Below are positions 1 to 64,000 of a stretch of 64,000 nucleotides of DNA, in pieces. The stretch lies in sequence record PP216084. One strand, written 5' to 3'. Every line of letters begins with the position of its first letter. Position 1 is the first letter of the stretch. Both the position numbers and the translations under genes were made by a program. The notes under the pieces are model-generated. The model had not been told where the DNA came from, ran no database searches, and saw only the letters and a program-made list of their open reading frames with translations. The stretch comes from Escherichia phage vB_EcoS_HZ_ZJUN2.

Positions 1-692
1 TGCTACGTATTTCTAGTGGAGTAGTTATTGGAACTCCTAATGGCGACGTAGATATTGGTACTGGGATGCAGGGTAAACAAACAGTATTTGTTTATAAGTT
101 AGCAACATCTCTACCCGCTAAACCACTAGAACAAGATTACCCACCTCCTGGTTGGTCTAAAACCCCACCTAACCGCACAGATATGACTCAAAATATTTAT
201 GCGACTACAGGTACACTTGACCCAGTAACTAATAAGCTACTTACGGGTACTAGCTGGTCTGACGTAGTTCAATGGAGTGGTACTGAAGGTACTATAGGTG
301 CAGATGGGCAAAGAGGTCCTGGCATGTATTCTTTAGGTATTCCAGGTCTTGGAGGCTGGGATGATGGACAAGCTAACGCCTTCTTCCAGAATAACTTTGG
401 TAGTCCACCAGTTAGATATGATGTATTGACTGAGTTTAATAGTAATGCTCCGCAATCTGCATTTACTCGTCAATGGAATGGTTCCAGTTGGATTAACCCT
501 GCAATGGTTCTTCATGGCAACATGATTGTTAATGGAACTGTGACTGCTGATAAGATTGTGGCAGGAAATGCCTTCTTATCACAAATCGGTGTTAATATAA
601 TCTATGATAGAAATGCCGCGTTATCAGGGAACCCTGAAGCATACTACAAGATGAAGATAGACCTAAATAGTGGGTATATCCATATAAGGTAA
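1..692 (+). CDS. tail structural protein, C-terminal part (5' end lies outside the window)
   Basis: Reading frame of the ATG at 66 stays open back to nt 3, so the gene starts upstream; Gly/Thr/Asn-rich fibre-like sequence; directly precedes the fibre genes. Confidence 0.5.
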
Positions 693-697
693 TTATA

Positions 698-1120
698 ATG
701 AGTACAGAAAACCGAGTTATTGATATTATTATTGATGAAAAAGTACCTTATGGTCTTATCATGCAATTTATGGATGTTGATGATAGTGTATATCCCCCAA
801 CAGAAGTTCCTGTTAACTTAACCGGATATTCACTCCGAGGAACTATTAAGTCTAGCTTAGACGAGAACGCCGAAGTTCTAGCTAACTTTAAAACTCGTGT
901 TATTGATGCTGCTCAAGGTGCTGCTGCAATTAGTCTTTCCGTTGCAGACGTTACTAATATTGGTGAAAAAGCATCTAAAGAACGTGATAAGTATAACCCA
1001 AGACAACGTTTTGCTGGTTATTATGATATCCTAATGACTCGTGATGTAATTGGCTCTGAAGTCAGTTCTTTCCGTATTATGGAAGGTAAAGTATACATCA
1101 GCGATGGAGTAACTCAATAA
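698..1120 (+). CDS. hypothetical protein; possible tail collar/fibre-associated protein (inferred from size and position only)
   Basis: 140-aa ORF with ATG and upstream AAGG; its stop overlaps the start of the next gene (TAATG). Confidence 0.45.
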
Positions 1121-4100
1121 TGGCACTTAAAACTAAAATTATTGTACAGCAGATCCTGAACATAGATGACACTACAACTACTGCTAGTAAGTATCCTAAA
1201 TATACAGTAGTTTTAGGTAATTCTACTAGTTCTATTACTGCTGGTGAATTAACTGCTGCTGTAGAGGCCGCTGCAGGATCCGCTGCTGCTGCTAAAAATT
1301 CTGAAATAGCAGCTAAAGACTCTGAAAATAAAGCTAAAGATTCAGAAATTCAGGCAGGTATTCATGCTGATGCTTCTGAGGCTTCAGCAACCCAGTCTGC
1401 TGCTTCTGCTGCTGAATCTGAAAAACAAGCTAACTTATCTCAAAGTAGTGCTGAAAACTCTGCTGCTTCTGCCTTAGAATCTAAAAATTTTAGAGACGCT
1501 GCCGCACTTGCTGCTCAAAATGCAGAGCAGAGTAAGATTTTAGCAGATCAAGCTCAAAGAGCGGCAGAAGCTGCCCAGACAGCGGCTGAAACAGCTAGGA
1601 CTGGCGCTGAAACAGCAAAAGCTGGAGCAGATGCTGCTGCTACAACTGCTGGAGAACACGCTGCTGCTGCGAAACAATCAGAATTAAATGCTAAAACTTC
1701 TGAGACTAATGCTGCTAGCTCTGCTACAGAAGCGGGTGACAAAGCTATTGATGCTACTACTGAAGCAGATCGTGCTAAAGCTGAAGCAGATCGTGCAACT
1801 CAGATTGTTGATAGTAAACTTGATAAGGTAGATATTTCTGGCTTCATCAAAGTTTATAAGACTAAAGCAGAAGCCGATGCTGATGTTGGAAGTCGTGTAC
1901 TAGGGGAGAAGATCCTAGTATGGAACCAAACTGATTCAAAGTACGGATGGTATAAAGTAGCTGGAACTGCTGAAGCTCCTGTTTTAGAGCTAGTAGAGAC
2001 AGAGCAAAAGCTAGTTTCTATTAACAACGTTCGTGCAGATGACGCAGGTAACGTACAGATTACTCTTCCTGGTGGTAACCCCTCTCTATGGCTGGGTGAA
2101 GTTACTTGGTTCCCTTATGATAAGGATTCAGGTGTTGGCTACCCTGGTGTTCTTCCTGCTGATGGTCGTGAAGTTCTTCGAGTAGACTATCCAGATACTT
2201 GGGAAGCTATTGAGGCTGGCTTAATCCCTTCTGTTACCGAAGAACAATGGCAAGCAGGTGCAACTCTCTACTTCTCCACTGGTAATGGTACTACTACTTT
2301 CCGTCTACCTGATATGATGCAGGGGCAGGCTTTCCGTGCACCTACTAAGGGGGAAGAAGATGGTGGTGCTATCAAGGAACAAATCCCTTATATCACTACT
2401 GTGAATGGAATTAGTCCTGCTGACGATACTGGAGCTATTAAGCTCCCTTACGTGGCGATGGTTAATGGAACTATTATACCAGATGAGAATGGAAACCTAG
2501 CACTAGGTAACGTTGTTACTAAGAATGTTTGGAATGGCACTAATGGAGAAGTTCTGCTTCGCGGTGCTTTTGGTTTAGGTGGTGTTGGTATTACATTAAA
2601 TGAACCAGATCTAGTATCCTTCTTTAAAGCTATGAGGGCCTTTGGTTCTGGGTATTATCGCAACGATACTGGAGTTGAAGGCTTGCCCGCGTATTCTGCA
2701 GGTTTCTACTCTAGAACAGCAGATACTAACTCATTTATCTGTTCTGGGTATGGTAGTGCCGTAGTATTTGCAGCTGCAATCAATGATGCTATTTTAGATA
2801 GTGAAAACCCTATTGTTCATACTAATATTCTTTATGGTACTGTTAATAAGCCGGATCTAAATGGTGATACTAATGGAGTTCTTAGTGTTGGTAAAGGTGG
2901 TACTGGAGCTACCACAGTTAGTGCTGCTAAGAAAGCTTTAGAAGTTGGTGGAGTTTTCTGTAATGATAGCCCAGCTGATGCTGCTTTCAACTCTCTCCAG
3001 AGCCCTGCTGGTATTCATGAGTTTAGACTAACTAATGAGGGGTTATGGGGTGTATGGAAGAAGGAGGAAGAAACGGTAGCTGCGTTGCCTATAGGCTCTG
3101 GAGGTACGGGAGCTACTGATAAAGTTGCTGCACGTGATAACTTTGGATTGGGGTATCATAATACTCCTAGATTTACTGGGGTAGATCTATCTAACCCCGA
3201 AAGTATACCCTATAGTGGTATCCTTAACCTAAACAGGCTAAAGGAATCTGATCAAAATGTTATTACTCAGGGTAGAATCTATCATGAGATGCAATCAGGC
3301 TTGGCTAAAATTACCCTTCATATTAACAATACTTTAAATAGTGCAAACCGTTATATACAGTTTGTAGAAAATGGTGATTTAACTGGGCTACAGAATGTAC
3401 ATGCAGTTAACTACCTTGCAAGTGGTTATGTTACAGCCCAGGGATGGATCAAAGGCGGGGAAAAAATCTATATACAGCAAACAGGTGGTGGCAACAGGGA
3501 AATTAGTATGGCTGTACCTACTCCTAATAATGACCCTGGTGCTGGTTCTTGGGTTAACTTACTACAGGGTAACTGGTATAACGGTTACTGGCAAGTAGGT
3601 GGTATCCGTGGTAGTGGACAAGATTTAACCTGTCTTCGCATTGGTGTTAATAACGCTGGTACTGATTGGAAGGAATTCAATTTCTACAACACCTATGGTG
3701 GCCATATAACTGCTCCAAAAGGTTTTCGTGGTCAGTGTACTCAAGGATATTGGGGCTTAGAGTGGGATTACATGGGCGCTCCATTTCATGCAGAGTCTGT
3801 AACAAATAATGATGGTGGTTGGTCTCCTATAGTATCGGGAGGTTCTTTATCCGCTGGTGGATATCATTTAAGAATAGGCCTTGGCTGTATCTCTAATGGT
3901 AACACTGCATGGCCTGACGCTGCTCTTAAGTTAAATGGGGATGGCCAGTTCCACCGTTCATTCAACTTTAGAACAAACGGTAGCGTGTATACTTGGGGTA
4001 ATGATCCTTGGGGAGGTAACTATGACTTTGCTATGAACCCTTCTTCAGATAGAGATATCAAAAGAGATATTAATTATGATGATGGGTTAGCCTCCTATGA

Positions 4101-4470
4101 GAATATAAAGCAATTTAAACCTACCACATTTATCTATAAACTAGATAAGTATAATCGTGTACGCCGTGGTGTTATTGCTCAAGATCTTTATAAAATTGAC
4201 CCTGAGTACGTAAAACTGGTTCCTGGTTCCCCTATCATAGAAACTCCAGAACATCATTGCTGTGACGAAAAAACTGAGAACGTAGAAAGTAAGATCATTG
4301 ACTATGAGGATGATACTTTAGCTCTGGATATTAACCCAATTGCTATTGATACAGCTTTAGCAGTTCGTTACTTATCTCTAAAGTTCGAAGAGTCCCAGGA
4401 AGAACTGAAGTCCGTTAAGGCAGAACTGGCAGAGTTAAAAGCTCTAGTAGCCACTCTGGTAAATAAGTAA
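1120..4470 (+). CDS. ltfA: L-shaped tail fibre protein (LtfA-like) with C-terminal intramolecular chaperone domain
   Basis: 1116 aa; Ala/Glu/Ser-rich repetitive N-terminal shaft; beta-rich Gly/Asn-rich body; C-terminal ~100 aa (…DDTLALDINPIAIDTALAVRYLSLKFEESQEELKS…) typical of self-cleaving fibre chaperone domains. Confidence 0.75.
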   Translation: MALKTKIIVQQILNIDDTTTTASKYPKYTVVLGNSTSSITAGELTAAVEAAAGSAAAAKNSEIAAKDSENKAKDSEIQAGIHADASEASATQSAASAAESEKQANLSQSSAENSAASALESKNFRDAAALAAQNAEQSKILADQAQRAAEAAQTAAETARTGAETAKAGADAAATTAGEHAAAAKQSELNAKTSETNAASSATEAGDKAIDATTEADRAKAEADRATQIVDSKLDKVDISGFIKVYKTKAEADADVGSRVLGEKILVWNQTDSKYGWYKVAGTAEAPVLELVETEQKLVSINNVRADDAGNVQITLPGGNPSLWLGEVTWFPYDKDSGVGYPGVLPADGREVLRVDYPDTWEAIEAGLIPSVTEEQWQAGATLYFSTGNGTTTFRLPDMMQGQAFRAPTKGEEDGGAIKEQIPYITTVNGISPADDTGAIKLPYVAMVNGTIIPDENGNLALGNVVTKNVWNGTNGEVLLRGAFGLGGVGITLNEPDLVSFFKAMRAFGSGYYRNDTGVEGLPAYSAGFYSRTADTNSFICSGYGSAVVFAAAINDAILDSENPIVHTNILYGTVNKPDLNGDTNGVLSVGKGGTGATTVSAAKKALEVGGVFCNDSPADAAFNSLQSPAGIHEFRLTNEGLWGVWKKEEETVAALPIGSGGTGATDKVAARDNFGLGYHNTPRFTGVDLSNPESIPYSGILNLNRLKESDQNVITQGRIYHEMQSGLAKITLHINNTLNSANRYIQFVENGDLTGLQNVHAVNYLASGYVTAQGWIKGGEKIYIQQTGGGNREISMAVPTPNNDPGAGSWVNLLQGNWYNGYWQVGGIRGSGQDLTCLRIGVNNAGTDWKEFNFYNTYGGHITAPKGFRGQCTQGYWGLEWDYMGAPFHAESVTNNDGGWSPIVSGGSLSAGGYHLRIGLGCISNGNTAWPDAALKLNGDGQFHRSFNFRTNGSVYTWGNDPWGGNYDFAMNPSSDRDIKRDINYDDGLASYENIKQFKPTTFIYKLDKYNRVRRGVIAQDLYKIDPEYVKLVPGSPIIETPEHHCCDEKTENVESKIIDYEDDTLALDINPIAIDTALAVRYLSLKFEESQEELKSVKAELAELKALVATLVNK

Positions 4471-4474
4471 GAGT

Positions 4475-4500
4475 ATAGGGGAGTAATTCTCCCCTATTTA
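4475..4500 (+). terminator. hairpin between the two fibre genes (weak intrinsic terminator or attenuator)
   Basis: 9-bp stem ATAGGGGAG/CTCCCCTAT with 5-nt loop, followed by a short T-containing tract. Confidence 0.45.
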
Positions 4501-4513
4501 CTAAGGAAATACT

Positions 4514-6757
4514 ATGTCACGTAATTTAATGCCTAAATCTGGCGCAATGGCGCCTTACGTAGTAGTTAACAGAGACGCTGCAGTTGCAGGAGTATTCTCT
4601 GTTGATGGAGAGGCTGGTGCTGTTGTACTAACCTCCAAGTATCTTCAAATATCTAACTATACTATAGATAAAGAAGAATTAAATACTCGTTTAACTGGTA
4701 TTGATAGTTCCATTCAGAACAATGTAGAGGCTATTGGCAATATTAATACTGCAATTGGTAGTATTAATAGTACTCTCAATACTAAAGCTGCTAAAGGTGC
4801 TAATAATGATATTACAGAATTAAATGCGCTTACTAAGGCTATTACTATAGCTCAGGGTGGGACAGGTGCTAGCACTGCGGAAAATGCTAGAGTTAACTTA
4901 GAGCTTAATAGGTTTAAGCAGTTCCCCGGTGAAACTCTAGTATATAGTCCTTCTGCGACAAACTATCTTACTGTTGGTGAAGGTACTACATGGGGAGTTT
5001 ATAGCACAGCTTCTGGTACATTTATACCTTTACCTATTCAATCTGGTGGGACAGGTGCTAGTACTCCTGCGGAGGCCTTAACTAAGCTGCTAGATGGTAA
5101 ACCTCTAGCATTAGCCGCCGATGGTCAAGCACCTTATGATGCTGTTACTGTTCGTCAGCTAGCTAATATCTCAGGAGGAGGTGGTGCTAGCATGAGTGGA
5201 GTTATGAATAATCGTATCGGTGCTGTTGAATGGTTCAATGGTAACCGTACTAAACTGCCAGCCGGCTATATACCAGCAGATGGTCAGTTAGTTAGCCGTA
5301 CTGATGCTAAAACAGCAGATCTATGGTCTGCGGTATCTAGTGGTCTATTTTACTCTGTTTCCGACGCTTTATGGATTAATAGTGGGGATCCTGTTAGACC
5401 CTGCGCTTGGAGAGCTTCCTACTCTACTGGTGATGGTTCTACTACTTTCCGAGTTCCAGATCTTAACGGTACTCAGTTAAATAGTATTAAGCATTTATTT
5501 TTATCTGGTAGTTCAGGTGCTACTAATGAACCTTCGGCTAATCAGGTGTGGAATCAGGTTGCCCCTAATATTACTGGTAATTTCTACACTCATGGTAGTA
5601 ACGCAGATGCTGCAGATGCCATGGGGGCTTTTTATTTAAATGCTCAAGATACAGGTAGTTCATTTAATATAGGAGGTACAGATAAGGGAGACCACTTAGG
5701 ATTTTCGGCCTCTAGAAGTAGCAAGACATACGGTCGTGGTGTGGCTTACCAACCAGACCCTGGTGGTACCAGCCCTATTGGTGATCTATACCCTAACCAT
5801 GCAGCCGGTATTTGGATTATCCGTGCTAACGGTTCTTTTAACGCTGCTAGTACAGACTTTTCTTCTATTAATGCTGATGCCTCGGCTCCTGCAGTTAGTA
5901 CAACTGTATTAGGTGGTAAACTAACCTCTCAATACAGAGTGGGTGCAACAGATGCGTATAGGATGCGTATGTATGCTCAAGGTGCCTATGCGCGAAACTT
6001 AGTGGGTGTTATAGCTGTAGAAAACCAATTAGCAAGTGAGATAGATGTGGCCCACTTTAATTTCGGGTTAGATGGTGCAATTAGGTTGGGAAAAGCTATA
6101 GGAGGTTCTTCAACTTCTTTAGCTTATGGGTACACTCCTTTTAGAGCACAAGATTGGTGGAATACTTCCCCCTATGGAGCTTTTGTCCCTATTGTTGGTG
6201 GAGGTACAGGAGGGCCTGGAGGCGCTTGGAGAAGCTATACGGCTCTAGGTACACTTACTATGGGTAGTGATATTAACACTCACCCAAATGCAATGCTTAC
6301 ACAATGCTGGGATTACAATCTTAGTACTGGGGAATCCCCTAGTGGTAACACTGTTAGAAATACTATCTTTAATGGTACTAGTTATGATATTACTTTTGGT
6401 GATAATGCAGGTACTGTTAACTATATATTTAGTAAGTCTCCAATTTCAGATCGTAATAAGAAAAAGGATATTGAATCCTTAAGCACTTCCATTGCTCTGG
6501 AGAATATTAAGCAGATGGAGTATATCTCATTTAAGTACATATATGATAAAGGGAATCAGGTACGTAGAGGTTTTATCGCGCAACAACTAGAGGAGATTGA
6601 TAGTCAATATGTAAGAAAATACGAATCTTCCGACGGTTCTACTTCTCTGGCCCTAGATGAGAATGTGCTTCTATTAGATGCTTTGGCGGCAATTCAAAAT
6701 CTAAGTAATCAGATAGAGGAGCTAAAACTTCAGATAGCTGAGTTAAAGGCTAAGTAA
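4514..6757 (+). CDS. ltfB: second tail fibre protein (LtfB-like) with C-terminal intramolecular chaperone domain
   Basis: 747 aa; AAGGAAA RBS; Gly/Thr/Ser-rich; C-terminus (…STSLALDENVLLLDALAAIQNLSNQIEELKLQ…) is paralogous to the LtfA C-terminus. Confidence 0.7.
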   Translation: MSRNLMPKSGAMAPYVVVNRDAAVAGVFSVDGEAGAVVLTSKYLQISNYTIDKEELNTRLTGIDSSIQNNVEAIGNINTAIGSINSTLNTKAAKGANNDITELNALTKAITIAQGGTGASTAENARVNLELNRFKQFPGETLVYSPSATNYLTVGEGTTWGVYSTASGTFIPLPIQSGGTGASTPAEALTKLLDGKPLALAADGQAPYDAVTVRQLANISGGGGASMSGVMNNRIGAVEWFNGNRTKLPAGYIPADGQLVSRTDAKTADLWSAVSSGLFYSVSDALWINSGDPVRPCAWRASYSTGDGSTTFRVPDLNGTQLNSIKHLFLSGSSGATNEPSANQVWNQVAPNITGNFYTHGSNADAADAMGAFYLNAQDTGSSFNIGGTDKGDHLGFSASRSSKTYGRGVAYQPDPGGTSPIGDLYPNHAAGIWIIRANGSFNAASTDFSSINADASAPAVSTTVLGGKLTSQYRVGATDAYRMRMYAQGAYARNLVGVIAVENQLASEIDVAHFNFGLDGAIRLGKAIGGSSTSLAYGYTPFRAQDWWNTSPYGAFVPIVGGGTGGPGGAWRSYTALGTLTMGSDINTHPNAMLTQCWDYNLSTGESPSGNTVRNTIFNGTSYDITFGDNAGTVNYIFSKSPISDRNKKKDIESLSTSIALENIKQMEYISFKYIYDKGNQVRRGFIAQQLEEIDSQYVRKYESSDGSTSLALDENVLLLDALAAIQNLSNQIEELKLQIAELKAK

Positions 6758-6794
6758 AAGAAAACCCCAGTGGATTGTCCACTGGGGTTTTTTA
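6758..6794. terminator. bidirectional intrinsic terminator between the late (+) and early (-) blocks
   Basis: 11-bp stem AACCCCAGTGG/CCACTGGGGTT, A-run on the 5' side and T-run on the 3' side. Confidence 0.8.
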
Positions 6795-7067
6795 TTAATC
6801 TTTACTTCCTTTGATAATACCTAAGTTATACACGGCTAACATGGCTTTGAGAGTTGGATCTTGAGACTCATTACATAGGTTCAAGAATCCTTCTTCATCC
6901 CAATGTTCCACATTACCAAACATATCGACTTTAAGTACAATTTTGTTAAGATCAGGCTGAGCAACAGCCACATGATAGAAATTAGTAGGTTCAACTAAGT
7001 CTAAGCCTACCCCATTAGGGTCAACAAAATTATTTACTTCCTGAACTTCCAAATCCACCTTCTCCAC
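6795..7067 (-). CDS. hypothetical protein
   Basis: 90-aa ORF downstream of dUTPase; its 5' end overlaps the dut 3' end, so the true start is uncertain. Confidence 0.35.
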   Translation of the reverse strand: MEKVDLEVQEVNNFVDPNGVGLDLVEPTNFYHVAVAQPDLNKIVLKVDMFGNVEHWDEEGFLNLCNESQDPTLKAMLAVYNLGIIKGSKD

Positions 7068-7476
7068 GATCAGTCTCCTCTAGTTCGTCAACGATTTCAA
7101 AATTATGAGTTGAGTAGTGTGGCACTACTACTAGCTGACAAAGTCTTTCAAAATTCTCCAGAGTTTGAATTTCAGAACCATAGTTATAAAGGTTCATCTT
7201 AATAGTTCCACGATAGTCTGAGTCGATCACTCCTGCGGTATTTGCAATCATCAAATGACGTTTACCTAAAGAACTACGAGGAACTACCAAACCGAACCAA
7301 CCTCGCGGAATTTCCACCGCGACACCGGTGTCAATCATCAAGGATTTGCCTGGTGCAATAGCACGTAAATCTGCAGCAGGATTAGTACCAAAGAATGCTC
7401 GCAGGTCCATACCTGCGGCATCTTTGGAACCAATCTTAGGCATACAATCTGGATGAGTTAATTTAATTTTAATCAT
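7030..7476 (-). CDS. dut: dUTP diphosphatase (dUTPase)
   Basis: 148 aa; trimeric dUTPase motifs AGMDLRA, RSSLG and C-terminal RGEGGFGSSG. Confidence 0.8.
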   Translation of the reverse strand: MIKIKLTHPDCMPKIGSKDAAGMDLRAFFGTNPAADLRAIAPGKSLMIDTGVAVEIPRGWFGLVVPRSSLGKRHLMIANTAGVIDSDYRGTIKMNLYNYGSEIQTLENFERLCQLVVVPHYSTHNFEIVDELEETDRGEGGFGSSGSK

Positions 7477-8348
7477 TGTTCTGCAATCTCCAAAATATCT
7501 TTTGTAAACTTATCTAATACATCTTGACCTACAGCAGCAATAGCATCCACACAGTAGGTAGGTAAATCAACCAGAATTAGGTTTCGATAAAGCAATTCTT
7601 CCGAAGCATTTAAATTCTGTATATATTTCTGTTTTCCAGGCAATGGAAGCTGATCAATAATATCCAGAACGTTACCAAATTCACGAATAATATTATACCC
7701 GCGTTTTGCCCCAATACCTTCAACACCTCGGATATTATCCCCTAAATCACCCATAATTGCTTTCAAAGAGATAAACTGCTCTACATCGTCAACACTATGA
7801 TGCTCATACATATCACGAAGATGATATTCACGGCGTGTTGTGAAAGAGAAGCGAGAAACTTTATCTGTTAATAAAGTATCCCAGTCACCGTCTGTAGAAA
7901 TCAACCAAATGTGGTCATATAGATGCCCGATTAGCTTAACAATATAGGCTGCCATGTCATCTGCCTCTACACCACGAATAGTGAATGTTGGGAATGTAGT
8001 TTCACATAGTTCGAAAGCATCTTTCAAATACTCGAAGAACTGCTCATCTAACGCTTTCTCCTCTTCCGTACGCTGAGAGTATTTCTCATCTCGATTCCCT
8101 TTATACTCGGGGAGATGCTCCAGGCGGAATGCAGACTTCCCTTTATCTCCTAAAACTATTGTAGTTCTAGCAGAATAAGATTTTGCAAGAGACTGAATAG
8201 TGGAAACATAACTTGAGGCAAATGGTTTTTTACTATTGTTATGCTTGAAGCGAAAGCCTAAGTTAGTTCCATCGACAATCATTAGATTACGACGGGAAGC
8301 CATTTCAGCTTCCTCTTCTTCAATAAATTTTCCCCAGGATTTACTCAT
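7473..8348 (-). CDS. flap endonuclease / 5'-3' exonuclease (T5 D15-like)
   Basis: 291 aa; N-terminal MIVDGTNLGFRF motif of the 5' nuclease family; position next to dut as in T5. Confidence 0.85.
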   Translation of the reverse strand: MSKSWGKFIEEEEAEMASRRNLMIVDGTNLGFRFKHNNSKKPFASSYVSTIQSLAKSYSARTTIVLGDKGKSAFRLEHLPEYKGNRDEKYSQRTEEEKALDEQFFEYLKDAFELCETTFPTFTIRGVEADDMAAYIVKLIGHLYDHIWLISTDGDWDTLLTDKVSRFSFTTRREYHLRDMYEHHSVDDVEQFISLKAIMGDLGDNIRGVEGIGAKRGYNIIREFGNVLDIIDQLPLPGKQKYIQNLNASEELLYRNLILVDLPTYCVDAIAAVGQDVLDKFTKDILEIAEQ

Positions 8349-8830
8349 TATTTAATTAAGTCCTCAACAGATGCATGATGTAGCCACGGCTCAAATAAAC
8401 CAATTACGATTTCCATGTCTTTCTTATTTAACACCATATGGGTACGACTCATTAAGTTGTCAACCATCGGGTCTGAGCTATCCAAAGCTATTAACCACTG
8501 TCCTCTGTCTTTTTTGAATATTAATGCAGGTTTGGAGTTCATCTGCTCACCTTCACGTGAGCACTGCTGCCACCATTTCTCTAGGGTGGATTCGCCAACA
8601 TTAAATAAATTACTTGATATATTATCATCTTTATACCACTTAACTTCGAAGCAGTATTTACTAATGTGTCCGCTTTGTGGTGGAAGGTAGATGTCACCTT
8701 TCAGTCCGTGGCTCTGGCCAAAAGCACCAGAGCCAGGAACACGTTCCCACTCAAGACCTGTACGTTCACGTAAAATATCTCTTACCTGATATTCACCACG
8801 TTTACCCTTCTCTCTACTATCTACAGCCAT
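8348..8830 (-). CDS. putative PD-(D/E)xK nuclease (Holliday-junction-resolvase-like; D14-like by position)
   Basis: 160 aa; GKRGE…GDIYL…FEVKW pattern consistent with a D…E-x-K nuclease core. Confidence 0.5.
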   Translation of the reverse strand: MAVDSREKGKRGEYQVRDILRERTGLEWERVPGSGAFGQSHGLKGDIYLPPQSGHISKYCFEVKWYKDDNISSNLFNVGESTLEKWWQQCSREGEQMNSKPALIFKKDRGQWLIALDSSDPMVDNLMSRTHMVLNKKDMEIVIGLFEPWLHHASVEDLIK

Positions 8831-9339
8831 TATTCCTCTGGGAAATTTAATACTGCGAAATCACCGAAGTATTCTTTTGCTTTAATATCATATGCTTTGG
8901 CGGCCTCCTCTAGAGTATTAAAAGATCCTAAGTTCTCTCTAATACCAGTATTAGGGTTCTTAATTCTAGCCCTGGGTTTACCATCTCTACCGTTGGGGAA
9001 ATCTAAACCTTTATACTTAGTAGTCTTAGATCTAGAAGCTCTATTTTGGGCTTGCTGGGACTTAGAAGCATTACGTAAGTTATCTGGAGTATCATTTTGT
9101 CTATTTCTATCTTTATGATCCACTGAGTCTGCCCAGGTACCGTTTGTCATAAAGTAAATTAAATCGTATACTCTATATTCCGTCCCCTTAATACTTGTTC
9201 TATAATATCCATCTTTCGATAGGGATCCAACTCGAGACCCTCTTTTAGCTGATCCTACCGATTTTCTATAGAATAGAGTACCATCCCTAATTTCATACCT
9301 ATCCTGTAGGAACTCTATAGTTATATCTTGCTTTTTCAT
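8830..9339 (-). CDS. HNH homing endonuclease with AP2-like DNA-binding domain
   Basis: VDHKDRNRQNDTPDNLR HNH motif; C-terminal AP2-like segment (…LGSFNTLEEAAKAYD…FAVLNF). Confidence 0.75.
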   Translation of the reverse strand: MKKQDITIEFLQDRYEIRDGTLFYRKSVGSAKRGSRVGSLSKDGYYRTSIKGTEYRVYDLIYFMTNGTWADSVDHKDRNRQNDTPDNLRNASKSQQAQNRASRSKTTKYKGLDFPNGRDGKPRARIKNPNTGIRENLGSFNTLEEAAKAYDIKAKEYFGDFAVLNFPEE

Positions 9340-11174
9340 TCTAAGTAGGAGAATCCTTCTGCATCTTTTTTGACAGTAATCTTATGAGCCAGTGGGTGAG
9401 AATGCCCATGAGAAACAATGATAGAATTTAGACTTTCTTCCTCATTTAATAGTTCAACAAGGGTGTCAAGTCCTTTAGTATCAATAAAGCTAATTACTTC
9501 ATCGAGGAATAGAAGATTAATATTAACTTTACTAATAGATGTTAGTAGCATTCGAATAGCTAACAGTGTTGCTAGGTTGATTCTACTTTGCTGACCAGTA
9601 GAGCAGTTCTCCATACTGGTACGATTTCCATCATTGAAGATTACTACTTGTAATTTTGTTTCATCAAGTTCAAATCCAAGTGCGAACTTACCCCCAGTCA
9701 TAATGGAAAGGTATTTATTAATTAGTTCTTCAAATACTTTCACACTATGCTCTAGCTTATATCCTACCAGATTTTTCAATGCGGCGATTAGAATATCGAG
9801 ATCAGCAACAGCCTCTGATACCTCATCCAGTTTGGAAGTAATCTCAGACATTTCTGCCTCAGCTTTCTCAATCTGTTCTAGTTTCGCCCTATATTTTGCA
9901 TTGGCTAACTCGACATTTGCATTATGCTCTTTGGCAATTGCAACCTTAGAACGGCCATCAGCGATTTCCTGTTCTAATTGTCGGATTTGCACCTGTAGGT
10001 TTTGCACATTGAGTTCTTCAAAAGAAGCATCACTCATTGAATTTTTGAACTCGTCTCTAGCTACCACTGCTTTATCCAAAGCATCCTTTGCTCTAGTATA
10101 CGCAACGTACTCAAGTTGTTCTTTCTTCAACTGTTCTAACTTAGCTTCAAGAGATTGCTTCTCTTTGAACAGAGGATCATATTCTGTTCTAGCCATATTC
10201 ATTGCTTTTTGAGCAGCAGTTGTATCCAGATGAGTACCACAAGTAGGACATTCAGTATTTGCAGCCTCTTGCTTGAACTTCTGATAACGTTTCTTAACTT
10301 CGCTCGCACGTGAGGTCACAATCGTTAGGTCACGCGTAACACTCGAGATCTCTTCATTTTGGTCGGTGGGCGCAGGCAAATTTTTGAAAGGCTCGAAAGA
10401 TTGTTCGGCAACTTGTACAGCTTTGTCCAAATTACGCAATTTAGTAATATTAGCCTCTTGAGACTTGGCTAATGCCGCCTTAATTTTCGATTCAGTAAGT
10501 TCTTGTGCTAATGGCTCTTCATCAAACTCCGGTACTTCTACAGGTTCCTGCAAAGTTCCCAGATTATTCTTTCCATTAAGGATTTTCGTAATTACAGCCA
10601 TTTGGCCCTGCAAATTATTTAAGGTATTTGCTATTTCTTTACGGTCAGCCTTAATAGTTTCTGACATTTCTTTATACTGTTCTTGATTGAACAAGTTAAC
10701 AAGAAAAGCCTTACGTGTTGCATCTGTTGCTTTTAGAAAGTCTAGATTGGAACCCACTGATTGATAAATCAGTTTGGTGAATGTTTGGAAGTCACCACCC
10801 ATAATCTCTTCAATCATCTTGTATGTTTGAGTTGCCGTGTGGCCACTAATATCTTCTCCATTCTTAATAAGAGTTACTTTAGCAGTTGATTTAACTACTT
10901 TATGCAATTCATACTCATCTTCATCTTTTGAGAAGTAAGCGTGCATATCATACTCTTTTTTCGGAGAAGACCAGGAGAACAGAGCGTCCTTCTTAATACC
11001 GCGTGAGTTCTTATTATAAAATAGTTCTTCAATAACAGTGGCGATGGTGGATTTTCCTAATCCATTGCCACCAATTAGCTGAGTAACTGGATTCTTATCG
11101 AAATGAATTACGATGTCCTTACCGTAAGACATAACGTTACTAAATTTTAGTGTCTTAATTGTAATCTTTGACAT
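9336..11174 (-). CDS. SbcC/Rad50-like recombination ATPase (D13-like)
   Basis: Walker A GGNGLGKST, long central coiled coil with CPTCG zinc hook, C-terminal LLFLDEVISFID; start placed at the MSKITIK ATG (11174); the longer track ORF overlaps the upstream gene by about 100 nt. Confidence 0.8.
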   Translation of the reverse strand: MSKITIKTLKFSNVMSYGKDIVIHFDKNPVTQLIGGNGLGKSTIATVIEELFYNKNSRGIKKDALFSWSSPKKEYDMHAYFSKDEDEYELHKVVKSTAKVTLIKNGEDISGHTATQTYKMIEEIMGGDFQTFTKLIYQSVGSNLDFLKATDATRKAFLVNLFNQEQYKEMSETIKADRKEIANTLNNLQGQMAVITKILNGKNNLGTLQEPVEVPEFDEEPLAQELTESKIKAALAKSQEANITKLRNLDKAVQVAEQSFEPFKNLPAPTDQNEEISSVTRDLTIVTSRASEVKKRYQKFKQEAANTECPTCGTHLDTTAAQKAMNMARTEYDPLFKEKQSLEAKLEQLKKEQLEYVAYTRAKDALDKAVVARDEFKNSMSDASFEELNVQNLQVQIRQLEQEIADGRSKVAIAKEHNANVELANAKYRAKLEQIEKAEAEMSEITSKLDEVSEAVADLDILIAALKNLVGYKLEHSVKVFEELINKYLSIMTGGKFALGFELDETKLQVVIFNDGNRTSMENCSTGQQSRINLATLLAIRMLLTSISKVNINLLFLDEVISFIDTKGLDTLVELLNEEESLNSIIVSHGHSHPLAHKITVKKDAEGFSYLE

Positions 11175-12132
11175 ATTTCGCAGCTCTAGCCAAGATTCTA
11201 TCAATGTCGCCTTGAGATAGCTTCTCGACTTCACGGAAGTAAAGTTCAAGTTCACCTAACATATCAAGATCAACAAGATTTAACTTAGCGTCTTTAGTAA
11301 CTCGATGGTTAATCTTCTTATCTAATAAATCAGAGTCTTTGATAGACTTTAGTTGAACAACGTCGCCAGTAACTTCATAGACTACACGATCATAATCACT
11401 AGGTTCCATCTCTTCACCAGCTCCGATTGTTTTACGAATCAGTTGTGGTAAATCCCCTAGTTCAATCCATTCTACTTTTAATGTGTCGGTATCAACGATA
11501 AAGCAACCATTTGTACCTTTTGTGCGTTCTCTATGGAACGTTGTAGTTAATGGAGAACCTGGGTAGAGAAGTCTAGTAGATCCGATAGTCTGGCTATTAG
11601 TATAAGAATGTAAATCGCCAGCAATTACAGTATCATAACAGTTGTACTTAGTTAGATCAATTTCTGGTTTTACATGTGGAGGGATTTCACCACGAACATG
11701 CGTGAAACATAGTTTTGATTCAGCAGGTTTCCATTTGGATTTATGGATCTCATCATACGGAACAATATCAAATTCAGGGGAACGATATGGTTTGGTAATT
11801 ACTTCCCACTTACCACTCGTTACCTTATTAATAACCCCCGCGTAATGATACAGACACGAAATGGTTTTAGTTATTAATTCATGATTACCTGTAAATACCA
11901 TTCCTATATGATCTAGTCTAGACATAAATTTTTCTAGAAGTTCTACTTCTTCCGACGACGGGTCGGAATGATCAAATAAATCACCGCCAATAATATGCAA
12001 ATCACAGTTATGATTATGGAATATATCATTTAACCGTTCTCCTAGCATCAGGAAGCGACGCTTCTGCCATTCTTTGGGTATCTTATCTTGGCCCAGCTTA
12101 ATATGATGATCAGCACTAAATAATATTCTCAT
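11155..12132 (-). CDS. SbcD/Mre11-like nuclease (D12-like)
   Basis: Calcineurin-like phosphoesterase motifs ADHH, GGDLFD, GNHE. Confidence 0.8.
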   Translation of the reverse strand: MRILFSADHHIKLGQDKIPKEWQKRRFLMLGERLNDIFHNHNCDLHIIGGDLFDHSDPSSEEVELLEKFMSRLDHIGMVFTGNHELITKTISCLYHYAGVINKVTSGKWEVITKPYRSPEFDIVPYDEIHKSKWKPAESKLCFTHVRGEIPPHVKPEIDLTKYNCYDTVIAGDLHSYTNSQTIGSTRLLYPGSPLTTTFHRERTKGTNGCFIVDTDTLKVEWIELGDLPQLIRKTIGAGEEMEPSDYDRVVYEVTGDVVQLKSIKDSDLLDKKINHRVTKDAKLNLVDLDMLGELELYFREVEKLSQGDIDRILARAAKYVKDYN

Positions 12133-12135
12133 AAG

Positions 12136-12162
12136 TTAAAAAGAAAGGGGCCGAAGCCCCTC
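12136..12162 (-). terminator. intrinsic terminator
   Basis: Stem AGGGGC/GCCCCT with CGAA loop, T-run on the minus strand. Confidence 0.6.
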
Positions 12163-12168
12163 TATTCA

Positions 12169-12942
12169 TTAGTCATCCAGATCGCTTGCAGCTTCTTGGT
12201 CAATACCTTTCTGGGAACCAGCATTGCTGTTACCAGATTTGGCATCATCATCTTTATTCTCACGACCTTCCATGAAGGCTTGAATTGCTTCTTTCTGCTC
12301 TTCATAGGTAGGAACCGGATAGGTTTGTTCCAGAGAAGGAACTTTCTCGAACTTAATGATGTCGCCATCTTCGTCACACATAGCTTCACCAATCAGATCT
12401 ACATCCGCAGCATATTGCTTAGATTCTGCACTGTTAGGATCTTGCAGCTTAATCTGGAACTGCATAGCAGCAATCTGCTGTACATCATACTCAGTATCGA
12501 AACCTTTGCCTTTTTTCTCGATAGAAATATCAATATCAAACGGAGTTGCCAGGTTCAACTGCTTCATGATAGACTGGATGCCTTTCAGAATAGTAGCCTT
12601 GACTTCCATTACTTTCAGTTTGTTATCAGAACGGTCAATAACAAAGGCGATATAGTTTTTCTTCGGTTTCAGCGGAACACGATTACCATCTTTATCCAGC
12701 TCTTTCTCGAAGAAGCCCATCTCATGAACCGGATCAGCTTTACCACGAACAAAGCTCTCTTTGTCACGGTTAAAACGGAGACATTCGAAAGGAGCTACGT
12801 TACCCTCTTTATTAGTCAGCCAATAGACATAACGTGGAAGAACACCAGAAACGATACGAACACGAGTGATGCCGTTGTTGAACTTCAGGAATTCGATTTT
12901 ATCGTTAGAACCGCCAGTAGTTTCGCCCCAAGACTTAGCCAT
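12169..12942 (-). CDS. hypothetical replication/recombination-region protein (D11-like by position), acidic C-terminal tail
   Basis: 257-aa ORF; acidic tail …EAASDLDD; no decisive motif recognised. Confidence 0.5.
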   Translation of the reverse strand: MAKSWGETTGGSNDKIEFLKFNNGITRVRIVSGVLPRYVYWLTNKEGNVAPFECLRFNRDKESFVRGKADPVHEMGFFEKELDKDGNRVPLKPKKNYIAFVIDRSDNKLKVMEVKATILKGIQSIMKQLNLATPFDIDISIEKKGKGFDTEYDVQQIAAMQFQIKLQDPNSAESKQYAADVDLIGEAMCDEDGDIIKFEKVPSLEQTYPVPTYEEQKEAIQAFMEGRENKDDDAKSGNSNAGSQKGIDQEAASDLDD

Positions 12943-13219
12943 ATTTTATTTCCTCTTTAAAGATTAATTTCGATTTGTTAATTGCGATTAGTGGGTTAGT
13001 GTCGATTACTAAACGTGGTATCCATACTGGAACATATTGCATGTCCAAGCTAGGATCGTTTGTAAACTTGTATTCGGCATAATTTCGTAGACTTAAAATT
13101 CCTAGATATTCTGCCAGTTGTCTATTAGACAATTTATTTGGATTATCAACTATTGTTGATTCATTCAAAATGAATGAGGAACCGACCAATAATTGGTGAG
13201 CATCAGGCTCTGTAAGCAT
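12935..13219 (-). CDS. hypothetical protein
   Basis: 94-aa ORF downstream of two tandem promoters. Confidence 0.45.
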   Translation of the reverse strand: MLTEPDAHQLLVGSSFILNESTIVDNPNKLSNRQLAEYLGILSLRNYAEYKFTNDPSLDMQYVPVWIPRLVIDTNPLIAINKSKLIFKEEIKYG

Positions 13220-13326
13220 TCTTTTGAATAGCTTAATAATTAGGTCGGAATTTCCTCTAGCTAGTAAGTATAGCTTTTCATAATCGAAGAATTTAATTTT
13301 TGTTTTCTCCTCGAATTTATGTATAT

Positions 13327-13356
13327 ATTATACTAGATTTCGAGAGAATTTAGCAA
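13327..13356 (-). promoter_or_regulatory. T5-type sigma70 promoter (minus strand), copy 2 of a tandem pair
   Basis: Reverse complement reads TTGCTA - 18 bp - TATAAT followed by ATATACATAAATT. Confidence 0.6.
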
Positions 13357-13427
13357 CTAAAATTTTTATTTTTCTGCTTCGGACTTTCTTATCAATCCGA
13401 AACTTTCTCTCTCAAATTTATGTATAT

Positions 13428-13456
13428 ATTATACATCATTTATGAGCTGTTGCCAA
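13428..13456 (-). promoter_or_regulatory. T5-type sigma70 promoter (minus strand), copy 1 of a tandem pair
   Basis: Reverse complement reads TTGGCA - 17 bp - TATAAT followed by ATATACATAAATTTGAGAGAG; overlaps the stop region of the helicase gene. Confidence 0.6.
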
Positions 13457-14792
13457 ATGCAATTTTAGCTAATTGAACTGCTTTCTCCGGAGTCATAGTA
13501 ATAGTTTTCCACCCGTTGTTACGATATACTGCCATACGTCCAGAAGCCTGTCTTAGTCCAGTGCCACCTTTCATAATTAGATCTACAACAATAGGGTCTA
13601 GTTTACCCTCGACAATACGTTGAACACGTCCTGCAAGCTGTTCAATGAGAGATTCATTATTAATGAGACTTCCCATTATTAAACAAGATAACTCATTAAG
13701 AGAAATACCTTCAGAGAAGATACTTTGAGCTGCTGCAAGTACACAAGGTCCACCTTTTGCTATATCTTCCTGAATTTTTAATCGGTCATCTAAGTGGGTT
13801 GCCCCTATAATTTCATATGTTGTAACACCACGCTGTGCAAGAGCTTCTAGTACTGTTTGGATTAACTCTGTTCTGTCACTTACAATGAGTACTTTATGCC
13901 CCATATTCACATATAAATGTGCTAGATTTATAATAGTCTCTCGATATTCAGGATGGTTGTACACATCATTAGCACGTAATGCCCAGGGTACGTTTTGGTT
14001 TCCTGATAACTCAACAGGTACGGAGTACCTATGGATTGTAGGTGCAACAGTATTATTAACCGGTGGGCTAAAGATCTTATATCCAAAGAAATCTTTGAAC
14101 ATAACTTGTAGACCATCTTTACGTTTTAATGTTCCAGATAGTCCAATCTTATAGCGAGCACATGATATTTCTAGGAAGTTAGTGAAAGTTGTGGCCACAC
14201 AATGGTGAACTTCATCAACTATAACAGTACCGAATACTTTAGACAGATTATTCGCATGTTTATTCACTGTTTGAATATTACTGACCACAATTGGTGGATC
14301 AATATTGTATTTCCCAGAACCTATGATACCCGGTTCAAACCCAAACCATTTACGAACTTCTGCCGCCCACATTTCACGAATAGATGTGTTGGTACAAATT
14401 ACCAAAGTTTTCTGGCCAAATTTATACGCAAGTGCAAGGGCTAGGATAGTTTTACCAAATCCAGGCTTACCATTAATAATACAGGTATCATCGCATTCTT
14501 CGTATATTGGAAGCTGATCTTCTTCACGCAGCTTGAACTTAGGTTTTGGTATATCTACCGGAGCTAATGTGCGTTTATCAACTAATTCATATTTTACTCC
14601 TTTAACATCTAGTAAATCCAGACGCGTGATAGGAATCCACTTAATCTCTTTAGCAACAACACCACTATTCTTATACATAATAGGGTATTTACTAGTCATT
14701 GTCTCTATGTGATAAGTGGTTTGCTTACTACAATAATCCCAAAGTTCATCATCGGGCTTGAAATATGCTTTATTAGATATAACAACCTTCAT
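13440..14792 (-). CDS. SF2 (DExH-box) DNA helicase (D10-like)
   Basis: Walker A GKPGFGKT, DExH box VIVDEVHH. Confidence 0.8.
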   Translation of the reverse strand: MKVVISNKAYFKPDDELWDYCSKQTTYHIETMTSKYPIMYKNSGVVAKEIKWIPITRLDLLDVKGVKYELVDKRTLAPVDIPKPKFKLREEDQLPIYEECDDTCIINGKPGFGKTILALALAYKFGQKTLVICTNTSIREMWAAEVRKWFGFEPGIIGSGKYNIDPPIVVSNIQTVNKHANNLSKVFGTVIVDEVHHCVATTFTNFLEISCARYKIGLSGTLKRKDGLQVMFKDFFGYKIFSPPVNNTVAPTIHRYSVPVELSGNQNVPWALRANDVYNHPEYRETIINLAHLYVNMGHKVLIVSDRTELIQTVLEALAQRGVTTYEIIGATHLDDRLKIQEDIAKGGPCVLAAAQSIFSEGISLNELSCLIMGSLINNESLIEQLAGRVQRIVEGKLDPIVVDLIMKGGTGLRQASGRMAVYRNNGWKTITMTPEKAVQLAKIAFGNSS

Positions 14793-15286
14793 AATTTTAT
14801 TCTAAGTCTAGGAATTTCAGGCTCCTCTTGATGGACTTGATAAATAACAGGGCTATTATTTACCAGAATATAGCTTATATAAGCTGGAACATAGGATAAT
14901 ACAAATGGATATGGAACTTTAGCTACATAGCATTGGTATTTTCCGTTATAAATTCTAGCTGAATGCAAAACTTTAGAGGTGACAACATCATAGAACGTAG
15001 TTTTCTTCCAGTTAATAAGATTTCCATCAGAATCTATAAATTGGCTACGCTTTGACCCAACTAATTGAGACAACATTGATATTCTACCCCTAATAGGATA
15101 GAGCTTGTATGGTAATTCTTTCCGTTTCTCAAATAGAATAAGTCTACGTTGAGAAAAAGTGCCAGGCAACTTCCTGTTATCTAGCACATATTTATTATAC
15201 CTTGTTGTAATTACGGAATAATCACCTTCTTGCTCAATTGATACAAACGCCCGTAAAGCATATACGGGCAATTTGAAATCAAGCAC
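14789..15286 (-). CDS. hypothetical protein
   Basis: 165-aa ORF, translationally coupled between polymerase and helicase. Confidence 0.5.
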   Translation of the reverse strand: MLDFKLPVYALRAFVSIEQEGDYSVITTRYNKYVLDNRKLPGTFSQRRLILFEKRKELPYKLYPIRGRISMLSQLVGSKRSQFIDSDGNLINWKKTTFYDVVTSKVLHSARIYNGKYQCYVAKVPYPFVLSYVPAYISYILVNNSPVIYQVHQEEPEIPRLRIKL

Positions 15287-17846
15287 CGAGAATCCTTCTC
15301 ACGTTATCCAAATCTTTACATACAGCAATAAACTTATCATCCTTGTATTTGCTATGATCTGGATGCTCTTTATCCATTGCAGCTAGTTTCTTATACTCGA
15401 ACTCTGCATCAAGTAATACACCCTTGACATAACGAGTATATTCATCATCATCAATACAAGCGATTGATGGATGCTGCTTCTTCATCTTACCACAAGAGTA
15501 GTCACGAGAACCTCCAGCTTCAGAATCAGAATCAATACCAATCGGACAACCAGGAATACTGATACCACGATCTTTCTGAATATTACGAATCAGGATTTCA
15601 TTGTATTGATCGATCAAATCCTCACGAACAATAGCAACTACGGAGTCATGAACCAGCATAACAATCTTCATCTCTTGTTCTAGACCAAGAGAAATGATCT
15701 CATTATCTGCATCTACAGCACCTAAAAGGAGACTATCAGAAGAAGCAGACTGAATGATTGCGTTAAATCCAGAACGGATTTCTTCACCCTGAACACCACG
15801 GTCTTCGGAGTGGATATTATGCAGACGACGTTTACGACCAAAGTGACTATAGATAAATCCATGATTCTTGATCTGATCGTGGCACTTATCAATCCAACGC
15901 TTAAGCTGTGGGAACTGACCGAAGTAAGTTTCAATGTACTCTTTAGCATCTGCAACAGTACATTCTACAAACGGTTCGCCTGTCTTAGCAGCTTGTTCCA
16001 AAAGAGCCTCATTAACAGAATGAGCTACTTTAGCCGGGCCAGAACCATACAAAATACCAAAGGTGATTGCTTTAGCTGCTTGACGCAGGGCTGGGAATAA
16101 CTTTTTAACATCACGAGGTTCGCATTGGAGCTTAAATACCATGTGTGCGATGTTAGAGTGGAAGTCAGGGTATTTATCTGGTTCATTTCTCATGTTGATA
16201 AATACTTGTTGCATATTTCTATCACCAGATAGAACAGCAGCATAATAAACTTCCGCAGTTGTTAAGTCCCATGCAATTACACGATACCCAGGAGGAGCTA
16301 CTACACAACCCTTGATAATAGATTCATCACGAGGTAACTGTTGCAGGTTCAGTTTACCAGAAGAACTCAGGCGACCAGAAGTAGTCATATGCTCATGGAA
16401 GCCAGTACGAATGCAACCATCAGCATCAATGCTCAGAAGAATCTTCTCAACGTAAGTAGAGATCAGCTTAGTCAGCTTACGAATCTCTAGTAGGGTCTTA
16501 GCAATTGGATGTTGCGTAGACAATTCGTTCAGAGCTTCTGCATCTGTAGAGTCTGCTCCAGTATCAGTCAATTTACCTGTTGGAGTTAAGCCAACATAAT
16601 CAAACAGAAGAACACGGAGTTGTTTAACAGAGTTTGGGTTAAACGCTTCGTTCTGATCTTTCTCTAGCTGAACGACTTCTGGATAAGTATACAGCTTTTC
16701 ACGAGCTTTATTCAGATTATGAGTTAACTGGTACTGTGCTTCTTTCAAGCGATCAATAGAAATTGGTACACCACGATCCTCAACACGCTGGAGAAATACA
16801 CAACCAGGCATTAGAACATCGTAATATAGACTGCAAAGTTTTTCATTCTTCTCAATTTTTGGTAAGAAGAAATTGTGCAAACGTAGGGTGGCATCAGTAT
16901 CTTTCGCAGCGTAAGGCCACATAATATCAAACGGAATTAAATCATAGGTGAAATCTTCTTTCTTGATTTTATGTGCTTTGCAGTAATCCTCCTTGAACTT
17001 ATCTAGTTCAAAGTCATAGTCACCCATATCGGTATACTTCATTGCTAGAGATTTCAAGCCATGAGTACCACGACGCTCATCTAGAGCATAATGCTGCAAC
17101 ATTGTATCATGGAGCCTGCGTTCTTTATGTGCTTTATCAAAAGCAAGTCCCAGATGGTACTTATAAAAGTGCATATCAAACTTCAAGTTGTGAAAAACAA
17201 TAGTGTGGTTTTCACTATCCAGAATTTTCTGGAGATAATATACTGCAACCTCTGTGAGACAATCAGAATCGATATACACACCCTGATACTCTTGGTGAGA
17301 CATAGAAACACCAAGCAGATAACCATCTCGACAGTATAGTGCTGAGGTTTCGGAGTCGAATGCGACAGGTCCGATAACCATATTATACACCATCTTGATA
17401 TATTCTTCCGCCTCGTCAGGGTCAGTAATAGGACGGTAATCACCAGCTTTTGCAATCTTCTCACGACCATTGATAATATCGTGGATATTTTCTACTGTTG
17501 CATCGAAAACTGGTTTCATTTCAGGCTTAAAGTGTAACTGGGCTGGGCTGATACTCGCAATCCAGTTAGCATATCCATTATACTCTACACGTTTACCAGT
17601 ATAGTCACCAATGCCTTTCTTACCTGCGAAATACAGGAAAGGTTCAGCACCTACTAGTATAACAAAATCGTAATCATTCGGATCAAATGGGTTTTCTGGT
17701 GTTCCAATAGTAATGTGCTTTTTAAGCAAACGACCGGATAACCTCTCGTTACACATATGGAATACATCAACTTCCTCGCCGTATAGCTGGAAATGTTTAT
17801 CGTAACGAGTGTTATTTAGAGCTTTATCAACTACTGCGATTTTCAA
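15279..17846 (-). CDS. family A DNA polymerase with 3'-5' proofreading exonuclease
   Basis: 855 aa; exonuclease motif VAFDSETSALY; polymerase motif B KAITFGILYGSG; motif C LVHDSVV. Confidence 0.9.
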   Translation of the reverse strand: MKIAVVDKALNNTRYDKHFQLYGEEVDVFHMCNERLSGRLLKKHITIGTPENPFDPNDYDFVILVGAEPFLYFAGKKGIGDYTGKRVEYNGYANWIASISPAQLHFKPEMKPVFDATVENIHDIINGREKIAKAGDYRPITDPDEAEEYIKMVYNMVIGPVAFDSETSALYCRDGYLLGVSMSHQEYQGVYIDSDCLTEVAVYYLQKILDSENHTIVFHNLKFDMHFYKYHLGLAFDKAHKERRLHDTMLQHYALDERRGTHGLKSLAMKYTDMGDYDFELDKFKEDYCKAHKIKKEDFTYDLIPFDIMWPYAAKDTDATLRLHNFFLPKIEKNEKLCSLYYDVLMPGCVFLQRVEDRGVPISIDRLKEAQYQLTHNLNKAREKLYTYPEVVQLEKDQNEAFNPNSVKQLRVLLFDYVGLTPTGKLTDTGADSTDAEALNELSTQHPIAKTLLEIRKLTKLISTYVEKILLSIDADGCIRTGFHEHMTTSGRLSSSGKLNLQQLPRDESIIKGCVVAPPGYRVIAWDLTTAEVYYAAVLSGDRNMQQVFINMRNEPDKYPDFHSNIAHMVFKLQCEPRDVKKLFPALRQAAKAITFGILYGSGPAKVAHSVNEALLEQAAKTGEPFVECTVADAKEYIETYFGQFPQLKRWIDKCHDQIKNHGFIYSHFGRKRRLHNIHSEDRGVQGEEIRSGFNAIIQSASSDSLLLGAVDADNEIISLGLEQEMKIVMLVHDSVVAIVREDLIDQYNEILIRNIQKDRGISIPGCPIGIDSDSEAGGSRDYSCGKMKKQHPSIACIDDDEYTRYVKGVLLDAEFEYKKLAAMDKEHPDHSKYKDDKFIAVCKDLDNVRRILGA

Positions 17847-17907
17847 ATTTAATCTCCTCTTGGTAAGTAAGTATAACTTCAGTGTTTCTTCTCTAACTTA
17901 CCAATAT

Positions 17908-17937
17908 ATTATACCAAATCTTTAAGCGATTCAGCAA
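17908..17937 (-). promoter_or_regulatory. sigma70-like promoter upstream of the polymerase gene (minus strand)
   Basis: Reverse complement TTGCTG - 18 bp - TATAAT. Confidence 0.45.
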
Positions 17938-18799
17938 CTAAAATTTCAATACGTTTTGCTAACATATCAATTTCATCTTTGTTTAAATCACCAGGATCTT
18001 TGCCTTCGGGCAGAAGAAAGTTAGCAACTACAGGTGTTAAACGCGTTTTTGTACGAATTAGCTTGGCCAACGCTTGTGCAGCTTTATTACCCGAAGCATC
18101 ATTATCTAGTAAGATAACAACAACTTTTACACCAGCAATAATATAAGGACTGAACTTATCTGCAATGTTATCTGAAGTGAACTGATGTGTACCAAAGCAG
18201 CAAGAAGCATAGTCTATACCGTTATCCTCTAGGTTCAGCATATCAAAGATACCTTCAACTAGAATAAGAACTGGAGTATTATATCGTACAGGGAAAATCG
18301 GTGGTGAAACTTGTTTTGGTTTTACTAAGTATTTAGGAGGGGCAGAACTGTTTATAGAACGACCCAAAAATAGGATATTGCGTCCAACAGCATCTGTGAT
18401 TGGGAATACAATTCTGCCTTCCCAGTCTGCTTGATGTTGGAAAGCAAAATATTTCTTCAAGGTCTTAGAACTTATACCTCGGAAATCACCTTCGAAAAGG
18501 TAAGCAGATTCAGGAATTGCAAGATTCGTTGATCCATTCCTAATCTCTGAAATCTTTTTACGTACCTGTGATAGTCTTGGAGACTGTCGGTACTGAGTCT
18601 CATTAAAATAATGGTAAATGCTCGGTATACCTTTACCGAAGCCACAACTCAAGCAGTGCATAATACCTGTTTCAGGATCAATACGCAAACTTGGGTGTTT
18701 ATCGTCATGATCTGGATTGAGACAACATATAAGAATATCACCACCTGTATCTTTATACTCAATGCCTTTCAGATCAAGTAGTTCTGTTATTCTACTCAT
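17909..18799 (-). CDS. DnaG-like DNA primase (zinc-binding domain + Toprim)
   Basis: CCLNPDHDDKHPS…HCLSCG zinc motif; Toprim LVEGIFDMLNLEDNG and LLDNDASGNKAA. Confidence 0.75.
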   Translation of the reverse strand: MSRITELLDLKGIEYKDTGGDILICCLNPDHDDKHPSLRIDPETGIMHCLSCGFGKGIPSIYHYFNETQYRQSPRLSQVRKKISEIRNGSTNLAIPESAYLFEGDFRGISSKTLKKYFAFQHQADWEGRIVFPITDAVGRNILFLGRSINSSAPPKYLVKPKQVSPPIFPVRYNTPVLILVEGIFDMLNLEDNGIDYASCCFGTHQFTSDNIADKFSPYIIAGVKVVVILLDNDASGNKAAQALAKLIRTKTRLTPVVANFLLPEGKDPGDLNKDEIDMLAKRIEILVAESLKDLV

Positions 18800-19329
18800 G
18801 AGTTTAGCTCCTCTAGTGCAGGATAATTAGATATATCAAAAATCTCTATAACAGCACGTTCTCCATGTAGATTAGTTCTCAGTATATTTGCTGAGTTTAC
18901 AGCTAATTCTAACTCTTCATACTTAAATCTGCCACCATTTTTAAGGTTGCCATTAGAGTCTCTTACCTGTACCCTCCATTTTTGTTTTTCAATATCCCAA
19001 GCAACTCCTAAGTACCCAGATTTACTACATGCTGTTTTATTTCTACTATTTTCCTGGGCTGTAGCATCTCTTAGATTACACCACCTATTATCAAAGGGTA
19101 TTCTGTTTACATGGTCTACTTTTTCAGGCAGTGTATTCTCCATAAATAGAAAAGCCATACGATGAGCTTTGTAATCCTTTCCATCTATGCCAATAATTAT
19201 ATAGTCATTAGAGTCTTTTCTAGTTACTATACTCCCAGCTTTCTGATTGCCTCTAGATACTTTTCTAGTAAACTCCCCAGTTTCTGGGGAGTAATCAAAT
19301 AACTCTTTTAGCCTTTCCTGTGTTATCAT
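18796..19329 (-). CDS. HNH homing endonuclease with AP2-like domain
   Basis: VDHVNRIPFDNRWCNLR HNH motif; GYLGVAW…GRF…ELA AP2-like segment. Confidence 0.7.
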   Translation of the reverse strand: MITQERLKELFDYSPETGEFTRKVSRGNQKAGSIVTRKDSNDYIIIGIDGKDYKAHRMAFLFMENTLPEKVDHVNRIPFDNRWCNLRDATAQENSRNKTACSKSGYLGVAWDIEKQKWRVQVRDSNGNLKNGGRFKYEELELAVNSANILRTNLHGERAVIEIFDISNYPALEELNS

Positions 19330-20849
19330 ATATCGCTGGCCTGTTCACCTGTTGAATTTTCAGCTTTGTCTTTCTTAGCACGTTTAGGTTGAGCCGGCTT
19401 ATCCTTCTCAATAGGGATAACGAACTCAGCTTCCATTTGAGATATATCTTCCATTGCTAGGTTGGTAGTGTTATCCATTCGCAGAGTTTCCCAGTTCATT
19501 TTAGGCATAAACTTCACGCTATCAGAAGAACGAGTCTTAACGAAGTCAAACATAATAGCACCTTGACCATTATCAGCTTTTGCAGCATTAAGATTAGCAG
19601 CCATGTCTGCGGAATCAAGAATCCCCTTTGACATACGTGTTCTACCATCTTGATCGATCTGGTAAGGAGCTACACCAGCCACGTTATGTTTCTGGCAGAT
19701 AGATTTGAAAGACGAGCTAACAACCATCTGTTCTTTCCAGTCATACATATCAATGGTTTTAGAGTCTGGAAGTCGGGTTTGGTTAATATAGTCCAGTAAG
19801 GCTACTGTAACTTTATCTCCATATCTAGCAACTAATTTATTTAGTTCTACGTCAACTGTTGTAATAGACAGCTCAGGGTCATAAACAATAATCATAGGAG
19901 TATGTAGTTCATACCCTTCTATTAGCTTACTCTCCATATCGTAGAAATCACTCATCTTAGCCATTGTGTATTGTTTAACGAAGTTATCAAAAAGCTCTTC
20001 ACCACCATTAAACATTCTAGCTCTAGTTCTGGCTAATCTCAACAGAGCTGCACCTTCTAGAGTATTATTACGCATTGCTAGTGCTGATACACCTGCTAAC
20101 ATGGCTAGATTACGTCTAAATACTTCATGTTCTTTCATCTCAATTGAGAAGTATGGAGCAATATCTCCATTCAAATATTGCTGAACCTGTATGTTTGAAC
20201 AGATAATGGATTTACCAGTACCACGCCAACCACCAAGCAGTAACGTTTCTGTGCGAGCTAAACCAATTTGAGCGTCGAACTCATTACAAATACCAAGAGC
20301 GATTAAGTTCAGTTTGGTATCTTCTTCTCTCTGGAAAATACGCATGTTATCTGCGTTGAATACTTTTCCAGTATTCGTTACTTTCTCTTCTAATTTTAAG
20401 TGAAGGGAGGCAACTCGGTTGAGAATTTCTCCCTGATCCAGCATTGTTAAATCTTGAAGCACGTCTGTTTCTAGAAGCTTCAGGAATAGATCCTGCGTAT
20501 ATTCGGCTTCTAGGACTTCAAGTGCCTGTTCCATGCTCACTTCTGGAATTTGAGTGTTAGCTAAGACGACTAGAGCTTGAGAAAGGCGGGCGTTCCTATT
20601 AGCTTCAAGCATAAGTGCGTCAATGGACGGCATTGTGTTATATTTTTTATAATAATTCTGGACGGCTTGGTAAATTGAGGAGAAAGCGTCATTAAAATGA
20701 TCTTTATGCAGTTTTGAGAATGTTTCCAATGCTATTTGCTTCTGTTCTGAAGCAAGAAGCATCTTCAACACTACAGCTTGCACGTTAAACAAGGTCATTC
20801 TCCTTTGCACGCTTTCGTGCCTTCTAAATGCAAAAAGGGGAAGGAGCAT
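19326..20849 (-). CDS. RecA-fold replicative helicase (DnaB-like)
   Basis: 507 aa; Walker A LLGGWRGTGKS. Confidence 0.65.
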   Translation of the reverse strand: MLLPLFAFRRHESVQRRMTLFNVQAVVLKMLLASEQKQIALETFSKLHKDHFNDAFSSIYQAVQNYYKKYNTMPSIDALMLEANRNARLSQALVVLANTQIPEVSMEQALEVLEAEYTQDLFLKLLETDVLQDLTMLDQGEILNRVASLHLKLEEKVTNTGKVFNADNMRIFQREEDTKLNLIALGICNEFDAQIGLARTETLLLGGWRGTGKSIICSNIQVQQYLNGDIAPYFSIEMKEHEVFRRNLAMLAGVSALAMRNNTLEGAALLRLARTRARMFNGGEELFDNFVKQYTMAKMSDFYDMESKLIEGYELHTPMIIVYDPELSITTVDVELNKLVARYGDKVTVALLDYINQTRLPDSKTIDMYDWKEQMVVSSSFKSICQKHNVAGVAPYQIDQDGRTRMSKGILDSADMAANLNAAKADNGQGAIMFDFVKTRSSDSVKFMPKMNWETLRMDNTTNLAMEDISQMEAEFVIPIEKDKPAQPKRAKKDKAENSTGEQASDI

Positions 20850-20863
20850 AGCCCCCTCCCCTT
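20831..20863 (-). terminator. putative intrinsic terminator
   Basis: 7-bp stem AAGGGGA/TCCCCTT with 15-nt loop and a T-run on the minus strand. Confidence 0.4.
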
Positions 20864-20880
20864 AGGTTTAATTTACCAGA

Positions 20881-21648
20881 TTATTCAGCAGCCGCAGCTT
20901 TTGCATCCAGTTTAGCACGCTTAGCGGCACCATCATAGTCCTTAGCAACCAGACCACGACGAGACAGCATAGATTTAACACCACGCTCAGACTTACCAGT
21001 TTTCTCAGCGATCTCAGCAACAGTCATGTTAACCAGATCCAGACCTTCTAACAGATCTTCACGAGTTTTAGCACTTGAAGTTTCCTGTACCGGCATAGCA
21101 GCGATACGACCTTCACGAAGCAGGCTCAGAGCTTTACCACGGATCTGCTTAATATTGCGACCGAAGTGAGCAGCGATAGCTTCAATAGTAGCACCAGCAA
21201 CAACCTGATTAACAAAATCAGTTTCTTCATCCGGAGTGAAGGAACGAACAGCGGCAGCTTTTTCGGTTGGTTTAACAGAAGCGGTCATTTCCAGACTCAG
21301 GATCTTACCCTGTACCTGTTTAGCACCGAACTGACCACCAGCTACAGCAGCAGCGATTTCAGCATAGGTATACTGACCAGCATGAGCGTTCAGGAAATCA
21401 ACCAGCTCAGCTTCCTGCTCAGGAGTCCACGGGGATTTCTGTACTTCGTTAGCTTTCTGTACTTCAAAACCTTCTTTACGCAGTTTAGAGCCAACAGAGC
21501 GAGCAGTAACATCTTTGCCAGTTTCAGCAGCTAGTTCAGCAGCAATAGCAGCTACTTGTTCTTGAGAGATTACAGCAACACCCAGAGCAGTGGCTTTTGC
21601 TTTCAGAGACTCGGTTACACCTTCTACGTTCCAGTTCAGTTTAGACAT
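20881..21648 (-). CDS. DNA-binding protein with three helix-turn-helix-like repeats (D5-like by position)
   Basis: 255 aa, Ala-rich; three repeats of an …EIA…G…KQ.RGK.LS… module. Confidence 0.5.
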   Translation of the reverse strand: MSKLNWNVEGVTESLKAKATALGVAVISQEQVAAIAAELAAETGKDVTARSVGSKLRKEGFEVQKANEVQKSPWTPEQEAELVDFLNAHAGQYTYAEIAAAVAGGQFGAKQVQGKILSLEMTASVKPTEKAAAVRSFTPDEETDFVNQVVAGATIEAIAAHFGRNIKQIRGKALSLLREGRIAAMPVQETSSAKTREDLLEGLDLVNMTVAEIAEKTGKSERGVKSMLSRRGLVAKDYDGAAKRAKLDAKAAAAE

Positions 21649-22423
21649 TATTATTTTTCTCCAATAGTTCTTTAATCGACAGGATTTCTATCCCATTCGT
21701 TTCGGCTTTCTTATAAGATGAGGAAGAACGTTTTGATTCATCCTCACAGATTAGGTATTTGACGTCTTTGGTAACGGATTTCTTAACCGTATACCCTAGA
21801 CCTTCTAAATAGTTTGTTGCATCCGTTCTATTTGCAAAATCTTGCAAAGATCCGGTAATACATACCGCGATTCCATTTGGCTTGGCAACTAATTCATCCG
21901 TAGTGATAATATTAGCTTTAGTGCCCTTAATACCAGTTGAGAATTTCCACGGTAGTTCGATAACATCCTTGCCTTGTGGGGAATTTAGCCAGGCTTTGTA
22001 ATTTTCTCCAGCCTTGCCGTCAGCCTTCACATCATGGAAGCTAGTGCAATTTTGGGATAATTTCTTTGCTGCAACCTCTCCAATTAGAGGGATTCCTAAA
22101 GAACCGAGAACTGAACCAAAGTCAATGTCTCCGCGAACTTTAGTATTTAATTCGCTAATTAACTTAGCGGCAACCTTGCTACCCACGGCTCTAACCAAAT
22201 CTTCTTCGGTTAGGTAAAATAGTTCTGAAATCTTCGTCAGCTCCAGCTTCTCAATAGTTTTTGGGCCAAAGCCCTTTAACTTCATTTTTGAACAGAAGTT
22301 CTCAATTAACTTGCTTGATTGCGCTGGACAGTTGGACTTATTACGACAGAATAATTGTCCGTTGACAAGATCTAGCTTAGAACCACAAGAGGGACATTGT
22401 GTTGGAATTTCGATTTTCATCAA
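21641..22423 (-). CDS. ligB: NAD-dependent DNA ligase, C-terminal subunit (zinc finger/HhH/BRCT part)
   Basis: N-terminal Cys4 pattern CPSCGSKL…CRNKSNC; follows the adenylation-domain ORF. Confidence 0.7.
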   Translation of the reverse strand: MMKIEIPTQCPSCGSKLDLVNGQLFCRNKSNCPAQSSKLIENFCSKMKLKGFGPKTIEKLELTKISELFYLTEEDLVRAVGSKVAAKLISELNTKVRGDIDFGSVLGSLGIPLIGEVAAKKLSQNCTSFHDVKADGKAGENYKAWLNSPQGKDVIELPWKFSTGIKGTKANIITTDELVAKPNGIAVCITGSLQDFANRTDATNYLEGLGYTVKKSVTKDVKYLICEDESKRSSSSYKKAETNGIEILSIKELLEKNNNV

Positions 22424-22450
22424 ATTTCTTCCTTATCAATTTATATAAAT

Positions 22451-22479
22451 ATTATAGCAAGTATTTAAGCATTTAGCAA
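22451..22479 (-). promoter_or_regulatory. T5-type promoter inside the ligase intergenic region (minus strand)
   Basis: Reverse complement TTGCTA - 17 bp - TATAAT followed by ATTTATATAAATT. Confidence 0.6.
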
Positions 22480-22543
22480 CTACAATTTTAATTAACTTTG
22501 CTTACCCTCGCCATAACTTTCTATCCCTCAACTGAATGATAAT

Positions 22544-22572
22544 AGTATATACCTAAGCGGCGAAAATGTCAA
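22544..22572 (-). promoter_or_regulatory. second sigma70 promoter inside the ligase intergenic region (minus strand)
   Basis: Reverse complement TTGACA - 17 bp - TATACT. Confidence 0.5.
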
Positions 22573-22622
22573 TAACCACTTTATAATTCCGATATGGTAG
22601 ATGGGTAGCAAAGGGTTATGTA

Positions 22623-23597
22623 TTAATCGTATACTCGCTCTACTATGCACGGGATTACACCACCAGCACGAATCACTCGAATCTGGCAACCGATCTCTAG
22701 ATCGAGAGAGTTAATATAATCAACGTTATTAAGAGTTGCTTTAACAATTGTAGCATCATCAATAATTACCGGTTCGAAATAACCAACTGGAGTTACTTTA
22801 CCAGAAGCCCCTACCTGCCATTCAACTTTAGTAAGAGTTGTAATCTCGCCTTCTTCATCCTCTTTAATGGCGAAGGCTCCACGAGGGAATTTATTAGTCC
22901 AGCCTTCACGGAAGAATTTGTTGTTGTCATTAATACGAACAACTTTACCGTCCGTCGGAATCCATTTAAAGAAGGAACGCACATTAACAACTGTTAAGAA
23001 GTTCTCATTCTCTAGCCAAAGCATATCTTTTAAGTATGCTTCTGTAATACCTACAGATTCAGCAGAACATTGGATACCATAAGCAACAAAGATTAAACCG
23101 CCTTCTCCAATGCGTTGTACGAAAGCATCACTATCTTTGAGGTTAATAGCACCAGAGGCAAAGTTACGTTTATTTTCTACTTCTTTTGTAATTAGAACTT
23201 CACCAGTGATTTGAGTAGGTACTTTTTGGGAAATCTTTTTAGGAATATTCAGCAATCTTACGTTGCTTGTGACATCATTCCCCAGAATACCATTACCACG
23301 AGTTAATGCTTGAACAAATTCACCGTTAATATATAATAGAGAAATTGCACAACCATCTAACTTATCAGTTTCTACCTGACCTAAAGGATTAAATGGTGGT
23401 TTATCCCCACGATTATAATAAACTTTCTGTAAAGAATACATACGGTACAGATGTGGAATATCTCCCTTAGGCCCGATCTCTTCTTCTAGTGGGAAGCGTT
23501 TTACCAGGCAATCATACTCCTCATCAGAGATTAAAGACATGCCTTGATAATATGCTTCTTGACAACGCTTAATAAAGCCTCTTACATTATTCATCAT
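22623..23597 (-). CDS. ligA: NAD-dependent DNA ligase, N-terminal adenylation subunit
   Basis: 324 aa; adenylation lysine motif KLDG (…ETDKLDGCAISLLY…). Confidence 0.8.
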   Translation of the reverse strand: MMNNVRGFIKRCQEAYYQGMSLISDEEYDCLVKRFPLEEEIGPKGDIPHLYRMYSLQKVYYNRGDKPPFNPLGQVETDKLDGCAISLLYINGEFVQALTRGNGILGNDVTSNVRLLNIPKKISQKVPTQITGEVLITKEVENKRNFASGAINLKDSDAFVQRIGEGGLIFVAYGIQCSAESVGITEAYLKDMLWLENENFLTVVNVRSFFKWIPTDGKVVRINDNNKFFREGWTNKFPRGAFAIKEDEEGEITTLTKVEWQVGASGKVTPVGYFEPVIIDDATIVKATLNNVDYINSLDLEIGCQIRVIRAGGVIPCIVERVYD

Positions 23598-23787
23598 CGG
23601 CGATTTCCATCTTGAGTTCTTTATTATATTGTGTAACCATGTCCATCAAATCAGCAGATTCTTTCAGAAACGCATCTTTGTACACCTTTTGATTTACTGT
23701 GCCTATGCTATCTTGATAATTAATACGTGCTGTGGAAAGTAGATTAAGTTTTGCTTGAATCTTGGGAAGTGTTACTGTCATTGCCAT
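23587..23787 (-). CDS. hypothetical protein
   Basis: 66-aa ORF. Confidence 0.4.
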   Translation of the reverse strand: MAMTVTLPKIQAKLNLLSTARINYQDSIGTVNQKVYKDAFLKESADLMDMVTQYNKELKMEIADDE

Positions 23788-24060
23788 TCACCGTACCTCA
23801 TATGCTTTAGGCTGTCTAGTGGATCCGTGCCATGTATAATTTTTGCAAAGATGCAAATATGTAGTTTTTACTAGCCTATCCGATAATGGAGAGTATATTT
23901 CAGCTATTAATACTTCTTTTTCGTAATAAAGTGAAATCAGTTTATACCCAGTTCTAGTTTTAGTATACTTTTCCCCATTAATCTTTTCCTCCCACATGAG
24001 TATGAGAGGCTGTCCGATATATGGAAAAGGTTTAAGTGTACTTATATTTATCTTTTTCAC
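23788..24060 (-). CDS. hypothetical protein
   Basis: 90-aa ORF downstream of the promoter at 24091-24119. Confidence 0.45.
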   Translation of the reverse strand: MKKINISTLKPFPYIGQPLILMWEEKINGEKYTKTRTGYKLISLYYEKEVLIAEIYSPLSDRLVKTTYLHLCKNYTWHGSTRQPKAYEVR

Positions 24061-24090
24061 TTTGCAACCCTCTCATTAATTTATATAAAT

Positions 24091-24119
24091 ATTATATAAC
24101 AAAACTGAGTTGAAAGCAA
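24091..24119 (-). promoter_or_regulatory. T5-type promoter (minus strand)
   Basis: Reverse complement TTGCTT - 17 bp - TATAAT followed by ATTTATATAAATTAATGAGAG. Confidence 0.6.
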
Positions 24120-24125
24120 ATACAT

Positions 24126-24437
24126 TTATTCTTTTTCCGCCAGGCGTTTAGCTTCTTTTTCTACTTCTAATAAAACCTCACTATTAGATAATATTTTAGT
24201 AAATGCCTTAAATAAATGAGATGTTGTTTCTAGAGTGTATGGCATACTGAATCCACTTTTTGTTGGAAACCATTCACCTTCTATATCTTGGAGCCAGTAC
24301 CTAATTCCTAAGTATAGATTCCCCCTAAACTCAGATACAGTTAGCCTAACCTGTTGGCCATCTTCTCTCTCCCAGATAACTATGGACTGATCATCTACAT
24401 GTCCAACATAATCCTGATTTACATTATCTCCTGACAT
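24126..24437 (-). CDS. hypothetical protein
   Basis: 103-aa ORF. Confidence 0.45.
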   Translation of the reverse strand: MSGDNVNQDYVGHVDDQSIVIWEREDGQQVRLTVSEFRGNLYLGIRYWLQDIEGEWFPTKSGFSMPYTLETTSHLFKAFTKILSNSEVLLEVEKEAKRLAEKE

Positions 24438-25084
24438 TTTATTGCTCCCTGACTTAGGAGATATTCCTCTGCCTCCTCTGGTTGAATACTGAAAAACTCA
24501 GTAGAACCGTCAAATATTGACTCTGTAAATATCTGCATACTAGAAAAGAATTGATGGGCTTTATTTTCTAGGGTATATGCAGAGCCTTCATAAGAGTATA
24601 CCCCATATATACTCAGATCCACCAAATTAGAATCTTTTTTAATCTCTTGAAGTCTTCTATCTGGGTTTTTAGATGTTCCTATTTTTGTTCCTAGCTGCGG
24701 GCTATAAAATAGATACAAATAGCTTGTAGCCGCACAGATAGGGCAAGATCTTCTAGCATTTTTAATCTTATCCACGCTGCTAACCCATCTATGTCCTTCT
24801 ACACACTCGAACTCTGCTTGACTACGGGAATTAATATAGGGAGATATAAGTTTTATACCCCTACTGGCTAGCTGTTGGTTTATTTGCTCTACAGTAAGCT
24901 TAGCTTTATTACTACAATGTGGGCAACCACTACCCTTTCTTATATTATTTAGGTAAGCTTTCCATTGGTGGCCCTTTAAGCATTTAAACATGGCTGGTGT
25001 TCTTATGTTAACCCATTCACTTACTATACTAAAGCCTCGTGACTCTAATTCTTTATTTATTTGTTTTGCTGTTAACTTTTTCAC
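24419..25084 (-). CDS. homing-endonuclease-like protein: two zinc-ribbon repeats plus GIY-YIG-superfamily (T5orf172-type) domain
   Basis: Repeats C..GH.W…G.GCP.C; YLYLFYSPQLGTKIGTSKNPDRRLQEI nuclease-like motif; paralogue of 35561-36424. Confidence 0.6.
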   Translation of the reverse strand: MKKLTAKQINKELESRGFSIVSEWVNIRTPAMFKCLKGHQWKAYLNNIRKGSGCPHCSNKAKLTVEQINQQLASRGIKLISPYINSRSQAEFECVEGHRWVSSVDKIKNARRSCPICAATSYLYLFYSPQLGTKIGTSKNPDRRLQEIKKDSNLVDLSIYGVYSYEGSAYTLENKAHQFFSSMQIFTESIFDGSTEFFSIQPEEAEEYLLSQGAIKCQEIM

Positions 25085-25102
25085 TATACTTTATATACAA
25101 CA

Positions 25103-25130
25103 AAGGAGAGCCGAAGCTCTCCTTTTCTTT
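25103..25130. terminator. hairpin terminator (usable on either strand)
   Basis: 9-bp stem AAGGAGAGC/GCTCTCCTT with CGAA loop, T-rich both sides. Confidence 0.6.
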
Positions 25131-25131
25131 A

Positions 25132-25422
25132 CTATTTTTTACCTACTGGCGTAGCTCTATCAAGTTCACTAGACAATGAAGTGATACGTTTTACCTTATT
25201 TACCGGGATGAATCGGAAGCTATCATTAGTACGGCTAAATACTAGAATCTCGTCGTCTTTTGGTTGGCGAATACGCTCCTGGGCGAATCGTTTACTGAGA
25301 TACTTATCAGAAAAGTCCATAGTACCTTGAAGATACGTAGTACCTTTTTGACGTAATTTCTCATAATGAAGGTAGAACTCGTTATGAGCTTCACATGCGG
25401 AGATGATTTCTTGTTTATTCAT
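25132..25422 (-). CDS. hypothetical protein
   Basis: 96-aa ORF. Confidence 0.45.
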   Translation of the reverse strand: MNKQEIISACEAHNEFYLHYEKLRQKGTTYLQGTMDFSDKYLSKRFAQERIRQPKDDEILVFSRTNDSFRFIPVNKVKRITSLSSELDRATPVGKK

Positions 25423-25437
25423 GCAAAAATCCCCTTA

Positions 25438-25848
25438 TTACTTAGTGATAGCTCGGATTGCTTCTGCCAGATGAGCAGCCGCTTTACCGGTCAGTTTGTC
25501 GATAATTGCATCATCCAGAAAATCTGGTGCTAGGCCAGCATCAGAGAATGCTGAACGCAGGTCGGCATGAGCTTGGGCTTTGGAAGTACGAGAACCGCCA
25601 GAAGCTTTTTCTCCAGTAGATGCGCTAGATTTAGAAGCAGAGCCAGCAGCTTTCTTGATATACAAACCTGCTTTAGTCAGCTTCATACGAAAACCGTTCG
25701 GAGTTACACCATTTTCCTGGGCAATTTCGCTAACAATTTCCATGCTAACACCCGGACGTTCATCCTCTGGGAATTGCTCCATACGAGCAACGTATTCGGA
25801 AGACATTTTTTCGAACAGTTCATCAGTCCACTGAGTTGGAGTAGTCAT
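25438..25848 (-). CDS. hypothetical protein (Ser/Ala-rich linker)
   Basis: 136-aa ORF with promoter at 25906-25934. Confidence 0.5.
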   Translation of the reverse strand: MTTPTQWTDELFEKMSSEYVARMEQFPEDERPGVSMEIVSEIAQENGVTPNGFRMKLTKAGLYIKKAAGSASKSSASTGEKASGGSRTSKAQAHADLRSAFSDAGLAPDFLDDAIIDKLTGKAAAHLAEAIRAITK

Positions 25849-25905
25849 ATTTTATATTTCCTTAATTAAGAATTAAACAGAATAGTTCTTTCAAACTATG
25901 AGAAT

Positions 25906-25934
25906 ATTATATCAAGAATTATAGGATTAAGCAA
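25906..25934 (-). promoter_or_regulatory. T5-type promoter (minus strand)
   Basis: Reverse complement TTGCTT - 17 bp - TATAAT. Confidence 0.6.
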
Positions 25935-25951
25935 CTGAAATTTTTCTGTAG

Positions 25952-26227
25952 TTACTCCACCAGGCCAACAGCGAGCATATCATCAATGCTGGCAATCTCC
26001 CAATCGTCGGCAATAGCTTCGCATACTGTTAACGTAACAACCTCACTATAGGGATAATTACCAGCTACCCAGGTATGCTGGGTAACTACATCCAAATCAG
26101 TATCCAAAGTTAATAATACTAAACCGTTATTATCGTTATTCCAACTTTTACGATATAAGGTTTTTGTTTCACCATCTTTCAGTAAATCTGTTAGTTTACT
26201 CACGGCGTTTTCCTTTTTCTTTATCAA
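25952..26227 (-). CDS. hypothetical protein
   Basis: 91-aa ORF; its 5' end overlaps the upstream gene. Confidence 0.4.
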   Translation of the reverse strand: MIKKKENAVSKLTDLLKDGETKTLYRKSWNNDNNGLVLLTLDTDLDVVTQHTWVAGNYPYSEVVTLTVCEAIADDWEIASIDDMLAVGLVE

Positions 26228-26900
26228 GTTTCAGGGCAGCCTTAACAGCTTCGTTAATCAACGTAATAATTTCTTCACGAGTCCATTTATATCCCAGAGA
26301 CTTTACGTCAACCCCTAACTTTTCCAGATGTTTAACAGAAGCCAGCTCGTAATTCATATAATGGACGTTCTGTTGTTTGCCCTCTGATAGAAGCCATACA
26401 CGGTAGCAACCAACAGGATTATCCATTGCTTTTTTGATTTCACCGATACACTGGTATCCAGGAACCCAAACAAGCTCACCAACTGCAAATTCTTCTGCTA
26501 CAGCATCATCAGGAATAATTGGAGGATTCAATGGATCTACAATATCGTTCAAACGAAGTAGAGCACCGTATCGTTCCAGAACAGATTTAACCATTGCTAC
26601 AGAGCGATAATTACGATCGGCAATTTCTTCAAAAGAATCACCAGACAAATACTGCTCAATAACGTTAGCTAACTCAATGCCTTCAATGAGAGTGCCGCGT
26701 TTCTTTTTCTTCATTTCGGCAACTTGAATCTGGCGGTCTTGCCATTCTTCAATCATCCTTTCCATAGTTGGGTTGGACGATACGCCGAGCATTTCACATG
26801 CTGCTTTCTTAGTACCACCGTTCTCCAGATGCTCTATAACCTTTTTAAAGACTTCATCTGGGATTTCATGGATATGTTTCTTTCTACGAGAAACAGCCAT
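26196..26900 (-). CDS. hypothetical protein with N-terminal helix-turn-helix-like segment
   Basis: 234 aa; first gene behind the N25-like promoter. Confidence 0.5.
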   Translation of the reverse strand: MAVSRRKKHIHEIPDEVFKKVIEHLENGGTKKAACEMLGVSSNPTMERMIEEWQDRQIQVAEMKKKKRGTLIEGIELANVIEQYLSGDSFEEIADRNYRSVAMVKSVLERYGALLRLNDIVDPLNPPIIPDDAVAEEFAVGELVWVPGYQCIGEIKKAMDNPVGCYRVWLLSEGKQQNVHYMNYELASVKHLEKLGVDVKSLGYKWTREEIITLINEAVKAALKLDKEKGKRRE

Positions 26901-26931
26901 ATTTAAACTCCTCTCTCAAATTTATGAATCT

Positions 26932-26960
26932 ATTATACAGAAATTTTTTGCACTATGCAA
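26932..26960 (-). promoter_or_regulatory. strong early promoter closely resembling the classical T5 N25 promoter
   Basis: Reverse complement AAAAATTTATTTGCAT - 17 bp - TATAAT then AGATTCATAAATTTGAGAGAGGAG, near-identical to the published N25 -10/downstream region as I recall it. Confidence 0.7.
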
Positions 26961-26968
26961 ATAAATTT

Positions 26969-27211
26969 TTACGATTCCTTGAGCAAAGAAGCAAGTTCAG
27001 CATAGACTTTATCTAACTCAAAGCCGATGCGAAGAGACACGTTTGTTTTCCGTTGTTTAAGTAACCACTCGGATATGTTAGGGATGCCAGCTAGTCTAGC
27101 AGGAACCACCCTACATAGCTTTTCCGAAGTATCATAAACAGGAACTTTACGTTCTTTTACTGGAAACTTCCTTGTTTCCCATTTTTTATTATTCACTGTC
27201 ATTTCTAGCAC
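26969..27211 (-). CDS. hypothetical protein
   Basis: 80-aa ORF. Confidence 0.4.
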   Translation of the reverse strand: MLEMTVNNKKWETRKFPVKERKVPVYDTSEKLCRVVPARLAGIPNISEWLLKQRKTNVSLRIGFELDKVYAELASLLKES

Positions 27212-29975
27212 CTAGCTCTGACATTGCTTCTTCTGCCATAGCCTTCTCTTCCTCTGTCATGAATTTGAAAGGAATTGGCATACACTCGATTTTACAATAG
27301 GTTCTGTACCAGTCTACGATATTCTCCGTGTTCATATCTTTACCAATACCCATCATACCAAGATACATTCTAGCATATTTTGGGTTAGCACTCTGGCCTG
27401 TTTTAAGGAAGAAATCCTTTTTCTTACCTTTTAGAGCTTCTATGAATGGTTTAATGGTTACATTTGAACACTTCTTAATGTCTTCCCAGAACATCTCGTG
27501 CATCTTATGAAAGAATGCAGCTCGATCATTTGGTTTATCTTTGATATATTGTTCAACATGCTCAACTGTTACATCTTTAATAGACTCAAGATGATAATAG
27601 CGAACAATAAGTAGTTTAGCTTCATACGCATCAGCATGACGTGGAGCACAATAATCCGGAGTTGAATGTAGAATAGCTTTGATTCGCTCTTCCGTATACT
27701 CTTTTCCTGCACCTTCGATAGTTCCCCAGCTTTCACTGAAAATATCAATAGTTGCACCCTGATCAAGCAAGTAATAGCGTAGAGTACTAGTATAGTTTCT
27801 AGATTCCAGCTCCCTGCGACGTGCATATAGTTGCTGTGCTAACTCCAGCCAACCCTCATCAATGTTATATTGCTCAGAACCTGCGGAGAATCCACTCGTA
27901 GATTTATCAATAAAATAATAAATGTTCTGAGCGCCACGGTCGCGCCTGATTGCTTGGAAACGCATGTTTGGCGCTTGGTTTGAGGTTCTAGTGATAACGA
28001 ATACGTTATCAAAATAGTTGAAGTCAACACCACTAGTTACGGATGGACTACATAATAAGCAATCAATTTGTTGGTCAATTAGCTCATTAGTTGTGTAATC
28101 CAGGATACGTCGAATATCTACATCAGACGTAGAGTTTGAATGGATTTCCTTAACTAACGCACCCGTATTACGACGCAATGCCATGCCCTTCTCATTCAGT
28201 TCATCAGGGCCACAATCAGATACCAGAATAGATTTCTCCCCCATCTCTAGAGAAGTCTGAAGTGCAACCCAAATACTGGATTCGTCAGGGAATTCATAAG
28301 CATGAGCTTTTGATAGCATCTTACGGTGATGATTATAAAATGCTACTGGTTTATCAAAATCAATTAGAGAACCATATGCTTCAATAGTTTCGGCACTAAT
28401 ATCACCATCTGATAGAATCACAGTTTTAGCTGTCATGAGGATGTCACGTAGAACTTGAATACATTCGCGACGTTGTTTAACAACTGGGGCGAATAATAGA
28501 TCATTCATTACAGCGTCACATTCATCAATAAAGATGGTGTCTATTTGACCAATAAAACTTTTGAACTTATGCAAAGAGTGAATAGTTGTGGACATACGAT
28601 CAATAGCCCCACGTTTAAAGTTGAGCATATCTACAGACTTATCATATTGTCCTGCGCTAAATTTCTTAGCGTTTGAAGATACCAGCGCTCTAGTATTTGT
28701 AACTGCTAAAAAGTTGCCAGGAAGAACACCTGCGTCCAGCCATTTAGTTACTGCCGTAGTTTTACCAGTACCAAGACTTGCCTTAACAAAGGTTATGTGG
28801 CCTTTTGGAGGCACAATGTTAATCTTCAGGTATGGAACTTCTGGTGGAGAATCCACTTCTAATTTCTTGAGTGGAACACCCTTCAGATTTAATGGAATCT
28901 CACGTTTAGAATTATTAACAAACGCTTTGAGAGCCTGCTTACGACCGTTATTAAAGTAATCTTGAATATTACGACTGTTATCTTTAGTTGCAATATATTC
29001 AGATAAAGCGGGTTTAATCTCACGTTCTAGCCATGCGAAATCAACACCATCCTCTAATGCTCTATGGTATAGTTTAGGGATAATACGCAAGTACACCCCA
29101 TCCTCAGCTTCTTCCAATTCGCTGATAGTTTCTTCTACTTTATCAGACGCGATCTTTTTGCCTTTAATTTGGTCAAGTAAGGAATAGAATTCCTCTTTGA
29201 ACTCCCCTCTAGTTGTTTCATAGTCAACCAGATTATTAGGCAAATTTACCTTCGAACCTTTAACATACACCAGACGTGGCTTACTCTCCGCTTTAAACGG
29301 ATCAACAATACCATCACTAAATAAAGGATCGGCAAAATAATGGAGCTGGACAGATGAATAATAAGCTAAGTCGGCAATGTCAAAACCGAATTTTTGCTTA
29401 CTACTATCATTGATAGACGTAAATAAGAACTTTAACTGACCTTGAGTTACCTTGACGTTAGATTCTAGCATTAAGTGCATTCGGATACCTGGTTTTAGGC
29501 CAGCCGAAGACGATGCATGAGCAATAAATCCTGCATCAAGAGGAAACATGTCCTCACTAATACTATTCAACATCTTAATAATGTGGCGGGCCATACCTAC
29601 AAGATTAAACTTGTCGTATCCACCGGTATCTAGGATACCATCCACGTCCATAGCAATAATATTGCTATGGTTGGATACATTAAAGTTACCTTTCTTACGC
29701 CGCACGTTATTTTTAGGTGCAAGACATCGACCTCGTACCGCAACGATATGAGGGTCTGACGTTAAACGTCTCATAAGAGGTAACATTTCGGCAAGGCTTT
29801 GCGGGTCATGCTCTTCTATTACATCAAATTTGAATGGCATAGAGGCTGGTTTACCTTCTGGATGCTCTTTCGAGAATCGCTTGGCAAAGGTATAATCTTC
29901 CGCTTTGATTTCTCGCCAAATACCTGTTGCTAAATCGCGAGAAAATCCGGCGTGACCTTGAAGAATAGAAAACAC
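27189..29975 (-). CDS. large P-loop NTPase, putative replication-initiation/origin-binding helicase
   Basis: 928 aa; Walker A SLGTGKTTAV, Walker B TIFIDECDAV. Confidence 0.6.
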   Translation of the reverse strand: MFSILQGHAGFSRDLATGIWREIKAEDYTFAKRFSKEHPEGKPASMPFKFDVIEEHDPQSLAEMLPLMRRLTSDPHIVAVRGRCLAPKNNVRRKKGNFNVSNHSNIIAMDVDGILDTGGYDKFNLVGMARHIIKMLNSISEDMFPLDAGFIAHASSSAGLKPGIRMHLMLESNVKVTQGQLKFLFTSINDSSKQKFGFDIADLAYYSSVQLHYFADPLFSDGIVDPFKAESKPRLVYVKGSKVNLPNNLVDYETTRGEFKEEFYSLLDQIKGKKIASDKVEETISELEEAEDGVYLRIIPKLYHRALEDGVDFAWLEREIKPALSEYIATKDNSRNIQDYFNNGRKQALKAFVNNSKREIPLNLKGVPLKKLEVDSPPEVPYLKINIVPPKGHITFVKASLGTGKTTAVTKWLDAGVLPGNFLAVTNTRALVSSNAKKFSAGQYDKSVDMLNFKRGAIDRMSTTIHSLHKFKSFIGQIDTIFIDECDAVMNDLLFAPVVKQRRECIQVLRDILMTAKTVILSDGDISAETIEAYGSLIDFDKPVAFYNHHRKMLSKAHAYEFPDESSIWVALQTSLEMGEKSILVSDCGPDELNEKGMALRRNTGALVKEIHSNSTSDVDIRRILDYTTNELIDQQIDCLLCSPSVTSGVDFNYFDNVFVITRTSNQAPNMRFQAIRRDRGAQNIYYFIDKSTSGFSAGSEQYNIDEGWLELAQQLYARRRELESRNYTSTLRYYLLDQGATIDIFSESWGTIEGAGKEYTEERIKAILHSTPDYCAPRHADAYEAKLLIVRYYHLESIKDVTVEHVEQYIKDKPNDRAAFFHKMHEMFWEDIKKCSNVTIKPFIEALKGKKKDFFLKTGQSANPKYARMYLGMMGIGKDMNTENIVDWYRTYCKIECMPIPFKFMTEEEKAMAEEAMSELGARNDSE

Positions 29976-30473
29976 AACAATACTCCTGTGTTGGTTAATC
30001 GAAAATCTTTTCTTTAGGACTATTCAGAAAGAATAGAACAACTATTACTACTATTTACGTAAACATCAATTATCATCAAGCAATATGAATAAGTTATCAT
30101 ATCTCAGTGCTGTGCTCTCTTCGCTCATATACAGAATAGAACCTAGGTCATTGGCCGCTAAGCCGATTCTATTTGTCCTCACTATCCTATTGGTAGGTGA
30201 CTACTGTACGTGCCGCCATTCGCTGCTCTTTTCGTTCGCACCCCCATATAAAGCTCTGCCTATATAACGAGCTAAATATGCACGGTTTGGATTTACCTTT
30301 CCGAATTCAGGGTACACAGATCACTTAATTGAAGATTAACTAATGCAATATAAACACTAGTAATAGTTAAAACAACCCTTAATGGGGCAGCCTAACTGTT
30401 CCGTATCGCGGATTGTAAACAAGAAAAATTAGCAAAATCAATTTTTACTAATGTCTCTCAATTCAATATAAAT

Positions 30474-30502
30474 ATTATATCAAGATTTTGGGCATCATGC
30501 AA
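30474..30502 (-). promoter_or_regulatory. T5-type promoter (minus strand), about 490 nt upstream of the NTPase gene
   Basis: Reverse complement TTGCAT - 17 bp - TATAAT followed by ATTTATATTGAATTGAGAG. Confidence 0.55.
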
Positions 30503-30593
30503 GTAAATTTTTCCCAAAGGTGCTATCAGTGTCTTTGAGCATAGAGAAAACCGAGCCAAAATGACTCGGTAATCAGAGTTCAGCTAATAAAAA

Positions 30594-30986
30594 TCATTTG
30601 TCATTTAGGCCTGGAACATAGATCCCAACACGGTTTAATTGTTCTTTAGCTTCTTTGAGAATATCTGGAGTGTATTCCCAAATATCATCTTCCACCTGTA
30701 AAAGATGGGGCGAACAACCGTCATCCGGCACACGACATATGGCCAAACCACGTGGATGGAATATAGAGAAGTTTAGGGCAACAATCAAGCCCATAGCAGA
30801 CAATTCATTCCAATCCAATTCCCATTCCCCGGCGTATCCAGACAGGAAAACACCAACACAGGGATCATCTGTTTGCTGCTCAGGAAAAGTGAAGGAGGCT
30901 TGTCTTACCCCCAACCAACGTTGTAGCAGCTTTTCCGCACGCTTCACCAAACTAGGGTCAATCTGACGCCAAAATACTTGTTCCAT
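30594..30986 (-). CDS. hypothetical protein, paralogue A of a tandem pair
   Basis: 130 aa; shares PC(V/I)G…W.EL..MGL..ALN…PGL pattern with 30996-31424. Confidence 0.5.
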   Translation of the reverse strand: MEQVFWRQIDPSLVKRAEKLLQRWLGVRQASFTFPEQQTDDPCVGVFLSGYAGEWELDWNELSAMGLIVALNFSIFHPRGLAICRVPDDGCSPHLLQVEDDIWEYTPDILKEAKEQLNRVGIYVPGLNDK

Positions 30987-30995
30987 TCTGCCTCC

Positions 30996-31424
30996 TTAAG
31001 CAGTTAAACCTGGGATCATATACCCGAAACGTCGAAGTTTCTGAATCCCCTCATTTACTTCTTCCGGTGAGTAAGACCAACCATAACGTTCATTAACTTG
31101 AAAACCAGGAGATTCACTAGTTTTATAGTTAACAACGAGGCGATGCTTAGCAGGCATAAACAGCTTATAGTTTAACGCAAAAACTAAGCCCATTTCATCT
31201 AACTCTTTCCAGCCGACAATCTCTTCAAGACCATCCTCTACCTGAACAATTAAACCAATACAGGGAGCCTCATCAATATCATCTTTAAAGGCAAAGGAGA
31301 TTTCGTTATTCTCACACCATATTTTCAAAGAGTTAATAGCCTCATTATACAGGCTAGCCGGGAGAGTACGCCAAAAGTTAACCAAAATTGGGTTAGCTTC
31401 TTTAGAGAATACATTATTGAACAT
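30996..31424 (-). CDS. hypothetical protein, paralogue B of a tandem pair
   Basis: 142 aa; see paralogue A. Confidence 0.5.
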   Translation of the reverse strand: MFNNVFSKEANPILVNFWRTLPASLYNEAINSLKIWCENNEISFAFKDDIDEAPCIGLIVQVEDGLEEIVGWKELDEMGLVFALNYKLFMPAKHRLVVNYKTSESPGFQVNERYGWSYSPEEVNEGIQKLRRFGYMIPGLTA

Positions 31425-31426
31425 AT

Positions 31427-31933
31427 TTACACCTTAAATTGCTGTAAGGATTTACACATTTCAAGATCTGGGCTAAATTCTAGCATATAGCTAACAGCTT
31501 TTAAATCTTGAAGATTTATCCCAGTCCTACCGTTGACTATAACCGTTGGATACTGATACATCATAGCACCCGCATCATCAAGCACACACCAATGTTTGAG
31601 CTTATGCTTTTCAACGAAGCGAAGAACAGAATTACCCCTAGATAATCCACCCCCAGTAAAATCCGTTGTACCAAGAAAACGATCGATAAGACCTAATCCG
31701 GTCATAATCCGAACGTTCTCCATCTCATTTCTAACAGAGAACCAAGATGATACTCCAACAATCATTATCGGAGAAAGACGAATAAAGTCCTGAAAAGCCT
31801 TGAGAAGCGGTTTGAAAACCCAGTCACTTCCAAAGAAAATCTTTTCATCATCAGGTGCATGATGGTGGGAGATGCTCGAATTGAGCACTCCATCAATGTC
31901 CAGAAAAATAATTGGAGTATTACTTATTTCCAT
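31427..31933 (-). CDS. HAD-superfamily hydrolase-like protein (possible nucleotidase/phosphatase)
   Basis: N-terminal FLDIDGVLN (HAD motif I, DxDG). Confidence 0.5.
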   Translation of the reverse strand: MEISNTPIIFLDIDGVLNSSISHHHAPDDEKIFFGSDWVFKPLLKAFQDFIRLSPIMIVGVSSWFSVRNEMENVRIMTGLGLIDRFLGTTDFTGGGLSRGNSVLRFVEKHKLKHWCVLDDAGAMMYQYPTVIVNGRTGINLQDLKAVSYMLEFSPDLEMCKSLQQFKV

Positions 31934-32102
31934 TTTTGTTCCTTTCTAAGAACGTATCATACTCAACCGTATCAACATATATAACACCATAGTCATCGGA
32001 TTTATAGTCCATTTCCCACAGCTCACAGCGATAGCACCAACTACCATCCGCCCATACAAATATATCATCGGGATGTGTATAAACAGATTTAACTATGGAC
32101 AT
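31920..32102 (-). CDS. small hypothetical protein (WCYR-motif family, copy 1)
   Basis: 60 aa; DDIFVWADGSWCYRCEL. Confidence 0.4.
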   Translation of the reverse strand: MSIVKSVYTHPDDIFVWADGSWCYRCELWEMDYKSDDYGVIYVDTVEYDTFLERNKNGNK

Positions 32103-32278
32103 ATCTGTTTCTCCTCATCTCCAGAGGATAACCATATATTATCCGTAGTATAGATAATTTTATATGTGTTGCCTAATCTTTCTTTTACATTAGGAAATCT
32201 ATAGGCAAACCTATAACACCAAGTGCCAGACTCAGTTATAAAAATATCCCATTCATTATTTCTTGCTTCTCGACACAT
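32093..32278 (-). CDS. small hypothetical protein (WCYR-motif family, copy 2)
   Basis: 61 aa; WDIFITESGTWCYRFAY. Confidence 0.4.
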   Translation of the reverse strand: MCREARNNEWDIFITESGTWCYRFAYRFPNVKERLGNTYKIIYTTDNIWLSSGDEEKQICP

Positions 32279-33074
32279 AAGGTCTACCCTCTAAATGAGC
32301 TTCTACACGAGCAATAAAATCAGGGTCACTGAAAGCATCCACCGCACCTTTACTCCAGTAAGGGACACCACGTTCTTCTAGCTGGTACATCTCACTACGA
32401 GTCATACCTTGATAGCCCGGTTCCGCCGCTAGGGCACTATCGTAGTAGTTAACAACCATAAGTTTCGCAGCAGTCAAATTAAGAACAGGAAATAATTCCC
32501 AGTAGAAGTTAATTACTTGGTTAGAGCAACCAACCACAATGATCATATCTTGACTGGTAATACCATCAAAAACATTATACATTTCTGTGTATGCAGGAGC
32601 ATGCTCCCCAAAGAATATTACATTAGGTTTAACCCATTTATAATCATCTGGATCAATAGACTTGTACCCTACATCAATAATCCGTTTATTGCTACTATTA
32701 TAGCTATCAGCTACAACAACCTCTTTTAAATATCCATGAATGTGTAGAATATCACTATGTGGAACGCCAGCACGCTCAATAAGGTCATCAACGTTGGTAG
32801 TCAAGTTTACTACTTGACCTGGATATTGTTTATACCATTCACCAATACGCAAATGCGCAAGATTGGGTTCAACAGTTTTTAGCTCTTCACGACGCTTGTT
32901 GTAAAACATATGGGTTTTATGATAAAAATTACCACGAAAGGCGTGAATATTACATACTTCTTCTAGATCATAATCATCCCACAGTGCTTTACCACTAGCA
33001 GTATCAGTACGAAAAGCTCGTACACCACTTTCAACACTCAAACCTGCACCGCTAATAACAATTAATCTACGCAC
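32256..33074 (-). CDS. Sir2-like (sirtuin-fold) NAD-binding protein
   Basis: GAGLSVESGVRAFR, TTNVDDL and HIHG motifs match the sirtuin NAD-binding/catalytic signature; no zinc-ribbon cysteines. Confidence 0.6.
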   Translation of the reverse strand: MRRLIVISGAGLSVESGVRAFRTDTASGKALWDDYDLEEVCNIHAFRGNFYHKTHMFYNKRREELKTVEPNLAHLRIGEWYKQYPGQVVNLTTNVDDLIERAGVPHSDILHIHGYLKEVVVADSYNSSNKRIIDVGYKSIDPDDYKWVKPNVIFFGEHAPAYTEMYNVFDGITSQDMIIVVGCSNQVINFYWELFPVLNLTAAKLMVVNYYDSALAAEPGYQGMTRSEMYQLEERGVPYWSKGAVDAFSDPDFIARVEAHLEGRPYVSRSKK

Positions 33075-33268
33075 TATACGATTCCTCGCTTAAGTCCTTC
33101 GATAATATCTCGGAGTAAAATTGCTTCCTCCTGGCGTACCTTTTCTTGCTTAATAAGCATATCCAATCCAGCAATACAACTAGTTACACCAGCATTATAA
33201 CCAGAGTTCCATTGCTCAATGAGCATGTTTTCTATATTACTTTTTAGATTCGGCTTCGAGAATGCCAT
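33074..33268 (-). CDS. hypothetical protein
   Basis: 64-aa ORF. Confidence 0.4.
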   Translation of the reverse strand: MAFSKPNLKSNIENMLIEQWNSGYNAGVTSCIAGLDMLIKQEKVRQEEAILLRDIIEGLKRGIV

Positions 33269-33440
33269 AAAGTTTCTCCTCTAGTTCCATAACACGATTT
33301 TCATAAGAGGCACGCAACTTTTCAATTGCCAGCGCACGCACTGTAACCTCATTAGAATTAATAGCTAATTGGGCCAGGTCTTCTGTTTCCATACGTCCGT
33401 TGTAAATTAAGCGATATTTAAGATGTTTTACGTTTTTCAT
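33237..33440 (-). CDS. hypothetical protein
   Basis: 67-aa ORF. Confidence 0.4.
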   Translation of the reverse strand: MKNVKHLKYRLIYNGRMETEDLAQLAINSNEVTVRALAIEKLRASYENRVMELEEKLYGILEAESKK

Positions 33441-33649
33441 TCTTGTTCCTCAAACATTTCAATTTCTGCATTAGCAATAGAAAGGGCGGGCTCAGATAAG
33501 CACAATCCCGCCCTAGGATCAATCTTCACTTCGTCCATCCAAGTATTTACTAAACATAATTTAGTTATGTCCTCACGGAGAATGGAACCATATGCCCCAG
33601 AATCCATAATAAAATAGATACGTTCTTTATCTACCTTGTGAACTCTCAT
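33437..33649 (-). CDS. hypothetical protein
   Basis: 70-aa ORF behind the promoter at 33678-33706. Confidence 0.45.
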   Translation of the reverse strand: MRVHKVDKERIYFIMDSGAYGSILREDITKLCLVNTWMDEVKIDPRAGLCLSEPALSIANAEIEMFEEQE

Positions 33650-33677
33650 ATCTTTCTCCCATCAAATTTATAAATCT

Positions 33678-33706
33678 ATTATATATAAATTTTTGGCTGA
33701 AAGCAA
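33678..33706 (-). promoter_or_regulatory. T5-type promoter (minus strand)
   Basis: Reverse complement TTGCTT - 17 bp - TATAAT followed by AGATTTATAAATTTGATGGGAG. Confidence 0.6.
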
Positions 33707-33747
33707 ATAAAATAAAAGCCAGGTCGACTAGCAACCCGGCTTTTATT

Positions 33748-35574
33748 TTATTTAAGATTTAAGTGCTTTACTCTACCAAGTACTTCTTTTTGTTTCCCAG
33801 AATTGAATGGTCTACTGCCAGGAGACCCAAGATACCCACAAACCCTACGTGTAACTTCTATATCTTCAGATCCACAACTAGGGCATACAAAACCACGTTC
33901 AGAGGCAATAGACTCACCCATATATCCACAGTTAAAGCACTCATCAATAGGTATGTTAACACCAATATAGTGGCTGCATTCCAATCCCTTATCTACTACA
34001 TATTCAAGAGCTTTAGGGAATTTTTTCATCTGCGGCAACTCTACAAAAGAAATATTACCACCATTAGCTATTTTAGTAAAATGAGCCTCGTACTCAAATT
34101 TAATATCTGGGGCTACTTTTTCCCTTACGTCTAAATGATGACTATTAGTAAGATACCCTTTATCAGTTAGCCAGGAGTATTCTGGGAATCTATGTTCTAG
34201 TAACTTATTAAAGCGATTACATAGAGACTCACTAGGAGTAGCATACAGACTAAACCCAAGATTAGTCTCATTAGCCTTAATTTCACAACGATTTTTTAAG
34301 TGAGTAAGAACTTCTTCCGTAAATTCAATACAATCCCTATGAGTTTGTGGTAATCCAAACATTATTTGGCACATCTCATATACCCCAATATATCCGAGAG
34401 ATACAGAAGATCTACCCTCAAAAATAGGCCAGACGTATTCCTCCGCACCCAAACGTACACCAAAACCTCCGTGCATATATAGAATAGGGGCTTGTTTAGC
34501 TTTTACTTTCTTCAGCCTACCCAAGAAAAAATCATGTGCTTCAAAAGCCTCATCTACATACTTATCCAGAATATCCCAGAAATCTTCAAAAACTCCATCC
34601 GCTTCTGCAGCAACCATAGGTAGATTAATAGATACTACACCAAGATTATTACGTCCTGCAACTTCGCCAGAAGGGATAGCGGATAAAAAACTACGACAAC
34701 CCATAGGGGCTTTAAAATCGCCAGTAACAGCTACAACCTTCTCATAGCTTAAATAATCTGGATACATACGTGTAGCGGAACATTCAAGTGCTAGCTGTTT
34801 TATATCATAGTTAGGATCCCCTGGATTTTTGTTTAATCCTTCTTTAACTGAGAATACTAATTTGGGGAAGATAGGGGTTGACTCAGCAGCTCCCAAACCT
34901 TTAATACGATTTTGAAGAATGGCTTTTTGAATCATTCTTTCCTCCCACTCTTGTCCCAGACCAAAGCCCAGAGTAACAAAGGGAGTCTGCCCATTAGAGT
35001 TAAATAACGAATTGGTTTCATACTCTAGAGCCTGGAATGCATCATAACATTCTTTTTCAGTAAGTTCAGTAGCATATACAGCAGCTTTTCTTTCATCCTT
35101 AAGCCAACGTAGGCCACGCCCCAGATGTTTATTGTAGGACTTCCTAACATACGGAGCTAGAACTTCATCAATACGATCAATGGAAGTACCACCATACTGA
35201 GCACCTGATACTTGAGCAATAATCTGAGCAGTAATCGCACATGCAGTAGTTATGGATTTAGGAGTTTCAATATTCGCATTACCAATTTTAGTGCCATTTT
35301 TCAACATACCGCCTAGGTCTACTAAACAACAGTTAGTGTACCCCTGCGCCCTATAATCCATATCATGGATATGTATTTTACCTAGATTATGGGCGTCTAA
35401 TAAATGTTTAGGTAATTCTTGTGATACTAAATACTTGTTGATTTCTCCAGCTAGTAAGTCCCTCTGCGTATGAAACATCTCGCTAGGTTTATTAGCATTA
35501 TTATGCTGCAAGTCTTTGTCAGCAGTTAGAGTAAGTAAACCTTTGCAATTTTCAATTAGTTCATTTTCTGTCAT
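33748..35574 (-). CDS. nrdD: anaerobic ribonucleoside-triphosphate reductase (class III)
   Basis: 608 aa; C-terminal zinc ribbon C..C…CPSCG and glycyl-radical motif RVCGYLG. Confidence 0.85.
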   Translation of the reverse strand: MTENELIENCKGLLTLTADKDLQHNNANKPSEMFHTQRDLLAGEINKYLVSQELPKHLLDAHNLGKIHIHDMDYRAQGYTNCCLVDLGGMLKNGTKIGNANIETPKSITTACAITAQIIAQVSGAQYGGTSIDRIDEVLAPYVRKSYNKHLGRGLRWLKDERKAAVYATELTEKECYDAFQALEYETNSLFNSNGQTPFVTLGFGLGQEWEERMIQKAILQNRIKGLGAAESTPIFPKLVFSVKEGLNKNPGDPNYDIKQLALECSATRMYPDYLSYEKVVAVTGDFKAPMGCRSFLSAIPSGEVAGRNNLGVVSINLPMVAAEADGVFEDFWDILDKYVDEAFEAHDFFLGRLKKVKAKQAPILYMHGGFGVRLGAEEYVWPIFEGRSSVSLGYIGVYEMCQIMFGLPQTHRDCIEFTEEVLTHLKNRCEIKANETNLGFSLYATPSESLCNRFNKLLEHRFPEYSWLTDKGYLTNSHHLDVREKVAPDIKFEYEAHFTKIANGGNISFVELPQMKKFPKALEYVVDKGLECSHYIGVNIPIDECFNCGYMGESIASERGFVCPSCGSEDIEVTRRVCGYLGSPGSRPFNSGKQKEVLGRVKHLNLK

Positions 35575-36424
35575 TGATTATTTCCTCGATAAATTTTATA
35601 GCTACTTCTGGCTCAATATTGAAGAATTCCGTAGCACCATCAAAATCTTTGTATTGGCAATTCTGTTCTTTAAAGTAATTATGGGCTAATTTTTCGATTT
35701 GAACTGCATCACTATATTCTCCAATTTCAAATACTTTAATTACTTCCAGATCAGTAAGGTGACTACTAGATTTAATATGTAAAAGTCTACGCTCTGGATT
35801 GTTAGACCTACCTATTTTAACACCATGTGAAGGGCTATGCATAATATATACCTTAGTATTTTCTAAATCCCTATATTTACAGTAAGGACAACCATTTCCT
35901 CCTAACACGGATCCTGGAGTAGCTTCCCACTGGTGCCCTGCACCACAGAGAAAGGTGGTCTTAGTATTTGCATTACTATATTCACCTACTATTCTAATAT
36001 TCCTAGCAGTAAGACGATCGTTTATATTATTAATACTAAGTTTTTGTTTACTAATAGCACAAGATGGGCAGCCACTACCTCTATTGATTATACTATTAAG
36101 TGTAGTAGACCACTCATGACCACAAACACACCTAAATTTAGTATTTATATCGGCACTATTTTTATAGCCCTCCAACAATGTAATACCACGGCCCTGTAAT
36201 ACAGTATTAATTTTATCAATATCTAGTTTACGGCTATTAATAGAACAAGTAGGACAATTGGTCTTTCCATTCCTAATAGCATCAAATTTAGATGTCCATT
36301 GATGACCATATTCACACTGATACGTATGCCTATACCTAGAATTTTGATAAGGCTTATCCACCATAGTAAAACCACGTTCGGCTAGGCATTTATCCACTTC
36401 TTCTTGAGTTAATTTTTTCGGCAT
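35561..36424 (-). CDS. homing-endonuclease-like protein: three zinc-ribbon repeats plus GIY-YIG-superfamily (T5orf172-type) domain
   Basis: Start set at the MPKK ATG (36424) with GGAGAAGAGG RBS; three C..GH.W…G.GCP.C repeats; VYIMHSPSHGVKIGRSNNPERRLLHI. Confidence 0.6.
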   Translation of the reverse strand: MPKKLTQEEVDKCLAERGFTMVDKPYQNSRYRHTYQCEYGHQWTSKFDAIRNGKTNCPTCSINSRKLDIDKINTVLQGRGITLLEGYKNSADINTKFRCVCGHEWSTTLNSIINRGSGCPSCAISKQKLSINNINDRLTARNIRIVGEYSNANTKTTFLCGAGHQWEATPGSVLGGNGCPYCKYRDLENTKVYIMHSPSHGVKIGRSNNPERRLLHIKSSSHLTDLEVIKVFEIGEYSDAVQIEKLAHNYFKEQNCQYKDFDGATEFFNIEPEVAIKFIEEIINDRK

Positions 36425-36452
36425 TCCTCTTCTCCACAGAATTTTTACACCT

Positions 36453-36481
36453 ATTATACTAAACATTATCCACTATGTCAA
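36453..36481 (-). promoter_or_regulatory. consensus sigma70 promoter (minus strand)
   Basis: Reverse complement TTGACA - 17 bp - TATAAT. Confidence 0.65.
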
Positions 36482-36618
36482 TTAAAATTTTCTTTCGTCA
36501 TCTAATACTGTAATATTTCGCGTATAAATAAATGATTATCTAGTATCATACTTCTACCTTTATAAGCAAGCAAATTTTTTATTTAAATGCAATATCATAG
36601 GCTTATTTAAAATTGTAG

Positions 36619-36647
36619 TTGCTTTTTACTGCATATACTGGTATAAT
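36619..36647 (+). promoter_or_regulatory. T5-type promoter for the phoH-nrdA operon
   Basis: TTGCTT - 17 bp - TATAAT followed by ATATTTGTAAGTTGATAAAC. Confidence 0.65.
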
Positions 36648-36714
36648 ATATTTGTAAGTTGATAAACAAGATCTCTTTGTTGATCCTCTGTTAGAAGCGA
36701 AGTACACTATAGGA

Positions 36715-37476
36715 GTGTTATTTATGGGAAAAGCACGTCAAAAAAGAGAGAACCGCAATGGTTCAAGAAAGCGTGGCAACAAATATGAGAATAACGTAAT
36801 TCAGGCTGATTTTTCTAATGATTACGCTAACCCAGTTGCTAAATCCCTAGTAGGTAAAAACCGCGAGCAAAAATCATATATCAATATGATCAAGAACAAC
36901 ACAGTGACTGTGGGTATCGGTGAGCCAGGTACAGGTAAAACCTTTATCCCGTCTGTTCTTGCAGCTCAGGAACTCGTAGACATTCACTCAGATATTGAGC
37001 AAGTGATCCTCGTACGTCCTAATGAACCTCTAGGTAAGTCTCTTGGTATGCTTCCTGGTGATCTAGCAGAAAAGCTAGAGCCTTGGTTGGAGCCAATAGC
37101 TGATGGTATGAAATGGGCCATCGGTGATCATGCCTATAAGGGATACGTCGAACGTCAGAAAATTAAATTTTTGGCTATAGAACATGCTCGTGGCAGAACT
37201 TTCAACAACTCCTATGTAATTGTCGATGAAGCTCAGAATATTTCCGTTGAGGCAATGGTTTGTCTCCTAACTCGTGTAGGACAAGACTGCCGCTTAATTA
37301 TCTGCGGGGATATAGCTCAGAAAGACATTAAAGGTGACTCAGGTCTAGCACTTCTTATGGAAGTTTATGAGAAATATGAAAATGCTCCATTCTCAATGAT
37401 TGAATTGATTGATAACGTTCGTTCTGTTGAGTCTAAAGCATTCTATGATATTTTTAAAGACATGGGGAAGGTGTAA
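36715..37476 (+). CDS. phoH: PhoH-like ATPase
   Basis: Walker A GEPGTGKTF, Walker B VIVDEAQN. Confidence 0.8.
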   Translation: MLFMGKARQKRENRNGSRKRGNKYENNVIQADFSNDYANPVAKSLVGKNREQKSYINMIKNNTVTVGIGEPGTGKTFIPSVLAAQELVDIHSDIEQVILVRPNEPLGKSLGMLPGDLAEKLEPWLEPIADGMKWAIGDHAYKGYVERQKIKFLAIEHARGRTFNNSYVIVDEAQNISVEAMVCLLTRVGQDCRLIICGDIAQKDIKGDSGLALLMEVYEKYENAPFSMIELIDNVRSVESKAFYDIFKDMGKV

Positions 37477-37477
37477 T

Positions 37478-37675
37478 ATGGGAGACGTTGTACATCTACA
37501 CCGAAAAACTAAAATACATCGTACTTCACTGAGTGCTGCTAATATGATTACACGTAAGGAAGGGGAAGAAAGTCCTAAGACTACCCTAGCGTGGAAAATT
37601 GTAACCTCAAATCCAAATCGGCCCTTCAGCTATAATGAACTAAGTACCTCGATAGATATTCTGCTGAGAACTTAA
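37478..37675 (+). CDS. hypothetical small protein
   Basis: ATG at 37478 immediately after the phoH stop, GGGGAAGG RBS. Confidence 0.35.
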   Translation: MGDVVHLHRKTKIHRTSLSAANMITRKEGEESPKTTLAWKIVTSNPNRPFSYNELSTSIDILLRT

Positions 37676-37819
37676 GTGGCCAAAAACTAGACTGACAACA
37701 CAGAAGGCCTGGGTATGAAAATACTCGGGCCTTTTCTATCAGAAAATTTTATTTGCCAAATGACCGAGAATAAAGTAAACTATTTCCTAAATCCTGATAA
37801 CTATAAAAAGGAAAACCAA

Positions 37820-40150
37820 ATGAGCCATCGCATTGAAAAAGTAATTAAACGTGACGGTACTGTAGAAGACTTTGCTCCTGAAAAACTCAATGGTTGGGCA
37901 GAGTATGGTTGTAAAACAGTTGATGTAAGTTGGTCAGCCATTACTATGGCTGCCCAAAAAACTCTGCCTAAAGGGGTTGTAGATTCCGACACTCTGATGG
38001 ATGCTTTAATTAAGGCCGCTGAAAGTCTTATCAAAGATAATCCAGCATACGACGTGCCAGCAAAGGAATTACGTCTTGCACAGATGCGTAAACGCCTTTA
38101 TGATTCCTTTGAACCACCTTCTCTACGCTTCTTCCATGATCATATGGTTAGTGTAGGTGCATGGGAAGACATGAGTGCATGGATTACCGATGAGCAGTTT
38201 GAGGCTTTGAATCAGGTTATTGACCATGATCGTGACCGTCTTTTCACTAGTGGAGGACTGAAACAATTCTTTGATAAGTATTCTCGCCGTAATATAGCAA
38301 CTGGCGAAATTTACGAAACCCCGCAGTTTGCCTACATGGGTATGGCAATGGCGATGTTATCTCAACCTAACTGGACAATTCTAGATGCAATCGACCTCTA
38401 CAATGCAATGTCACTCCACAAAATCAACGTTCCTACGCCGCCATTGGTTGGCTTGCGCTCTAGTGATCGTGGATTTGCTAGTTGTTGCCTCGTTGATTCC
38501 ACTGACACATTGGATTCAATCGACACAGCCGAGCACATCGTTTTTAAAATGGTCGCAGCCAGAGCGGGAATCGGGTATCATCTTGAAAGCCGATCAATTG
38601 CTGATCCGGTGCGAAATGGGGCATTCCCGCATTCCGGAAAACTGCCATATTATCGACACATTGACCGCTCAGTAAAGGCCAACACTCAGCAAACTCGTGG
38701 TGGTTCTGCTACAGTGTCTTATCCATACTTTGATCCTGAAATCATCCAGTTGATGCAGGTTAAGCAACAACGTGCTACAGACGAGAATAAAATCGATAAG
38801 ATGGATTATTCTCTGAGCTTTAACAATCTTTTGTTAAAACGTTATCTTAAAAATGAAGATATTACGCTAATGTCATATTTCTATGCTCCAGAAGTTCATG
38901 AAGCGTTTTATAGTGATGACGAGGCTAAATTTGAAGAAATCTATGTGGCAGCGGAGAAACGTGTGGCATCTCTTACAAAGATCGACCACGAAGGAAAAAC
39001 AGTTCCAGCAGCTCCTAAAGTCTCTGCAAAAGAAATCCTAGATACTTGGCTGCGTATCCGAATGGAAACAGGACGTATGTATGCCCACCACATTGGGGAA
39101 TCTAATCGTCACGGTAACTTCCTTGATCCGATCCGTATGACAAACCTTTGTGTTGAAATTACCCAGCCTACACACCCGTTCCATCACATTACAGAGCTGT
39201 ATAAGACAAAAGAGCAGCTTGACCAAATGAAGCCGGAGGATATTGGGGAAGTATCTCTATGTAACTTAGGTGGTGTTGTACTAGGACGCATGGAATCTCT
39301 GGCTGAGTGGGAAAAGACTTGCTATATTCTTCTGAAATTCGTTGATACCATCATTGAAATTCAGGATTATCCGTTCCCAACTATGGAATATACGGCTAAG
39401 AAACGTCGTAATGTTGGTATTGGCCTGATGAACGCAGCAGGTGCAATGGCGGCAGAAGGTCTGGCTTATGAAGGTATTGAAGCCCGTAACTGGATTCACC
39501 GTGAGGCTGAAAAACTGTCTTACTTCCTGCATAAAGCCTCTGTACGCCTAGCTAAAGAACAGGGTGCATGTGAGTGGTTTGATCGTACTAAACCATCTAA
39601 AGGAATTCTGGTAATCGACACGTACAAGAAAACTGTTGATGAACTGGTATCCGTAGGTCTAGAAATGGATTGGGAGTCTCTGCGCGCAGATATTCTGAAA
39701 TATGGTATGCGTAACTCTGTTCTGACTGCTCAGATGCCAGGAGAAAGTTCTTCTGTTCTGTTAGGTGTTACTAACTCTATTGAACCGCCTCGTAAGATTG
39801 TATCTATCAAGGGTAGTGCAGTAAATAAAGTAATTGCAATTGCTCCGGGTGCAACCGATTGGGAAACGTTAATGAGCTATAAACTAGCTTATGATGTAGA
39901 TCGTATCGAGTGGATCAAGTGGGTAGCAACTATGCAGAAATTCTTCAGTCAGTCTATCAGTACGAATATGTACTATGACTACACCAAGTTTGAGAATGAA
40001 ATCATTCCTGGCCCAGTAGTAGTTCGTGATTTCATGACTGCTGTTAAGTATGGGTGGAAAACTTGGTATTATGCTAACTTCAATACCGCAAATGGTGGAG
40101 GTGCTGGAGAAGAAGCAGCCGGTTGTGCATCCGGTGGTTGTACTATTTAA
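37820..40150 (+). CDS. nrdA: ribonucleoside-diphosphate reductase large subunit (class Ia)
   Basis: ATP-cone N-terminus; active-site TNLCVEI; C-terminal CASGGC; start placed at the MSHRIEK ATG (37820) behind AAAAGGAAAA. Confidence 0.85.
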   Translation: MSHRIEKVIKRDGTVEDFAPEKLNGWAEYGCKTVDVSWSAITMAAQKTLPKGVVDSDTLMDALIKAAESLIKDNPAYDVPAKELRLAQMRKRLYDSFEPPSLRFFHDHMVSVGAWEDMSAWITDEQFEALNQVIDHDRDRLFTSGGLKQFFDKYSRRNIATGEIYETPQFAYMGMAMAMLSQPNWTILDAIDLYNAMSLHKINVPTPPLVGLRSSDRGFASCCLVDSTDTLDSIDTAEHIVFKMVAARAGIGYHLESRSIADPVRNGAFPHSGKLPYYRHIDRSVKANTQQTRGGSATVSYPYFDPEIIQLMQVKQQRATDENKIDKMDYSLSFNNLLLKRYLKNEDITLMSYFYAPEVHEAFYSDDEAKFEEIYVAAEKRVASLTKIDHEGKTVPAAPKVSAKEILDTWLRIRMETGRMYAHHIGESNRHGNFLDPIRMTNLCVEITQPTHPFHHITELYKTKEQLDQMKPEDIGEVSLCNLGGVVLGRMESLAEWEKTCYILLKFVDTIIEIQDYPFPTMEYTAKKRRNVGIGLMNAAGAMAAEGLAYEGIEARNWIHREAEKLSYFLHKASVRLAKEQGACEWFDRTKPSKGILVIDTYKKTVDELVSVGLEMDWESLRADILKYGMRNSVLTAQMPGESSSVLLGVTNSIEPPRKIVSIKGSAVNKVIAIAPGATDWETLMSYKLAYDVDRIEWIKWVATMQKFFSQSISTNMYYDYTKFENEIIPGPVVVRDFMTAVKYGWKTWYYANFNTANGGGAGEEAAGCASGGCTI

Positions 40151-40158
40151 TAAAAACA

Positions 40159-40185
40159 AGGAGATCTTCGGGTCTCCTTTTTCTT
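40159..40185 (+). terminator. intrinsic terminator after nrdA
   Basis: Stem AGGAGA/TCTCCT, 8-nt loop, T5 run. Confidence 0.7.
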
Positions 40186-40196
40186 TGAAATTTTAC

Positions 40197-40225
40197 TTGC
40201 TAATCGCTACCAGATTTGCTATAAT
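40197..40225 (+). promoter_or_regulatory. T5-type promoter for the HNH gene inserted between nrdA and nrdB
   Basis: TTGCTA - 17 bp - TATAAT. Confidence 0.65.
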
Positions 40226-40249
40226 ATCTCTATATTAAGGAGATATACT

Positions 40250-40768
40250 GTGAAACCTAAACTAACAAAAGAATTTCTAGAGAAATATCTAGAACTTAGA
40301 GAAGATACTCTCTATTGGAAGCCAAGAGAGACTAATAAAGGTGGATTTAACACTAGATTTGCGGGAAAACCTGTAGGGGCCGTCAATGGAAATGGCTACC
40401 TATGCTTCCGACTTAATGTGGAAGGTTATAGATGGGAATTAAGAAATCATGTAGTAATCTACTGTCTCTATTATGGGTATTACCCAACTAAGACAGTAGA
40501 CCACAAAGATACAAATAAACTTAATAACCATCCTTTAAATCTACGAGAATCAACCGATGCTGGTAATGCTCAAAATAGGGGAGCCGGTAAGAATAATACC
40601 CATGGACATAAAAACCTAGAGCCTCTTAGTTCAGGAAACTGGAGGGTTAGGATAACACACAACGGTACTGTTTACAGATCTTCCGCAATGCCTCTAGAAA
40701 AAGCTCTAGAACATAGAGATATTAAACTTAAAGAATTTCATGGCGAATATGCTAACAATGGAGAATAA
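40250..40768 (+). CDS. HNH homing endonuclease with AP2-like domain
   Basis: GTG start; VDHKDTNKLNNHPLNLR HNH motif; C-terminal AP2-like WRVRI…ALEHRD segment. Confidence 0.7.
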   Translation: MKPKLTKEFLEKYLELREDTLYWKPRETNKGGFNTRFAGKPVGAVNGNGYLCFRLNVEGYRWELRNHVVIYCLYYGYYPTKTVDHKDTNKLNNHPLNLRESTDAGNAQNRGAGKNNTHGHKNLEPLSSGNWRVRITHNGTVYRSSAMPLEKALEHRDIKLKEFHGEYANNGE

Positions 40769-40771
40769 TTA

Positions 40772-41917
40772 ATGACTACTTTACTAAACCTGAACTGGGA
40801 TCCTGCTACTAAAGATTTATTTTTAGGTGATTCTCTAGGAATCGCGGACTATGTTCGTGTAGCTCATCCAGAACTAGAACGACTAGCTCTATTAGCTCGT
40901 TCTCAGTTTTGGACTGAGACTGAGATCAGTCTAGAAAGTGACAAAAAGCAATGGCCTAATCTTCCAAGAGAAATACAAGAAATTACTCTGCTGAACTTAG
41001 CTTGGCAGACTCAGTGTGATTCCTTTATCAGTCGTGCTCCTGAAGCAGCTATTATGCCGCTTGTAAGTCGTCCAGAATTGGAAGGTATGCTCAAACAGTG
41101 GAGCTACTTCGAAGATCTGCATAGTCGTGCTTATAGCAATATTATTCGTAATGTGCTAACTGATCCAGCAGAATTTATTGATTCTGTAACCAAAAACCAA
41201 GAAGCATTCGCACGCATCGCTGATTCTGTTGAACTATTCGATGAACTGTACCAGTTAGGTCAGTATTTCATCGCAGTACGCGATCATCGTGGCGACAATA
41301 CATATCCAGAAACTGAGTTCCCTGAAGTTAAACGTGAAACTCAGGCTAAACTATTAGACGCTTACTTTGCGATCTATGGTCTGGAAGCAATGCAGTTTTA
41401 CGCATCCTTTGCATGTACCTTTGCATTAGCAGAGAACGATATTCTGCAAGGTATTGCTAAAAACCTACAATTAATCGCTAAAGATGAAGCTCTACACACT
41501 CAGATGTCTAAAGCAATCATCCAGATTATGTTCCAGCAGTTTGACAAAGACCTGGTAGATGAAGCATTGGCTAAAGCACCAGCACAGCTTCTGAAAACTC
41601 TGAAAACTGAAATTGAATGGGGTCACTTCATTTTCAAAGGTCGTAGTCTGATTGGCTTGAATGCAGAACTTCTAGAAGAATATCTGTACTTTGTGGGGCG
41701 TAATGCATTTATGCACATCGGTGTAGAATGGCCTAGTCATTTACCAGTAATCACTAAGAACCCCATTCCGTGGATCATGAACTGGTTGGATACTACTTCT
41801 CTACAGCCTGCTCCGCAAGAAATCCAGATTGGTGCAGCCTACCGTGTAGGTCAGGTCACAGAAACGTCTACTGATACTCTGAAAGATCTGGGCAATGAAT
41901 TTGGAGATTTCCTATGA
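40772..41917 (+). CDS. nrdB: ribonucleoside-diphosphate reductase small subunit (class Ia)
   Basis: 381 aa; ferritin-like di-iron fold with EALH motif; adjacent to nrdA. Confidence 0.85.
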   Translation: MTTLLNLNWDPATKDLFLGDSLGIADYVRVAHPELERLALLARSQFWTETEISLESDKKQWPNLPREIQEITLLNLAWQTQCDSFISRAPEAAIMPLVSRPELEGMLKQWSYFEDLHSRAYSNIIRNVLTDPAEFIDSVTKNQEAFARIADSVELFDELYQLGQYFIAVRDHRGDNTYPETEFPEVKRETQAKLLDAYFAIYGLEAMQFYASFACTFALAENDILQGIAKNLQLIAKDEALHTQMSKAIIQIMFQQFDKDLVDEALAKAPAQLLKTLKTEIEWGHFIFKGRSLIGLNAELLEEYLYFVGRNAFMHIGVEWPSHLPVITKNPIPWIMNWLDTTSLQPAPQEIQIGAAYRVGQVTETSTDTLKDLGNEFGDFL

Positions 41918-42444
41918 TTACAGCAATGTATGCAGTTGGGCCGAATGGAGAGTTCGGCCTCCGAGGTAAACTTCCCTGGGGTTCCTTCAAAGAAGAGTTA
42001 GATGCTTTCTATTCTCAACTGGACGTGTTGAATCCAGATAACATCATCATTGGTGCGGGTACTTATTTAGCACTTCCAGAAGTTGTTAGGCAACGTATGA
42101 TTGGAGAGGCTGATCTATTTATTCGTGCTGACCGACCTCTGGCTGATAGCATCAAAGAAACTTACACTGCCATATCAAGGATAGGTGATACACTACCTAC
42201 TTTCCTAAAAGATCAGCAAACAGTAGTTCTAGGCGGAGCTAATCTTCTCCTAGAAATGTATCAGCATGGGCATATAGAAAGTGCTTTTGTATCTACAATC
42301 TTTAGTGAGCAGAAGCTAGAGGCAGATACATACCTAGATAGTATGATACTGGATTATAACTATGAATCCACTCGATTAGTCTATGCAGTTGGCGCAAACA
42401 GTGATAACAGCCTGCGATTTGTACAGGAATTGGTTACTTATTAA
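41914..42444 (+). CDS. frd: dihydrofolate reductase
   Basis: N-terminal MITAMYAVGPNGEFGLRGKLPW DHFR signature; immediately precedes thymidylate synthase. Confidence 0.8.
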   Translation: MITAMYAVGPNGEFGLRGKLPWGSFKEELDAFYSQLDVLNPDNIIIGAGTYLALPEVVRQRMIGEADLFIRADRPLADSIKETYTAISRIGDTLPTFLKDQQTVVLGGANLLLEMYQHGHIESAFVSTIFSEQKLEADTYLDSMILDYNYESTRLVYAVGANSDNSLRFVQELVTY

Positions 42445-43283
42445 TGCAACAATATTTAAAAATTTTGACAGATGTAATTTTACTAGGTGAACCCCGTAAT
42501 GACCGTACAGGAACAGGCACAGTTTCAATTTTTAATTCCTATGCTAAGTTCGATCTACGTGAGGGATTCCCTGCCGTAACCACTAAACGTCTAGCTTGGA
42601 AATCGGTAGTTGGAGAACTCTTATGGTTCTTGTCTGGTTCCACAAATCTCCATGATCTACGTGTATTCACATTTGGGCGTGACGAAGGACAGTGGACTAT
42701 CTGGACCCCAAATTATGAAGACCAAGCTATAAGCATGGGTTATGACAATGGTAATCTAGGACCAGTATATGGTAAACAGTGGCGCAACTTTGGCGGACGA
42801 GATCAGATTCTAGAGCTTATTGAAGGACTCAAGAATAATCCTCATGGCCGCAGACATCTAGTTTCTGCATGGAACGTAGCTGAACTTGATAAAATGGCAT
42901 TACCACCCTGTCACTACGGCTTCCAGTGTTATGTAAGTAACGATGGATACCTAGATCTTAAATGGACACAACGCTCTGTGGATTGTTTCCTCGGTTTACC
43001 TTTCAATATTGCTAGTTATGCTTTATTAACGCATATATTAGCAAAACTGACAGGATTAAAACCTCGTTATCTTATCTTTAGTGGCGGTGATACTCATATC
43101 TATAATGACCACATGGAGCAGGTAGAAGAACAGGTAAAACGCAAGCCACGCCCTCTGCCAACTCTAGTAATGCCAGAGTTTGTAGATCTTTACGATTTAT
43201 TAGAAAATAATACGGCAGCTTGGTCCTTCCAGCTTGAAGGATATGATCCGCATCCGGCTCTTAAAGCTAAAATGTCCTCTTAA
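42444..43283 (+). CDS. thyA: thymidylate synthase
   Basis: 279 aa; active-site PPCHYGFQCYV; uninterrupted (no intron). Confidence 0.85.
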   Translation: MQQYLKILTDVILLGEPRNDRTGTGTVSIFNSYAKFDLREGFPAVTTKRLAWKSVVGELLWFLSGSTNLHDLRVFTFGRDEGQWTIWTPNYEDQAISMGYDNGNLGPVYGKQWRNFGGRDQILELIEGLKNNPHGRRHLVSAWNVAELDKMALPPCHYGFQCYVSNDGYLDLKWTQRSVDCFLGLPFNIASYALLTHILAKLTGLKPRYLIFSGGDTHIYNDHMEQVEEQVKRKPRPLPTLVMPEFVDLYDLLENNTAAWSFQLEGYDPHPALKAKMSS

Positions 43284-43287
43284 CTTA

Positions 43288-43315
43288 AATAGCCCTTCGG
43301 GGCTATTATATTTAA
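43288..43315 (+). terminator. intrinsic terminator after thyA
   Basis: Stem AATAGCCC/GGGCTATT with TTCG loop, T-rich tail. Confidence 0.65.
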
Positions 43316-43322
43316 ATTTCAT

Positions 43323-43351
43323 TTGCTTACTGAGTGAAATTTAGATATAAT
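43323..43351 (+). promoter_or_regulatory. T5-type promoter
   Basis: TTGCTT - 17 bp - TATAAT followed by ATATTTTATAAATCGGAGA. Confidence 0.65.
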
Positions 43352-43375
43352 ATATTTTATAAATCGGAGACAACT

Positions 43376-43630
43376 ATGGGACTCTTTAAAAAGAAAGTTT
43401 ATTTAACACAAAGTCAAGAACGTAGGTTCTTAGCTCTGTCTCAGTATTATCACTTACCTTTCGATCATTTCGTAGAACGGGCGTTAGAACAATTCCTAGA
43501 AAAGGAATTAAAGGCAATTAGACCTGAACCGCCAAGAGTACCAAATGATGCACAGAGAGGTCATCCATGTATTCCTCCTATGCCGCCAATTCCTCCAGCG
43601 ACTAGGGTAATTATAGAAGGCGAAAACTAA
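43376..43630 (+). CDS. hypothetical protein (Pro-rich C-terminus)
   Basis: ATG at 43376 with GGAGA RBS. Confidence 0.45.
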   Translation: MGLFKKKVYLTQSQERRFLALSQYYHLPFDHFVERALEQFLEKELKAIRPEPPRVPNDAQRGHPCIPPMPPIPPATRVIIEGEN

Positions 43631-43899
43631 TGTCTATTCTTTTATCTGCTTTAGAAGCAAAACAAAATACTATTGCTGTTATTAGACAGGAAGTAATTAA
43701 TCTAGAGTCACTTATTGCCGCAGAGATTGATAAAGCAATCAAAGAAAAAGAATTTAACTGCCATATTCAGGGATTAACTGAATATTCAGAAAACGCCAGA
43801 AACAGCGTTATGCAACGACTCACTAAACTAGGCTATGTCGTAGAAGCTAAGTATGAGCAGCGTGAAGGCTATTGGGTAACTATTGATTGGAGCAAATAA
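43630..43899 (+). CDS. hypothetical protein
   Basis: 89-aa ORF, stop overlaps the rnh start. Confidence 0.45.
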   Translation: MSILLSALEAKQNTIAVIRQEVINLESLIAAEIDKAIKEKEFNCHIQGLTEYSENARNSVMQRLTKLGYVVEAKYEQREGYWVTIDWSK

Positions 43900-44375
43900 T
43901 GTCGGTTTTCCACATTTACACAGATGGTGCTTGTAAGTCTAATCCAGGTCCCGGTGCTTGGGGTTTTATTGTCTATGATGATAACGACGATCGTTTAGGT
44001 TCTAAATCTGGTTATAATCCTAAAACTACAAATAATGAGATGGAACTCACGGCTATTGTAGAGGCTCTACGTTGGTCAGTTAAAAAAGATAATAGACCAA
44101 TTGTTATCTATACTGATTCTGCTTATTGCAAAAATGGTATGGAAAGCTGGATGTTCTCTTGGCAAAGGAAAGGCTGGAAGAAAGCAGATGGTGAAGTTCC
44201 TCTTAATTTAGAACTTTGGCAGGAAGCATTTAAATTAACACAGCAGTATATCAACTTCCACAATACTAATCCTACCTTTATTAAGGTAAAAGGGCACTCA
44301 GGAATTAGTGGTAATGAAGCTGTAGATGCATTATGTAACACAGTTATTACTGAGCAAGAACTTGCCGAGATGTGA
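43899..44375 (+). CDS. rnh: ribonuclease H (RNase HI-like)
   Basis: YTDGACKSNPGPGAWG, NNEMELTAI, IYTDSAY, KGHSGISGNEAVDALC; start placed at the ATG overlapping the upstream stop. Confidence 0.8.
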   Translation: MSVFHIYTDGACKSNPGPGAWGFIVYDDNDDRLGSKSGYNPKTTNNEMELTAIVEALRWSVKKDNRPIVIYTDSAYCKNGMESWMFSWQRKGWKKADGEVPLNLELWQEAFKLTQQYINFHNTNPTFIKVKGHSGISGNEAVDALCNTVITEQELAEM

Positions 44376-44396
44376 TAAATAAATTAAAAAATTTTC

Positions 44397-44425
44397 TTGC
44401 TTAAAGCCCTCTAATTTAGTATAAT
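44397..44425 (+). promoter_or_regulatory. T5-type promoter bracketed by a 9-bp inverted repeat
   Basis: TTGCTT - 17 bp - TATAAT; AAAGCCCTC (44403-44411) and GAGGGCTTT (44444-44452) flank the -10 and RBS. Confidence 0.6.
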
Positions 44426-44452
44426 ATTCGTATTGAAAGTGAGGAGGGCTTT

Positions 44453-44731
44453 ATGCGGATTTATAACTCAAATTCACTAGGATTTAAACCATTGAGAAAA
44501 CGTGCACAATCACCTCGTCAAATAAGAAAGGCTAATATTGGTGAACCAGAAACACGTCTTCCACCCCCTCCAGAACAACGTTTAGTTTATCTGGATGAAG
44601 AATTAGCTGAACGCGAAAGAAAAGCTCAAGAAGAGATTGAGCGTAAGAAAATGTGTACTGCTCCAGCGTATAATAAAGGAGCGTATCAATATGTTTCCGA
44701 TGCAGAACAAGCCAAGATGGTTGGTAGATAA
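44453..44731 (+). CDS. hypothetical protein
   Basis: 92-aa ORF with GAGGAGGG RBS. Confidence 0.5.
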   Translation: MRIYNSNSLGFKPLRKRAQSPRQIRKANIGEPETRLPPPPEQRLVYLDEELAERERKAQEEIERKKMCTAPAYNKGAYQYVSDAEQAKMVGR

Positions 44732-44747
44732 TTTTTAAAAAATTCAG

Positions 44748-44776
44748 TTGCTAAACGCTTCAAATTCTCGTATAAT
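44748..44776 (+). promoter_or_regulatory. T5-type promoter
   Basis: TTGCTA - 17 bp - TATAAT followed by ATACTTCATAAATTGATAAAC. Confidence 0.65.
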
Positions 44777-44814
44777 ATACTTCATAAATTGATAAACAAA
44801 AAGGAAAACAAATA

Positions 44815-45330
44815 ATGGCTAAGCAAAAAAACGCAAAAACTCAAGCAGCTACTACAGTTAAAACTTTCCCGCAGACTGAGGCTAACCGCAAAGCTCGTCT
44901 GGAACGCCACCTGCGCAAGCATCCTACTGATGCTCAAGCTGCACAGGCACTGAATCGTCCGGCTCCGATTCGTCAAAAGCCGAAGGCTAAGAATGCTACT
45001 CGTTCTGTAACCCGCCTTGTGACCTATGTACAGGGTTATGGCCACAAATCTGTTCCAGTAACACTGAGTTTCAATGCTGGAGCTGAATTGTTCTCTCGTA
45101 ATGGCATGGCCATGAAAGATTATGAGAAAGCAGTTAACCAGAAACGCAAGCCAACGGCAGATCTGCTTCGTGACACTCGTGGACAGTTTGGCTCTGTTAA
45201 GCCAAATATCTTTGGCGTAGAGTATAGTAAAGATAGTGTTCGTGCTCTGTGTTACGGTGTAGGCATTAAGTTCACTGGTGATTCTGCTCGTAAATCTGCT
45301 AAACCAGCTCGTAAACGTAAAGCGAAGTAA
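44815..45330 (+). CDS. highly basic hypothetical protein (possible nucleic-acid-binding protein)
   Basis: 171 aa, Lys/Arg-rich termini. Confidence 0.5.
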   Translation: MAKQKNAKTQAATTVKTFPQTEANRKARLERHLRKHPTDAQAAQALNRPAPIRQKPKAKNATRSVTRLVTYVQGYGHKSVPVTLSFNAGAELFSRNGMAMKDYEKAVNQKRKPTADLLRDTRGQFGSVKPNIFGVEYSKDSVRALCYGVGIKFTGDSARKSAKPARKRKAK

Positions 45331-45371
45331 TAGATAGGAGGGGCTTTCGCCCCTCATAGTTTGGAGAAACT

Positions 45372-45608
45372 ATGCGTAATTTTGTAGTAAAGAATGATTT
45401 TAACCGTGCTAGCACCCATAAGTCCGCTAGAGATTATACAAGACTTTCTAGTCATGAGGTAATGGACACCTGTTATGAAGAGCTGGAAGGTAGCTGGAAT
45501 GAATGGCCCAACTTCTCTATGGAAGAAAACTGGGATGTCAGTGAGGATATGCTTCCTGGTTTTAAAGACCCCAAGAAGTGGGAGTCTATTAAAGAGACAG
45601 CTCTTTAA
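45372..45608 (+). CDS. hypothetical acidic protein
   Basis: 78-aa ORF. Confidence 0.45.
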   Translation: MRNFVVKNDFNRASTHKSARDYTRLSSHEVMDTCYEELEGSWNEWPNFSMEENWDVSEDMLPGFKDPKKWESIKETAL

Positions 45609-45636
45609 TAGTTTTCTACACAATAAAGGATAAGTT

Positions 45637-46338
45637 ATGAAAGTAAAACCATTTGGTATGCTAGATATTGAATCTCTAGGAACTCCAGGAGATTGTGGTA
45701 CTACTCATATCGTAATGCCTTCTTTCGCTTTTGTGGCTATGCATGGGATTGATAAAGACCCTGACTTAGTATTTGCTACTTTGGATGTGCAGGATCAGCT
45801 TAATTCTGGTGCCAAAGTTACAGCATCTACTCTAGCATTCTGGATGGATCAAGCTAAAAATAGCCCGTCTGCTATTCACATTATGGAAGCTATGAAGGAA
45901 CGTAATCCAAAACTGATTGCCTTCCAAAATGGTAAACATCATTGCACTAATAAATTAGGCTCAAACTATGCTGCCTTCTCTATGGCTCAAAATATTATGG
46001 AGTTGGCTCTAGGCGAAAATGCTTTGTATTATGGCAATGGCCCAGAGTTTGATATGACTATCTACTCTGCAAACACGTTCCATGCTGGAACCAATGAAGA
46101 GGTAGTTCCGTGGAAATTCTGGAATTTAGGCAATGTTCGATCTCTTCGTAATCTCTGGATGCAAGCTGGTTATAGTTACAAAGATCTAGAGGCTGAAGGT
46201 ATTAGCTGGGCAAAAGCTAAAATGGAGAAGATGGACACCATTCGTTATGGGATCTATCCGGTTAAGCACGACCCAGCATTCGATGCCCTAGTTGAGGGCT
46301 ATTGTGTTGCAGCTATGATCGAAAAAATGAAAATTTGA
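45637..46338 (+). CDS. putative DEDDh-family 3'-5' exonuclease (DexA-like)
   Basis: 233 aa; N-terminal LDIESLG (Exo I D-x-E) and C-terminal HDPAFDA (Exo III H…D) patterns. Confidence 0.5.
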   Translation: MKVKPFGMLDIESLGTPGDCGTTHIVMPSFAFVAMHGIDKDPDLVFATLDVQDQLNSGAKVTASTLAFWMDQAKNSPSAIHIMEAMKERNPKLIAFQNGKHHCTNKLGSNYAAFSMAQNIMELALGENALYYGNGPEFDMTIYSANTFHAGTNEEVVPWKFWNLGNVRSLRNLWMQAGYSYKDLEAEGISWAKAKMEKMDTIRYGIYPVKHDPAFDALVEGYCVAAMIEKMKI

Positions 46339-46339
46339 T

Positions 46340-46368
46340 TTGCTTCCGGCTCCAAAATTCTGTATAAT
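46340..46368 (+). promoter_or_regulatory. T5-type promoter
   Basis: TTGCTT - 17 bp - TATAAT followed by ATATTCATAAATTTGAGAAAAC. Confidence 0.65.
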
Positions 46369-46409
46369 ATATTCATAAATTTGAGAAAACAATAAAAGGA
46401 AAAACAAAT

Positions 46410-46592
46410 ATGCCAGTATCTAAAAATGTTCGTAAAAATGGTAAGAAAGCTACTCGTAATCTGGGTATCCGTCGTATGGCTGAACGTCAATCAGGTGTCC
46501 AGAAAATCTTTGATCTGCTAAATCGTGCTAACCCTAAAATTGATAACAATAACGATACTGTTCTGCGCACTCTGCTGGCAATTGGTCTGTAA
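46410..46592 (+). CDS. small basic hypothetical protein
   Basis: 60-aa ORF with AAAGGAAAAAC RBS. Confidence 0.5.
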   Translation: MPVSKNVRKNGKKATRNLGIRRMAERQSGVQKIFDLLNRANPKIDNNNDTVLRTLLAIGL

Positions 46593-46645
46593 TAGACCAA
46601 CTTTAAACAAATTCAAATCTCAAACTTCATATAAGGAAGCAAATA

Positions 46646-47284
46646 ATGACTACTCGTATCTCTAAAACTCGCGCTCTGGCAACTATCAAATCTCTGGAAG
46701 CTAAAATCCGTAAAGCTACTGAACAGCAGCTTCTGATCGCTGTTGGCGAAGGTAAGGATAAAAACCAGGTTGTAGTTGGCGCTGCAATCGAAGTAGCTGA
46801 TCTGTCTACTCGTATTAAGGCAGATTTCCAATCTCTCCTGGATATGATGTCCCAGCGTGATCGTATCAAAGCCGCTCTGATTAAGAGCAATGCGGAAACA
46901 GTAGTTGAGATTGGTTCTCGTAAGATGACTGTTGCGGAAGCAATTGAAGCTAAGCGTTCTATGGAACTTAAAGCCCAACTGCTGGCTAATATGCGTAAGC
47001 AGTTCCATGCCGCTACGGTTAAGTTTAATACGCAGAAAGCACAGTTTGATGCTAAATATGAGCGTTTGCAGGATAGCATGGCTACCCGCGATAAGAAAAC
47101 TTCCGAAGATGAAGTTAAAATGCAGCTCAACCTGCTGGAACTCAAGAATACTCCATTCTTGATTGATCCGCTGGAACTGGAAAAGCTGATTAAGCAGCAT
47201 GACGAGGAATATCAGGACTTTGCAACAAATGTTGACTTTGTTCTGTCCGAGTCTAACGCCTCTACCTTCATTGAAGTAGAGTAA
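46646..47284 (+). CDS. hypothetical coiled-coil protein
   Basis: 212 aa; AGGAAGCAAAT RBS; the longer antisense ORFs over the same region were rejected. Confidence 0.55.
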   Translation: MTTRISKTRALATIKSLEAKIRKATEQQLLIAVGEGKDKNQVVVGAAIEVADLSTRIKADFQSLLDMMSQRDRIKAALIKSNAETVVEIGSRKMTVAEAIEAKRSMELKAQLLANMRKQFHAATVKFNTQKAQFDAKYERLQDSMATRDKKTSEDEVKMQLNLLELKNTPFLIDPLELEKLIKQHDEEYQDFATNVDFVLSESNASTFIEVE

Positions 47285-47667
47285 TAATTTAAAAGCTAGT
47301 AAATCGGTAGACGAAAGCCCAAGCATCTTACCTCGCAGCAGCGGTTGAAATACGAGGTTAAATAGGACCGCTGACCATACTATAAAGTATAATCTATTGG
47401 AGATTATGTTTATTACACCAGCCTTTTAAGCTGACACGTAAGAACAAAGCGTCGTTGATATTACCGACACAACTTCAAAGATCAACATTTAAGTATGAAA
47501 GCTGAAAAGTTTAAAGAACTCAAACTTCTAAACTTCTAAATCTAAAAGATGCAAAGTATTCGTTGATGATTCAAACCCTAGATCAAAGGTACATGGCTCA
47601 TAAGATATGGCCTGTGGCGCCTCTAGGCTGTTTATCGGTTTACTAGTTTCACAATTTAAAAATGTAT

Positions 47668-47696
47668 TTGCTAATCTACTAAATTATATGTATAAT
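47668..47696 (+). promoter_or_regulatory. T5-type promoter
   Basis: TTGCTA - 17 bp - TATAAT followed by ATATTTTTAAATTGATGAAAC. Confidence 0.65.
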
Positions 47697-47726
47697 ATAT
47701 TTTTAAATTGATGAAACGAGGCTATT

Positions 47727-48550
47727 ATGGGTAAATTACAAAAACAAATACTACCATATATAGATTATATTCGAGAAATTATAGAGTATAATCCTTATAC
47801 CGGTAAATTATTTTATAAGCCTAATAAATACAAGAATAAAACTTGGCACACCCTATATGCTGGGAGAGAGAGATATGTAGTAAGAACTCTGATGGGTATA
47901 TCAGAGTTAGTTTGCTCTTAGATAACAAACCCACAATTATTTATGGACACCGAATAGCGTGGTTGCTACATTATGGTGAAGAGCCGCCTCATATGATCGA
48001 CCATATAAATACCATACCGTGGGATAACAGAATTATTAATTTAAGAGAGACAAATTTTAAGTTAAATAGAATTAATACTAATAAAACCATAGGTGTAGAA
48101 CTCCTCCCAGAGGGTTTTGTATATAGCATTACATTAGATGGAAAGTTCTTCGTATCTCCTGGCTTCACCACTTTCGAACAAGCTAAAGGGGAAAGAGAAA
48201 AACTAGTAAATGGCTTATGTAACGCAGAAATTGGGAAGCAGACCAATATCCTAATAGACGATGTTAGAAATCTACCTGAAATGTCTATTATTTGTCGTAC
48301 AGTTGTATGTGCGCTAGAATTATCAGACGCGTTTAGTTTCACAGGCTCATACCTATTTATGGACTCAGATCTAGGAGATCCAGAGGTACAAGGAAAAGAT
48401 TTATTAGATCATATACTATTTTTAGGTCAAAGACCTTTAAAAGTGGTTTTAGTAACATCTAACCCCGTTGACGCAGAGTACATGAGAGGTACTCTTACAT
48501 CTTATGGATACAGAGAAAATCCCAATAGATTAGAATATGATCTATTTTAA
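47727..48550 (+). pseudogene. HNH homing endonuclease gene split by a -1 frameshift at a (GA)n tract
   Basis: N-terminal part in frame 0 (47727-47921) and HNH-containing part (…DGYIRVSLLL…YGHRIAWLLHYGEEPPHMIDHINTIPWDNRIINLRE) in the -1 frame (47843-48550); overlap contains GGGAGAGAGAGA (47862-47873). Confidence 0.55.
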
Positions 48551-48562
48551 GGAGTAAAAAGA

Positions 48563-49012
48563 ATGAAGGCAGCTTTGCTTTTAGTAGCTGCCCTTACCGT
48601 CAGCTTTAGTAGTCAGGCATCGCACGATGCAAAAGAAATAGATTGCATTGCTAAAAATATCTATTTCGAAAGTCGTGGTGAGGGCATAAAGGGAATGACG
48701 GCGATTGCACATGTTACTAAAAACCGTGTAAACTCCGGTAAATTCCCAGATTCCTACTGTAAAGTAGTATATCAGTCTAACCAGTTCTCTTGGGTATCCA
48801 AGAGACCAAAAGTTGATAAAACCGATGAGGCTTGGAAAACCGCCAAGAATTTAGCTAGAGTGATATACTACGTTGATTTACCACAAGATCCTACACATGG
48901 GGCTTTATACTTCCATAGCGGTAAAGATAAACCTTACTGGACAAAGAAATTTAAGAAAACAACTAAGATTAAGGGGCATACATTCTATAAACCTGTTGTC
49001 ACTAAAACTTAA
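48563..49012 (+). CDS. secreted SleB-like cell-wall hydrolase (Hydrolase_2-type)
   Basis: Signal peptide MKAALLLVAALTVSFSSQA; NIYFESRGEGIKGMTAIAHVTKNR…YQSNQFSW. Confidence 0.6.
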   Translation: MKAALLLVAALTVSFSSQASHDAKEIDCIAKNIYFESRGEGIKGMTAIAHVTKNRVNSGKFPDSYCKVVYQSNQFSWVSKRPKVDKTDEAWKTAKNLARVIYYVDLPQDPTHGALYFHSGKDKPYWTKKFKKTTKIKGHTFYKPVVTKT

Positions 49013-49020
49013 AAATTTAC

Positions 49021-49049
49021 TTGCTTAAATACTTAAATTTCCGTATAAT
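49021..49049 (+). promoter_or_regulatory. T5-type promoter
   Basis: TTGCTT - 17 bp - TATAAT followed by ACTTCCATAAATTAATGAGAGG. Confidence 0.65.
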
Positions 49050-49080
49050 ACTTCCATAAATTAATGAGAGGAAGCGAAAT

Positions 49081-49251
49081 ATGAAATCAGTTGTAATTAT
49101 TGGTGTTAACACTCGCGGTATTCGTACTACGAAAACTGTTAAAACTTCTAACGTTGCTGAAATCACTATGAACCCTAAAAAGTTTGATTTCGCCAAAGTC
49201 TCAGCAGTTATGACAGAACAATCTTTTAACCAAGCATTAGGAATGAAGTAA
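49081..49251 (+). CDS. small hypothetical protein
   Basis: 56-aa ORF (below the 60-aa track cut-off) with GAGAGGAAG RBS; stop overlaps the next start. Confidence 0.45.
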   Translation: MKSVVIIGVNTRGIRTTKTVKTSNVAEITMNPKKFDFAKVSAVMTEQSFNQALGMK

Positions 49252-49694
49252 TGGAAGAGAATATTTTAGATGTTTTGCGTAGAGCTTTGCAGGATTCTAA
49301 GTTTAATGGTTCTGATAAAGAAGTCGCTAAAAGCTATCAGACCATAATCGGGGATCTTCAGCGTATTGATAAAGATTTCATCACTTCTGAACAATTTGTG
49401 TCTTATCTCAAAGCTCAACTAAAAAGCATTAACCAGATGAAAGCTAAACTTCATGGTCAAGATCTCGATAGTTATAGCTTACAGTCTGCTCAGTATGAGT
49501 ATATTCTAAATAAATGGTTGCAGGAGTATCTGCCTCCTCAGTTATCTGATACTGAGATTCGTAAATACTTTGCAGAATTAGTTAAGCTAAACCCTGGAAT
49601 TACAAAGGGTATGCTGATGAAAGCGATTAAGGAAGAATTTCCTGGGCGTTATGATGGTGGTACTGCTGCTCAGATTGCTGGCGAATTTAATTAA
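49251..49694 (+). CDS. hypothetical protein, GatB/YqeY-domain-like
   Basis: 147 aa; C-terminal …FPGRYDGGTAAQIAGEF resembles YqeY-type domain ends (weak). Confidence 0.45.
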   Translation: MEENILDVLRRALQDSKFNGSDKEVAKSYQTIIGDLQRIDKDFITSEQFVSYLKAQLKSINQMKAKLHGQDLDSYSLQSAQYEYILNKWLQEYLPPQLSDTEIRKYFAELVKLNPGITKGMLMKAIKEEFPGRYDGGTAAQIAGEFN

Positions 49695-49702
49695 AAATTT
49701 AT

Positions 49703-49731
49703 TTGCTAAATGCCTTTAAATTCTGTATAAT
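49703..49731 (+). promoter_or_regulatory. T5-type promoter driving an ORF-free ~0.8-kb region
   Basis: TTGCTA - 17 bp - TATAAT followed by ATATTCATAAATTAGGGAAC. Confidence 0.65.
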
Positions 49732-49954
49732 ATATTCATAAATTAGGGAACAGCGAGCCGATTACGCTGAATGCAGAATCCCAACCGGAGCGCATTGAAT
49801 AGAGTCGGTGGGTTAGTTGTAAAACTAGTACACAGGGGGCGGCAATCCCGGTTAGTGGCTAGAACGTGTAAAATGAGGCGTCTGAAACCTCTCCCCTAAA
49901 CTCTTCTCTAATTTATAAATAGTGGGGTGTGGAAATCACTTATGTAGTAACACT

Positions 49955-50026
49955 GCCGATCTAGTATAAACGGTATTATCAAGCCGTAACTGGTGGAAGA
50001 TGTAGGTTCGAATCCTACGATCGGTA
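49955..50026 (+). other. tRNA-like element with aberrant anticodon arm (possible pseudo-tRNA)
   Basis: 7-bp acceptor pairing GCCGATC/GATCGGT and perfect T-arm GTAGG-TTCGAAT-CCTAC, but no 5-bp anticodon stem with U33 and no encoded CCA. Confidence 0.3.
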
Positions 50027-50527
50027 AGAACTGGATAACTGGTGCTTTTAACGTAAAAGCTTCCGAGGTTAGTTGCGCACTGCCTAAACCACGCGGTAGT
50101 TGGTTCCAGACTAACCAACCAGTCTGCTGAATAGTTTTATTACGATTTAACTATGTCCAGGCTAAAGAAGAACTTTAGAAGGTATTCTAGGTAGTGAAGT
50201 TTTTCCTCCATATCGGAGTAGTTTTTCAAGCTACCAACAAAGTGGGAAATGCTGACATGAGAGATGTCACTAATGGTGCACAATAGCACAGGTAATTCGC
50301 GATAACTCCTGTTGAGTAGCAGCAAAAGGCGGGAAGTCATGACCCCAAGCCTAACCGAGTCCTCAATATACCGCAGGACATAACCACTAAGTCACCCTGA
50401 CTTAAACTGGAAAATAATAGACGTTACTGTATTTTGTCTTGAAATACTTAATGAGTGAGACTTATGACTCTCCCGGTATCGTCTGTATTTTTAAGAGTTT
50501 TTACGAGAGTTCTTAAAAATACTTAAA

Positions 50528-50602
50528 CGGGGTGTAGTCTAAGGGAGAGGCAGGAGTCTTCTAAATTCCTTTATGCAGGTTCGAATCCTGTCACCTCGGC
50601 CA
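50528..50602 (+). tRNA. tRNA-Arg (anticodon TCT)
   Basis: Hand-folded cloverleaf: acceptor CGGGGTG/CACCTCG, anticodon loop CTTCTAA, T-loop TTCGAAT, encoded CCA. Confidence 0.65.
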
Positions 50603-50636
50603 ATTTTATTAACTGTAACTAAAACAAAGGAAATAT

Positions 50637-51584
50637 ATGTTTGCTACTAAAAACACTAAAGAACTGACTTATGAGCAAAAATTGATGCGTAATATCAAAC
50701 GTTGGGGTATTGGTGTTGCAGTTGGTTTGGTAGGTTTAGTTCTGGCCCTTAACTCCTATACTGTGGTTCAAGACGGTACTGTTAAAACCCAGACTTTCCT
50801 GGGTAAAGTTGACCCTAGCCCAGTATTACCAGGCTTTCATATTGTAAATCCTTTTGCTTCTTTCGATACTTTTAGTACTAAAGATATTGCTGTAAAATTA
50901 GATAAACTTCAGGTTCCTAGCCAGGATAAGTTTAAATCCACTGTTGACCTGACTGTTATGTTGCAGTTTGATGGTTCTAAGGCACCGATCAACCGTATTA
51001 ATGCAGGTACTCAGGATCAGGCGTTAGACAAATATGTAACTGAAAAATTACTGTCTACCATCCGTGAGTTTGGTAAGTCTGTACCTAAAGCACAAGATTT
51101 GTTTGATGCTAAAATTCAAGCACAATTACAAACTGCAATTCAACAGGAAGTTGAAGAGTATGCACGCCCTTATGGTTACACAGTTAAGCAAGTGTTCCTT
51201 CAGGATATCACATTACCACCGGTAATTATGGAACAGGTACAGAATACCAAAGTTCGTGAAGAACAAGTTAATGCTGCGAAAGCTGAATTGGCTCGTGTTG
51301 AACAAGAAGCACAGCAGAAGGTTAAACAAGCAGAAGCAGATCGTGAAGCTCGTAACAACCAAGCTATTGCAAACGAACGTGATGCAGATGCTAAACTGTA
51401 TGCAGCTAAGAAAGAAGCCGAAGCTAACGCCGCTCTGCAACGTACTATTACTCCTGAGATGATTCGCTGGAAACAACTAGAAGTTGAAATGACTCGTGCT
51501 CAGAAGTATCAAGGTGGTGTGCCGCAAACAGTAGTTGGCACTGGGTACGATGGCCGGATGATTATGGATATGCGTAACAAGTAA
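50637..51584 (+). CDS. SPFH/band-7 (prohibitin-like) membrane protein
   Basis: 315 aa; N-terminal TM helix WGIGVAVGLVGLVLAL; Ala/Glu/Gln-rich coiled coil. Confidence 0.6.
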   Translation: MFATKNTKELTYEQKLMRNIKRWGIGVAVGLVGLVLALNSYTVVQDGTVKTQTFLGKVDPSPVLPGFHIVNPFASFDTFSTKDIAVKLDKLQVPSQDKFKSTVDLTVMLQFDGSKAPINRINAGTQDQALDKYVTEKLLSTIREFGKSVPKAQDLFDAKIQAQLQTAIQQEVEEYARPYGYTVKQVFLQDITLPPVIMEQVQNTKVREEQVNAAKAELARVEQEAQQKVKQAEADREARNNQAIANERDADAKLYAAKKEAEANAALQRTITPEMIRWKQLEVEMTRAQKYQGGVPQTVVGTGYDGRMIMDMRNK

Positions 51585-51608
51585 TTCCCACACGTAATAT
51601 TCGAAGTA

Positions 51609-51648
51609 AGCCCTGTGTTCCCTGGAGAGCGCAGGGCTTTTCTGTTTT
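51609..51648 (+). terminator. intrinsic terminator
   Basis: Stem AAGCCCTG/CAGGGCTT followed by TTTTCTGTTTT. Confidence 0.7.
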
Positions 51649-51810
51649 AAGGTAGAGGATAAGTGTGTCTCTTTGGTCACTCAGCTATGACAAATACTTT
51701 ACACTATATCACATTGAAAATCAAGTGGGGATAACAATTTTGGGGTCTATCCACTTACCTGCTACCATTAAGCATCCTGTTATTTTCCTCTAAAAAGTTA
51801 AAAAATTCAA

Positions 51811-51839
51811 TTGCTTGAATGCTAAATTCTCTGTATAAT
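51811..51839 (+). promoter_or_regulatory. T5-type promoter
   Basis: TTGCTT - 17 bp - TATAAT followed by ATATTTATAAATTTGAGAGAGG. Confidence 0.65.
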
Positions 51840-51869
51840 ATATTTATAAATTTGAGAGAGGAATCTAGT

Positions 51870-52388
51870 ATGACTGTTGATGAACTAACAGAACATCTCT
51901 TATCTAGAGGGTTTGATACAGATAAGTATCATTGCTGGTTAAGCCAGGAAGGATGGCTAACAGTCCCGTTGTATGACTTCTCTGGGATGTTGAGAGGCTA
52001 TCAAACTTATAATCCTTCTGCTCCAAAAGGTCATGGTAAGTGTCCCTTTGAAGCTAAATATTTTACTTATTCTACTACCCAGTGTGTATGGGGATTAGAA
52101 ACTCTCAATGGAGATGAAAAAGTAGTATTGATTGCTGAATCTGTATTTAAGGCAGTTGCGTTACATAACGCTGGTTATCCAGCCCTGGCAATGTTGGGTT
52201 CTTCCCCCGGAAAAGCATTATTAAAGCAATTGAAATTATTACCTTTTAAATTGGTAGCTGTAGGAGATAATGATCCTGCGGGTGAAAAATTTGCTAGAAA
52301 ATTAAACGGCTTTGTTTCTCCTGTAGATGTAGATGAGATGTCTACCGAAAACTTGAAAAATTTTCTTGCTATGAAGCTAAATTTCTAA
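51870..52388 (+). CDS. small Toprim-domain protein
   Basis: Start at the ATG behind GAGAGAGGAATC; VVLIAESVFKAVAL…VAVGDNDPAGEK Toprim acidic motifs. Confidence 0.55.
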   Translation: MTVDELTEHLLSRGFDTDKYHCWLSQEGWLTVPLYDFSGMLRGYQTYNPSAPKGHGKCPFEAKYFTYSTTQCVWGLETLNGDEKVVLIAESVFKAVALHNAGYPALAMLGSSPGKALLKQLKLLPFKLVAVGDNDPAGEKFARKLNGFVSPVDVDEMSTENLKNFLAMKLNF

Positions 52389-52394
52389 TATAAT
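52366..52394 (+). promoter_or_regulatory. T5-type promoter overlapping the 3' end of the Toprim gene
   Basis: TTGCTA - 17 bp - TATAAT followed by ATATTTATAAATTCGGAAG. Confidence 0.6.
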
Positions 52395-52408
52395 ATATTT
52401 ATAAATTC

Positions 52409-52497
52409 GGAAGAATAGCATAACGGTATTGCAGCAGATTGCTAATCTGTCGGTTTGAAATATAGCCTTGTGGGTTCGATTCCCACTTCTTCCGCCA
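52409..52497 (+). tRNA. tRNA-Ser (anticodon GCT), long variable arm
   Basis: Acceptor GGAAGAA/TTCTTCC, anticodon loop TTGCTAA, 19-nt variable arm, T-loop TTCGATT, discriminator G, CCA. Confidence 0.7.
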
Positions 52498-52503
52498 AAT
52501 TCT

Positions 52504-52581
52504 GGTTCTCAAGCTCATATGGTATGAGCACCCAGCTCATAACTGGAAGGTACGTAGGTTCGAATCCTCGGGGAGCCACCA
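52504..52581 (+). tRNA. tRNA-Met-like (anticodon CAT)
   Basis: Acceptor GGTTCTC/GGGAGCC, D-stem GCTC/GAGC, anticodon loop CTCATAA, CCA; T-stem has only 3 clean pairs. Confidence 0.55.
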
Positions 52582-52604
52582 ACTTAATTAGAAAGTAGTA
52601 AACT

Positions 52605-53288
52605 ATGAGAACTGATATACTCGATAGAAAGGAAGAAATAACTCAGTGGATAGCTCAGGGAAAATCTAAAGCAGAGATAGCAAGAATGCTATCTTGTGCC
52701 TCGAATACTCTAGAAGCATATTTAGGAAAACTAGGGATAATAATTACTCCTACTAATAGGCAGCAGGATAATAAATATAAGTCTGCAACAGAGTATTTAT
52801 ATAATGGCAGTCCTATCTCTTCCTATAGACTAAAGAATAAAATTCTTAACGAGGGACTAAAACCACATAAATGTGAGGGTTGCGGACTAGAAAGCTGGTT
52901 AAATAAACCAATTCCCTTAGAACTCGAGCATAAAGATGGAGACCACTATAATAATGAGTGGGACAACTTAGCCCTCCTATGCCCAAATTGTCATGCACTA
53001 ACACCTACTCATGCAGGCAAAAATATTGGCAGGTATACAGAAAGGGTGGTAAATACATGTGCTATTTGTCATTGCGAAATTAGCCCAAAGGCAACGCACT
53101 GTAAATCATGTACCCCGAAAGAACTAACTATAAATCCAGATATTACTGCGGAGCAAATAGAGTATTGGGTATCTAAGTATTCCTGGGTTCGTGCCTCCAA
53201 AGAATTAGGATTATCTGACACGGGGTTAAGAAAAAGATATACGTCCTTAACAGGAAAAGATCCTAAAAGTATTAAGAAAAGTAGGTAG
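52605..53288 (+). CDS. HNH homing endonuclease with N-terminal HTH and shared C-terminal module
   Basis: CEGCG…ELEHKDGDHYNNEWDNLALLCPNCHA; C-terminal ELGLSDTGLRKRYTSL also present in 55476-56057. Confidence 0.7.
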   Translation: MRTDILDRKEEITQWIAQGKSKAEIARMLSCASNTLEAYLGKLGIIITPTNRQQDNKYKSATEYLYNGSPISSYRLKNKILNEGLKPHKCEGCGLESWLNKPIPLELEHKDGDHYNNEWDNLALLCPNCHALTPTHAGKNIGRYTERVVNTCAICHCEISPKATHCKSCTPKELTINPDITAEQIEYWVSKYSWVRASKELGLSDTGLRKRYTSLTGKDPKSIKKSR

Positions 53289-53317
53289 TATAATTAACAC
53301 CAAATTAAGGAAATAAG

Positions 53318-53488
53318 ATGTATAGACATCCACCTCCGCCAACACGTCGTTCTAGAGAAGTTATTCTCATGGAATTGACTAAAAACTTCAAGGCAACTCT
53401 TGAAGATAGAGATCTAGGCACGGATGAAGATATTGATTTTATTTGTAGACTATTAAAGATGAAACTGGAGAAACAACATGGCTAATCC
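53318..53488 (+). CDS. small hypothetical protein
   Basis: 56-aa ORF with AAGGAAATAAG RBS. Confidence 0.35.
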
Positions 53489-53684
53489 TGAAATTACCGC
53501 ACAACGTTTCATGCTTAAAGGCATGATTGCTGAGGCAGGTATAACTCAAGAGGTTGCAGATTTTCATAAGCAATTTCTTGACATTATAACTCTAGCTAAA
53601 GAGACTGGAGAAAAAGAACACGGTGCAGCAATTATGGCTATAACTCTTATTAGTCTAGACTTGGCAGAAGAATCTGGAGTTTAG
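53478..53684 (+). CDS. hypothetical protein
   Basis: 68-aa ORF. Confidence 0.45.
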   Translation: MANPEITAQRFMLKGMIAEAGITQEVADFHKQFLDIITLAKETGEKEHGAAIMAITLISLDLAEESGV

Positions 53685-53714
53685 CTCCTCCGAACAGAAT
53701 TTTTAAAAATGTAC

Positions 53715-53744
53715 TTGCCTTTTGCTTTAAATTTCTGGTATAAT
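53715..53744 (+). promoter_or_regulatory. T5-type promoter
   Basis: TTGCCT - 18 bp - TATAAT followed by AGTTATATAAATTGATGAAGG. Confidence 0.6.
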
Positions 53745-53774
53745 AGTTATATAAATTGATGAAGGAGTTAACGA

Positions 53775-54050
53775 ATGCAAAATCGTGTTATAGCAACTGG
53801 TATTGAAAGTGCAATCTGTAAATCCTGGGAAGGCTGGGAAGGTGAGATTGAATGGCTTTATTTCTACGATGTAGAACTTCTGCCGGAAATTAAAGCTAAA
53901 TGTGTTGAAGCTGGCATGGCTCCAGATGCAAAAGCTGATATTGATATTTCAATGTCTGAACTTAAAGGTCGTGTAATTACTGTTAGTGATGGGGGCGAAG
54001 AAGTTTTCGAACTTCCATTCTCCTTAACTGTCGCTCCTAAGTTCGACTAA
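53775..54050 (+). CDS. hypothetical protein
   Basis: 91-aa ORF with GAAGGAG RBS. Confidence 0.5.
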   Translation: MQNRVIATGIESAICKSWEGWEGEIEWLYFYDVELLPEIKAKCVEAGMAPDAKADIDISMSELKGRVITVSDGGEEVFELPFSLTVAPKFD

Positions 54051-54086
54051 CTAATACAGCACTGAGCAAGTTCTTTAAAATTTGAC

Positions 54087-54115
54087 TTGCTCAGTGCCTT
54101 AAAACTTGGTATAAT
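54087..54115 (+). promoter_or_regulatory. T5-type promoter whose -35 lies in the 3' arm of a 12-bp hairpin (54059-54097)
   Basis: TTGCTC - 17 bp - TATAAT; inverted repeat AGCACTGAGCAAG…CTTGCTCAGTGC. Confidence 0.55.
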
Positions 54116-54249
54116 AGTTATCTAATTTGGAAAGTTCTTTTTAAGGTAGTTCTTACTTTAGCAGAGTAAACTTTCGGCAGATGGCGGCAGCCACTTTACC
54201 GATATTCCATAGTCAGTGCCGCAAACACTGGCTACCTTAAAGAGAATTT

Positions 54250-54337
54250 GGGCGTTTATTCCGTAAGTGGTAGCGGAGGGGAATGTAAATCCCTGGTCAT
54301 TGCGACTCGAGTGGTTCGACTCCATTAACGCCCACCA
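54250..54337 (+). tRNA. tRNA-Tyr (anticodon GTA), long variable arm
   Basis: Acceptor GGGCGTT/AACGCCC, anticodon stem GGGGA/TCCCT, loop ATGTAAA, CCA. Confidence 0.65.
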
Positions 54338-54345
54338 AATTTAAT

Positions 54346-54420
54346 GCACCTATCGTCTAATGGTTAGGACATCAGGATTTCAATCTGAGAATCGGAGTTC
54401 AATTCTCCGTGGGTGTACCA
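54346..54420 (+). tRNA. tRNA-Glu (anticodon TTC)
   Basis: Acceptor GCACCTA/TGGGTGT, anticodon loop ATTTCAA, T-arm CGGAG-TTCAATT-CTCCG, CCA. Confidence 0.65.
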
Positions 54421-54428
54421 ATTTCTGC

Positions 54429-54505
54429 ATTCCTAGAGTGTTACTGGACAGCATGTCGGTCTCCAAAACCGTACGGTCTAGGTTCGAGTCCTAGTAGGTT
54501 TGCCA
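54429..54505 (+). tRNA. tRNA-Trp (anticodon CCA), two U-U mismatches in the acceptor stem
   Basis: Anticodon loop CTCCAAA, T-arm CTAGG-TTCGAGT-CCTAG, CCA; acceptor ATTCCTA/TAGGTTT pairs at 5 of 7 positions. Confidence 0.5.
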
Positions 54506-54511
54506 AAATTT

Positions 54512-54586
54512 GCACCTTTAGCTGAGATGGATTAGCGCTTGCCTGAAGAGCTTGAAAGGTTGGATCGTTACCAACGGGGTGCACCA
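54512..54586 (+). tRNA. tRNA-Phe (anticodon GAA)
   Basis: Acceptor GCACCTT/GGGGTGC, D-stem GCTG/TAGC, anticodon loop CTGAAGA, CCA; anticodon stem has two U-U pairs, T-loop ATCGTTA is atypical. Confidence 0.55.
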
Positions 54587-54603
54587 AATTGAAGGAGCTG
54601 CTG

Positions 54604-54876
54604 ATGCATCCTGAAAACTTCTTTATTTACTGCGCGGATAAGTCGCTGAAACGTAGAATTAACAAAGTCTATCATTATCGTGCTAGTCAACAGCCTTATG
54701 TATACGCTTTTGACGGTGATCACATTCCACTAGAACAATTATCTTGTGATTACATGATATTGAAGAACTTTGACGAGACGAAGATCTCAAGCGTTTATAA
54801 TCGACAGAATCCATTAACGTGGAAATATAAGAAGAAAAAGAAAGGCATCAAATTCTTAAAAAATATAGTTGCTTAG
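54604..54876 (+). CDS. hypothetical protein
   Basis: ATG at 54604 behind GAAGGAG, directly after tRNA-Phe. Confidence 0.45.
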   Translation: MHPENFFIYCADKSLKRRINKVYHYRASQQPYVYAFDGDHIPLEQLSCDYMILKNFDETKISSVYNRQNPLTWKYKKKKKGIKFLKNIVA

Positions 54877-54897
54877 TTTCCAAAAGTTCTGTATAAT
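54869..54897 (+). promoter_or_regulatory. T5-type promoter
   Basis: TTGCTT - 17 bp - TATAAT followed by AATTACATAAATTGAACTGGAG. Confidence 0.6.
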
Positions 54898-54945
54898 AAT
54901 TACATAAATTGAACTGGAGAAGCAACATGATAGAACAAGATAAAT

Positions 54946-55021
54946 CGACCGTTGGCTGAATGGCTTAGGCGAAGGATTGCAAATCCTTTTTATGTGAGTT
55001 CAAATCTCATGCGGTCGTCCA
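54946..55021 (+). tRNA. tRNA-Cys (anticodon GCA)
   Basis: Acceptor CGACCGT/GCGGTCG, anticodon stem AAGGA/TCCTT, loop TTGCAAA, T-arm GTGAG-TTCAAAT-CTCAT, CCA. Confidence 0.65.
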
Positions 55022-55023
55022 AT

Positions 55024-55170
55024 TTGCTGAAAGAATTGTTAAATCAATTCAGGCACGCGTAGGAACACTGTCTCCGTAATTGAAAGATGAGGCACGGTTT
55101 GGAGAGGTATGCCGCTACACGCTACGGTGCTAACTCCGTCTAGGTGAAAATCCTAGTCAGCAATGTAAAT
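55024..55170 (+). other. ~147-nt tRNA-like/structured RNA candidate closed by an acceptor-like helix
   Basis: 5' TTGCTGA pairs perfectly with 3' TCAGCAA; internal hairpins GAATTG…CAATTC and CTAGG-TGAAAAT-CCTAG; no ORF. Confidence 0.3.
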
Positions 55171-55173
55171 TTA

Positions 55174-55259
55174 GGGTCGTTGGCTGAACGGTTTAAGCGC
55201 CGGACTGTTAATCCGTATCCGCAAGGATAAAGTAGGTTCAACTCCTACACGGCCCGCCA
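55174..55259 (+). tRNA. tRNA-Asn (anticodon GTT) with an unusually long variable arm
   Basis: Acceptor GGGTCGT/ACGGCCC, anticodon arm CGGA-CTGTTAA-TCCG, 15-nt variable stem-loop ATCC-GCAA-GGAT, T-arm GTAGG-TTCAACT-CCTAC, discriminator G, CCA. Confidence 0.6.
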
Positions 55260-55286
55260 AATTCACTAACAACTGAGGAAATAGAT

Positions 55287-55472
55287 ATGACAACTCGTGC
55301 AATTGCTCGACTAGAAGCTGATCGTGATAATATGATTAATAATATTAAGGTTCGTGGTAATATTATTAAGGCTCTGAAAGCTGAACTTCTTGAGGAACTT
55401 CAAGGTCAAGTAGAGCGTCGTGAAGCTCTAAAAGAGGTTGAGGAAGCTATCGAAAAACTCAAGGCTGAATAA
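55287..55472 (+). CDS. hypothetical coiled-coil protein
   Basis: 61-aa ORF with GAGGAAATAG RBS. Confidence 0.5.
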   Translation: MTTRAIARLEADRDNMINNIKVRGNIIKALKAELLEELQGQVERREALKEVEEAIEKLKAE

Positions 55473-55475
55473 ATT

Positions 55476-56057
55476 ATGCACGGAATATCCTTACCCATTC
55501 CAGGGTTTGAGGAGTACTTAGTAAGTTTGGATGGGTTAGTATTTAGTATCAAATCAAACAAAATACTAACCCCAATAACCAGTAATTACGGATACTTATC
55601 TATACGTCTCCATAAAAATGGTCAACAGAGAAATACCGGTGTACATAGGATTTTAGCATGTGCATTTAAGAAATTACCAAGTCTAGACTCTGAACTAGAA
55701 GTTGACCATATTAACACAGACATTACTTATTGGGGTCTTAATAACTTACAAGTGCTCACAAAAGAGCAGCATCTAGAAAAGACTTTAAAAGATAAAGGAT
55801 TTAGTAAACTAAACCATGATAATTGTTGTAAGGATTGTGGTAAAGCTATTTCTTTAAAAGCTGAAAAATGTCAGGAGTGCTCTTCACATAAACCAAAAGA
55901 TATCTCTATAACTAAAGAAATAATCGAGGTTACAGTAAGAGAGCTAGGCTGGTCAGGTGCAGGGAGAAAGTTAAGTTATTCAGATAATGGGTTGCGTAAA
56001 AGATACACTTCTTTAGGAGGCAATCCTAAAGAACTTAAAAAGTTAAAGGTACTATAG
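55476..56057 (+). CDS. HNH homing endonuclease
   Basis: …YGYLSIRL…HRILACAF…EVDHINTDITYWGLNNLQVLTKEQH; C-terminal ELGWSGAGRKLSYSDNGLRKRYTSL module. Confidence 0.7.
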   Translation: MHGISLPIPGFEEYLVSLDGLVFSIKSNKILTPITSNYGYLSIRLHKNGQQRNTGVHRILACAFKKLPSLDSELEVDHINTDITYWGLNNLQVLTKEQHLEKTLKDKGFSKLNHDNCCKDCGKAISLKAEKCQECSSHKPKDISITKEIIEVTVRELGWSGAGRKLSYSDNGLRKRYTSLGGNPKELKKLKVL

Positions 56058-56122
56058 TCTAACGGTTAGGATACTCCCCTGTCACGGGAGAGGTAGGGTT
56101 TCGATTACCCTTAGTACCGCCA
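56048..56122 (+). tRNA. tRNA-Asp (anticodon GTC)
   Basis: Acceptor GGTACTA/TAGTACC, anticodon stem CTCCC/GGGAG, loop CTGTCAC, T-arm AGGGT-TTCGATT-ACCCT, CCA; 5' end overlaps the last codons of the HNH gene. Confidence 0.7.
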
Positions 56123-56139
56123 AATAAGGTAGGTTAGCT

Positions 56140-56298
56140 ATGGAACGTAGGGAGTTTACTCCAGAAGAGATAGAGCAGATAAAAGAATCTGCTATGAAAA
56201 ATGCTAGAATATCTCTGTCACTGGAAGGTATCATTATTAGTGATGTAAACTTTGAAAAAATCAAAGCCATAGCTGATGAACTGGAAAAAGTAATTTAA
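56140..56298 (+). CDS. small hypothetical protein
   Basis: 52-aa ORF with AAGGTAGG RBS, between tRNA-Asp and tRNA-Lys. Confidence 0.4.
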   Translation: MERREFTPEEIEQIKESAMKNARISLSLEGIIISDVNFEKIKAIADELEKVI

Positions 56299-56299
56299 T

Positions 56300-56375
56300 A
56301 CATCCATAGCTCAATGGTTAGAGCTACCGCCTCTTAAGCGGAGGGTTCTAGGTTCAAGTCCTAGTGGGTGTACCA
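56300..56375 (+). tRNA. tRNA-Lys (anticodon CTT)
   Basis: Acceptor ACATCCA/TGGGTGT, D-stem GCTC/GAGC, anticodon loop CTCTTAA, T-arm CTAGG-TTCAAGT-CCTAG, CCA. Confidence 0.6.
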
Positions 56376-56401
56376 AATTAAACTAGCACGAGAAATATGC
56401 T

Positions 56402-56749
56402 ATGATTAATGCTAAAGAAGAATTGTTACTTGCCCTAAAGAATACTAATTCTGAAGTTAAGTGTATTAAGATAGAATTCGGTTATTATGGGGATAAAGAA
56501 GTTTGGGTATTACCCGTAGGTTATACAGAAAAAGATATTGAAGATTTTCTAAATAATCTAGACTTTAAATATGATTCTGGTTATGGTGGGCAATTGCTTT
56601 ATGGTAACGTGTGGTTTACTGATGGAACTTGGTTAGAACGCGGTGAATACGACGGTTCTGAATGGTGGGAATATAAGGCTACGCCAGCAATCCCAGAAGA
56701 ATGCCGAACAATTAATGGTGAAGTAGATCATACATTACTACTAAATTAA
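56402..56749 (+). CDS. hypothetical protein
   Basis: 115-aa ORF between tRNA-Lys and tRNA-Pro. Confidence 0.5.
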   Translation: MINAKEELLLALKNTNSEVKCIKIEFGYYGDKEVWVLPVGYTEKDIEDFLNNLDFKYDSGYGGQLLYGNVWFTDGTWLERGEYDGSEWWEYKATPAIPEECRTINGEVDHTLLLN

Positions 56750-56759
56750 TAAAAATTAA

Positions 56760-56836
56760 CAGTGCGTAGCTCAGCTTGGTAGAGCGTCTGCTTTGGGAGC
56801 AGAATGTCGCAGGTTCGAGTCCTGCCGCACTGACCA
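56760..56836 (+). tRNA. tRNA-Pro (anticodon TGG)
   Basis: Acceptor CAGTGCG/CGCACTG, D-stem GCTC/GAGC, anticodon stem TCTGC/GCAGA, loop TTTGGGA, CCA. Confidence 0.7.
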
Positions 56837-56936
56837 AACAATTGCGGGTGGGAGGCATAGAGTTCTTCTTAGTCTCATAAGCTAAGTAAGTCCAGGGCAG
56901 TACTGGAACCCGCTACCAATTTCAAGAAAAACTCAT

Positions 56937-56965
56937 TTGCTTAATGCTTAATTTCTTGTTATAAT
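56937..56965 (+). promoter_or_regulatory. T5-type promoter driving an ORF-free ~0.3-kb leader and the Ala/Leu tRNAs
   Basis: TTGCTT - 17 bp - TATAAT followed by ATTTATATAAATTGATGCG. Confidence 0.65.
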
Positions 56966-56971
56966 ATTTAT

Positions 56972-57297
56972 ATAAATTGATGCGAAAATAGCTGCCTAGA
57001 TACCAGGTGTATGACGTCTACACTAGCAGAGCTACCGAAAAAGAGATCCTCAGGATAAACGTCGTAGCAAAATTAGTCTGGTATCCATCAATTTAGTTCA
57101 CTAAGGTATTAGCTCGACCTAGGACTGGCTGCCAAAAAGCACGATCCCTACGACTTGGGAGAAGTTCTAGATTAGTCCACTAGATTCAGCGGCAACTGAA
57201 TAGTGTATTGGGTTTGCGAGATGACGCGGTTCCTTCCGCTCGAAGCGAAGGTGCTGTAGTTACGCCGAGCTAATAGCCTTAGTAAACTAAAGAATTT
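56972..57297 (+). ncRNA. candidate non-coding RNA / structured precursor leader
   Basis: ~325 nt between promoter and tRNA-Ala with no plus-strand ORF longer than 15 codons; local hairpins such as CCTTCCGC-TCGAA-GCGAAGG. Confidence 0.3.
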
Positions 57298-57371
57298 GGG
57301 GATATAGTTTAATGGTAGAACATCTGCTTTGCACGCAGAAGACGAGGGTTCAACTCCCTCTTTCTCCACCA
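57298..57371 (+). tRNA. tRNA-Ala (anticodon TGC) with G3-U70
   Basis: Acceptor GGGGATA/TTTCTCC with the G3-U70 wobble typical of alanine tRNAs; anticodon stem TCTGC/GCAGA, loop TTTGCAC, CCA. Confidence 0.65.
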
Positions 57372-57376
57372 AATTC

Positions 57377-57461
57377 GGGGCTATGCTGGAACTGGTAGAC
57401 AATACGGCCTTAGATTCCGTAGCTTAAATGCGTGGGAGTTCGAGTCTCCCTAGCCCCACCA
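57377..57461 (+). tRNA. tRNA-Leu (anticodon TAG), long variable arm
   Basis: Acceptor GGGGCTA/TAGCCCC, D-loop AACTGGTAGA, anticodon loop CTTAGAT, 13-nt variable arm, discriminator A, CCA. Confidence 0.65.
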
Positions 57462-57585
57462 AATTTGATGGTCAGAGTAAATTAAACCTACTATCTCGGT
57501 TGAGCTGTTTTAATGGGTTCGAATCCCAGCGAGGCGTAACTGCCTGGTGTGATAGAGGCATCATTCCACTAATATTGGAAAACTA

Positions 57586-57816
57586 ATGAAACGAGAATTA
57601 AAAAAATCTTATATAATTAAGATAAATAAGCTAAGAAGTAGGGCAAAAGGATGGCCACTTCGGATATTAATTGCGGATAACCATATTAGATACCATGCGG
57701 AACAACGTCATTATAAACAGTGGGAGTCATACTGCCGCTCAAAAGCAGGTCGTTTAGATGGATCTTATGAGTTTCTATTTGGTAAGAAGCCTACTAGAGT
57801 AGCTTTAGGTAATTAA
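57586..57816 (+). CDS. hypothetical basic protein
   Basis: 76-aa ORF. Confidence 0.45.
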   Translation: MKRELKKSYIIKINKLRSRAKGWPLRILIADNHIRYHAEQRHYKQWESYCRSKAGRLDGSYEFLFGKKPTRVALGN

Positions 57817-57821
57817 TACTT

Positions 57822-57912
57822 GGAAGAGCAAATCGAATTGGCGACGAAAACCGCTTGGAAAGTGGCTGACTGGTAAAACGGCTTGAGAGTTCAAATCTCT
57901 CCTCTTCCGCCA
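57822..57912 (+). tRNA. tRNA-Ser (anticodon GGA, tentative), long variable arm
   Basis: Perfect acceptor GGAAGAG/CTCTTCC, T-arm GAGAG-TTCAAAT-CTCTC, discriminator G, CCA; anticodon loop TTGGAAA closed by 4 pairs. Confidence 0.55.
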
Positions 57913-57919
57913 AACAAAT

Positions 57920-58009
57920 AGAAGGTAGGGCGTAGTGGTACGCAACTAGTCTTGAAAACTAGCCCGCTGTAGTGATACGGTGATGGTTCGACTCCATTAC
58001 CTTCTGCCA
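57920..58009 (+). tRNA. tRNA-Ser (anticodon TGA), long variable arm
   Basis: Acceptor AGAAGGT/ACCTTCT, anticodon stem CTAGT/ACTAG, loop CTTGAAA, discriminator G, CCA. Confidence 0.65.
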
Positions 58010-58025
58010 ACTTATAAGGTAATAT

Positions 58026-58208
58026 ATGTCTTTAACGAAAACTGTGAAGGTTACACTAACTGATGGCACAGAGTTTAGTGCACAAGTAACCTTACTAGAA
58101 GACGGTTATTGGGAAGTATATCTTCCACACGTTAATTCTACTGGTAGAGGATGGACTCAACAACAGGCTATTGTTGATGCTTTAAATGAGGCTTCTGCTG
58201 GTTTATAA
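58026..58208 (+). CDS. hypothetical protein
   Basis: 60-aa ORF. Confidence 0.45.
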   Translation: MSLTKTVKVTLTDGTEFSAQVTLLEDGYWEVYLPHVNSTGRGWTQQQAIVDALNEASAGL

Positions 58209-58215
58209 AAATTCT

Positions 58216-58346
58216 TGGAATATGCCGGAATTGGTAGACGGGACTGCCGAATAGGTTTACTAGGAACATCCACTCCTAGAAATATACCTTAAAAGCGGTT
58301 GAGTTAAATGGTCTAACTCATGAAGGTTCAAGTCCTTCTATTCCTT
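58216..58346 (+). other. ~130-nt tRNA-like element (class-II-like with large insertion, no encoded CCA)
   Basis: 5' TGGAATA pairs at 6 of 7 positions with 3' TATTCCT; D-loop-like ATTGGTAGAC; variable-arm-like hairpin TGAGTT…AACTCA; canonical T-arm GAAGG-TTCAAGT-CCTTC. Confidence 0.3.
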
Positions 58347-58575
58347 GATACATCAATGGCTCAAAGTGTAACGGTGCTATTTGATGCTCTTGGCAAGACT
58401 TCCCCGACATGCGTTCGGGAGTAAGCTGCTAAGACTAGAATAGAAGAGTTTCTGAGAGCCGCCACAATTGAAAATTCGTACTCGTCTTGAGCTGCGTGCA
58501 ATAGGAGATAACTTGATTAGTATTCTAGAACATGCTAATTGAGGAAGGTTTCGCTAACCCTGCGAGTTTTCAATT

Positions 58576-58652
58576 GTGGCTATATCATAATTGGTTAATG
58601 ATCCTGATTGTGAATCAGGCCTATGTGGATTCGAATTCCACTAGCCACCCCA
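58576..58652 (+). tRNA. tRNA-His (anticodon GTG)
   Basis: Acceptor GTGGCTA/TAGCCAC, D-stem TCAT/ATGA, anticodon stem CCTGA/TCAGG, loop TTGTGAA, discriminator C, CCA. Confidence 0.65.
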
Positions 58653-58677
58653 AATTAACTTAAATAGGAAATAAAAT

Positions 58678-58872
58678 ATGGCTGATTTCTGCAAACAATG
58701 CTCCATTGATATGTGGGGTAAAGATACTGGTGACTTAGCTGGTCTGATTACAGAAGCCGAAGTCAAAGAAGGTTATGGTGCAGTTGTGGTTTGCGAAGGA
58801 TGCGGAGTCATTCGAGTAGATCATGAAGGCAAACGTTTGGAAGAATCTGAGCCAACAACAATTTTTCCGTAG
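58678..58872 (+). CDS. hypothetical protein
   Basis: 64-aa ORF with AGGAAATAAA RBS. Confidence 0.5.
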   Translation: MADFCKQCSIDMWGKDTGDLAGLITEAEVKEGYGAVVVCEGCGVIRVDHEGKRLEESEPTTIFP

Positions 58873-58885
58873 AGTAAAGAATTAT

Positions 58886-58961
58886 TGGGATGTAGATCAA
58901 TTGGCAGATCGTCGGCCTCTGACTCCGAAGGTTCCACGTTCGATCCGTGGCATCCCAGCCA
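58886..58961 (+). tRNA. tRNA-Gln (anticodon CTG)
   Basis: Acceptor TGGGATG/CATCCCA with U1-A72, D-stem GATC/GATC, anticodon loop CTCTGAC, CCA. Confidence 0.6.
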
Positions 58962-58967
58962 AATTAT

Positions 58968-59043
58968 TGGAGAGTAGTGTAACGGTTAGCACAACGGCCT
59001 TTGACTCCGTTAATGGTAGGTTCGATTCCTCCTTCTCCAGCCA
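58968..59043 (+). tRNA. tRNA-Gln (anticodon TTG)
   Basis: Acceptor TGGAGAG/TTCTCCA with U1-A72, anticodon loop CTTTGAC, CCA. Confidence 0.6.
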
Positions 59044-59050
59044 AATTAAT

Positions 59051-59125
59051 GCGTGATTAGTTCAGTGGCTAGAATAACTGGCTTCCAACCAGTAGACACG
59101 AGTTCGACTCTCGTATCCCGCACCA
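59051..59125 (+). tRNA. tRNA-Gly (anticodon TCC)
   Basis: Anticodon stem ACTGG/CCAGT, loop CTTCCAA, T-arm ACGAG-TTCGACT-CTCGT, CCA; one U-C mismatch in the acceptor stem. Confidence 0.6.
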
Positions 59126-59139
59126 AATAAGGAATCTCT

Positions 59140-59361
59140 ATGCACGTTTTTGAGTTTCGTAATAAAAGTACCAATAAACGAGTTATTGTTATTGGGGAAA
59201 CATATCGAGCATATGAACAAACTGACGGCTCTGTTATCTTGAATGATGAGAAAGGGGGTTTTAGCTTTTATCCAGAAGAAACATATGAAGAGTTTCGTAC
59301 CAAGTTTCTTTTACCAGACTGGCTAGCAGTAGCCGAGCAACGAGAATCCGAAGATGGCTGA
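59140..59361 (+). CDS. hypothetical protein
   Basis: 73-aa ORF with AAGGAATC RBS. Confidence 0.5.
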   Translation: MHVFEFRNKSTNKRVIVIGETYRAYEQTDGSVILNDEKGGFSFYPEETYEEFRTKFLLPDWLAVAEQRESEDG

Positions 59362-59419
59362 TAACCTAAAATTAAGGGTTGACAAACAAAAGAAATCCCA
59401 TTGAAATAATGGGATTATC

Positions 59420-59494
59420 GCTCCTAAAGCATTGTTGGCGATGCAGTTGCCTTGTAAGCATCTGAGCTGGGTTCGATTCCTAGTGGGAGCACCA
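59420..59494 (+). tRNA. tRNA-Thr (anticodon TGT)
   Basis: Acceptor GCTCCTA/TGGGAGC, D-stem GCAT/ATGC, anticodon loop CTTGTAA, T-arm CTGGG-TTCGATT-CCTAG, CCA. Confidence 0.6.
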
Positions 59495-59509
59495 AATTTA
59501 AAAATTCAT

Positions 59510-59538
59510 TTGCTTTCTCTCTTATTTATTGTTATAAT
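59510..59538 (+). promoter_or_regulatory. T5-type promoter
   Basis: TTGCTT - 17 bp - TATAAT followed by ATTTACATAAATTAATGAGAGGG. Confidence 0.65.
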
Positions 59539-59568
59539 ATTTACATAAATTAATGAGAGGGAAACCAA

Positions 59569-59859
59569 ATGAAACGTTATCTTTCTGTTATGTTCCAAAC
59601 CGGCGGCCAAAGATACACCTATGAATTTCCACCTTCCTGGAAAATCAGGGAAGGTGATCAAGTAGTTGTGTTAACACCGCGTGAAGAATATAAAGTAGTG
59701 ACGGTTAAACAAGTATTTCCAAAAGATCATGAACCAGCTATAGGCATCCGATATAAGATGATTCATGGCGTGGTTCGTCAAGTACCACGAACTGAGGTAG
59801 AAGTAGATAATACTGGAGAAACTAAATTCCATTATACTTCTCACTTAGACAGTGTGTGA
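59569..59859 (+). CDS. hypothetical protein
   Basis: 96-aa ORF with GAGGGAAACC RBS. Confidence 0.5.
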   Translation: MKRYLSVMFQTGGQRYTYEFPPSWKIREGDQVVVLTPREEYKVVTVKQVFPKDHEPAIGIRYKMIHGVVRQVPRTEVEVDNTGETKFHYTSHLDSV

Positions 59860-59874
59860 TGTAAATATTTTAAT

Positions 59875-59951
59875 GCTTCGGTAGCTTAGCGATCTAAAGC
59901 ACTCGGCTGATAACCGAGAGATCGGGGGTTTAAATCCCTCCCGAAGTACCA
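59875..59951 (+). tRNA. tRNA-Ile (anticodon GAT)
   Basis: Acceptor GCTTCGG/CCGAAGT, D-stem GCTT/AAGC, anticodon stem CTCGG/CCGAG, loop CTGATAA, CCA. Confidence 0.65.
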
Positions 59952-60047
59952 AATCTAGGAATTAAGACTATGCGTCCAGGAAAGTTTAAAAAAGCTAGTT
60001 GGTCCAAAGAGTACAAAGAATACTTACTTAGCCTAGTAAAACGTAAT

Positions 60048-60123
60048 AGTTAGTTGGCAGAGTGGTTATGCACCTCCTTCATACGGAGCGACTACAGTGG
60101 TTCAAATCCACTACTAACTACCA
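60048..60123 (+). tRNA. tRNA-Met-like (anticodon CAT), second copy
   Basis: Perfect acceptor AGTTAGT/ACTAACT, anticodon loop TTCATAC, T-arm AGTGG-TTCAAAT-CCACT, CCA. Confidence 0.6.
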
Positions 60124-60136
60124 AACAGGAGATCTA

Positions 60137-60505
60137 ATGAAAGCGTATCAAAATCTTAAATCTGGCGTAATTAATATTGTTCATAATAACCAGATTATTC
60201 AACTGTACTCTAAAGATGGTGAACTTAAACAAAAAGTTCTAGTTGAAGATCTAGAGAGTATCACACCTCATTTTGACCCCGAATCCTTTCGTGAAGTCAA
60301 AGTGGAAGTCGCCCCTCAAATTGAAGGTGGTCAACACCTAAATGTCAATGTGTTAAGTCGTGATCAGCTTTTGGATGCGCAGAAACATCCTGAAAAATAC
60401 CCTCAATTAACTATCCGTGTTTCAGGGTATGCTGTGCGTTTTAACGCACTGACGCGTGAACAGCAGAACGACGTTATTAGTCGTACATTTACTCAGGTGA
60501 TGTAA
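60137..60505 (+). CDS. GrcA/YfiD-like autonomous glycyl-radical cofactor protein
   Basis: ATG at 60137 behind CAGGAG; C-terminus …[10 protein letters not shown]…[40 protein letters not shown] carries the glycyl-radical signature [10 protein letters not shown] found at the C-terminus of pyruvate formate-lyase and GrcA. Confidence 0.7.
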
Positions 60506-60586
60506 TGGGGCTTGGATACGGCTTCTACGAACTACGTAGGGTAGTCGAGCAAACTCCATTTATCTCCCAAGTTTTAGGAGAAATGT

Positions 60587-60901
60587 GTGGATCGAGCATT
60601 AAGACGTCACCATCGGCAACGTGTGAAAAACAATCGCAAGAAATATTGGACAGTCTTCCCACATGAAGAAAGCCCTAAACGGTTAGGTATTATCACTACT
60701 ACTCCTTGCATCTGTTCTTGTTGGATGTGCGGGAATCCTCGCAAACACTTTAAGAATAGTAAAGCAGGGATGAAAACCTCGGAGATTAGGAAAATGGAAG
60801 CAATGATTACGGATATTTCAAATGATGAATTTGATGGCTTTGTAGGATTCGGAGAAGGAATTAGCTCAGACTGTTTCGAAGATGAACGCCCCGATCTGTG
60901 A
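60587..60901 (+). CDS. hypothetical protein (Cys-containing)
   Basis: 104-aa ORF, GTG start, followed by a terminator. Confidence 0.4.
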   Translation: MDRALRRHHRQRVKNNRKKYWTVFPHEESPKRLGIITTTPCICSCWMCGNPRKHFKNSKAGMKTSEIRKMEAMITDISNDEFDGFVGFGEGISSDCFEDERPDL

Positions 60902-60910
60902 TTAATAACA

Positions 60911-60946
60911 AACCCCAGCTATTGAATAAGTAGTCTGGGGTTTTTC
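60911..60946 (+). terminator. intrinsic terminator
   Basis: Stem AACCCCAG/CTGGGGTT followed by TTTTT. Confidence 0.75.
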
Positions 60947-60975
60947 TGTATATAGGTAAATAATTTATGTATAAT
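60947..60975 (+). promoter_or_regulatory. extended -10 (TGn) promoter candidate
   Basis: TGTATAAT with weak -35. Confidence 0.4.
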
Positions 60976-61022
60976 AAAATTCACCCACATTAGGTTAATT
61001 TAAAAGACTTAATGGAGGTAAT

Positions 61023-61370
61023 ATGAGCCGTACTTATCGTAAACAATCTGGTGATCAGTGGTGGAAGTCTAAAGCTAATTACACCCAGGGATATGCTTTC
61101 CTCAAAGCAAGTGGCTACTACATTCGTGTTACTTATGCTAAATCCTGGGATGAGGTAGAACAGGAAATGGAAGAAGCAACCATTCGTAATGAGAAAAAGG
61201 ATGGTTATAGCTGGAATTCTGTTAGTAAGAATGTTAAGTGGCATTCTAATAAAATGGTTCGTCAAGGAAATCGTCAGGAACTCCACCGCGTGATGAAAGA
61301 CCCAGAAAATTACGACTATAATCGCGATCATGACATGCGTAAGCGTGGATTATGGTGGTGCTACGACTAA
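61023..61370 (+). CDS. hypothetical protein
   Basis: 115-aa ORF with GGAGGTAA RBS. Confidence 0.5.
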   Translation: MSRTYRKQSGDQWWKSKANYTQGYAFLKASGYYIRVTYAKSWDEVEQEMEEATIRNEKKDGYSWNSVSKNVKWHSNKMVRQGNRQELHRVMKDPENYDYNRDHDMRKRGLWWCYD

Positions 61371-61387
61371 TTTCTGAAATAATTCAT

Positions 61388-61416
61388 TTGCTAAACCTCT
61401 CTTTTCTTGTTATAAT
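61388..61416 (+). promoter_or_regulatory. T5-type promoter
   Basis: TTGCTA - 17 bp - TATAAT followed by ATATTTATAAATTGATGAGAGAGG. Confidence 0.65.
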
Positions 61417-61446
61417 ATATTTATAAATTGATGAGAGAGGTTTGAA

Positions 61447-61728
61447 ATGAAAACTCGTCTAGACTGTGCTATTCACGTTGTCGAGCATAGTGTTGTTGGA
61501 ACCTATATGTCTTATCATGAGGCAGGTCGCTTAATTAAAGAACGTGTGGCAGATGTGTGTGGATTGAAGATTACTGCTGAGGAAGCTGATGATCTTTTAG
61601 GCCAAGCACTTGAGAAAACCGAAATATTCCTCTGTGATTCTTGTTCTTGGTGGTGTGAAGCTCACGAACATTCCTTCAATGATTATGATGTATGTCGTGA
61701 TTGTAGTGGGGAGGATGAAGATGAATAA
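61447..61728 (+). CDS. hypothetical Cys-rich protein with acidic tail
   Basis: 93 aa; CDSCSWWCEAHEH…CRDC; ends EDEDE. Confidence 0.5.
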   Translation: MKTRLDCAIHVVEHSVVGTYMSYHEAGRLIKERVADVCGLKITAEEADDLLGQALEKTEIFLCDSCSWWCEAHEHSFNDYDVCRDCSGEDEDE

Positions 61729-62020
61729 GTTTATTATTGCACTGATGATCTCCGCAGTTAGTTTCGGTTCTCTAGCATCTACCAAAGTTTTTATGAAAAA
61801 TGGCAATGTTAAAGTCCAACAGAACGGTATTATTACCGAGTATGGTAAAGTTCGTGATGTTAAGGAACGTAACGGCAGAGTAGAAATATATACTAATAAA
61901 AACTTCTCTACTCCGGCTGTTACTGTTAGCAAACGTGGTGAGATAACTACTCAACGTACTAATAGCTCTAGTTCTTTTACTTGTCGTTATGATTGCGACT
62001 TTGAAGGTGAAGATGAATAA
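61721..62020 (+). CDS. hypothetical secreted protein (signal peptide)
   Basis: Start at the MNKFIIALMISAVSFGSLA ATG; ends GEDE. Confidence 0.5.
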   Translation: MNKFIIALMISAVSFGSLASTKVFMKNGNVKVQQNGIITEYGKVRDVKERNGRVEIYTNKNFSTPAVTVSKRGEITTQRTNSSSSFTCRYDCDFEGEDE

Positions 62021-62408
62021 TTTAGATCCTAGAATTAAATTTGCAATTACAGAAATCCAAGATCAAATTGATGAGGATTTCACTGTTTGGTCAAGGTCTG
62101 GTAATGGAGAATATTGCCAGCTTTATAGTATGAAAATGGGTATCTCAATTGAGCTTAATATCAACTCTGAAGGTAGAGTAGAAGCCCAACCCATGTTCAG
62201 TGTTCCAGGCTTCTCTGGATTTGTTGCAGGTATAAAATTGTGTCTACCAAATAACCATCTTCATCGAGTTATTTGTCAGTTAGAGACTATTAAGCATTTC
62301 TTGCCAGAAGGTAACATTAATGACTACTACCATGAAGTTGTAGCAGCTCATATGATGAAAGAAAGTAAACGTCGGAGAGAAGAACGTGAAAAGACTAAAC
62401 ATCAATAG
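62013..62408 (+). CDS. hypothetical protein
   Basis: 131-aa ORF, start overlaps the upstream stop. Confidence 0.45.
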   Translation: MNNLDPRIKFAITEIQDQIDEDFTVWSRSGNGEYCQLYSMKMGISIELNINSEGRVEAQPMFSVPGFSGFVAGIKLCLPNNHLHRVICQLETIKHFLPEGNINDYYHEVVAAHMMKESKRRREEREKTKHQ

Positions 62409-62682
62409 CACAGTGCAGATTCCAGCAACTAAGGATGTTTTAACATTCCTACGGAGTGAAAACGCCCAGTTTTGGCATGATCATGTTGTAAAGAACGGTA
62501 GTACTCCAGATGTAGTTGCCTTTGCTAAAAAACGTATCGAAGAATATAAAGATCCAGAGATTAAAGATGGGATGATCACTATGCAATTGTGGGTAGCCAT
62601 GAATACGTTTGGACCTACTATGAGTCTAGGAGTTACTCCACTGTTTACTAATATTCTAATTAATGAAAAGGATCTGAAATGA
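62386..62682 (+). CDS. hypothetical protein
   Basis: 98-aa ORF, GTG start. Confidence 0.4.
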   Translation: MKRLNINSTVQIPATKDVLTFLRSENAQFWHDHVVKNGSTPDVVAFAKKRIEEYKDPEIKDGMITMQLWVAMNTFGPTMSLGVTPLFTNILINEKDLK

Positions 62683-62963
62683 TTATCTCTCCTTTTGCTC
62701 TTTGGTTCGTCATCGGGTCTGTGGTTGCTATTTACAGCTTGATTGATGATCTATATATTTCTAAGAATAAAGATGTAATATTATACGTTATACATAAAAC
62801 CCGACCATTAGACCTACCACCTCTTGATGATAAAACATTACTCAGGTGTGCTAGATCTGTGATACTTATTATGGATATTCTGCTAGGCCCAGCATCTGTA
62901 TTCTTCTTTTATAGAAAAACTCGTAATATGAAAAAATTTAAAGCTGAAATGCAGAATATCTAA
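62679..62963 (+). CDS. hypothetical membrane protein
   Basis: 94 aa; two predicted TM segments. Confidence 0.45.
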   Translation: MIISPFALWFVIGSVVAIYSLIDDLYISKNKDVILYVIHKTRPLDLPPLDDKTLLRCARSVILIMDILLGPASVFFFYRKTRNMKKFKAEMQNI

Positions 62964-63073
62964 AGAACTCGCGTAGGACCGAGTTGCGTCACCTGCAACT
63001 GTTACGGATAAGGGAGTCGTGCCCCTTAGTGTGGTAAGTGGTGAGGTGGCTGCTAGCCCTAACTGGAGATAAT

Positions 63074-63418
63074 ATGACTATATTACTAATTCTTGTTACA
63101 ACTTGGTTTTTAATCGGTGCTGTATATGCGATAGCTATTATTAGACATTTGGATGAACATTCTGCTGAATGGTTTGTTAAGTATCTACGTATTGATGATC
63201 AAGAACAGAAGTTTAAAGATGAAAAGCATAAAAAAGCAGTAAATAATATGACAGCCAAAGAATGCTTGTTCTACATGCGTATTGTAGGGTTCTTTGGACT
63301 ATTAGTTGCTGGCCCAATTGGTTCTACCATTGCTCCATATAAAGAAACAGTTGCTGACATCAAATTGTGGAGAAATGCAGGGGTACTACGCAAAGCTAGA
63401 GAAACTAATATTACATAA
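63074..63418 (+). CDS. hypothetical membrane protein
   Basis: Start at the MTILLILVTTWFLIGAVYAIAII ATG behind GGAGATAAT; second TM near the C-terminus. Confidence 0.5.
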   Translation: MTILLILVTTWFLIGAVYAIAIIRHLDEHSAEWFVKYLRIDDQEQKFKDEKHKKAVNNMTAKECLFYMRIVGFFGLLVAGPIGSTIAPYKETVADIKLWRNAGVLRKARETNIT

Positions 63419-63462
63419 GATTGATACTAAATCAACTTACTAGCAAAAGCAAATAATGACAA

Positions 63463-63497
63463 AGCCCAGCCTGCACTTTTGCGACTGGGCTATTTTT
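63463..63497 (+). terminator. intrinsic terminator
   Basis: Stem AGCCCAG/CTGGGCT followed by ATTTTTAT. Confidence 0.65.
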
Positions 63498-63512
63498 ATA
63501 ATAAAATTTTAG

Positions 63513-63541
63513 TTGCTTAGATGCCCAAACTTTTGTATAAT
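63513..63541 (+). promoter_or_regulatory. T5-type promoter
   Basis: TTGCTT - 17 bp - TATAAT followed by ATGTTTATAGATTGAGGCAAGAGG. Confidence 0.65.
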
Positions 63542-63572
63542 ATGTTTATAGATTGAGGCAAGAGGATTAAAT

Positions 63573-64000
63573 ATGAGGATTATTTCTAAGTTCGCCGATG
63601 TGTATGATTTGCAGAACAGTTTGTTCGACCCAGATCGCGTTTGGGAGCGTAAAACTGAAGAGTTGCTGGTTAAAGTAACCGATGATGCAGAAAAGAACAT
63701 TGTGCATACTCGCCAGGTATTTCGTGATGGCTCGCTATCTTTTCGTGGTGATTTCGAATATTTTGTAAACCCACTATTTGTTGCAGGTGAAGTTTACTGG
63801 TTGCACGAGCTGTACTGCTGGCATCCAGCATTTAGCTTCAAAACGTTTAATCTCGACACTATGTTCGATAAAATGGAAGAGATGGGATTGCATGCTCGCT
63901 CTTACTTAATGGATAAGAGTCGCGGAGATGTTCGTGAAACAATGCGTGATTTGCTCGCTGAAGCAAAACCTAAAGCAGAACGTATCTTATCCGAACTGCG
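63573..64000 (+). CDS. hypothetical protein (3' end lies outside the window)
   Basis: ATG at 63573 behind AGAGGATTAAAT; frame stays open to the window end. Confidence 0.5.
   Translation, partial: MRIISKFADVYDLQNSLFDPDRVWERKTEELLVKVTDDAEKNIVHTRQVFRDGSLSFRGDFEYFVNPLFVAGEVYWLHELYCWHPAFSFKTFNLDTMFDKMEEMGLHARSYLMDKSRGDVRETMRDLLAEAKPKAERILSEL

Follow-up and report, generated by a model that had tools for sequence, protein, structure and literature searches.

What lies between the proline and alanine tRNA genes of Escherichia phage vB_EcoS_HZ_ZJUN2 (sequence record PP216084)? The 64,000 nt of this phage that we analysed, here called the window, are the tRNA gene cluster of a T5-like phage (Demerecviridae): ARAGORN identifies 21 tRNA genes between 49.9 and 60.1 kb, all in the same orientation, and T5-like phages of the genera Tequintavirus and Epseptimavirus match the region at up to 99% identity by blastn. 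Positions 56966-57297 are flanked by tRNA-Pro (56760-56836) and tRNA-Ala (57298-57371). The initial annotation described them as a leader of about 330 nt with imperfect hairpins and almost no coding capacity, running from a strong promoter to tRNA-Ala, and proposed that this stretch and a similar one of about 90 nt ahead of the promoter are precursor leaders or small RNAs. It named covariation across relatives as a check, and conserved small reading frames or a lack of conservation as findings that would speak against the proposal.

We find that the stretch is a homologue of RNA 2H, an entity already known from GenBank annotation. The tRNA-region record of phage BF23 and the genome of phage DT57C annotate at the homologous place a promoter, a 172-nt ‘RNA 2H’ and tRNA-Ala, and label RNA 2H a “stable RNA with unknown functions”. 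By blastn, the RNA annotated in BF23 aligns along its whole length (172/172 nt) with window positions 57107-57278, at 96.5% identity. The surroundings agree as well, with a homologue of BF23 promoter P13b upstream, a location inside the tRNA cluster, and tRNA-Ala (57298) beginning about 19 nt past the 3’ end of the annotated RNA. RNA 2H of BF23, DT57C and DT571/2 (AJ604530/NC_042564; KM979354/KM979355), with its P13b-type promoter upstream and tRNA-Ala downstream, is the same gene. Unlike BF23, DT57C and T5, the window copy carries an extension of about 100 nt in its 5’ hairpin P1, and its upstream neighbours are tRNA-Pro and a tRNA-like element, where BF23 and DT57C have tRNA-Val. The stability and the ends of RNA 2H are taken here from its GenBank annotation, which in BF23 and DT57C carries no structure or family model. 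That annotation dates from about twenty years ago, and a search of the literature available to us on T5/BF23 stable RNAs, RNA 2H and T5 transcriptomes found nothing relevant. Relative to the sources consulted, the RNA itself is known, and the structural model and the breadth of the family are new. The features of the locus are collected in Table 1.

Table 1. Features of the RNA 2H locus in the window.
Feature	Coordinates	Strand	Basis
Putative degenerate 75-nt tRNA(CAU)-like gene	56844..56918	+	sequence; directly behind tRNA-Pro
T5-type early sigma-70 promoter	56918..56982	+	equivalent of BF23 ‘promoter P13b’
5’ hairpin P1, long form	56974..57094	+	alignments; fold z = -2.0
RNA 2H core domain	57094..57289	+	covariance models R1, R2: 226-232 bits; z = -4.7
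Equivalent of mature 172-nt RNA 2H	57107..57278	+	blastn to BF23 feature; BF23/DT57C annotations
5’ strands of the two predicted pseudoknots	57122..57133	+	lineage-specific complementarity; shuffles; PK2 column test
Variable hairpin P3b	57145..57160	+	short form TCCC/GGGA; both sides vary in 4/4 aligned pairs
Adjacent hairpins P4 and P5	57166..57200	+	both sides of all 5+5 pairs vary between genera
Variable 3’ arm P6	57216..57265	+	base GCG 57216-18 / CGC 57263-65
Spacer and tRNA-Ala(UGC)	57290..57371	+	8 nt between P2 and tRNA-Ala

The strong promoter that had been proposed ahead of the stretch is indeed there and shares 92% identity with P13b as annotated in BF23. It consists of TTGCTT (-35, 56937-56942), a 17-nt spacer and TATAAT (-10, 56960-56965), from which transcription would start at about 56972, some 7 nt past the -10 box. 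The promoter is unchanged in 11 aligned relatives, and further copies of the same promoter family occur elsewhere in the window. A generic promoter scan did not list it because its -35 box agrees with TTGACA at only 3/6 positions. Matches ahead of a ligase gene in Klebsiella phage Roth37 and at 1501-1574 in a Providencia phage turned out to be promoters of the same type with no copy of the RNA.

The hairpins noticed in the stretch belong to a fold that beats chance, with z = -2.6 relative to shuffles for positions 56837-57297 and z = -4.7 for the core (57093-57290). We describe the anatomy of the T5-like RNA from an alignment of 39 distinct copies (A4), in which a nearly invariant core is accompanied by three exchangeable hairpins, P1, P3b and P6. 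P1 is the short hairpin GATGAGGA-GAAA-TCCTCATC in T5, BF23 and DT57C. The window retains its closing pairs, AAATTGATG (56974-82) with CATCAATTT (57086-94), and a branched extension of about 100 nt (56983-57085) takes the place of the tetraloop. About 37 other records have this long form, and in its inner stem GATACCAG/CTGGTATC one C-G pair is exchanged for T-A, a compensatory change. We also considered that part of the core might have been duplicated to give the extension, but the local alignment score of 16 is reached by 188/500 shuffles and is not significant. Sugarlandvirus copies (see below) have no P1 hairpin. The core domain is closed by helix P2, in which 57094-57116 forms 22 basepairs with 57266-57289 and leaves a conserved bulged G at 57276. 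A P2 of about 22 basepairs with a bulged G in its 3’ strand (AUAGC/AUUGC) is found in all six genera described below. Across genera it is 97% paired and both sides change in 11/22 pairs; its lower half is kept in sequence, and its upper half covaries freely. Within the core, many Epseptimavirus and Sugarlandvirus copies have longer hairpins in place of the P3b of the window. P4 (TCTAG 57166-70 with CTAGA 57180-84) and P5 (TTCAG 57185-89 with CTGAA 57196-200) have stems that are entirely different between genera. In P6, 7/10 pairs covary within the T5-like phages, and its base occurs as GCG/CGC, GUG/CAC and GAG/CUC. P3b and P6 each exist in two to four unrelated hairpin versions, mixed in different combinations.

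The RNA is present in 427 phage records (blastn), mostly without annotation, the T5 record AY587007 among them; all relatives fetched from this search belong to Tequintavirus or Epseptimavirus. For more distant homologues we use two covariance models, R1, built from 19 T5-like cores on the RNAalifold structure, and R2, which has fewer pairs, those of P2, P3b, P4, P5 and P6. R1 identifies full-length homologues in Klebsiella phages of the genus Sugarlandvirus (77-80 bits), in a Providencia Priunavirus (24 bits) and in Proteus phages of the genus Novosibvirus (22-26 bits). A scan of IMG/VR with a degenerate P2 pattern adds Pectobacterium phage DU_PP_V (Hongcheonvirus, Mccorquodalevirinae) at 77 bits and a second Novosibvirus-like copy; three other matches to the pattern are AT-rich coding sequence, hit by chance. 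R2 scores are 95-100 bits for Sugarlandvirus, 77 for Hongcheonvirus, 52 for Priunavirus and 34-41 for Novosibvirus. By blastn, about 81 records contain the Sugarlandvirus version, and 11 contain that of Priunavirus/Novosibvirus. The lack of conservation that would have spoken against the proposal is not what we observe: the RNA is conserved across six Demerecviridae genera.

Within the T5-like phages, 99% of the alignment cells at the proposed pairs are paired, versus 26-43% with slid partners, and the covariation score is 0.19 versus at most 0.05, much of it stemming from a few swapped hairpin variants and not from many independent events. In the cross-genus alignment, which was fitted to the covariance model and is therefore biased towards the structure, 94% of the cells are paired versus 30-40% with slid partners, both sides change in 35/49 nested pairs, and the covariation score is 0.59 versus at most 0.07. 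The analysis across relatives suggested by the initial annotation comes out in favour of a structured RNA. An alternative centre of the core proposed by RNAalifold (CTAGGACT/AGTTCTAG plus CACTA/TAGTG) was dropped in favour of P4, P5 and the pseudoknots, for the following reasons. The four substitutions of phage SE7 compensate perfectly in P4 and only there, the model with P4 and P5 gives about 15-28 bits more for every distant homologue (R2 over R1), and P4 and P5 covary in full across genera. A small RNAalifold hairpin, TYG-GGTTTG-YGA, was replaced by the covarying base of P6.

The single-stranded junction behind P2 is predicted to pair with both hairpin loops, which gives two pseudoknots. 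In PK1, GGACT (57122-26) would pair with AGTCC in the P4 loop (57174-78), and in PK2, TGCC (57130-33) with GGCA in the P5 loop (57191-94). Every lineage has a run rich in A behind the PK2 strand (57134-38 in the window). The pseudoknot sequences vary between genus-level lineages, yet they stay complementary (Table 2), and within Sugarlandvirus PK1 undergoes a compensatory change from AGUC/GACU to AGCC/GGCU. The partners were initially chosen by eye, and when the junction is shuffled both pairings appear in the right order in 2-18% of the trials per lineage (p 0.02-0.18). PK2 has an independent test, because R2 does not treat its columns as pairs. Their pairing is 100%, versus 8-47% with slid partners, and two of the pairs change on both sides. 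For PK1, whose alignment register shifts between genera, the support is the complementarity within each lineage together with the shuffles. Taken together, these comparisons predict a conserved double-pseudoknot fold common to the six Demerecviridae genera.

Table 2. Predicted pseudoknot pairings by lineage. PK1 pairs the junction with the P4 loop; PK2 pairs the ‘GCCAA’ motif with the P5 loop.
Lineage	PK1	PK2
T5-like	GGACU/AGUCC	UGCC/GGCA
Sugarlandvirus	AGUC/GACU and AGCC/GGCU	ACCA/UGGU
Hongcheonvirus	GAACC/GGUUC	UACCA/UGGUA
Priunavirus	AACCA/UGGUU	UGCCAA/UUGGCG
Novosibvirus	AACUA/UGGUU	CGCCAA/UUGGCG

Rfam 15 has no family match in 56837-57297, whether the cut-off is the gathering threshold or E<=10, and the Sugarlandvirus, Priunavirus, Novosibvirus and Hongcheonvirus homologues have none at E<=1. 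The main RNA (57094-57289) is not a tRNA or a tRNA-like RNA: ARAGORN and the Rfam tRNA clan make no call there, and its ends form a 22-bp helix with no CCA. We find no match to the RNA in 5,426 complete E. coli genomes, and none of 10 pattern matches in bacterial genome contigs passes the covariance model; on these searches we reject mimicry of a host RNA and a prophage origin. An exact-pattern scan of metagenome contigs returns only 5 copies, all near-identical and T5-like.

The stretch of about 90 nt ahead of the promoter, for which a GCGGGTG...CCCGC pairing had been noted, is a different matter. The pairing exists, but as the acceptor stem (GCGGGT/ACCCGC, drawn by eye) of what appears, from its sequence, to be a degenerate tRNA(CAU)-like gene and not a second leader of the same kind. 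This element has an anticodon arm, TTAGT-CTCATAA-GCTAA, with CAT at 56876-56878, and a T arm, TCCAG-GGCAGTA-CTGGA, whose loop GGCAGTA is non-canonical; its 3’ tail, T-ACCA, is aberrant, whereas the acceptor stem and the anticodon arm are well formed. Neither ARAGORN at default settings nor Rfam calls it, and at an 80% threshold ARAGORN reports a tRNA-Met(cat) with a different acceptor stem, aattgc/ccaatt. The element occurs in 67 phage records, non-T5 phages included, and is unannotated in the records examined; related copies are found in Aeromonas, Klebsiella (there annotated as tRNA-Met) and Pseudoalteromonas phages. The T5-like loci that possess it always have it next to tRNA-Pro, and its neighbour on the other side may be a promoter, an ORF or a further tRNA. 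The closest known counterparts are ‘RNA3’ of BF23 and DT57C and other RNAs annotated as ‘tRNA-like RNA with unknown functions’, which are also placed among tRNA genes and likewise have an acceptor-like stem, a T-arm-like hairpin and a ...TACCA end. Unlike RNA3, the window element is tRNA-sized and has a full anticodon arm with CAU, and the sequence likeness between them is confined to a short stretch containing AAGTAA. We found no likeness of the element to BF23 RNAIV, RNA2, RNA1, RNAI or RNAIII.

The gene order bears on whether RNA 2H is a leader. The order promoter, RNA, tRNA-Ala(UGC) is common to T5-like and Sugarlandvirus phages, and in the window tRNA-Ala(UGC), in the same orientation, is presumably co-transcribed with the RNA. 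In this sense the term leader holds, the stretch being the 5’ part of a transcript that runs into tRNA-Ala. Elsewhere the RNA is independent of tRNA-Ala: an ORF separates the two in bombadil, 26175IV, fuchur, phA11 and others, and in Priunavirus and Novosibvirus the RNA stands upstream of a small ORF followed by tRNA-Leu. On account of these arrangements, we describe RNA 2H as a self-contained module of the tRNA cluster and not as the leader of one tRNA. In T5-like phages the tRNA region has a mosaic make-up and is rich in genes for HNH and homing endonucleases next to the locus. The other term of the proposal, small RNA, fits well, given a homologue annotated in GenBank, a promoter of its own and a structure backed by strong covariation.

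How the RNA may be released is suggested by P2. With 22 pairs that are 97-99% paired in the alignments, P2 has the length of about two turns (at least 20 bp) expected of an RNase III helix. The mature ends given in the databases lie opposite each other in it, at the boundary of its lower and upper halves: the 5’ end T57107 pairs with G57276 (or A57275), and the 3’ end C57278 lies 2 nt beyond, which leaves a 2-nt 3’ overhang. Because the annotated ends are staggered by 2 nt midway in a two-turn duplex, we propose excision by RNase III. RNase III processing stems are carried by T7 early transcripts and rRNA operons. As in P2, the flanks of a stable RNA form there a helix of about 22 bp, and the cuts are staggered with a 2-nt 3’ overhang, which for RNA 2H is implied by the annotated ends only. 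Conservation across genera of the sequence of the lower half and of the bulged G, as seen in P2, is not a general feature of RNase III stems.

The scheme that we propose is as follows. The primary transcript would start about 7 nt past the -10 box and contain P1, the core and then the tRNAs. P1, here with its extension, would fold first, followed by the compact domain closed by P2, in which the junction would pair with the P4 and P5 loops to form the pseudoknots while the P3b and P6 arms point outwards. A double-strand-specific nuclease, most likely host RNase III, would cut both strands of P2 by the bulged G, freeing a stable RNA of about 172 nt and leaving for RNase P a pre-tRNA-Ala that begins with some 19 nt of leader. 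During early infection the freed RNA may then act in trans by specifically binding a protein or another RNA, a role suggested by a core that six genera have kept and by peripheral arms that are swapped freely. Overall, we consider it likely that the locus is a structured noncoding RNA gene, RNA 2H, with its own early promoter, whose product would be released by RNase III and may act in trans.

Other readings of the locus have to be weighed against this one. It might code for one or more small proteins. The initial annotation had allowed no plus-strand ORF longer than about 15 codons, which is slightly too strong: no ATG-started frame of at least 20 aa exists on the plus strand of the stretch, but alternative starts give frames of 29 aa (57007-57096, GTG) and 21 aa (57208-57273, TTG). 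The minus-strand frame it mentioned is present too (57172-57402, 76 aa, TTG), and ‘hypothetical protein’ CDSs overlap the locus in Stubb, VAC35, VAC51 and SB10. We nevertheless give a coding role very little credence. The 29-aa frame sits wholly inside a block missing from most relatives and so is not conserved, the 76-aa frame runs antisense through tRNA-Ala, the annotated CDSs disagree on strand and frame between records, and substitutions are compensatory in helices and not codon-like. Among the aligned relatives there is no conserved ORF at the locus, so the conserved small frames that would have spoken against an RNA are absent. A DNA-level element, such as a site of recombination, of nicking or of cleavage by a homing endonuclease, or a palindrome bound by a protein, would suit a mosaic region with HNH and homing endonuclease genes alongside, the CTAG palindromes in the core, and hairpin variants that look recombinationally exchanged. 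It is just as hard to credit, as the G-U wobble, the bulged G and the asymmetric pseudoknots fit RNA and not DNA, the covariance model scores 232 bits on the plus strand versus 36 on the minus strand, a conserved promoter stands immediately upstream, and BF23 and DT57C annotate an RNA product.

A more serious competitor takes the domain as a purely cis-acting leader that processes or stabilises the tRNA operon, shielding the transcript from 5’-end-dependent decay and providing an RNase III site before pre-tRNA-Ala, with the ‘stable RNA’ as a functionless by-product. Stable 5’ structures are a known principle of transcript stabilisation, and in T5-like and Sugarlandvirus phages the RNA does open the tRNA transcription unit, with 8 nt between it and tRNA-Ala; its helix is long and perfect and has the length of an RNase III substrate. 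On the other hand, a by-product needs no two covarying pseudoknots and junction motifs kept in six genera, and the RNA stays intact where an ORF parts it from the tRNA or a protein gene comes next; we regard this explanation as unlikely, if the least so of the rivals. A cis-regulatory sensor or a catalytic RNA, that is, a riboswitch-like aptamer or a self-cleaving ribozyme, seems more improbable still. Such RNAs typically have a compact pseudoknotted core with unpaired junctions that are conserved, as the A-rich and UAU-containing ones are here, and discrete annotated ends could in principle come from self-cleavage. However, no Rfam riboswitch or ribozyme matches even at E<=10, the domain is locked by the 22-bp helix in all lineages, and the annotated ends lie inside a perfect duplex, unlike the cleavage sites of known ribozymes. 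There is also no expression platform: no terminator-like site occurs between the core domain and tRNA-Ala, and what comes next in most lineages is a tRNA gene.

The reading of RNA 2H that we favour is that of a released RNA that would bind in trans in the early phase of infection. Stable RNAs in phage tRNA clusters have precedents. The tRNA cluster of phage T4 contains the stable RNAs species 1 and 2 (rnaC/rnaD), of about 140 nt, which are co-transcribed and excised by host RNases; RNA 2H resembles them as a small stable RNA inside a phage tRNA cluster, but no sequence relationship between them is expected, and the T4 RNAs are not known to have a double-pseudoknot fold. Phages and prophages also have GOLLD and ROOL, noncoding RNAs of complex fold, beside their tRNA genes. 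At about 500-800 nt these far exceed RNA 2H in size, they come chiefly from Firmicutes and related hosts, their architecture is a different one, and their Rfam models give no match to the stretch at E<=10.

T5-like phages are model phages and therapy candidates, and most of their genome records either show nothing at the RNA 2H locus or place spurious ‘hypothetical protein’ CDSs over it. The covariance model would allow curation of the family, for instance in Rfam, and corrected genome annotations. The analysis yields a covariation-supported structure, a covariance model spanning six genera and specific pairings to mutate, which together make the function of RNA 2H directly testable. The tRNA region of T5-like phages is a counter-defence hub, in which the T5 tRNA-Tyr counteracts retron Ec78 (bioRxiv 10.1101/2023.03.15.532788); given this location, a decoy role for RNA 2H is conceivable, as speculation. 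More tentatively than the gene itself, and as a possibility that we rate below an even chance, RNA 2H may found an uncurated class of compact, trans-acting, double-pseudoknot noncoding RNAs in at least six genera of Demerecviridae that is not in Rfam. If so, RNA 2H would be no mere processing by-product. As a decoy or sponge it could capture an RNA-binding factor of the host or a defence nuclease that attacks tRNAs, or alternatively it could bind a ligand or another RNA.

Besides RNA 2H, the phage BF23 annotation names three more RNAs whose counterparts lie in tandem directly 5' of tRNA-His (58214-58574), all of unknown function. This tandem is probably what the initial annotation had taken for a first ORF-free leader. 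The T5-type early promoter sequence found before RNA 2H recurs in copies dispersed over the window.

Several tRNA genes and tRNA-like elements come without an ARAGORN call or without annotation. The tRNA-Ser(GGA) gene falls under the Rfam score threshold despite its 100% match to the BF23 gene, and two further loci are Rfam tRNA matches. The gap without an ORF 3' of tRNA-Leu (57462-57585) carries a T-arm-like GGGTTCGAATCCC motif and may be another degenerate tRNA remnant. The degenerate tRNA(CAU)-like gene behind tRNA-Pro is annotated in none of the T5-like records examined; related copies are found in the phages Aeromonas LAh_6/8, Klebsiella KP13-16, where the copy is annotated as tRNA-Met, and Pseudoalteromonas J2-1.

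Coordinates of the RNAs, tRNA genes, promoter copies and overlapping CDSs (L-numbers are loci holding RNA 2H homologues)
Feature	Position	Strand	Basis
RNA1 ("tRNA-like")	58214-58357		BF23 annotation
RNAI	58358-58464		BF23 annotation
RNAIII	58469-58574		BF23 annotation
tRNA-Ser(GGA)	57822-57912		100% identity to BF23 gene; no ARAGORN call
tRNA locus	52504-52578		Rfam match; no ARAGORN call
tRNA locus	54512-54583		Rfam match; no ARAGORN call
Degenerate tRNA(CAU)-like gene	56844-56918		fused behind tRNA-Pro
T5-type early promoter copy	22431-22489	-	
T5-type early promoter copy	24069-24096	-	
T5-type early promoter copy	53696-53765		
T5-type early promoter copy	59494-59564		
T5-type early promoter copy	61403-61435		
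"Hypothetical protein" CDSs over RNA gene	L046:504-647, L044:372-470, L045:314-610, L039:539-637	variable	GenBank

The CDSs that overlie the RNA gene in Stubb, VAC51, VAC35 and SB10, on strands that differ between them, are probably spurious. Among the RNA 2H homologues, two metagenome copies (L031:844-1066, L033:1029-1251) have TTTC in place of the GAAA tetraloop of P1, the 5' hairpin. This is a hairpin-loop inversion that leaves the stem unbroken, and therefore the P1 loop sequence is not essential. In the Priunavirus and Novosibvirus homologues (L029:260-300, L046:480-520), directly 5' of the 5' strand of P2, the helix closing the core, there is an additional CTTTAATCAAC(T), the same sequence as the P2 3' strand. 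Either copy could thus pair with the P2 5' strand; the arrangement could form an alternative hairpin or switch, or could be left over from a duplication.

Follow-up and report, generated by a model that had tools for sequence, protein, structure and literature searches.

RNA1, a conserved leucine-tRNA look-alike with an extended anticodon arm, in the tRNA cluster of a T5-like Escherichia phage

The stretch of 64,000 nucleotides of Escherichia phage vB_EcoS_HZ_ZJUN2 analysed here (record PP216084; hereafter the window) belongs to a T5-like phage, and its positions 58209-58575 align with T5 at 95.6% identity over 367 nt with zero indels. In the T5 RefSeq record (NC_005859) the corresponding positions carry rna1, rnaI and rnaIII, the record labelling rna1 a "tRNA-like stable RNA with unknown functions" and rnaI and rnaIII likewise as stable RNAs. 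With boundaries transferred from that annotation, the plus strand carries in succession an orthologue of RNA1 (T5 rna1, T5s03) at 58214-58357 (144 nt; indel-free alignment to NC_005859 30501-30644, and 182.8 bits under the RNA1 covariance model, R1), an orthologue of RNAI (T5 rnaI, T5s02) mapped by alignment to 58358-58464 (107 nt), and an orthologue of RNAIII (T5 rnaIII, T5s01) mapped with 99% identity to 58469-58574 (106 nt). They are followed on the same strand by tRNA-His(GUG) at 58576-58652, called by ARAGORN, by Rfam (59.9 bits) and in the T5 annotation, which starts it one base earlier, at 58575 (U-1). The order tRNA-Ser(UGA), ORF T5.063, RNA1, RNAI, RNAIII, tRNA-His is common to both phages. 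The two copies differ by point substitutions only, several of them compensatory, and the variable arm reads GAGUU/AACUC here and GAGAU/AUCUC in T5; no functional distinction between them was seen. An orthologue of the T5 promoter P13b (56918-56982, plus strand; 92% identity to the T5 regulatory feature) is the likely start of the transcript carrying the three RNAs, and no plus-strand sigma-70 match was found between it and them. It is highly probable that the region comprises the orthologues of T5 rna1, rnaI and rnaIII, embedded in a tRNA operon transcript and freed from it by tRNA-type processing. The element flagged by the first-pass annotation at 58216-58346 is RNA1, a conserved leucine-tRNA look-alike already known in T5; its detection is the rediscovery of an annotated feature and not a new one.

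The region had been described as an ORF-free stretch of about 370 bp, and indeed no ORF of 50 aa or more occurs in 58209-58575. The longest on the minus strand has 46 aa and the longest on the plus strand (58532-58663) 43 aa, the latter overlapping tRNA-His. The final 230 nt or so before tRNA-His, also reported as devoid of ORFs, hold none of that size either, but they are not empty spacer, for they carry the RNAI and RNAIII orthologues. Both ORFs flanking the RNAs fall in PHROGs families of unknown function. The 60-aa ORF upstream of RNA1 is one that we presumed to be HicB-like; its best Pfam hit has an E-value of 0.027 and belongs to a family unrelated to the HicB-like antitoxins, and the assignment was rejected.

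The tRNA-like body of RNA1, corresponding to tRNA positions 1-73, occupies 58216-58346 on the plus strand, as established by direct reading of the sequence and by covariation among 22 homologues. Its acceptor helix pairs TGGAATA (58216-58222) with TATTCCT (58339-58345) at six of seven positions, the 1-72 position being U.U. There follow U8 and G9 (58223-58224), a D arm of the form CCG / GAATTGGTAGA / CGG (58225-58241), an anticodon stem of ACTGC (58243-58247) with GCGGT (58295-58299), a variable region consisting of a 22-nt hairpin (58300-58321), and a T arm, GAAGG-TTCAAGT-CCTTC (58322-58338). The elbow nucleotides U8, A14, G18G19, U54U55C56 and A58 are all present, together with the acceptor, D and T arms, and the minimum free energy fold reproduces the cloverleaf. 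The acceptor-like pairing, D-loop-like sequence, variable-arm hairpin and canonical T-arm of the first-pass annotation thus all lie where it had placed them. Position 73 is T58346, followed by GATAC (3′ sequence TATTCC-T-TGATAC), with no CCA. The absence of an encoded CCA had been contrasted with every canonical tRNA in the window; the absence holds, whereas the contrast is nearly but not fully general, CCA being encoded in 20 of the 21 tRNAs that ARAGORN calls in the 64 kb. At the other extremity, the annotated 5′ end (C58214) lies 2 nt upstream of tRNA position 1, which is not a normal RNase P cut site.

What sets RNA1 apart is its extended anticodon arm (58243-58299, plus strand), where 47 nt separate the two strands of the anticodon stem. 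Beyond the stem, ACUGC/GCGGU in the RNA, come a 5x5 A-rich internal loop, a helix designated E1 (58253-58256/58286-58289), a helix designated E2 (58260-58264/58275-58279) and an apical 10-nt loop, AACAUCCACU (58265-58274), with compensatory substitutions in the anticodon stem, E1 and E2. The first-pass annotation counted about 40 extra nucleotides at the anticodon arm; delimited against the tRNA-Leu(UAG) of the same window, the insertion relative to the tRNA-Leu anticodon stem-loop measures exactly 40 nt (58248-58287, plus strand) and lies on the 5′ side of the anticodon loop. Directly after it stands an anticodon-loop-like CTTAAAA (58288-58294), whose apparent UAA anticodon is not kept in relatives, where CTCATAAA, CCGAAAAC or CGACGG is found instead. 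The earlier description of an insertion-disrupted class-II tRNA is supported in that the body is that of a tRNA-Leu-like class-II molecule with an insert, but "disrupted" is misleading, the insert being a conserved, covarying helix capped by a nearly invariant loop.

Covariation was assessed over 22 distinct homologues from at least four phage lineages. Across these sequences the RNA1 structure is paired in 93.3% of cells, against 41-55% in slid controls, and compensatory change on both sides occurs in 13 of its 38 pairs, a count reached by none of 500 shuffles. RNAalifold, as an independent method, gives the same helices with only the D arm missing, and the helices of the acceptor, D and T arms are either supported by covariation or invariant. 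While the stems vary, nine of the ten positions of the apical loop are invariant, the tenth being A in 21 of the 22 sequences and G in T5, and the variable-arm loop, AAAUGGUCU (58306-58314), is invariant throughout the 22. RNA1 is present in about 490 phage records, from Tequintavirus, Epseptimavirus, Sugarlandvirus and one Pectobacterium phage. It stands alone, since Sugarland carries RNA1 without RNAI or RNAIII and with different neighbours; the gene upstream of it also varies, being a member of the ORF063 family, another CDS or, directly, tRNA-Ser. Taken together, these observations show clear selection on both the structure and the sequence of RNA1 in several phage genera. A search of 185,579 bacterial genomes with a loose three-block pattern returned 12 matches, about the number estimated by chance, none of which fit the RNA1 covariance model, and among 24 metagenomic matches to the same pattern only nine were real, all of them near-identical T5-like copies.

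Once the 40-nt insert is taken out, the molecule closest to RNA1 is the tRNA-Leu(UAG) of the same phage (57377-57461), which the R1 model scores at 39.4 bits, while every other tRNA of the window scores at most 21.3 bits. The two molecules have in common UAUGC(C/U)GGAA(U/C)UGGUAGAC, the anticodon-stem sequence and a variable-region UUAAAUG, and their D-loop and T-loop elbow nucleotides are identical. They differ in that RNA1 has a variable region of 22 nt instead of about 11, the insert in its anticodon loop, U1.U72 and U73 for A73, and neither a CCA nor a conserved anticodon. Descent of RNA1 from a phage tRNA-Leu is supported by this resemblance. RNA1 cannot decode and is very probably not charged, because its anticodon loop has been replaced and it shows U1.U72, U73 and no encoded CCA. 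It does not have the seven-nucleotide anticodon loop with a conserved anticodon expected of a canonical tRNA. The first-pass annotation had allowed that a normal tRNA with different boundaries might have been missed. ARAGORN makes no tRNA call at RNA1, and the Rfam tRNA model (RF00005; gathering score 29) gives just a sub-threshold hit of 23.9 bits, to a shorter, 69-nt alternative (58278-58346). In that alternative the acceptor is paired in 54.7% of cells, no better than controls, and it was rejected. The other suggestion made from the sequence, a processed small RNA, gains support from the T5 orthologue, which RefSeq annotates as a discrete 144-nt "tRNA-like stable RNA".

The two downstream RNAs display features that may account for the processing of all three. 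RNAI folds as a long irregular hairpin (z-score -2.6) closed by GGCUC/GAGCC and followed by G and an encoded CCA. Its terminal helix shows a compensatory GGGCC/GGCUC in Pectobacterium phage DU_PP_V, and two different body types occur with the same ends. An acceptor-like helix followed by single-stranded NCCA is what an RNase P substrate requires, and the 5′ end of RNAI is a plausible RNase P site because the hairpin has this tRNA-like acceptor end and encoded CCA; a single cut there would also make the 3′ end of RNA1. RNAIII folds as a three-way junction closed by a 12-bp stem (z-score -2.9), and its interior is 99% conserved among T5-type phages, a degree of conservation with which RNAIII may be more than a processing by-product. 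A perfect long-range helix of 19 bp (58462-58480 with 58561-58579, spanning 58462-58579 of the plus strand) encloses RNAIII, pairing the CCA-C of RNAI with G1-G4 of tRNA-His. This helix is kept across cassettes: the RNAIII slot holds at least six different interiors, always inside a helix of 19-20 bp, which among eight variants of these cassettes is uninterrupted in seven and has one mismatch in the eighth, and which carries a compensatory change in DU_PP_V. The helix is a candidate RNase III site, offering about two turns of uninterrupted double-stranded RNA and the geometry of a 2-nt 3′ overhang. The latter follows, to the extent that the T5 annotation is accurate, from the annotated RNAIII ends, with U58469 at the 5′ end pairing with A58572 and the 3′ end at U58574. 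A staggered RNase III-type cut in the helix would free RNAIII; RNAI would then carry 4 nt beyond its CCA, to be removed by trimming, and tRNA-His would start with a one-base (U-1) leader. The participation of RNase P and RNase III is in both cases inferred from predicted structure.

Readings under which RNA1 would be no RNA with a function of its own have to be weighed against the selection documented above. Rejection by tRNA predictors, a destroyed anticodon loop, the missing CCA and the dispensability of the region in T5 would all suit a dead tRNA-Leu pseudogene, broken by the 40-nt insertion and kept only through its location in the tRNA cluster. However, the insert helices are maintained by compensatory substitutions and the apical loop is the same in 21 of 22 sequences across at least four lineages; RNA1 is kept in about 490 records, including Sugarlandvirus with its different neighbours, and the T5 annotation lists its orthologue among the stable RNAs. 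The covariation largely refutes the pseudogene reading, which we regard as very improbable. The same slender chance is accorded to a functional tRNA-Leu(UAA) gene from which a 40-nt intron is spliced out, a reading implied by the annotation of the phage JLBYU40 orthologue as a 134-nt tRNA-Leu(taa) and encouraged by the perfect ACUGC-CUUAAAA-GCGGU stem-loop that remains in the T5 lineage once 58248-58287 is removed. This residual loop is nonetheless unconserved, other lineages carrying CUCAUAAA, CCGAAAAC or CGACGG, and 40 nt is far below the size of a group I intron, with no Rfam intron family matching here. We know of no bulge-helix-bulge splicing endonuclease in bacteria. Leucine identity in E. 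coli requires A73, and U1.U72, U73 and the absent CCA clash with it; the T5 annotation, moreover, is of an unspliced 144-nt stable RNA. Least credible of all, to the point of being negligible, is that the region encodes small proteins, as suggested by the "hypothetical proteins" annotated here in OSYSP and several other records and by the occurrence of ORFs of 20-46 aa in 58209-58575: the 43-aa ORF at 58532-58663, the longest on the plus strand, extends across tRNA-His, base changes between homologues track RNA pairing and not codon structure, and the region shows indels as well as exchanges of whole cassettes.

As a stable RNA descended from tRNA-Leu, RNA1 keeps all that an L-shaped tRNA body requires, with acceptor helix, D arm bearing G18G19, T arm bearing UUCAAGU and long variable arm, and presents in place of the anticodon loop a 57-nt irregular helix with a nearly invariant 10-nt loop at its tip. 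We tentatively propose, as the weakest step in this account, that RNA1 might be a tRNA mimic whose body docks on a tRNA-recognising host or phage factor while the loops AACAUCCACU and AAAUGGUCU confer specificity; RNA1 might, for instance, inhibit a tRNA-targeting enzyme or defence or act as its decoy. Direct pairing between these two loops would be limited to 3 bp. A full-text search, beyond the reach of which lie the primary papers of the 1980s, found no literature on the function of the T5 stable RNAs. The T5 tRNA region is a deletion hotspot (PMC11464382; PMC12483538), and the T5 mutant T5-123, with a deletion of 29191-32442, is viable (PMC11464382). If that paper uses RefSeq coordinates, with which the tRNA gene content fits, the deletion spans rna1-rnaIII and the region is shown to be dispensable in T5. 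Furthermore, plasmid fragments of the T5-123 deletion did not relieve PARIS, with the exception of the tRNA-Lys fragment (PMC11464382); there is thus at least one defence, among those tested, that the RNA1 region does not counter.

Two other functions compete with the mimic reading. RNA1, RNAI and RNAIII might serve as cis-acting punctuation, that is, as structured spacers directing the cuts of RNase P and RNase III and shielding neighbouring tRNAs and small mRNAs, accumulating merely through their stability. All three are embedded in a polycistronic tRNA/ORF transcript without a promoter of their own, the RNAIII slot exchanges its interior, of which at least six forms occur, but not its closing helix, and RNAI combines conserved ends with two types of body. 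For such a role, though, a simple hairpin or any ordinary tRNA would do; it leaves unexplained the near-constancy of the RNA1 loops on drifting stems and the survival of RNA1 in the different Sugarland context, and the gene upstream of RNA1 is variable. We consider it unlikely. More improbable again is a base-pairing regulatory RNA, in which the tRNA body would give stability and the apical loop AACAUCCACU would base-pair with a target RNA of the host or phage. A loop that is nearly constant, with a single substitution among the 22 sequences, on a stem that covaries has the classic look of an antisense seed, yet sites complementary to it occur in the 64-kb window at chance frequency (5 observed, 4.6 expected), all of them within long ORFs or else on the wrong strand, and complementary 10-mers in the window yielded no partner for the conserved loops.

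The closest architectural parallel to RNA1 is RNAC of phage T4 (species 1 RNA, rnaC, 139 nt), which with RNAD makes up the two small stable RNAs of the T4 tRNA cluster (PMC3014915; PMC9697503). Like RNA1, RNAC is an RNA of about 140 nt in a phage tRNA cluster, lying beside a second stable RNA of about 110-120 nt. It likewise has U.U mismatches in an acceptor-like helix, a long arm of about 58 nt in place of the anticodon arm, a canonical T arm, and a hairpin that resembles a variable arm and whose loop is invariant; it too lacks an encoded CCA, and its structure shows covariation in 13 of 43 pairs across four Tevenvirinae. On the other hand, RNAC has no D arm, which RNA1 keeps, and the long arm is the variable part among T4 relatives, whereas the apical loop of RNA1 is conserved with a single substitution in 22 sequences. 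No sequence or profile homology between the two was detected, the R1 model scoring rnaC at 8.9 bits and T4 tRNA-Leu and tRNA-Ser at about 31 bits. The architectural similarity is real, but it does not establish membership in one family. The known tRNA mimics tmRNA and the bacterial Y RNA YrlA, in which the anticodon arm is replaced, follow the same principle of keeping a tRNA-like elbow while substituting the decoding end. Unlike tmRNA, RNA1 has a full D arm and no tag reading frame, and YrlA is circularly permuted relative to RNA1. An ARAGORN search of the window returned no tmRNA, and Rfam no match to either family. A more speculative extension, which we hold to be less probable than the mimic reading of RNA1 itself, is that RNA1 and T4 RNAC could belong to a class of phage RNAs that has gone unrecognised, "long-arm tRNA mimics". 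Such RNAs, derived from tRNAs and retaining the L-shaped body, would dock on a tRNA-recognising protein, be it a tRNA-cleaving defence nuclease, a synthetase, or a modification or processing enzyme, which their conserved distal loops would inhibit, decoy or redirect, and the RNAIII-slot cassettes would be second, fast-evolving RNA payloads released through the same processing signals.

Clusters of tRNA genes are carried by large lytic phages, and some T5 tRNAs serve to outrun host tRNA-cutting nucleases (PMC11464382; PMC11555353). If long-arm mimics exist as proposed, they would amount to an RNA-based counter-defence complementing the nuclease-resistant tRNAs of phages. Selection on RNA1 together with its inability to decode makes it, in any case, a well-defined tRNA-mimic candidate with exact positions to mutate. 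Beyond the T5 annotation, the present analysis adds the covariation and loop conservation of RNA1, the non-conservation of its anticodon, its affinity to tRNA-Leu, the tRNA-like end of RNAI, the helix of the RNAIII slot and the analogy with T4 RNAC. Rfam searches of the window and five related loci, at gathering and E-value thresholds, assigned neither RNA1, RNAI and RNAIII nor any of the alternative cassettes to a family, which constitutes a gap in the reference library. Stable non-tRNA RNAs in phage tRNA clusters include RNA1, RNAI, RNAIII and RNA2H in T5 and RNAC and RNAD in T4. Most T5-like records leave RNA1, RNAI and RNAIII unannotated or misname them as hypothetical proteins or as "tRNA-Leu/tRNA-Ser".

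The window represents the tRNA region of a Tequintavirus, a T5-like phage; ARAGORN predicts 21 tRNA genes in it at 49.9–60.1 kb and Rfam adds two. Its ORF-free stretch at 58209–58575, which lies between a 60-aa ORF ending at 58208 and the tRNA-His gene (from 58576), matches approximately 500 T5-like genomes in a BLAST search against 50,697 phage records, and aligns with T5 (NC_005859) at 95.6% identity over all 367 nt, without indels. RefSeq T5 carries three misc_RNA genes at the matching site, rna1 (T5s03, 144 nt, described as a "tRNA-like stable RNA with unknown functions"), rnaI (T5s02, 107 nt), and rnaIII (T5s01, 106 nt). These correspond to RNA1 (58214–58357), RNAI (58358–58464), and RNAIII (58469–58574), the latter directly followed by tRNA-His, and the ORF-free stretch is thus fully occupied. 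As a feature it is not new, being annotated in the T5 reference; what is new is a set of covariation-backed structures, a tRNA-Leu origin for RNA1, evidence against an anticodon or intron, a conserved helix of RNase III type that encloses exchangeable cassettes, and an architectural parallel to T4 RNAC. Among the other deposited genomes, the majority show no feature in this stretch, some annotate small "hypothetical proteins" across it, and several place a "tRNA-Ser" feature under the matched region. A literature search returned no paper giving the T5 stable RNAs a function. The RNA cluster is flanked by small ORFs (58026–58208 and 58678–58872; T5.063 and T5.062 families, PHROG 16298 and 2210) that show no Pfam domain and belong to families of no known function, and the gene upstream of RNA1 differs among phage lineages. 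T5-type regions with 80–92% identity also appear in the records of 'Listeria phage LM 4-14-1' and 'Campylobacter phage C13', which appear to be T5-like sequences that are mislabelled or contaminating.

The first-pass annotation had proposed a tRNA-like element with a large insertion at 58216–58346, and its parts are borne out by the sequence. The acceptor strands TGGAATA and TATTCCT pair at six of seven positions, with U.U at position 1-72; the D arm is of the tRNA-Leu type (CCG-GAATTGGTAGA-CGG); the 5-bp anticodon stem ACTGC/GCGGT encloses 47 nt instead of 7; the variable-arm hairpin occupies a variable region of 22 nt; and the T arm is canonical (GAAGG-TTCAAGT-CCTTC). The 3' end reads TATTCC-T-TGA, lacking the CCA that is encoded at the end of 20 of the 21 predicted tRNAs in the window. 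No normal tRNA with other boundaries emerged from the predictors: ARAGORN does not call the element, and the Rfam tRNA model reaches 23.9 bits, below its threshold of 29, and only for a shorter alternative (58278–58346).

Conservation of the element was assessed on 22 distinct homologues gathered from GenBank phages, IMG/VR, and metagenomes, encompassing Tequintavirus, Epseptimavirus, Sugarlandvirus (Klebsiella), and Pectobacterium phage DU_PP_V. Its structure is maintained across them by compensatory changes. When a cloverleaf with a lengthened anticodon arm is imposed, standard pairs fill 93.3% of the sequence-by-pair cells, against 41–55% in controls with the 3' partners slid by 1–3 columns. 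Changes on both sides occur in 13 of 38 pairs, distributed over the acceptor stem, the anticodon stem, both insert helices, and the variable arm, and none of 500 shuffles reached the observed values. RNAalifold independently recovered the same helices with 14 compensatory pairs, pairing the D arm differently. The shorter tRNA reading at 58278–58346 was rejected, its 54.7% of paired cells being no better than the controls. While the stems drift, two loops are fixed: AAAUGGUCU in the variable arm does not vary among the 22 sequences, and the apical loop AACAUCCACU (58265–58274) at the tip of the long arm is unchanged in 21, T5 carrying G as the eighth base.

Without its 40-nt insert (58248–58287), RNA1 is closest to the phage's own tRNA-Leu(UAG) (57377–57461), on which a covariance model built on RNA1 scores 39.4 bits, with at most 21.3 bits on all other tRNAs of the window. 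This likeness and the T5 stable-RNA annotation support the earlier reading of an insertion-bearing class-II tRNA or a processed small RNA. The loop that remains is CUUAAAA in the T5 lineage, a sequence that accounts for the annotation of RNA1 as a 134-nt tRNA-Leu(taa) in JLBYU40; other lineages carry CUCAUAAA, CCGAAAAC, or CGACGG at this site, and the anticodon is not conserved. A group I intron would have to be far longer than this insert, which has no match among the Rfam intron families. All 22 sequences have U.U at position 1-72 and, together with U73 and the missing CCA, this indicates that RNA1 is no decoder. Both a spliced tRNA-Leu and a dead pseudogene are poorly supported readings.

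RNAI forms a long irregular hairpin (z = -2.6), whose closing helix GGCUC/GAGCC precedes a G and an encoded CCA. It occurs with two different bodies, one of 107 nt in T5-type phages and one of 100–101 nt in the Epseptimavirus type and DU_PP_V, with the same ends, and the closing helix of DU_PP_V is a compensatory GGGCC/GGCUC. An acceptor-like helix with NCCA is a minimal RNase P substrate, and RNase P cleavage 5' of G58358 would generate both the 5' end of RNAI and the 3' end of RNA1. RNAIII folds as a three-way junction with a 12-bp closing stem (z = -2.9). In relatives, at least six different cassettes (72, 115, 126, 130, 142, and 152 nt) occupy the slot that separates RNAI from tRNA-His, some of which have the motifs GGGAUAACU and GGUCUGAUCA in common and may therefore be distantly related rather than unrelated. 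Comparison of the window (58462–58480 with 58561–58579) and loci of related phages (L007–L010, L021, L033, and L073) reveals that all slot variants keep a helix of 19–20 bp, unbroken in seven of the eight examined and with one mismatch in the eighth, that starts at the CCA-C of RNAI and ends at G1–G4 of tRNA-His; in DU_PP_V it shows a compensatory CAAGUG/CACUUG. The RNAIII ends annotated in T5 (5' U58469, 3' U58574) fall on this helix with the 2-nt 3' overhang characteristic of RNase III, the predicted enzyme here. After an RNase III-type cut, RNAI would still carry a 4-nt tail (CAAU), which trimming back to CCA would remove, and tRNA-His would keep one extra 5' base, U-1, matching the T5 annotation, where tRNA-His starts one base upstream of G1. 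This U-1 (tRNA-His, 58575–58579) faces C73. An extra 5' nucleotide is typical of tRNA-His and, since the predicted cut yields exactly the U-1 end, it may here be produced by RNase III in place of RNase P, and would be a U instead of a G. The promoter scan found no plus-strand promoter-like site near the three RNAs, and the nearest candidate, orthologous to T5 promoter P13b, is located upstream (56918–56982), so RNA1, RNAI, and RNAIII are most likely excised from a long tRNA/ORF transcript. Some Epseptimavirus-type phages carry an extra structured module of ~115 nt between RNA1 and RNAI (L009, ~745–865; L010, ~740–860; L021), which opens with the hairpin AGUGCUUCUAAUGACCUUCUGAGCACU and has no Rfam match.

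RNA1 is present in ~490 phage records. Sugarland has RNA1 without RNAI or RNAIII, and across Sugarlandvirus it is the one RNA of the three detected; Gostya9 matches in the RNAI-RNAIII part alone and TrudiRoth in the RNA1-RNAI part. The three RNAs are hence separable modules. Searching 185,579 bacterial genomes with a loose pattern gave 12 matches, about as many as estimated for chance, none fitting the RNA1 model, and the metagenome matches that fit it are all T5-like. The viable mutant T5-123 bears a deletion of 29191–32442 (PMC11464382) that spans rna1-rnaIII (30284–30644) if the published coordinates are those of RefSeq, an assumption that its tRNA gene content fits. This viability and the status of the region as a known deletion hotspot (PMC12483538) indicate that the RNAs are accessory. 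Plasmid-borne fragments of the T5-123 deletion, except that with tRNA-Lys, did not relieve PARIS (PMC11464382), which argues that the rna1-rnaIII region is no PARIS countermeasure.

Tentatively, RNA1 might be a tRNA mimic that docks onto a recogniser of tRNA shape, its loops providing specificity: the tRNA elbow is fully kept, the features for decoding and charging are lost, two distal loops are conserved, and the RNA is accessory in a region with known anti-defence tRNAs. It seems unlikely that the RNAs are pure processing punctuation. That RNA1 acts as a base-pairing regulator is improbable, no target of the apical loop having been found within the 64-kb window.

The T4 tRNA cluster likewise contains a pair of small stable RNAs with no assigned role, RNAC and RNAD (PMC3014915; PMC9697503; rnaC and rnaD at 2909–3172 of locus L075, with further loci L076–L078). 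T4 rnaC (139 nt) was folded and aligned with three divergent Tevenvirinae copies. Compensatory change is seen at 13 of the 43 pairs, and RNAC too is a tRNA-like RNA with covariation support. Like RNA1, it combines an acceptor-like helix, here containing two U.U mismatches, with a long arm (~58 nt), a hairpin resembling a variable arm whose loop (GUAGCGUCAACUAC) is invariant, and a canonical T arm, and it has no CCA; unlike RNA1, it lacks a D arm. The RNA1 model scores 8.9 bits on RNAC, which amounts to no detection, and the parallel is one of analogy, homology not being demonstrated. In Klebsiella phage KaAlpha the long arm of RNAC is swapped for a different sequence of the same shape. RNAC is unannotated in many T4-like records, and a hypothetical protein or tRNA-Lys in a few.

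Elsewhere in the window, two tRNAs (52504–52578 and 54512–54583) are detected by Rfam (38.2 and 32.6 bits) and missed by ARAGORN, whose 'tRNA-Ser(act)' at 49954–50027 is the sole predicted tRNA without an encoded CCA and therefore a doubtful or unusual one. A tRNA-Ser(GGA)-like gene with a weak D stem (57830–57917; GGAAGAG...CTCTTCC-G-CCA) is missed by both ARAGORN and Rfam at the gathering threshold; its T5 equivalent is annotated as tRNAS2(GGA), non-working as a suppressor. The orthologue of a fourth T5 stable RNA, RNA2H (57107–57278; 172 nt, 98.8% identity to T5), is closed by a 10-bp terminal stem and preceded by P13b, with P13b-like sequences at about nine other sites in the window.
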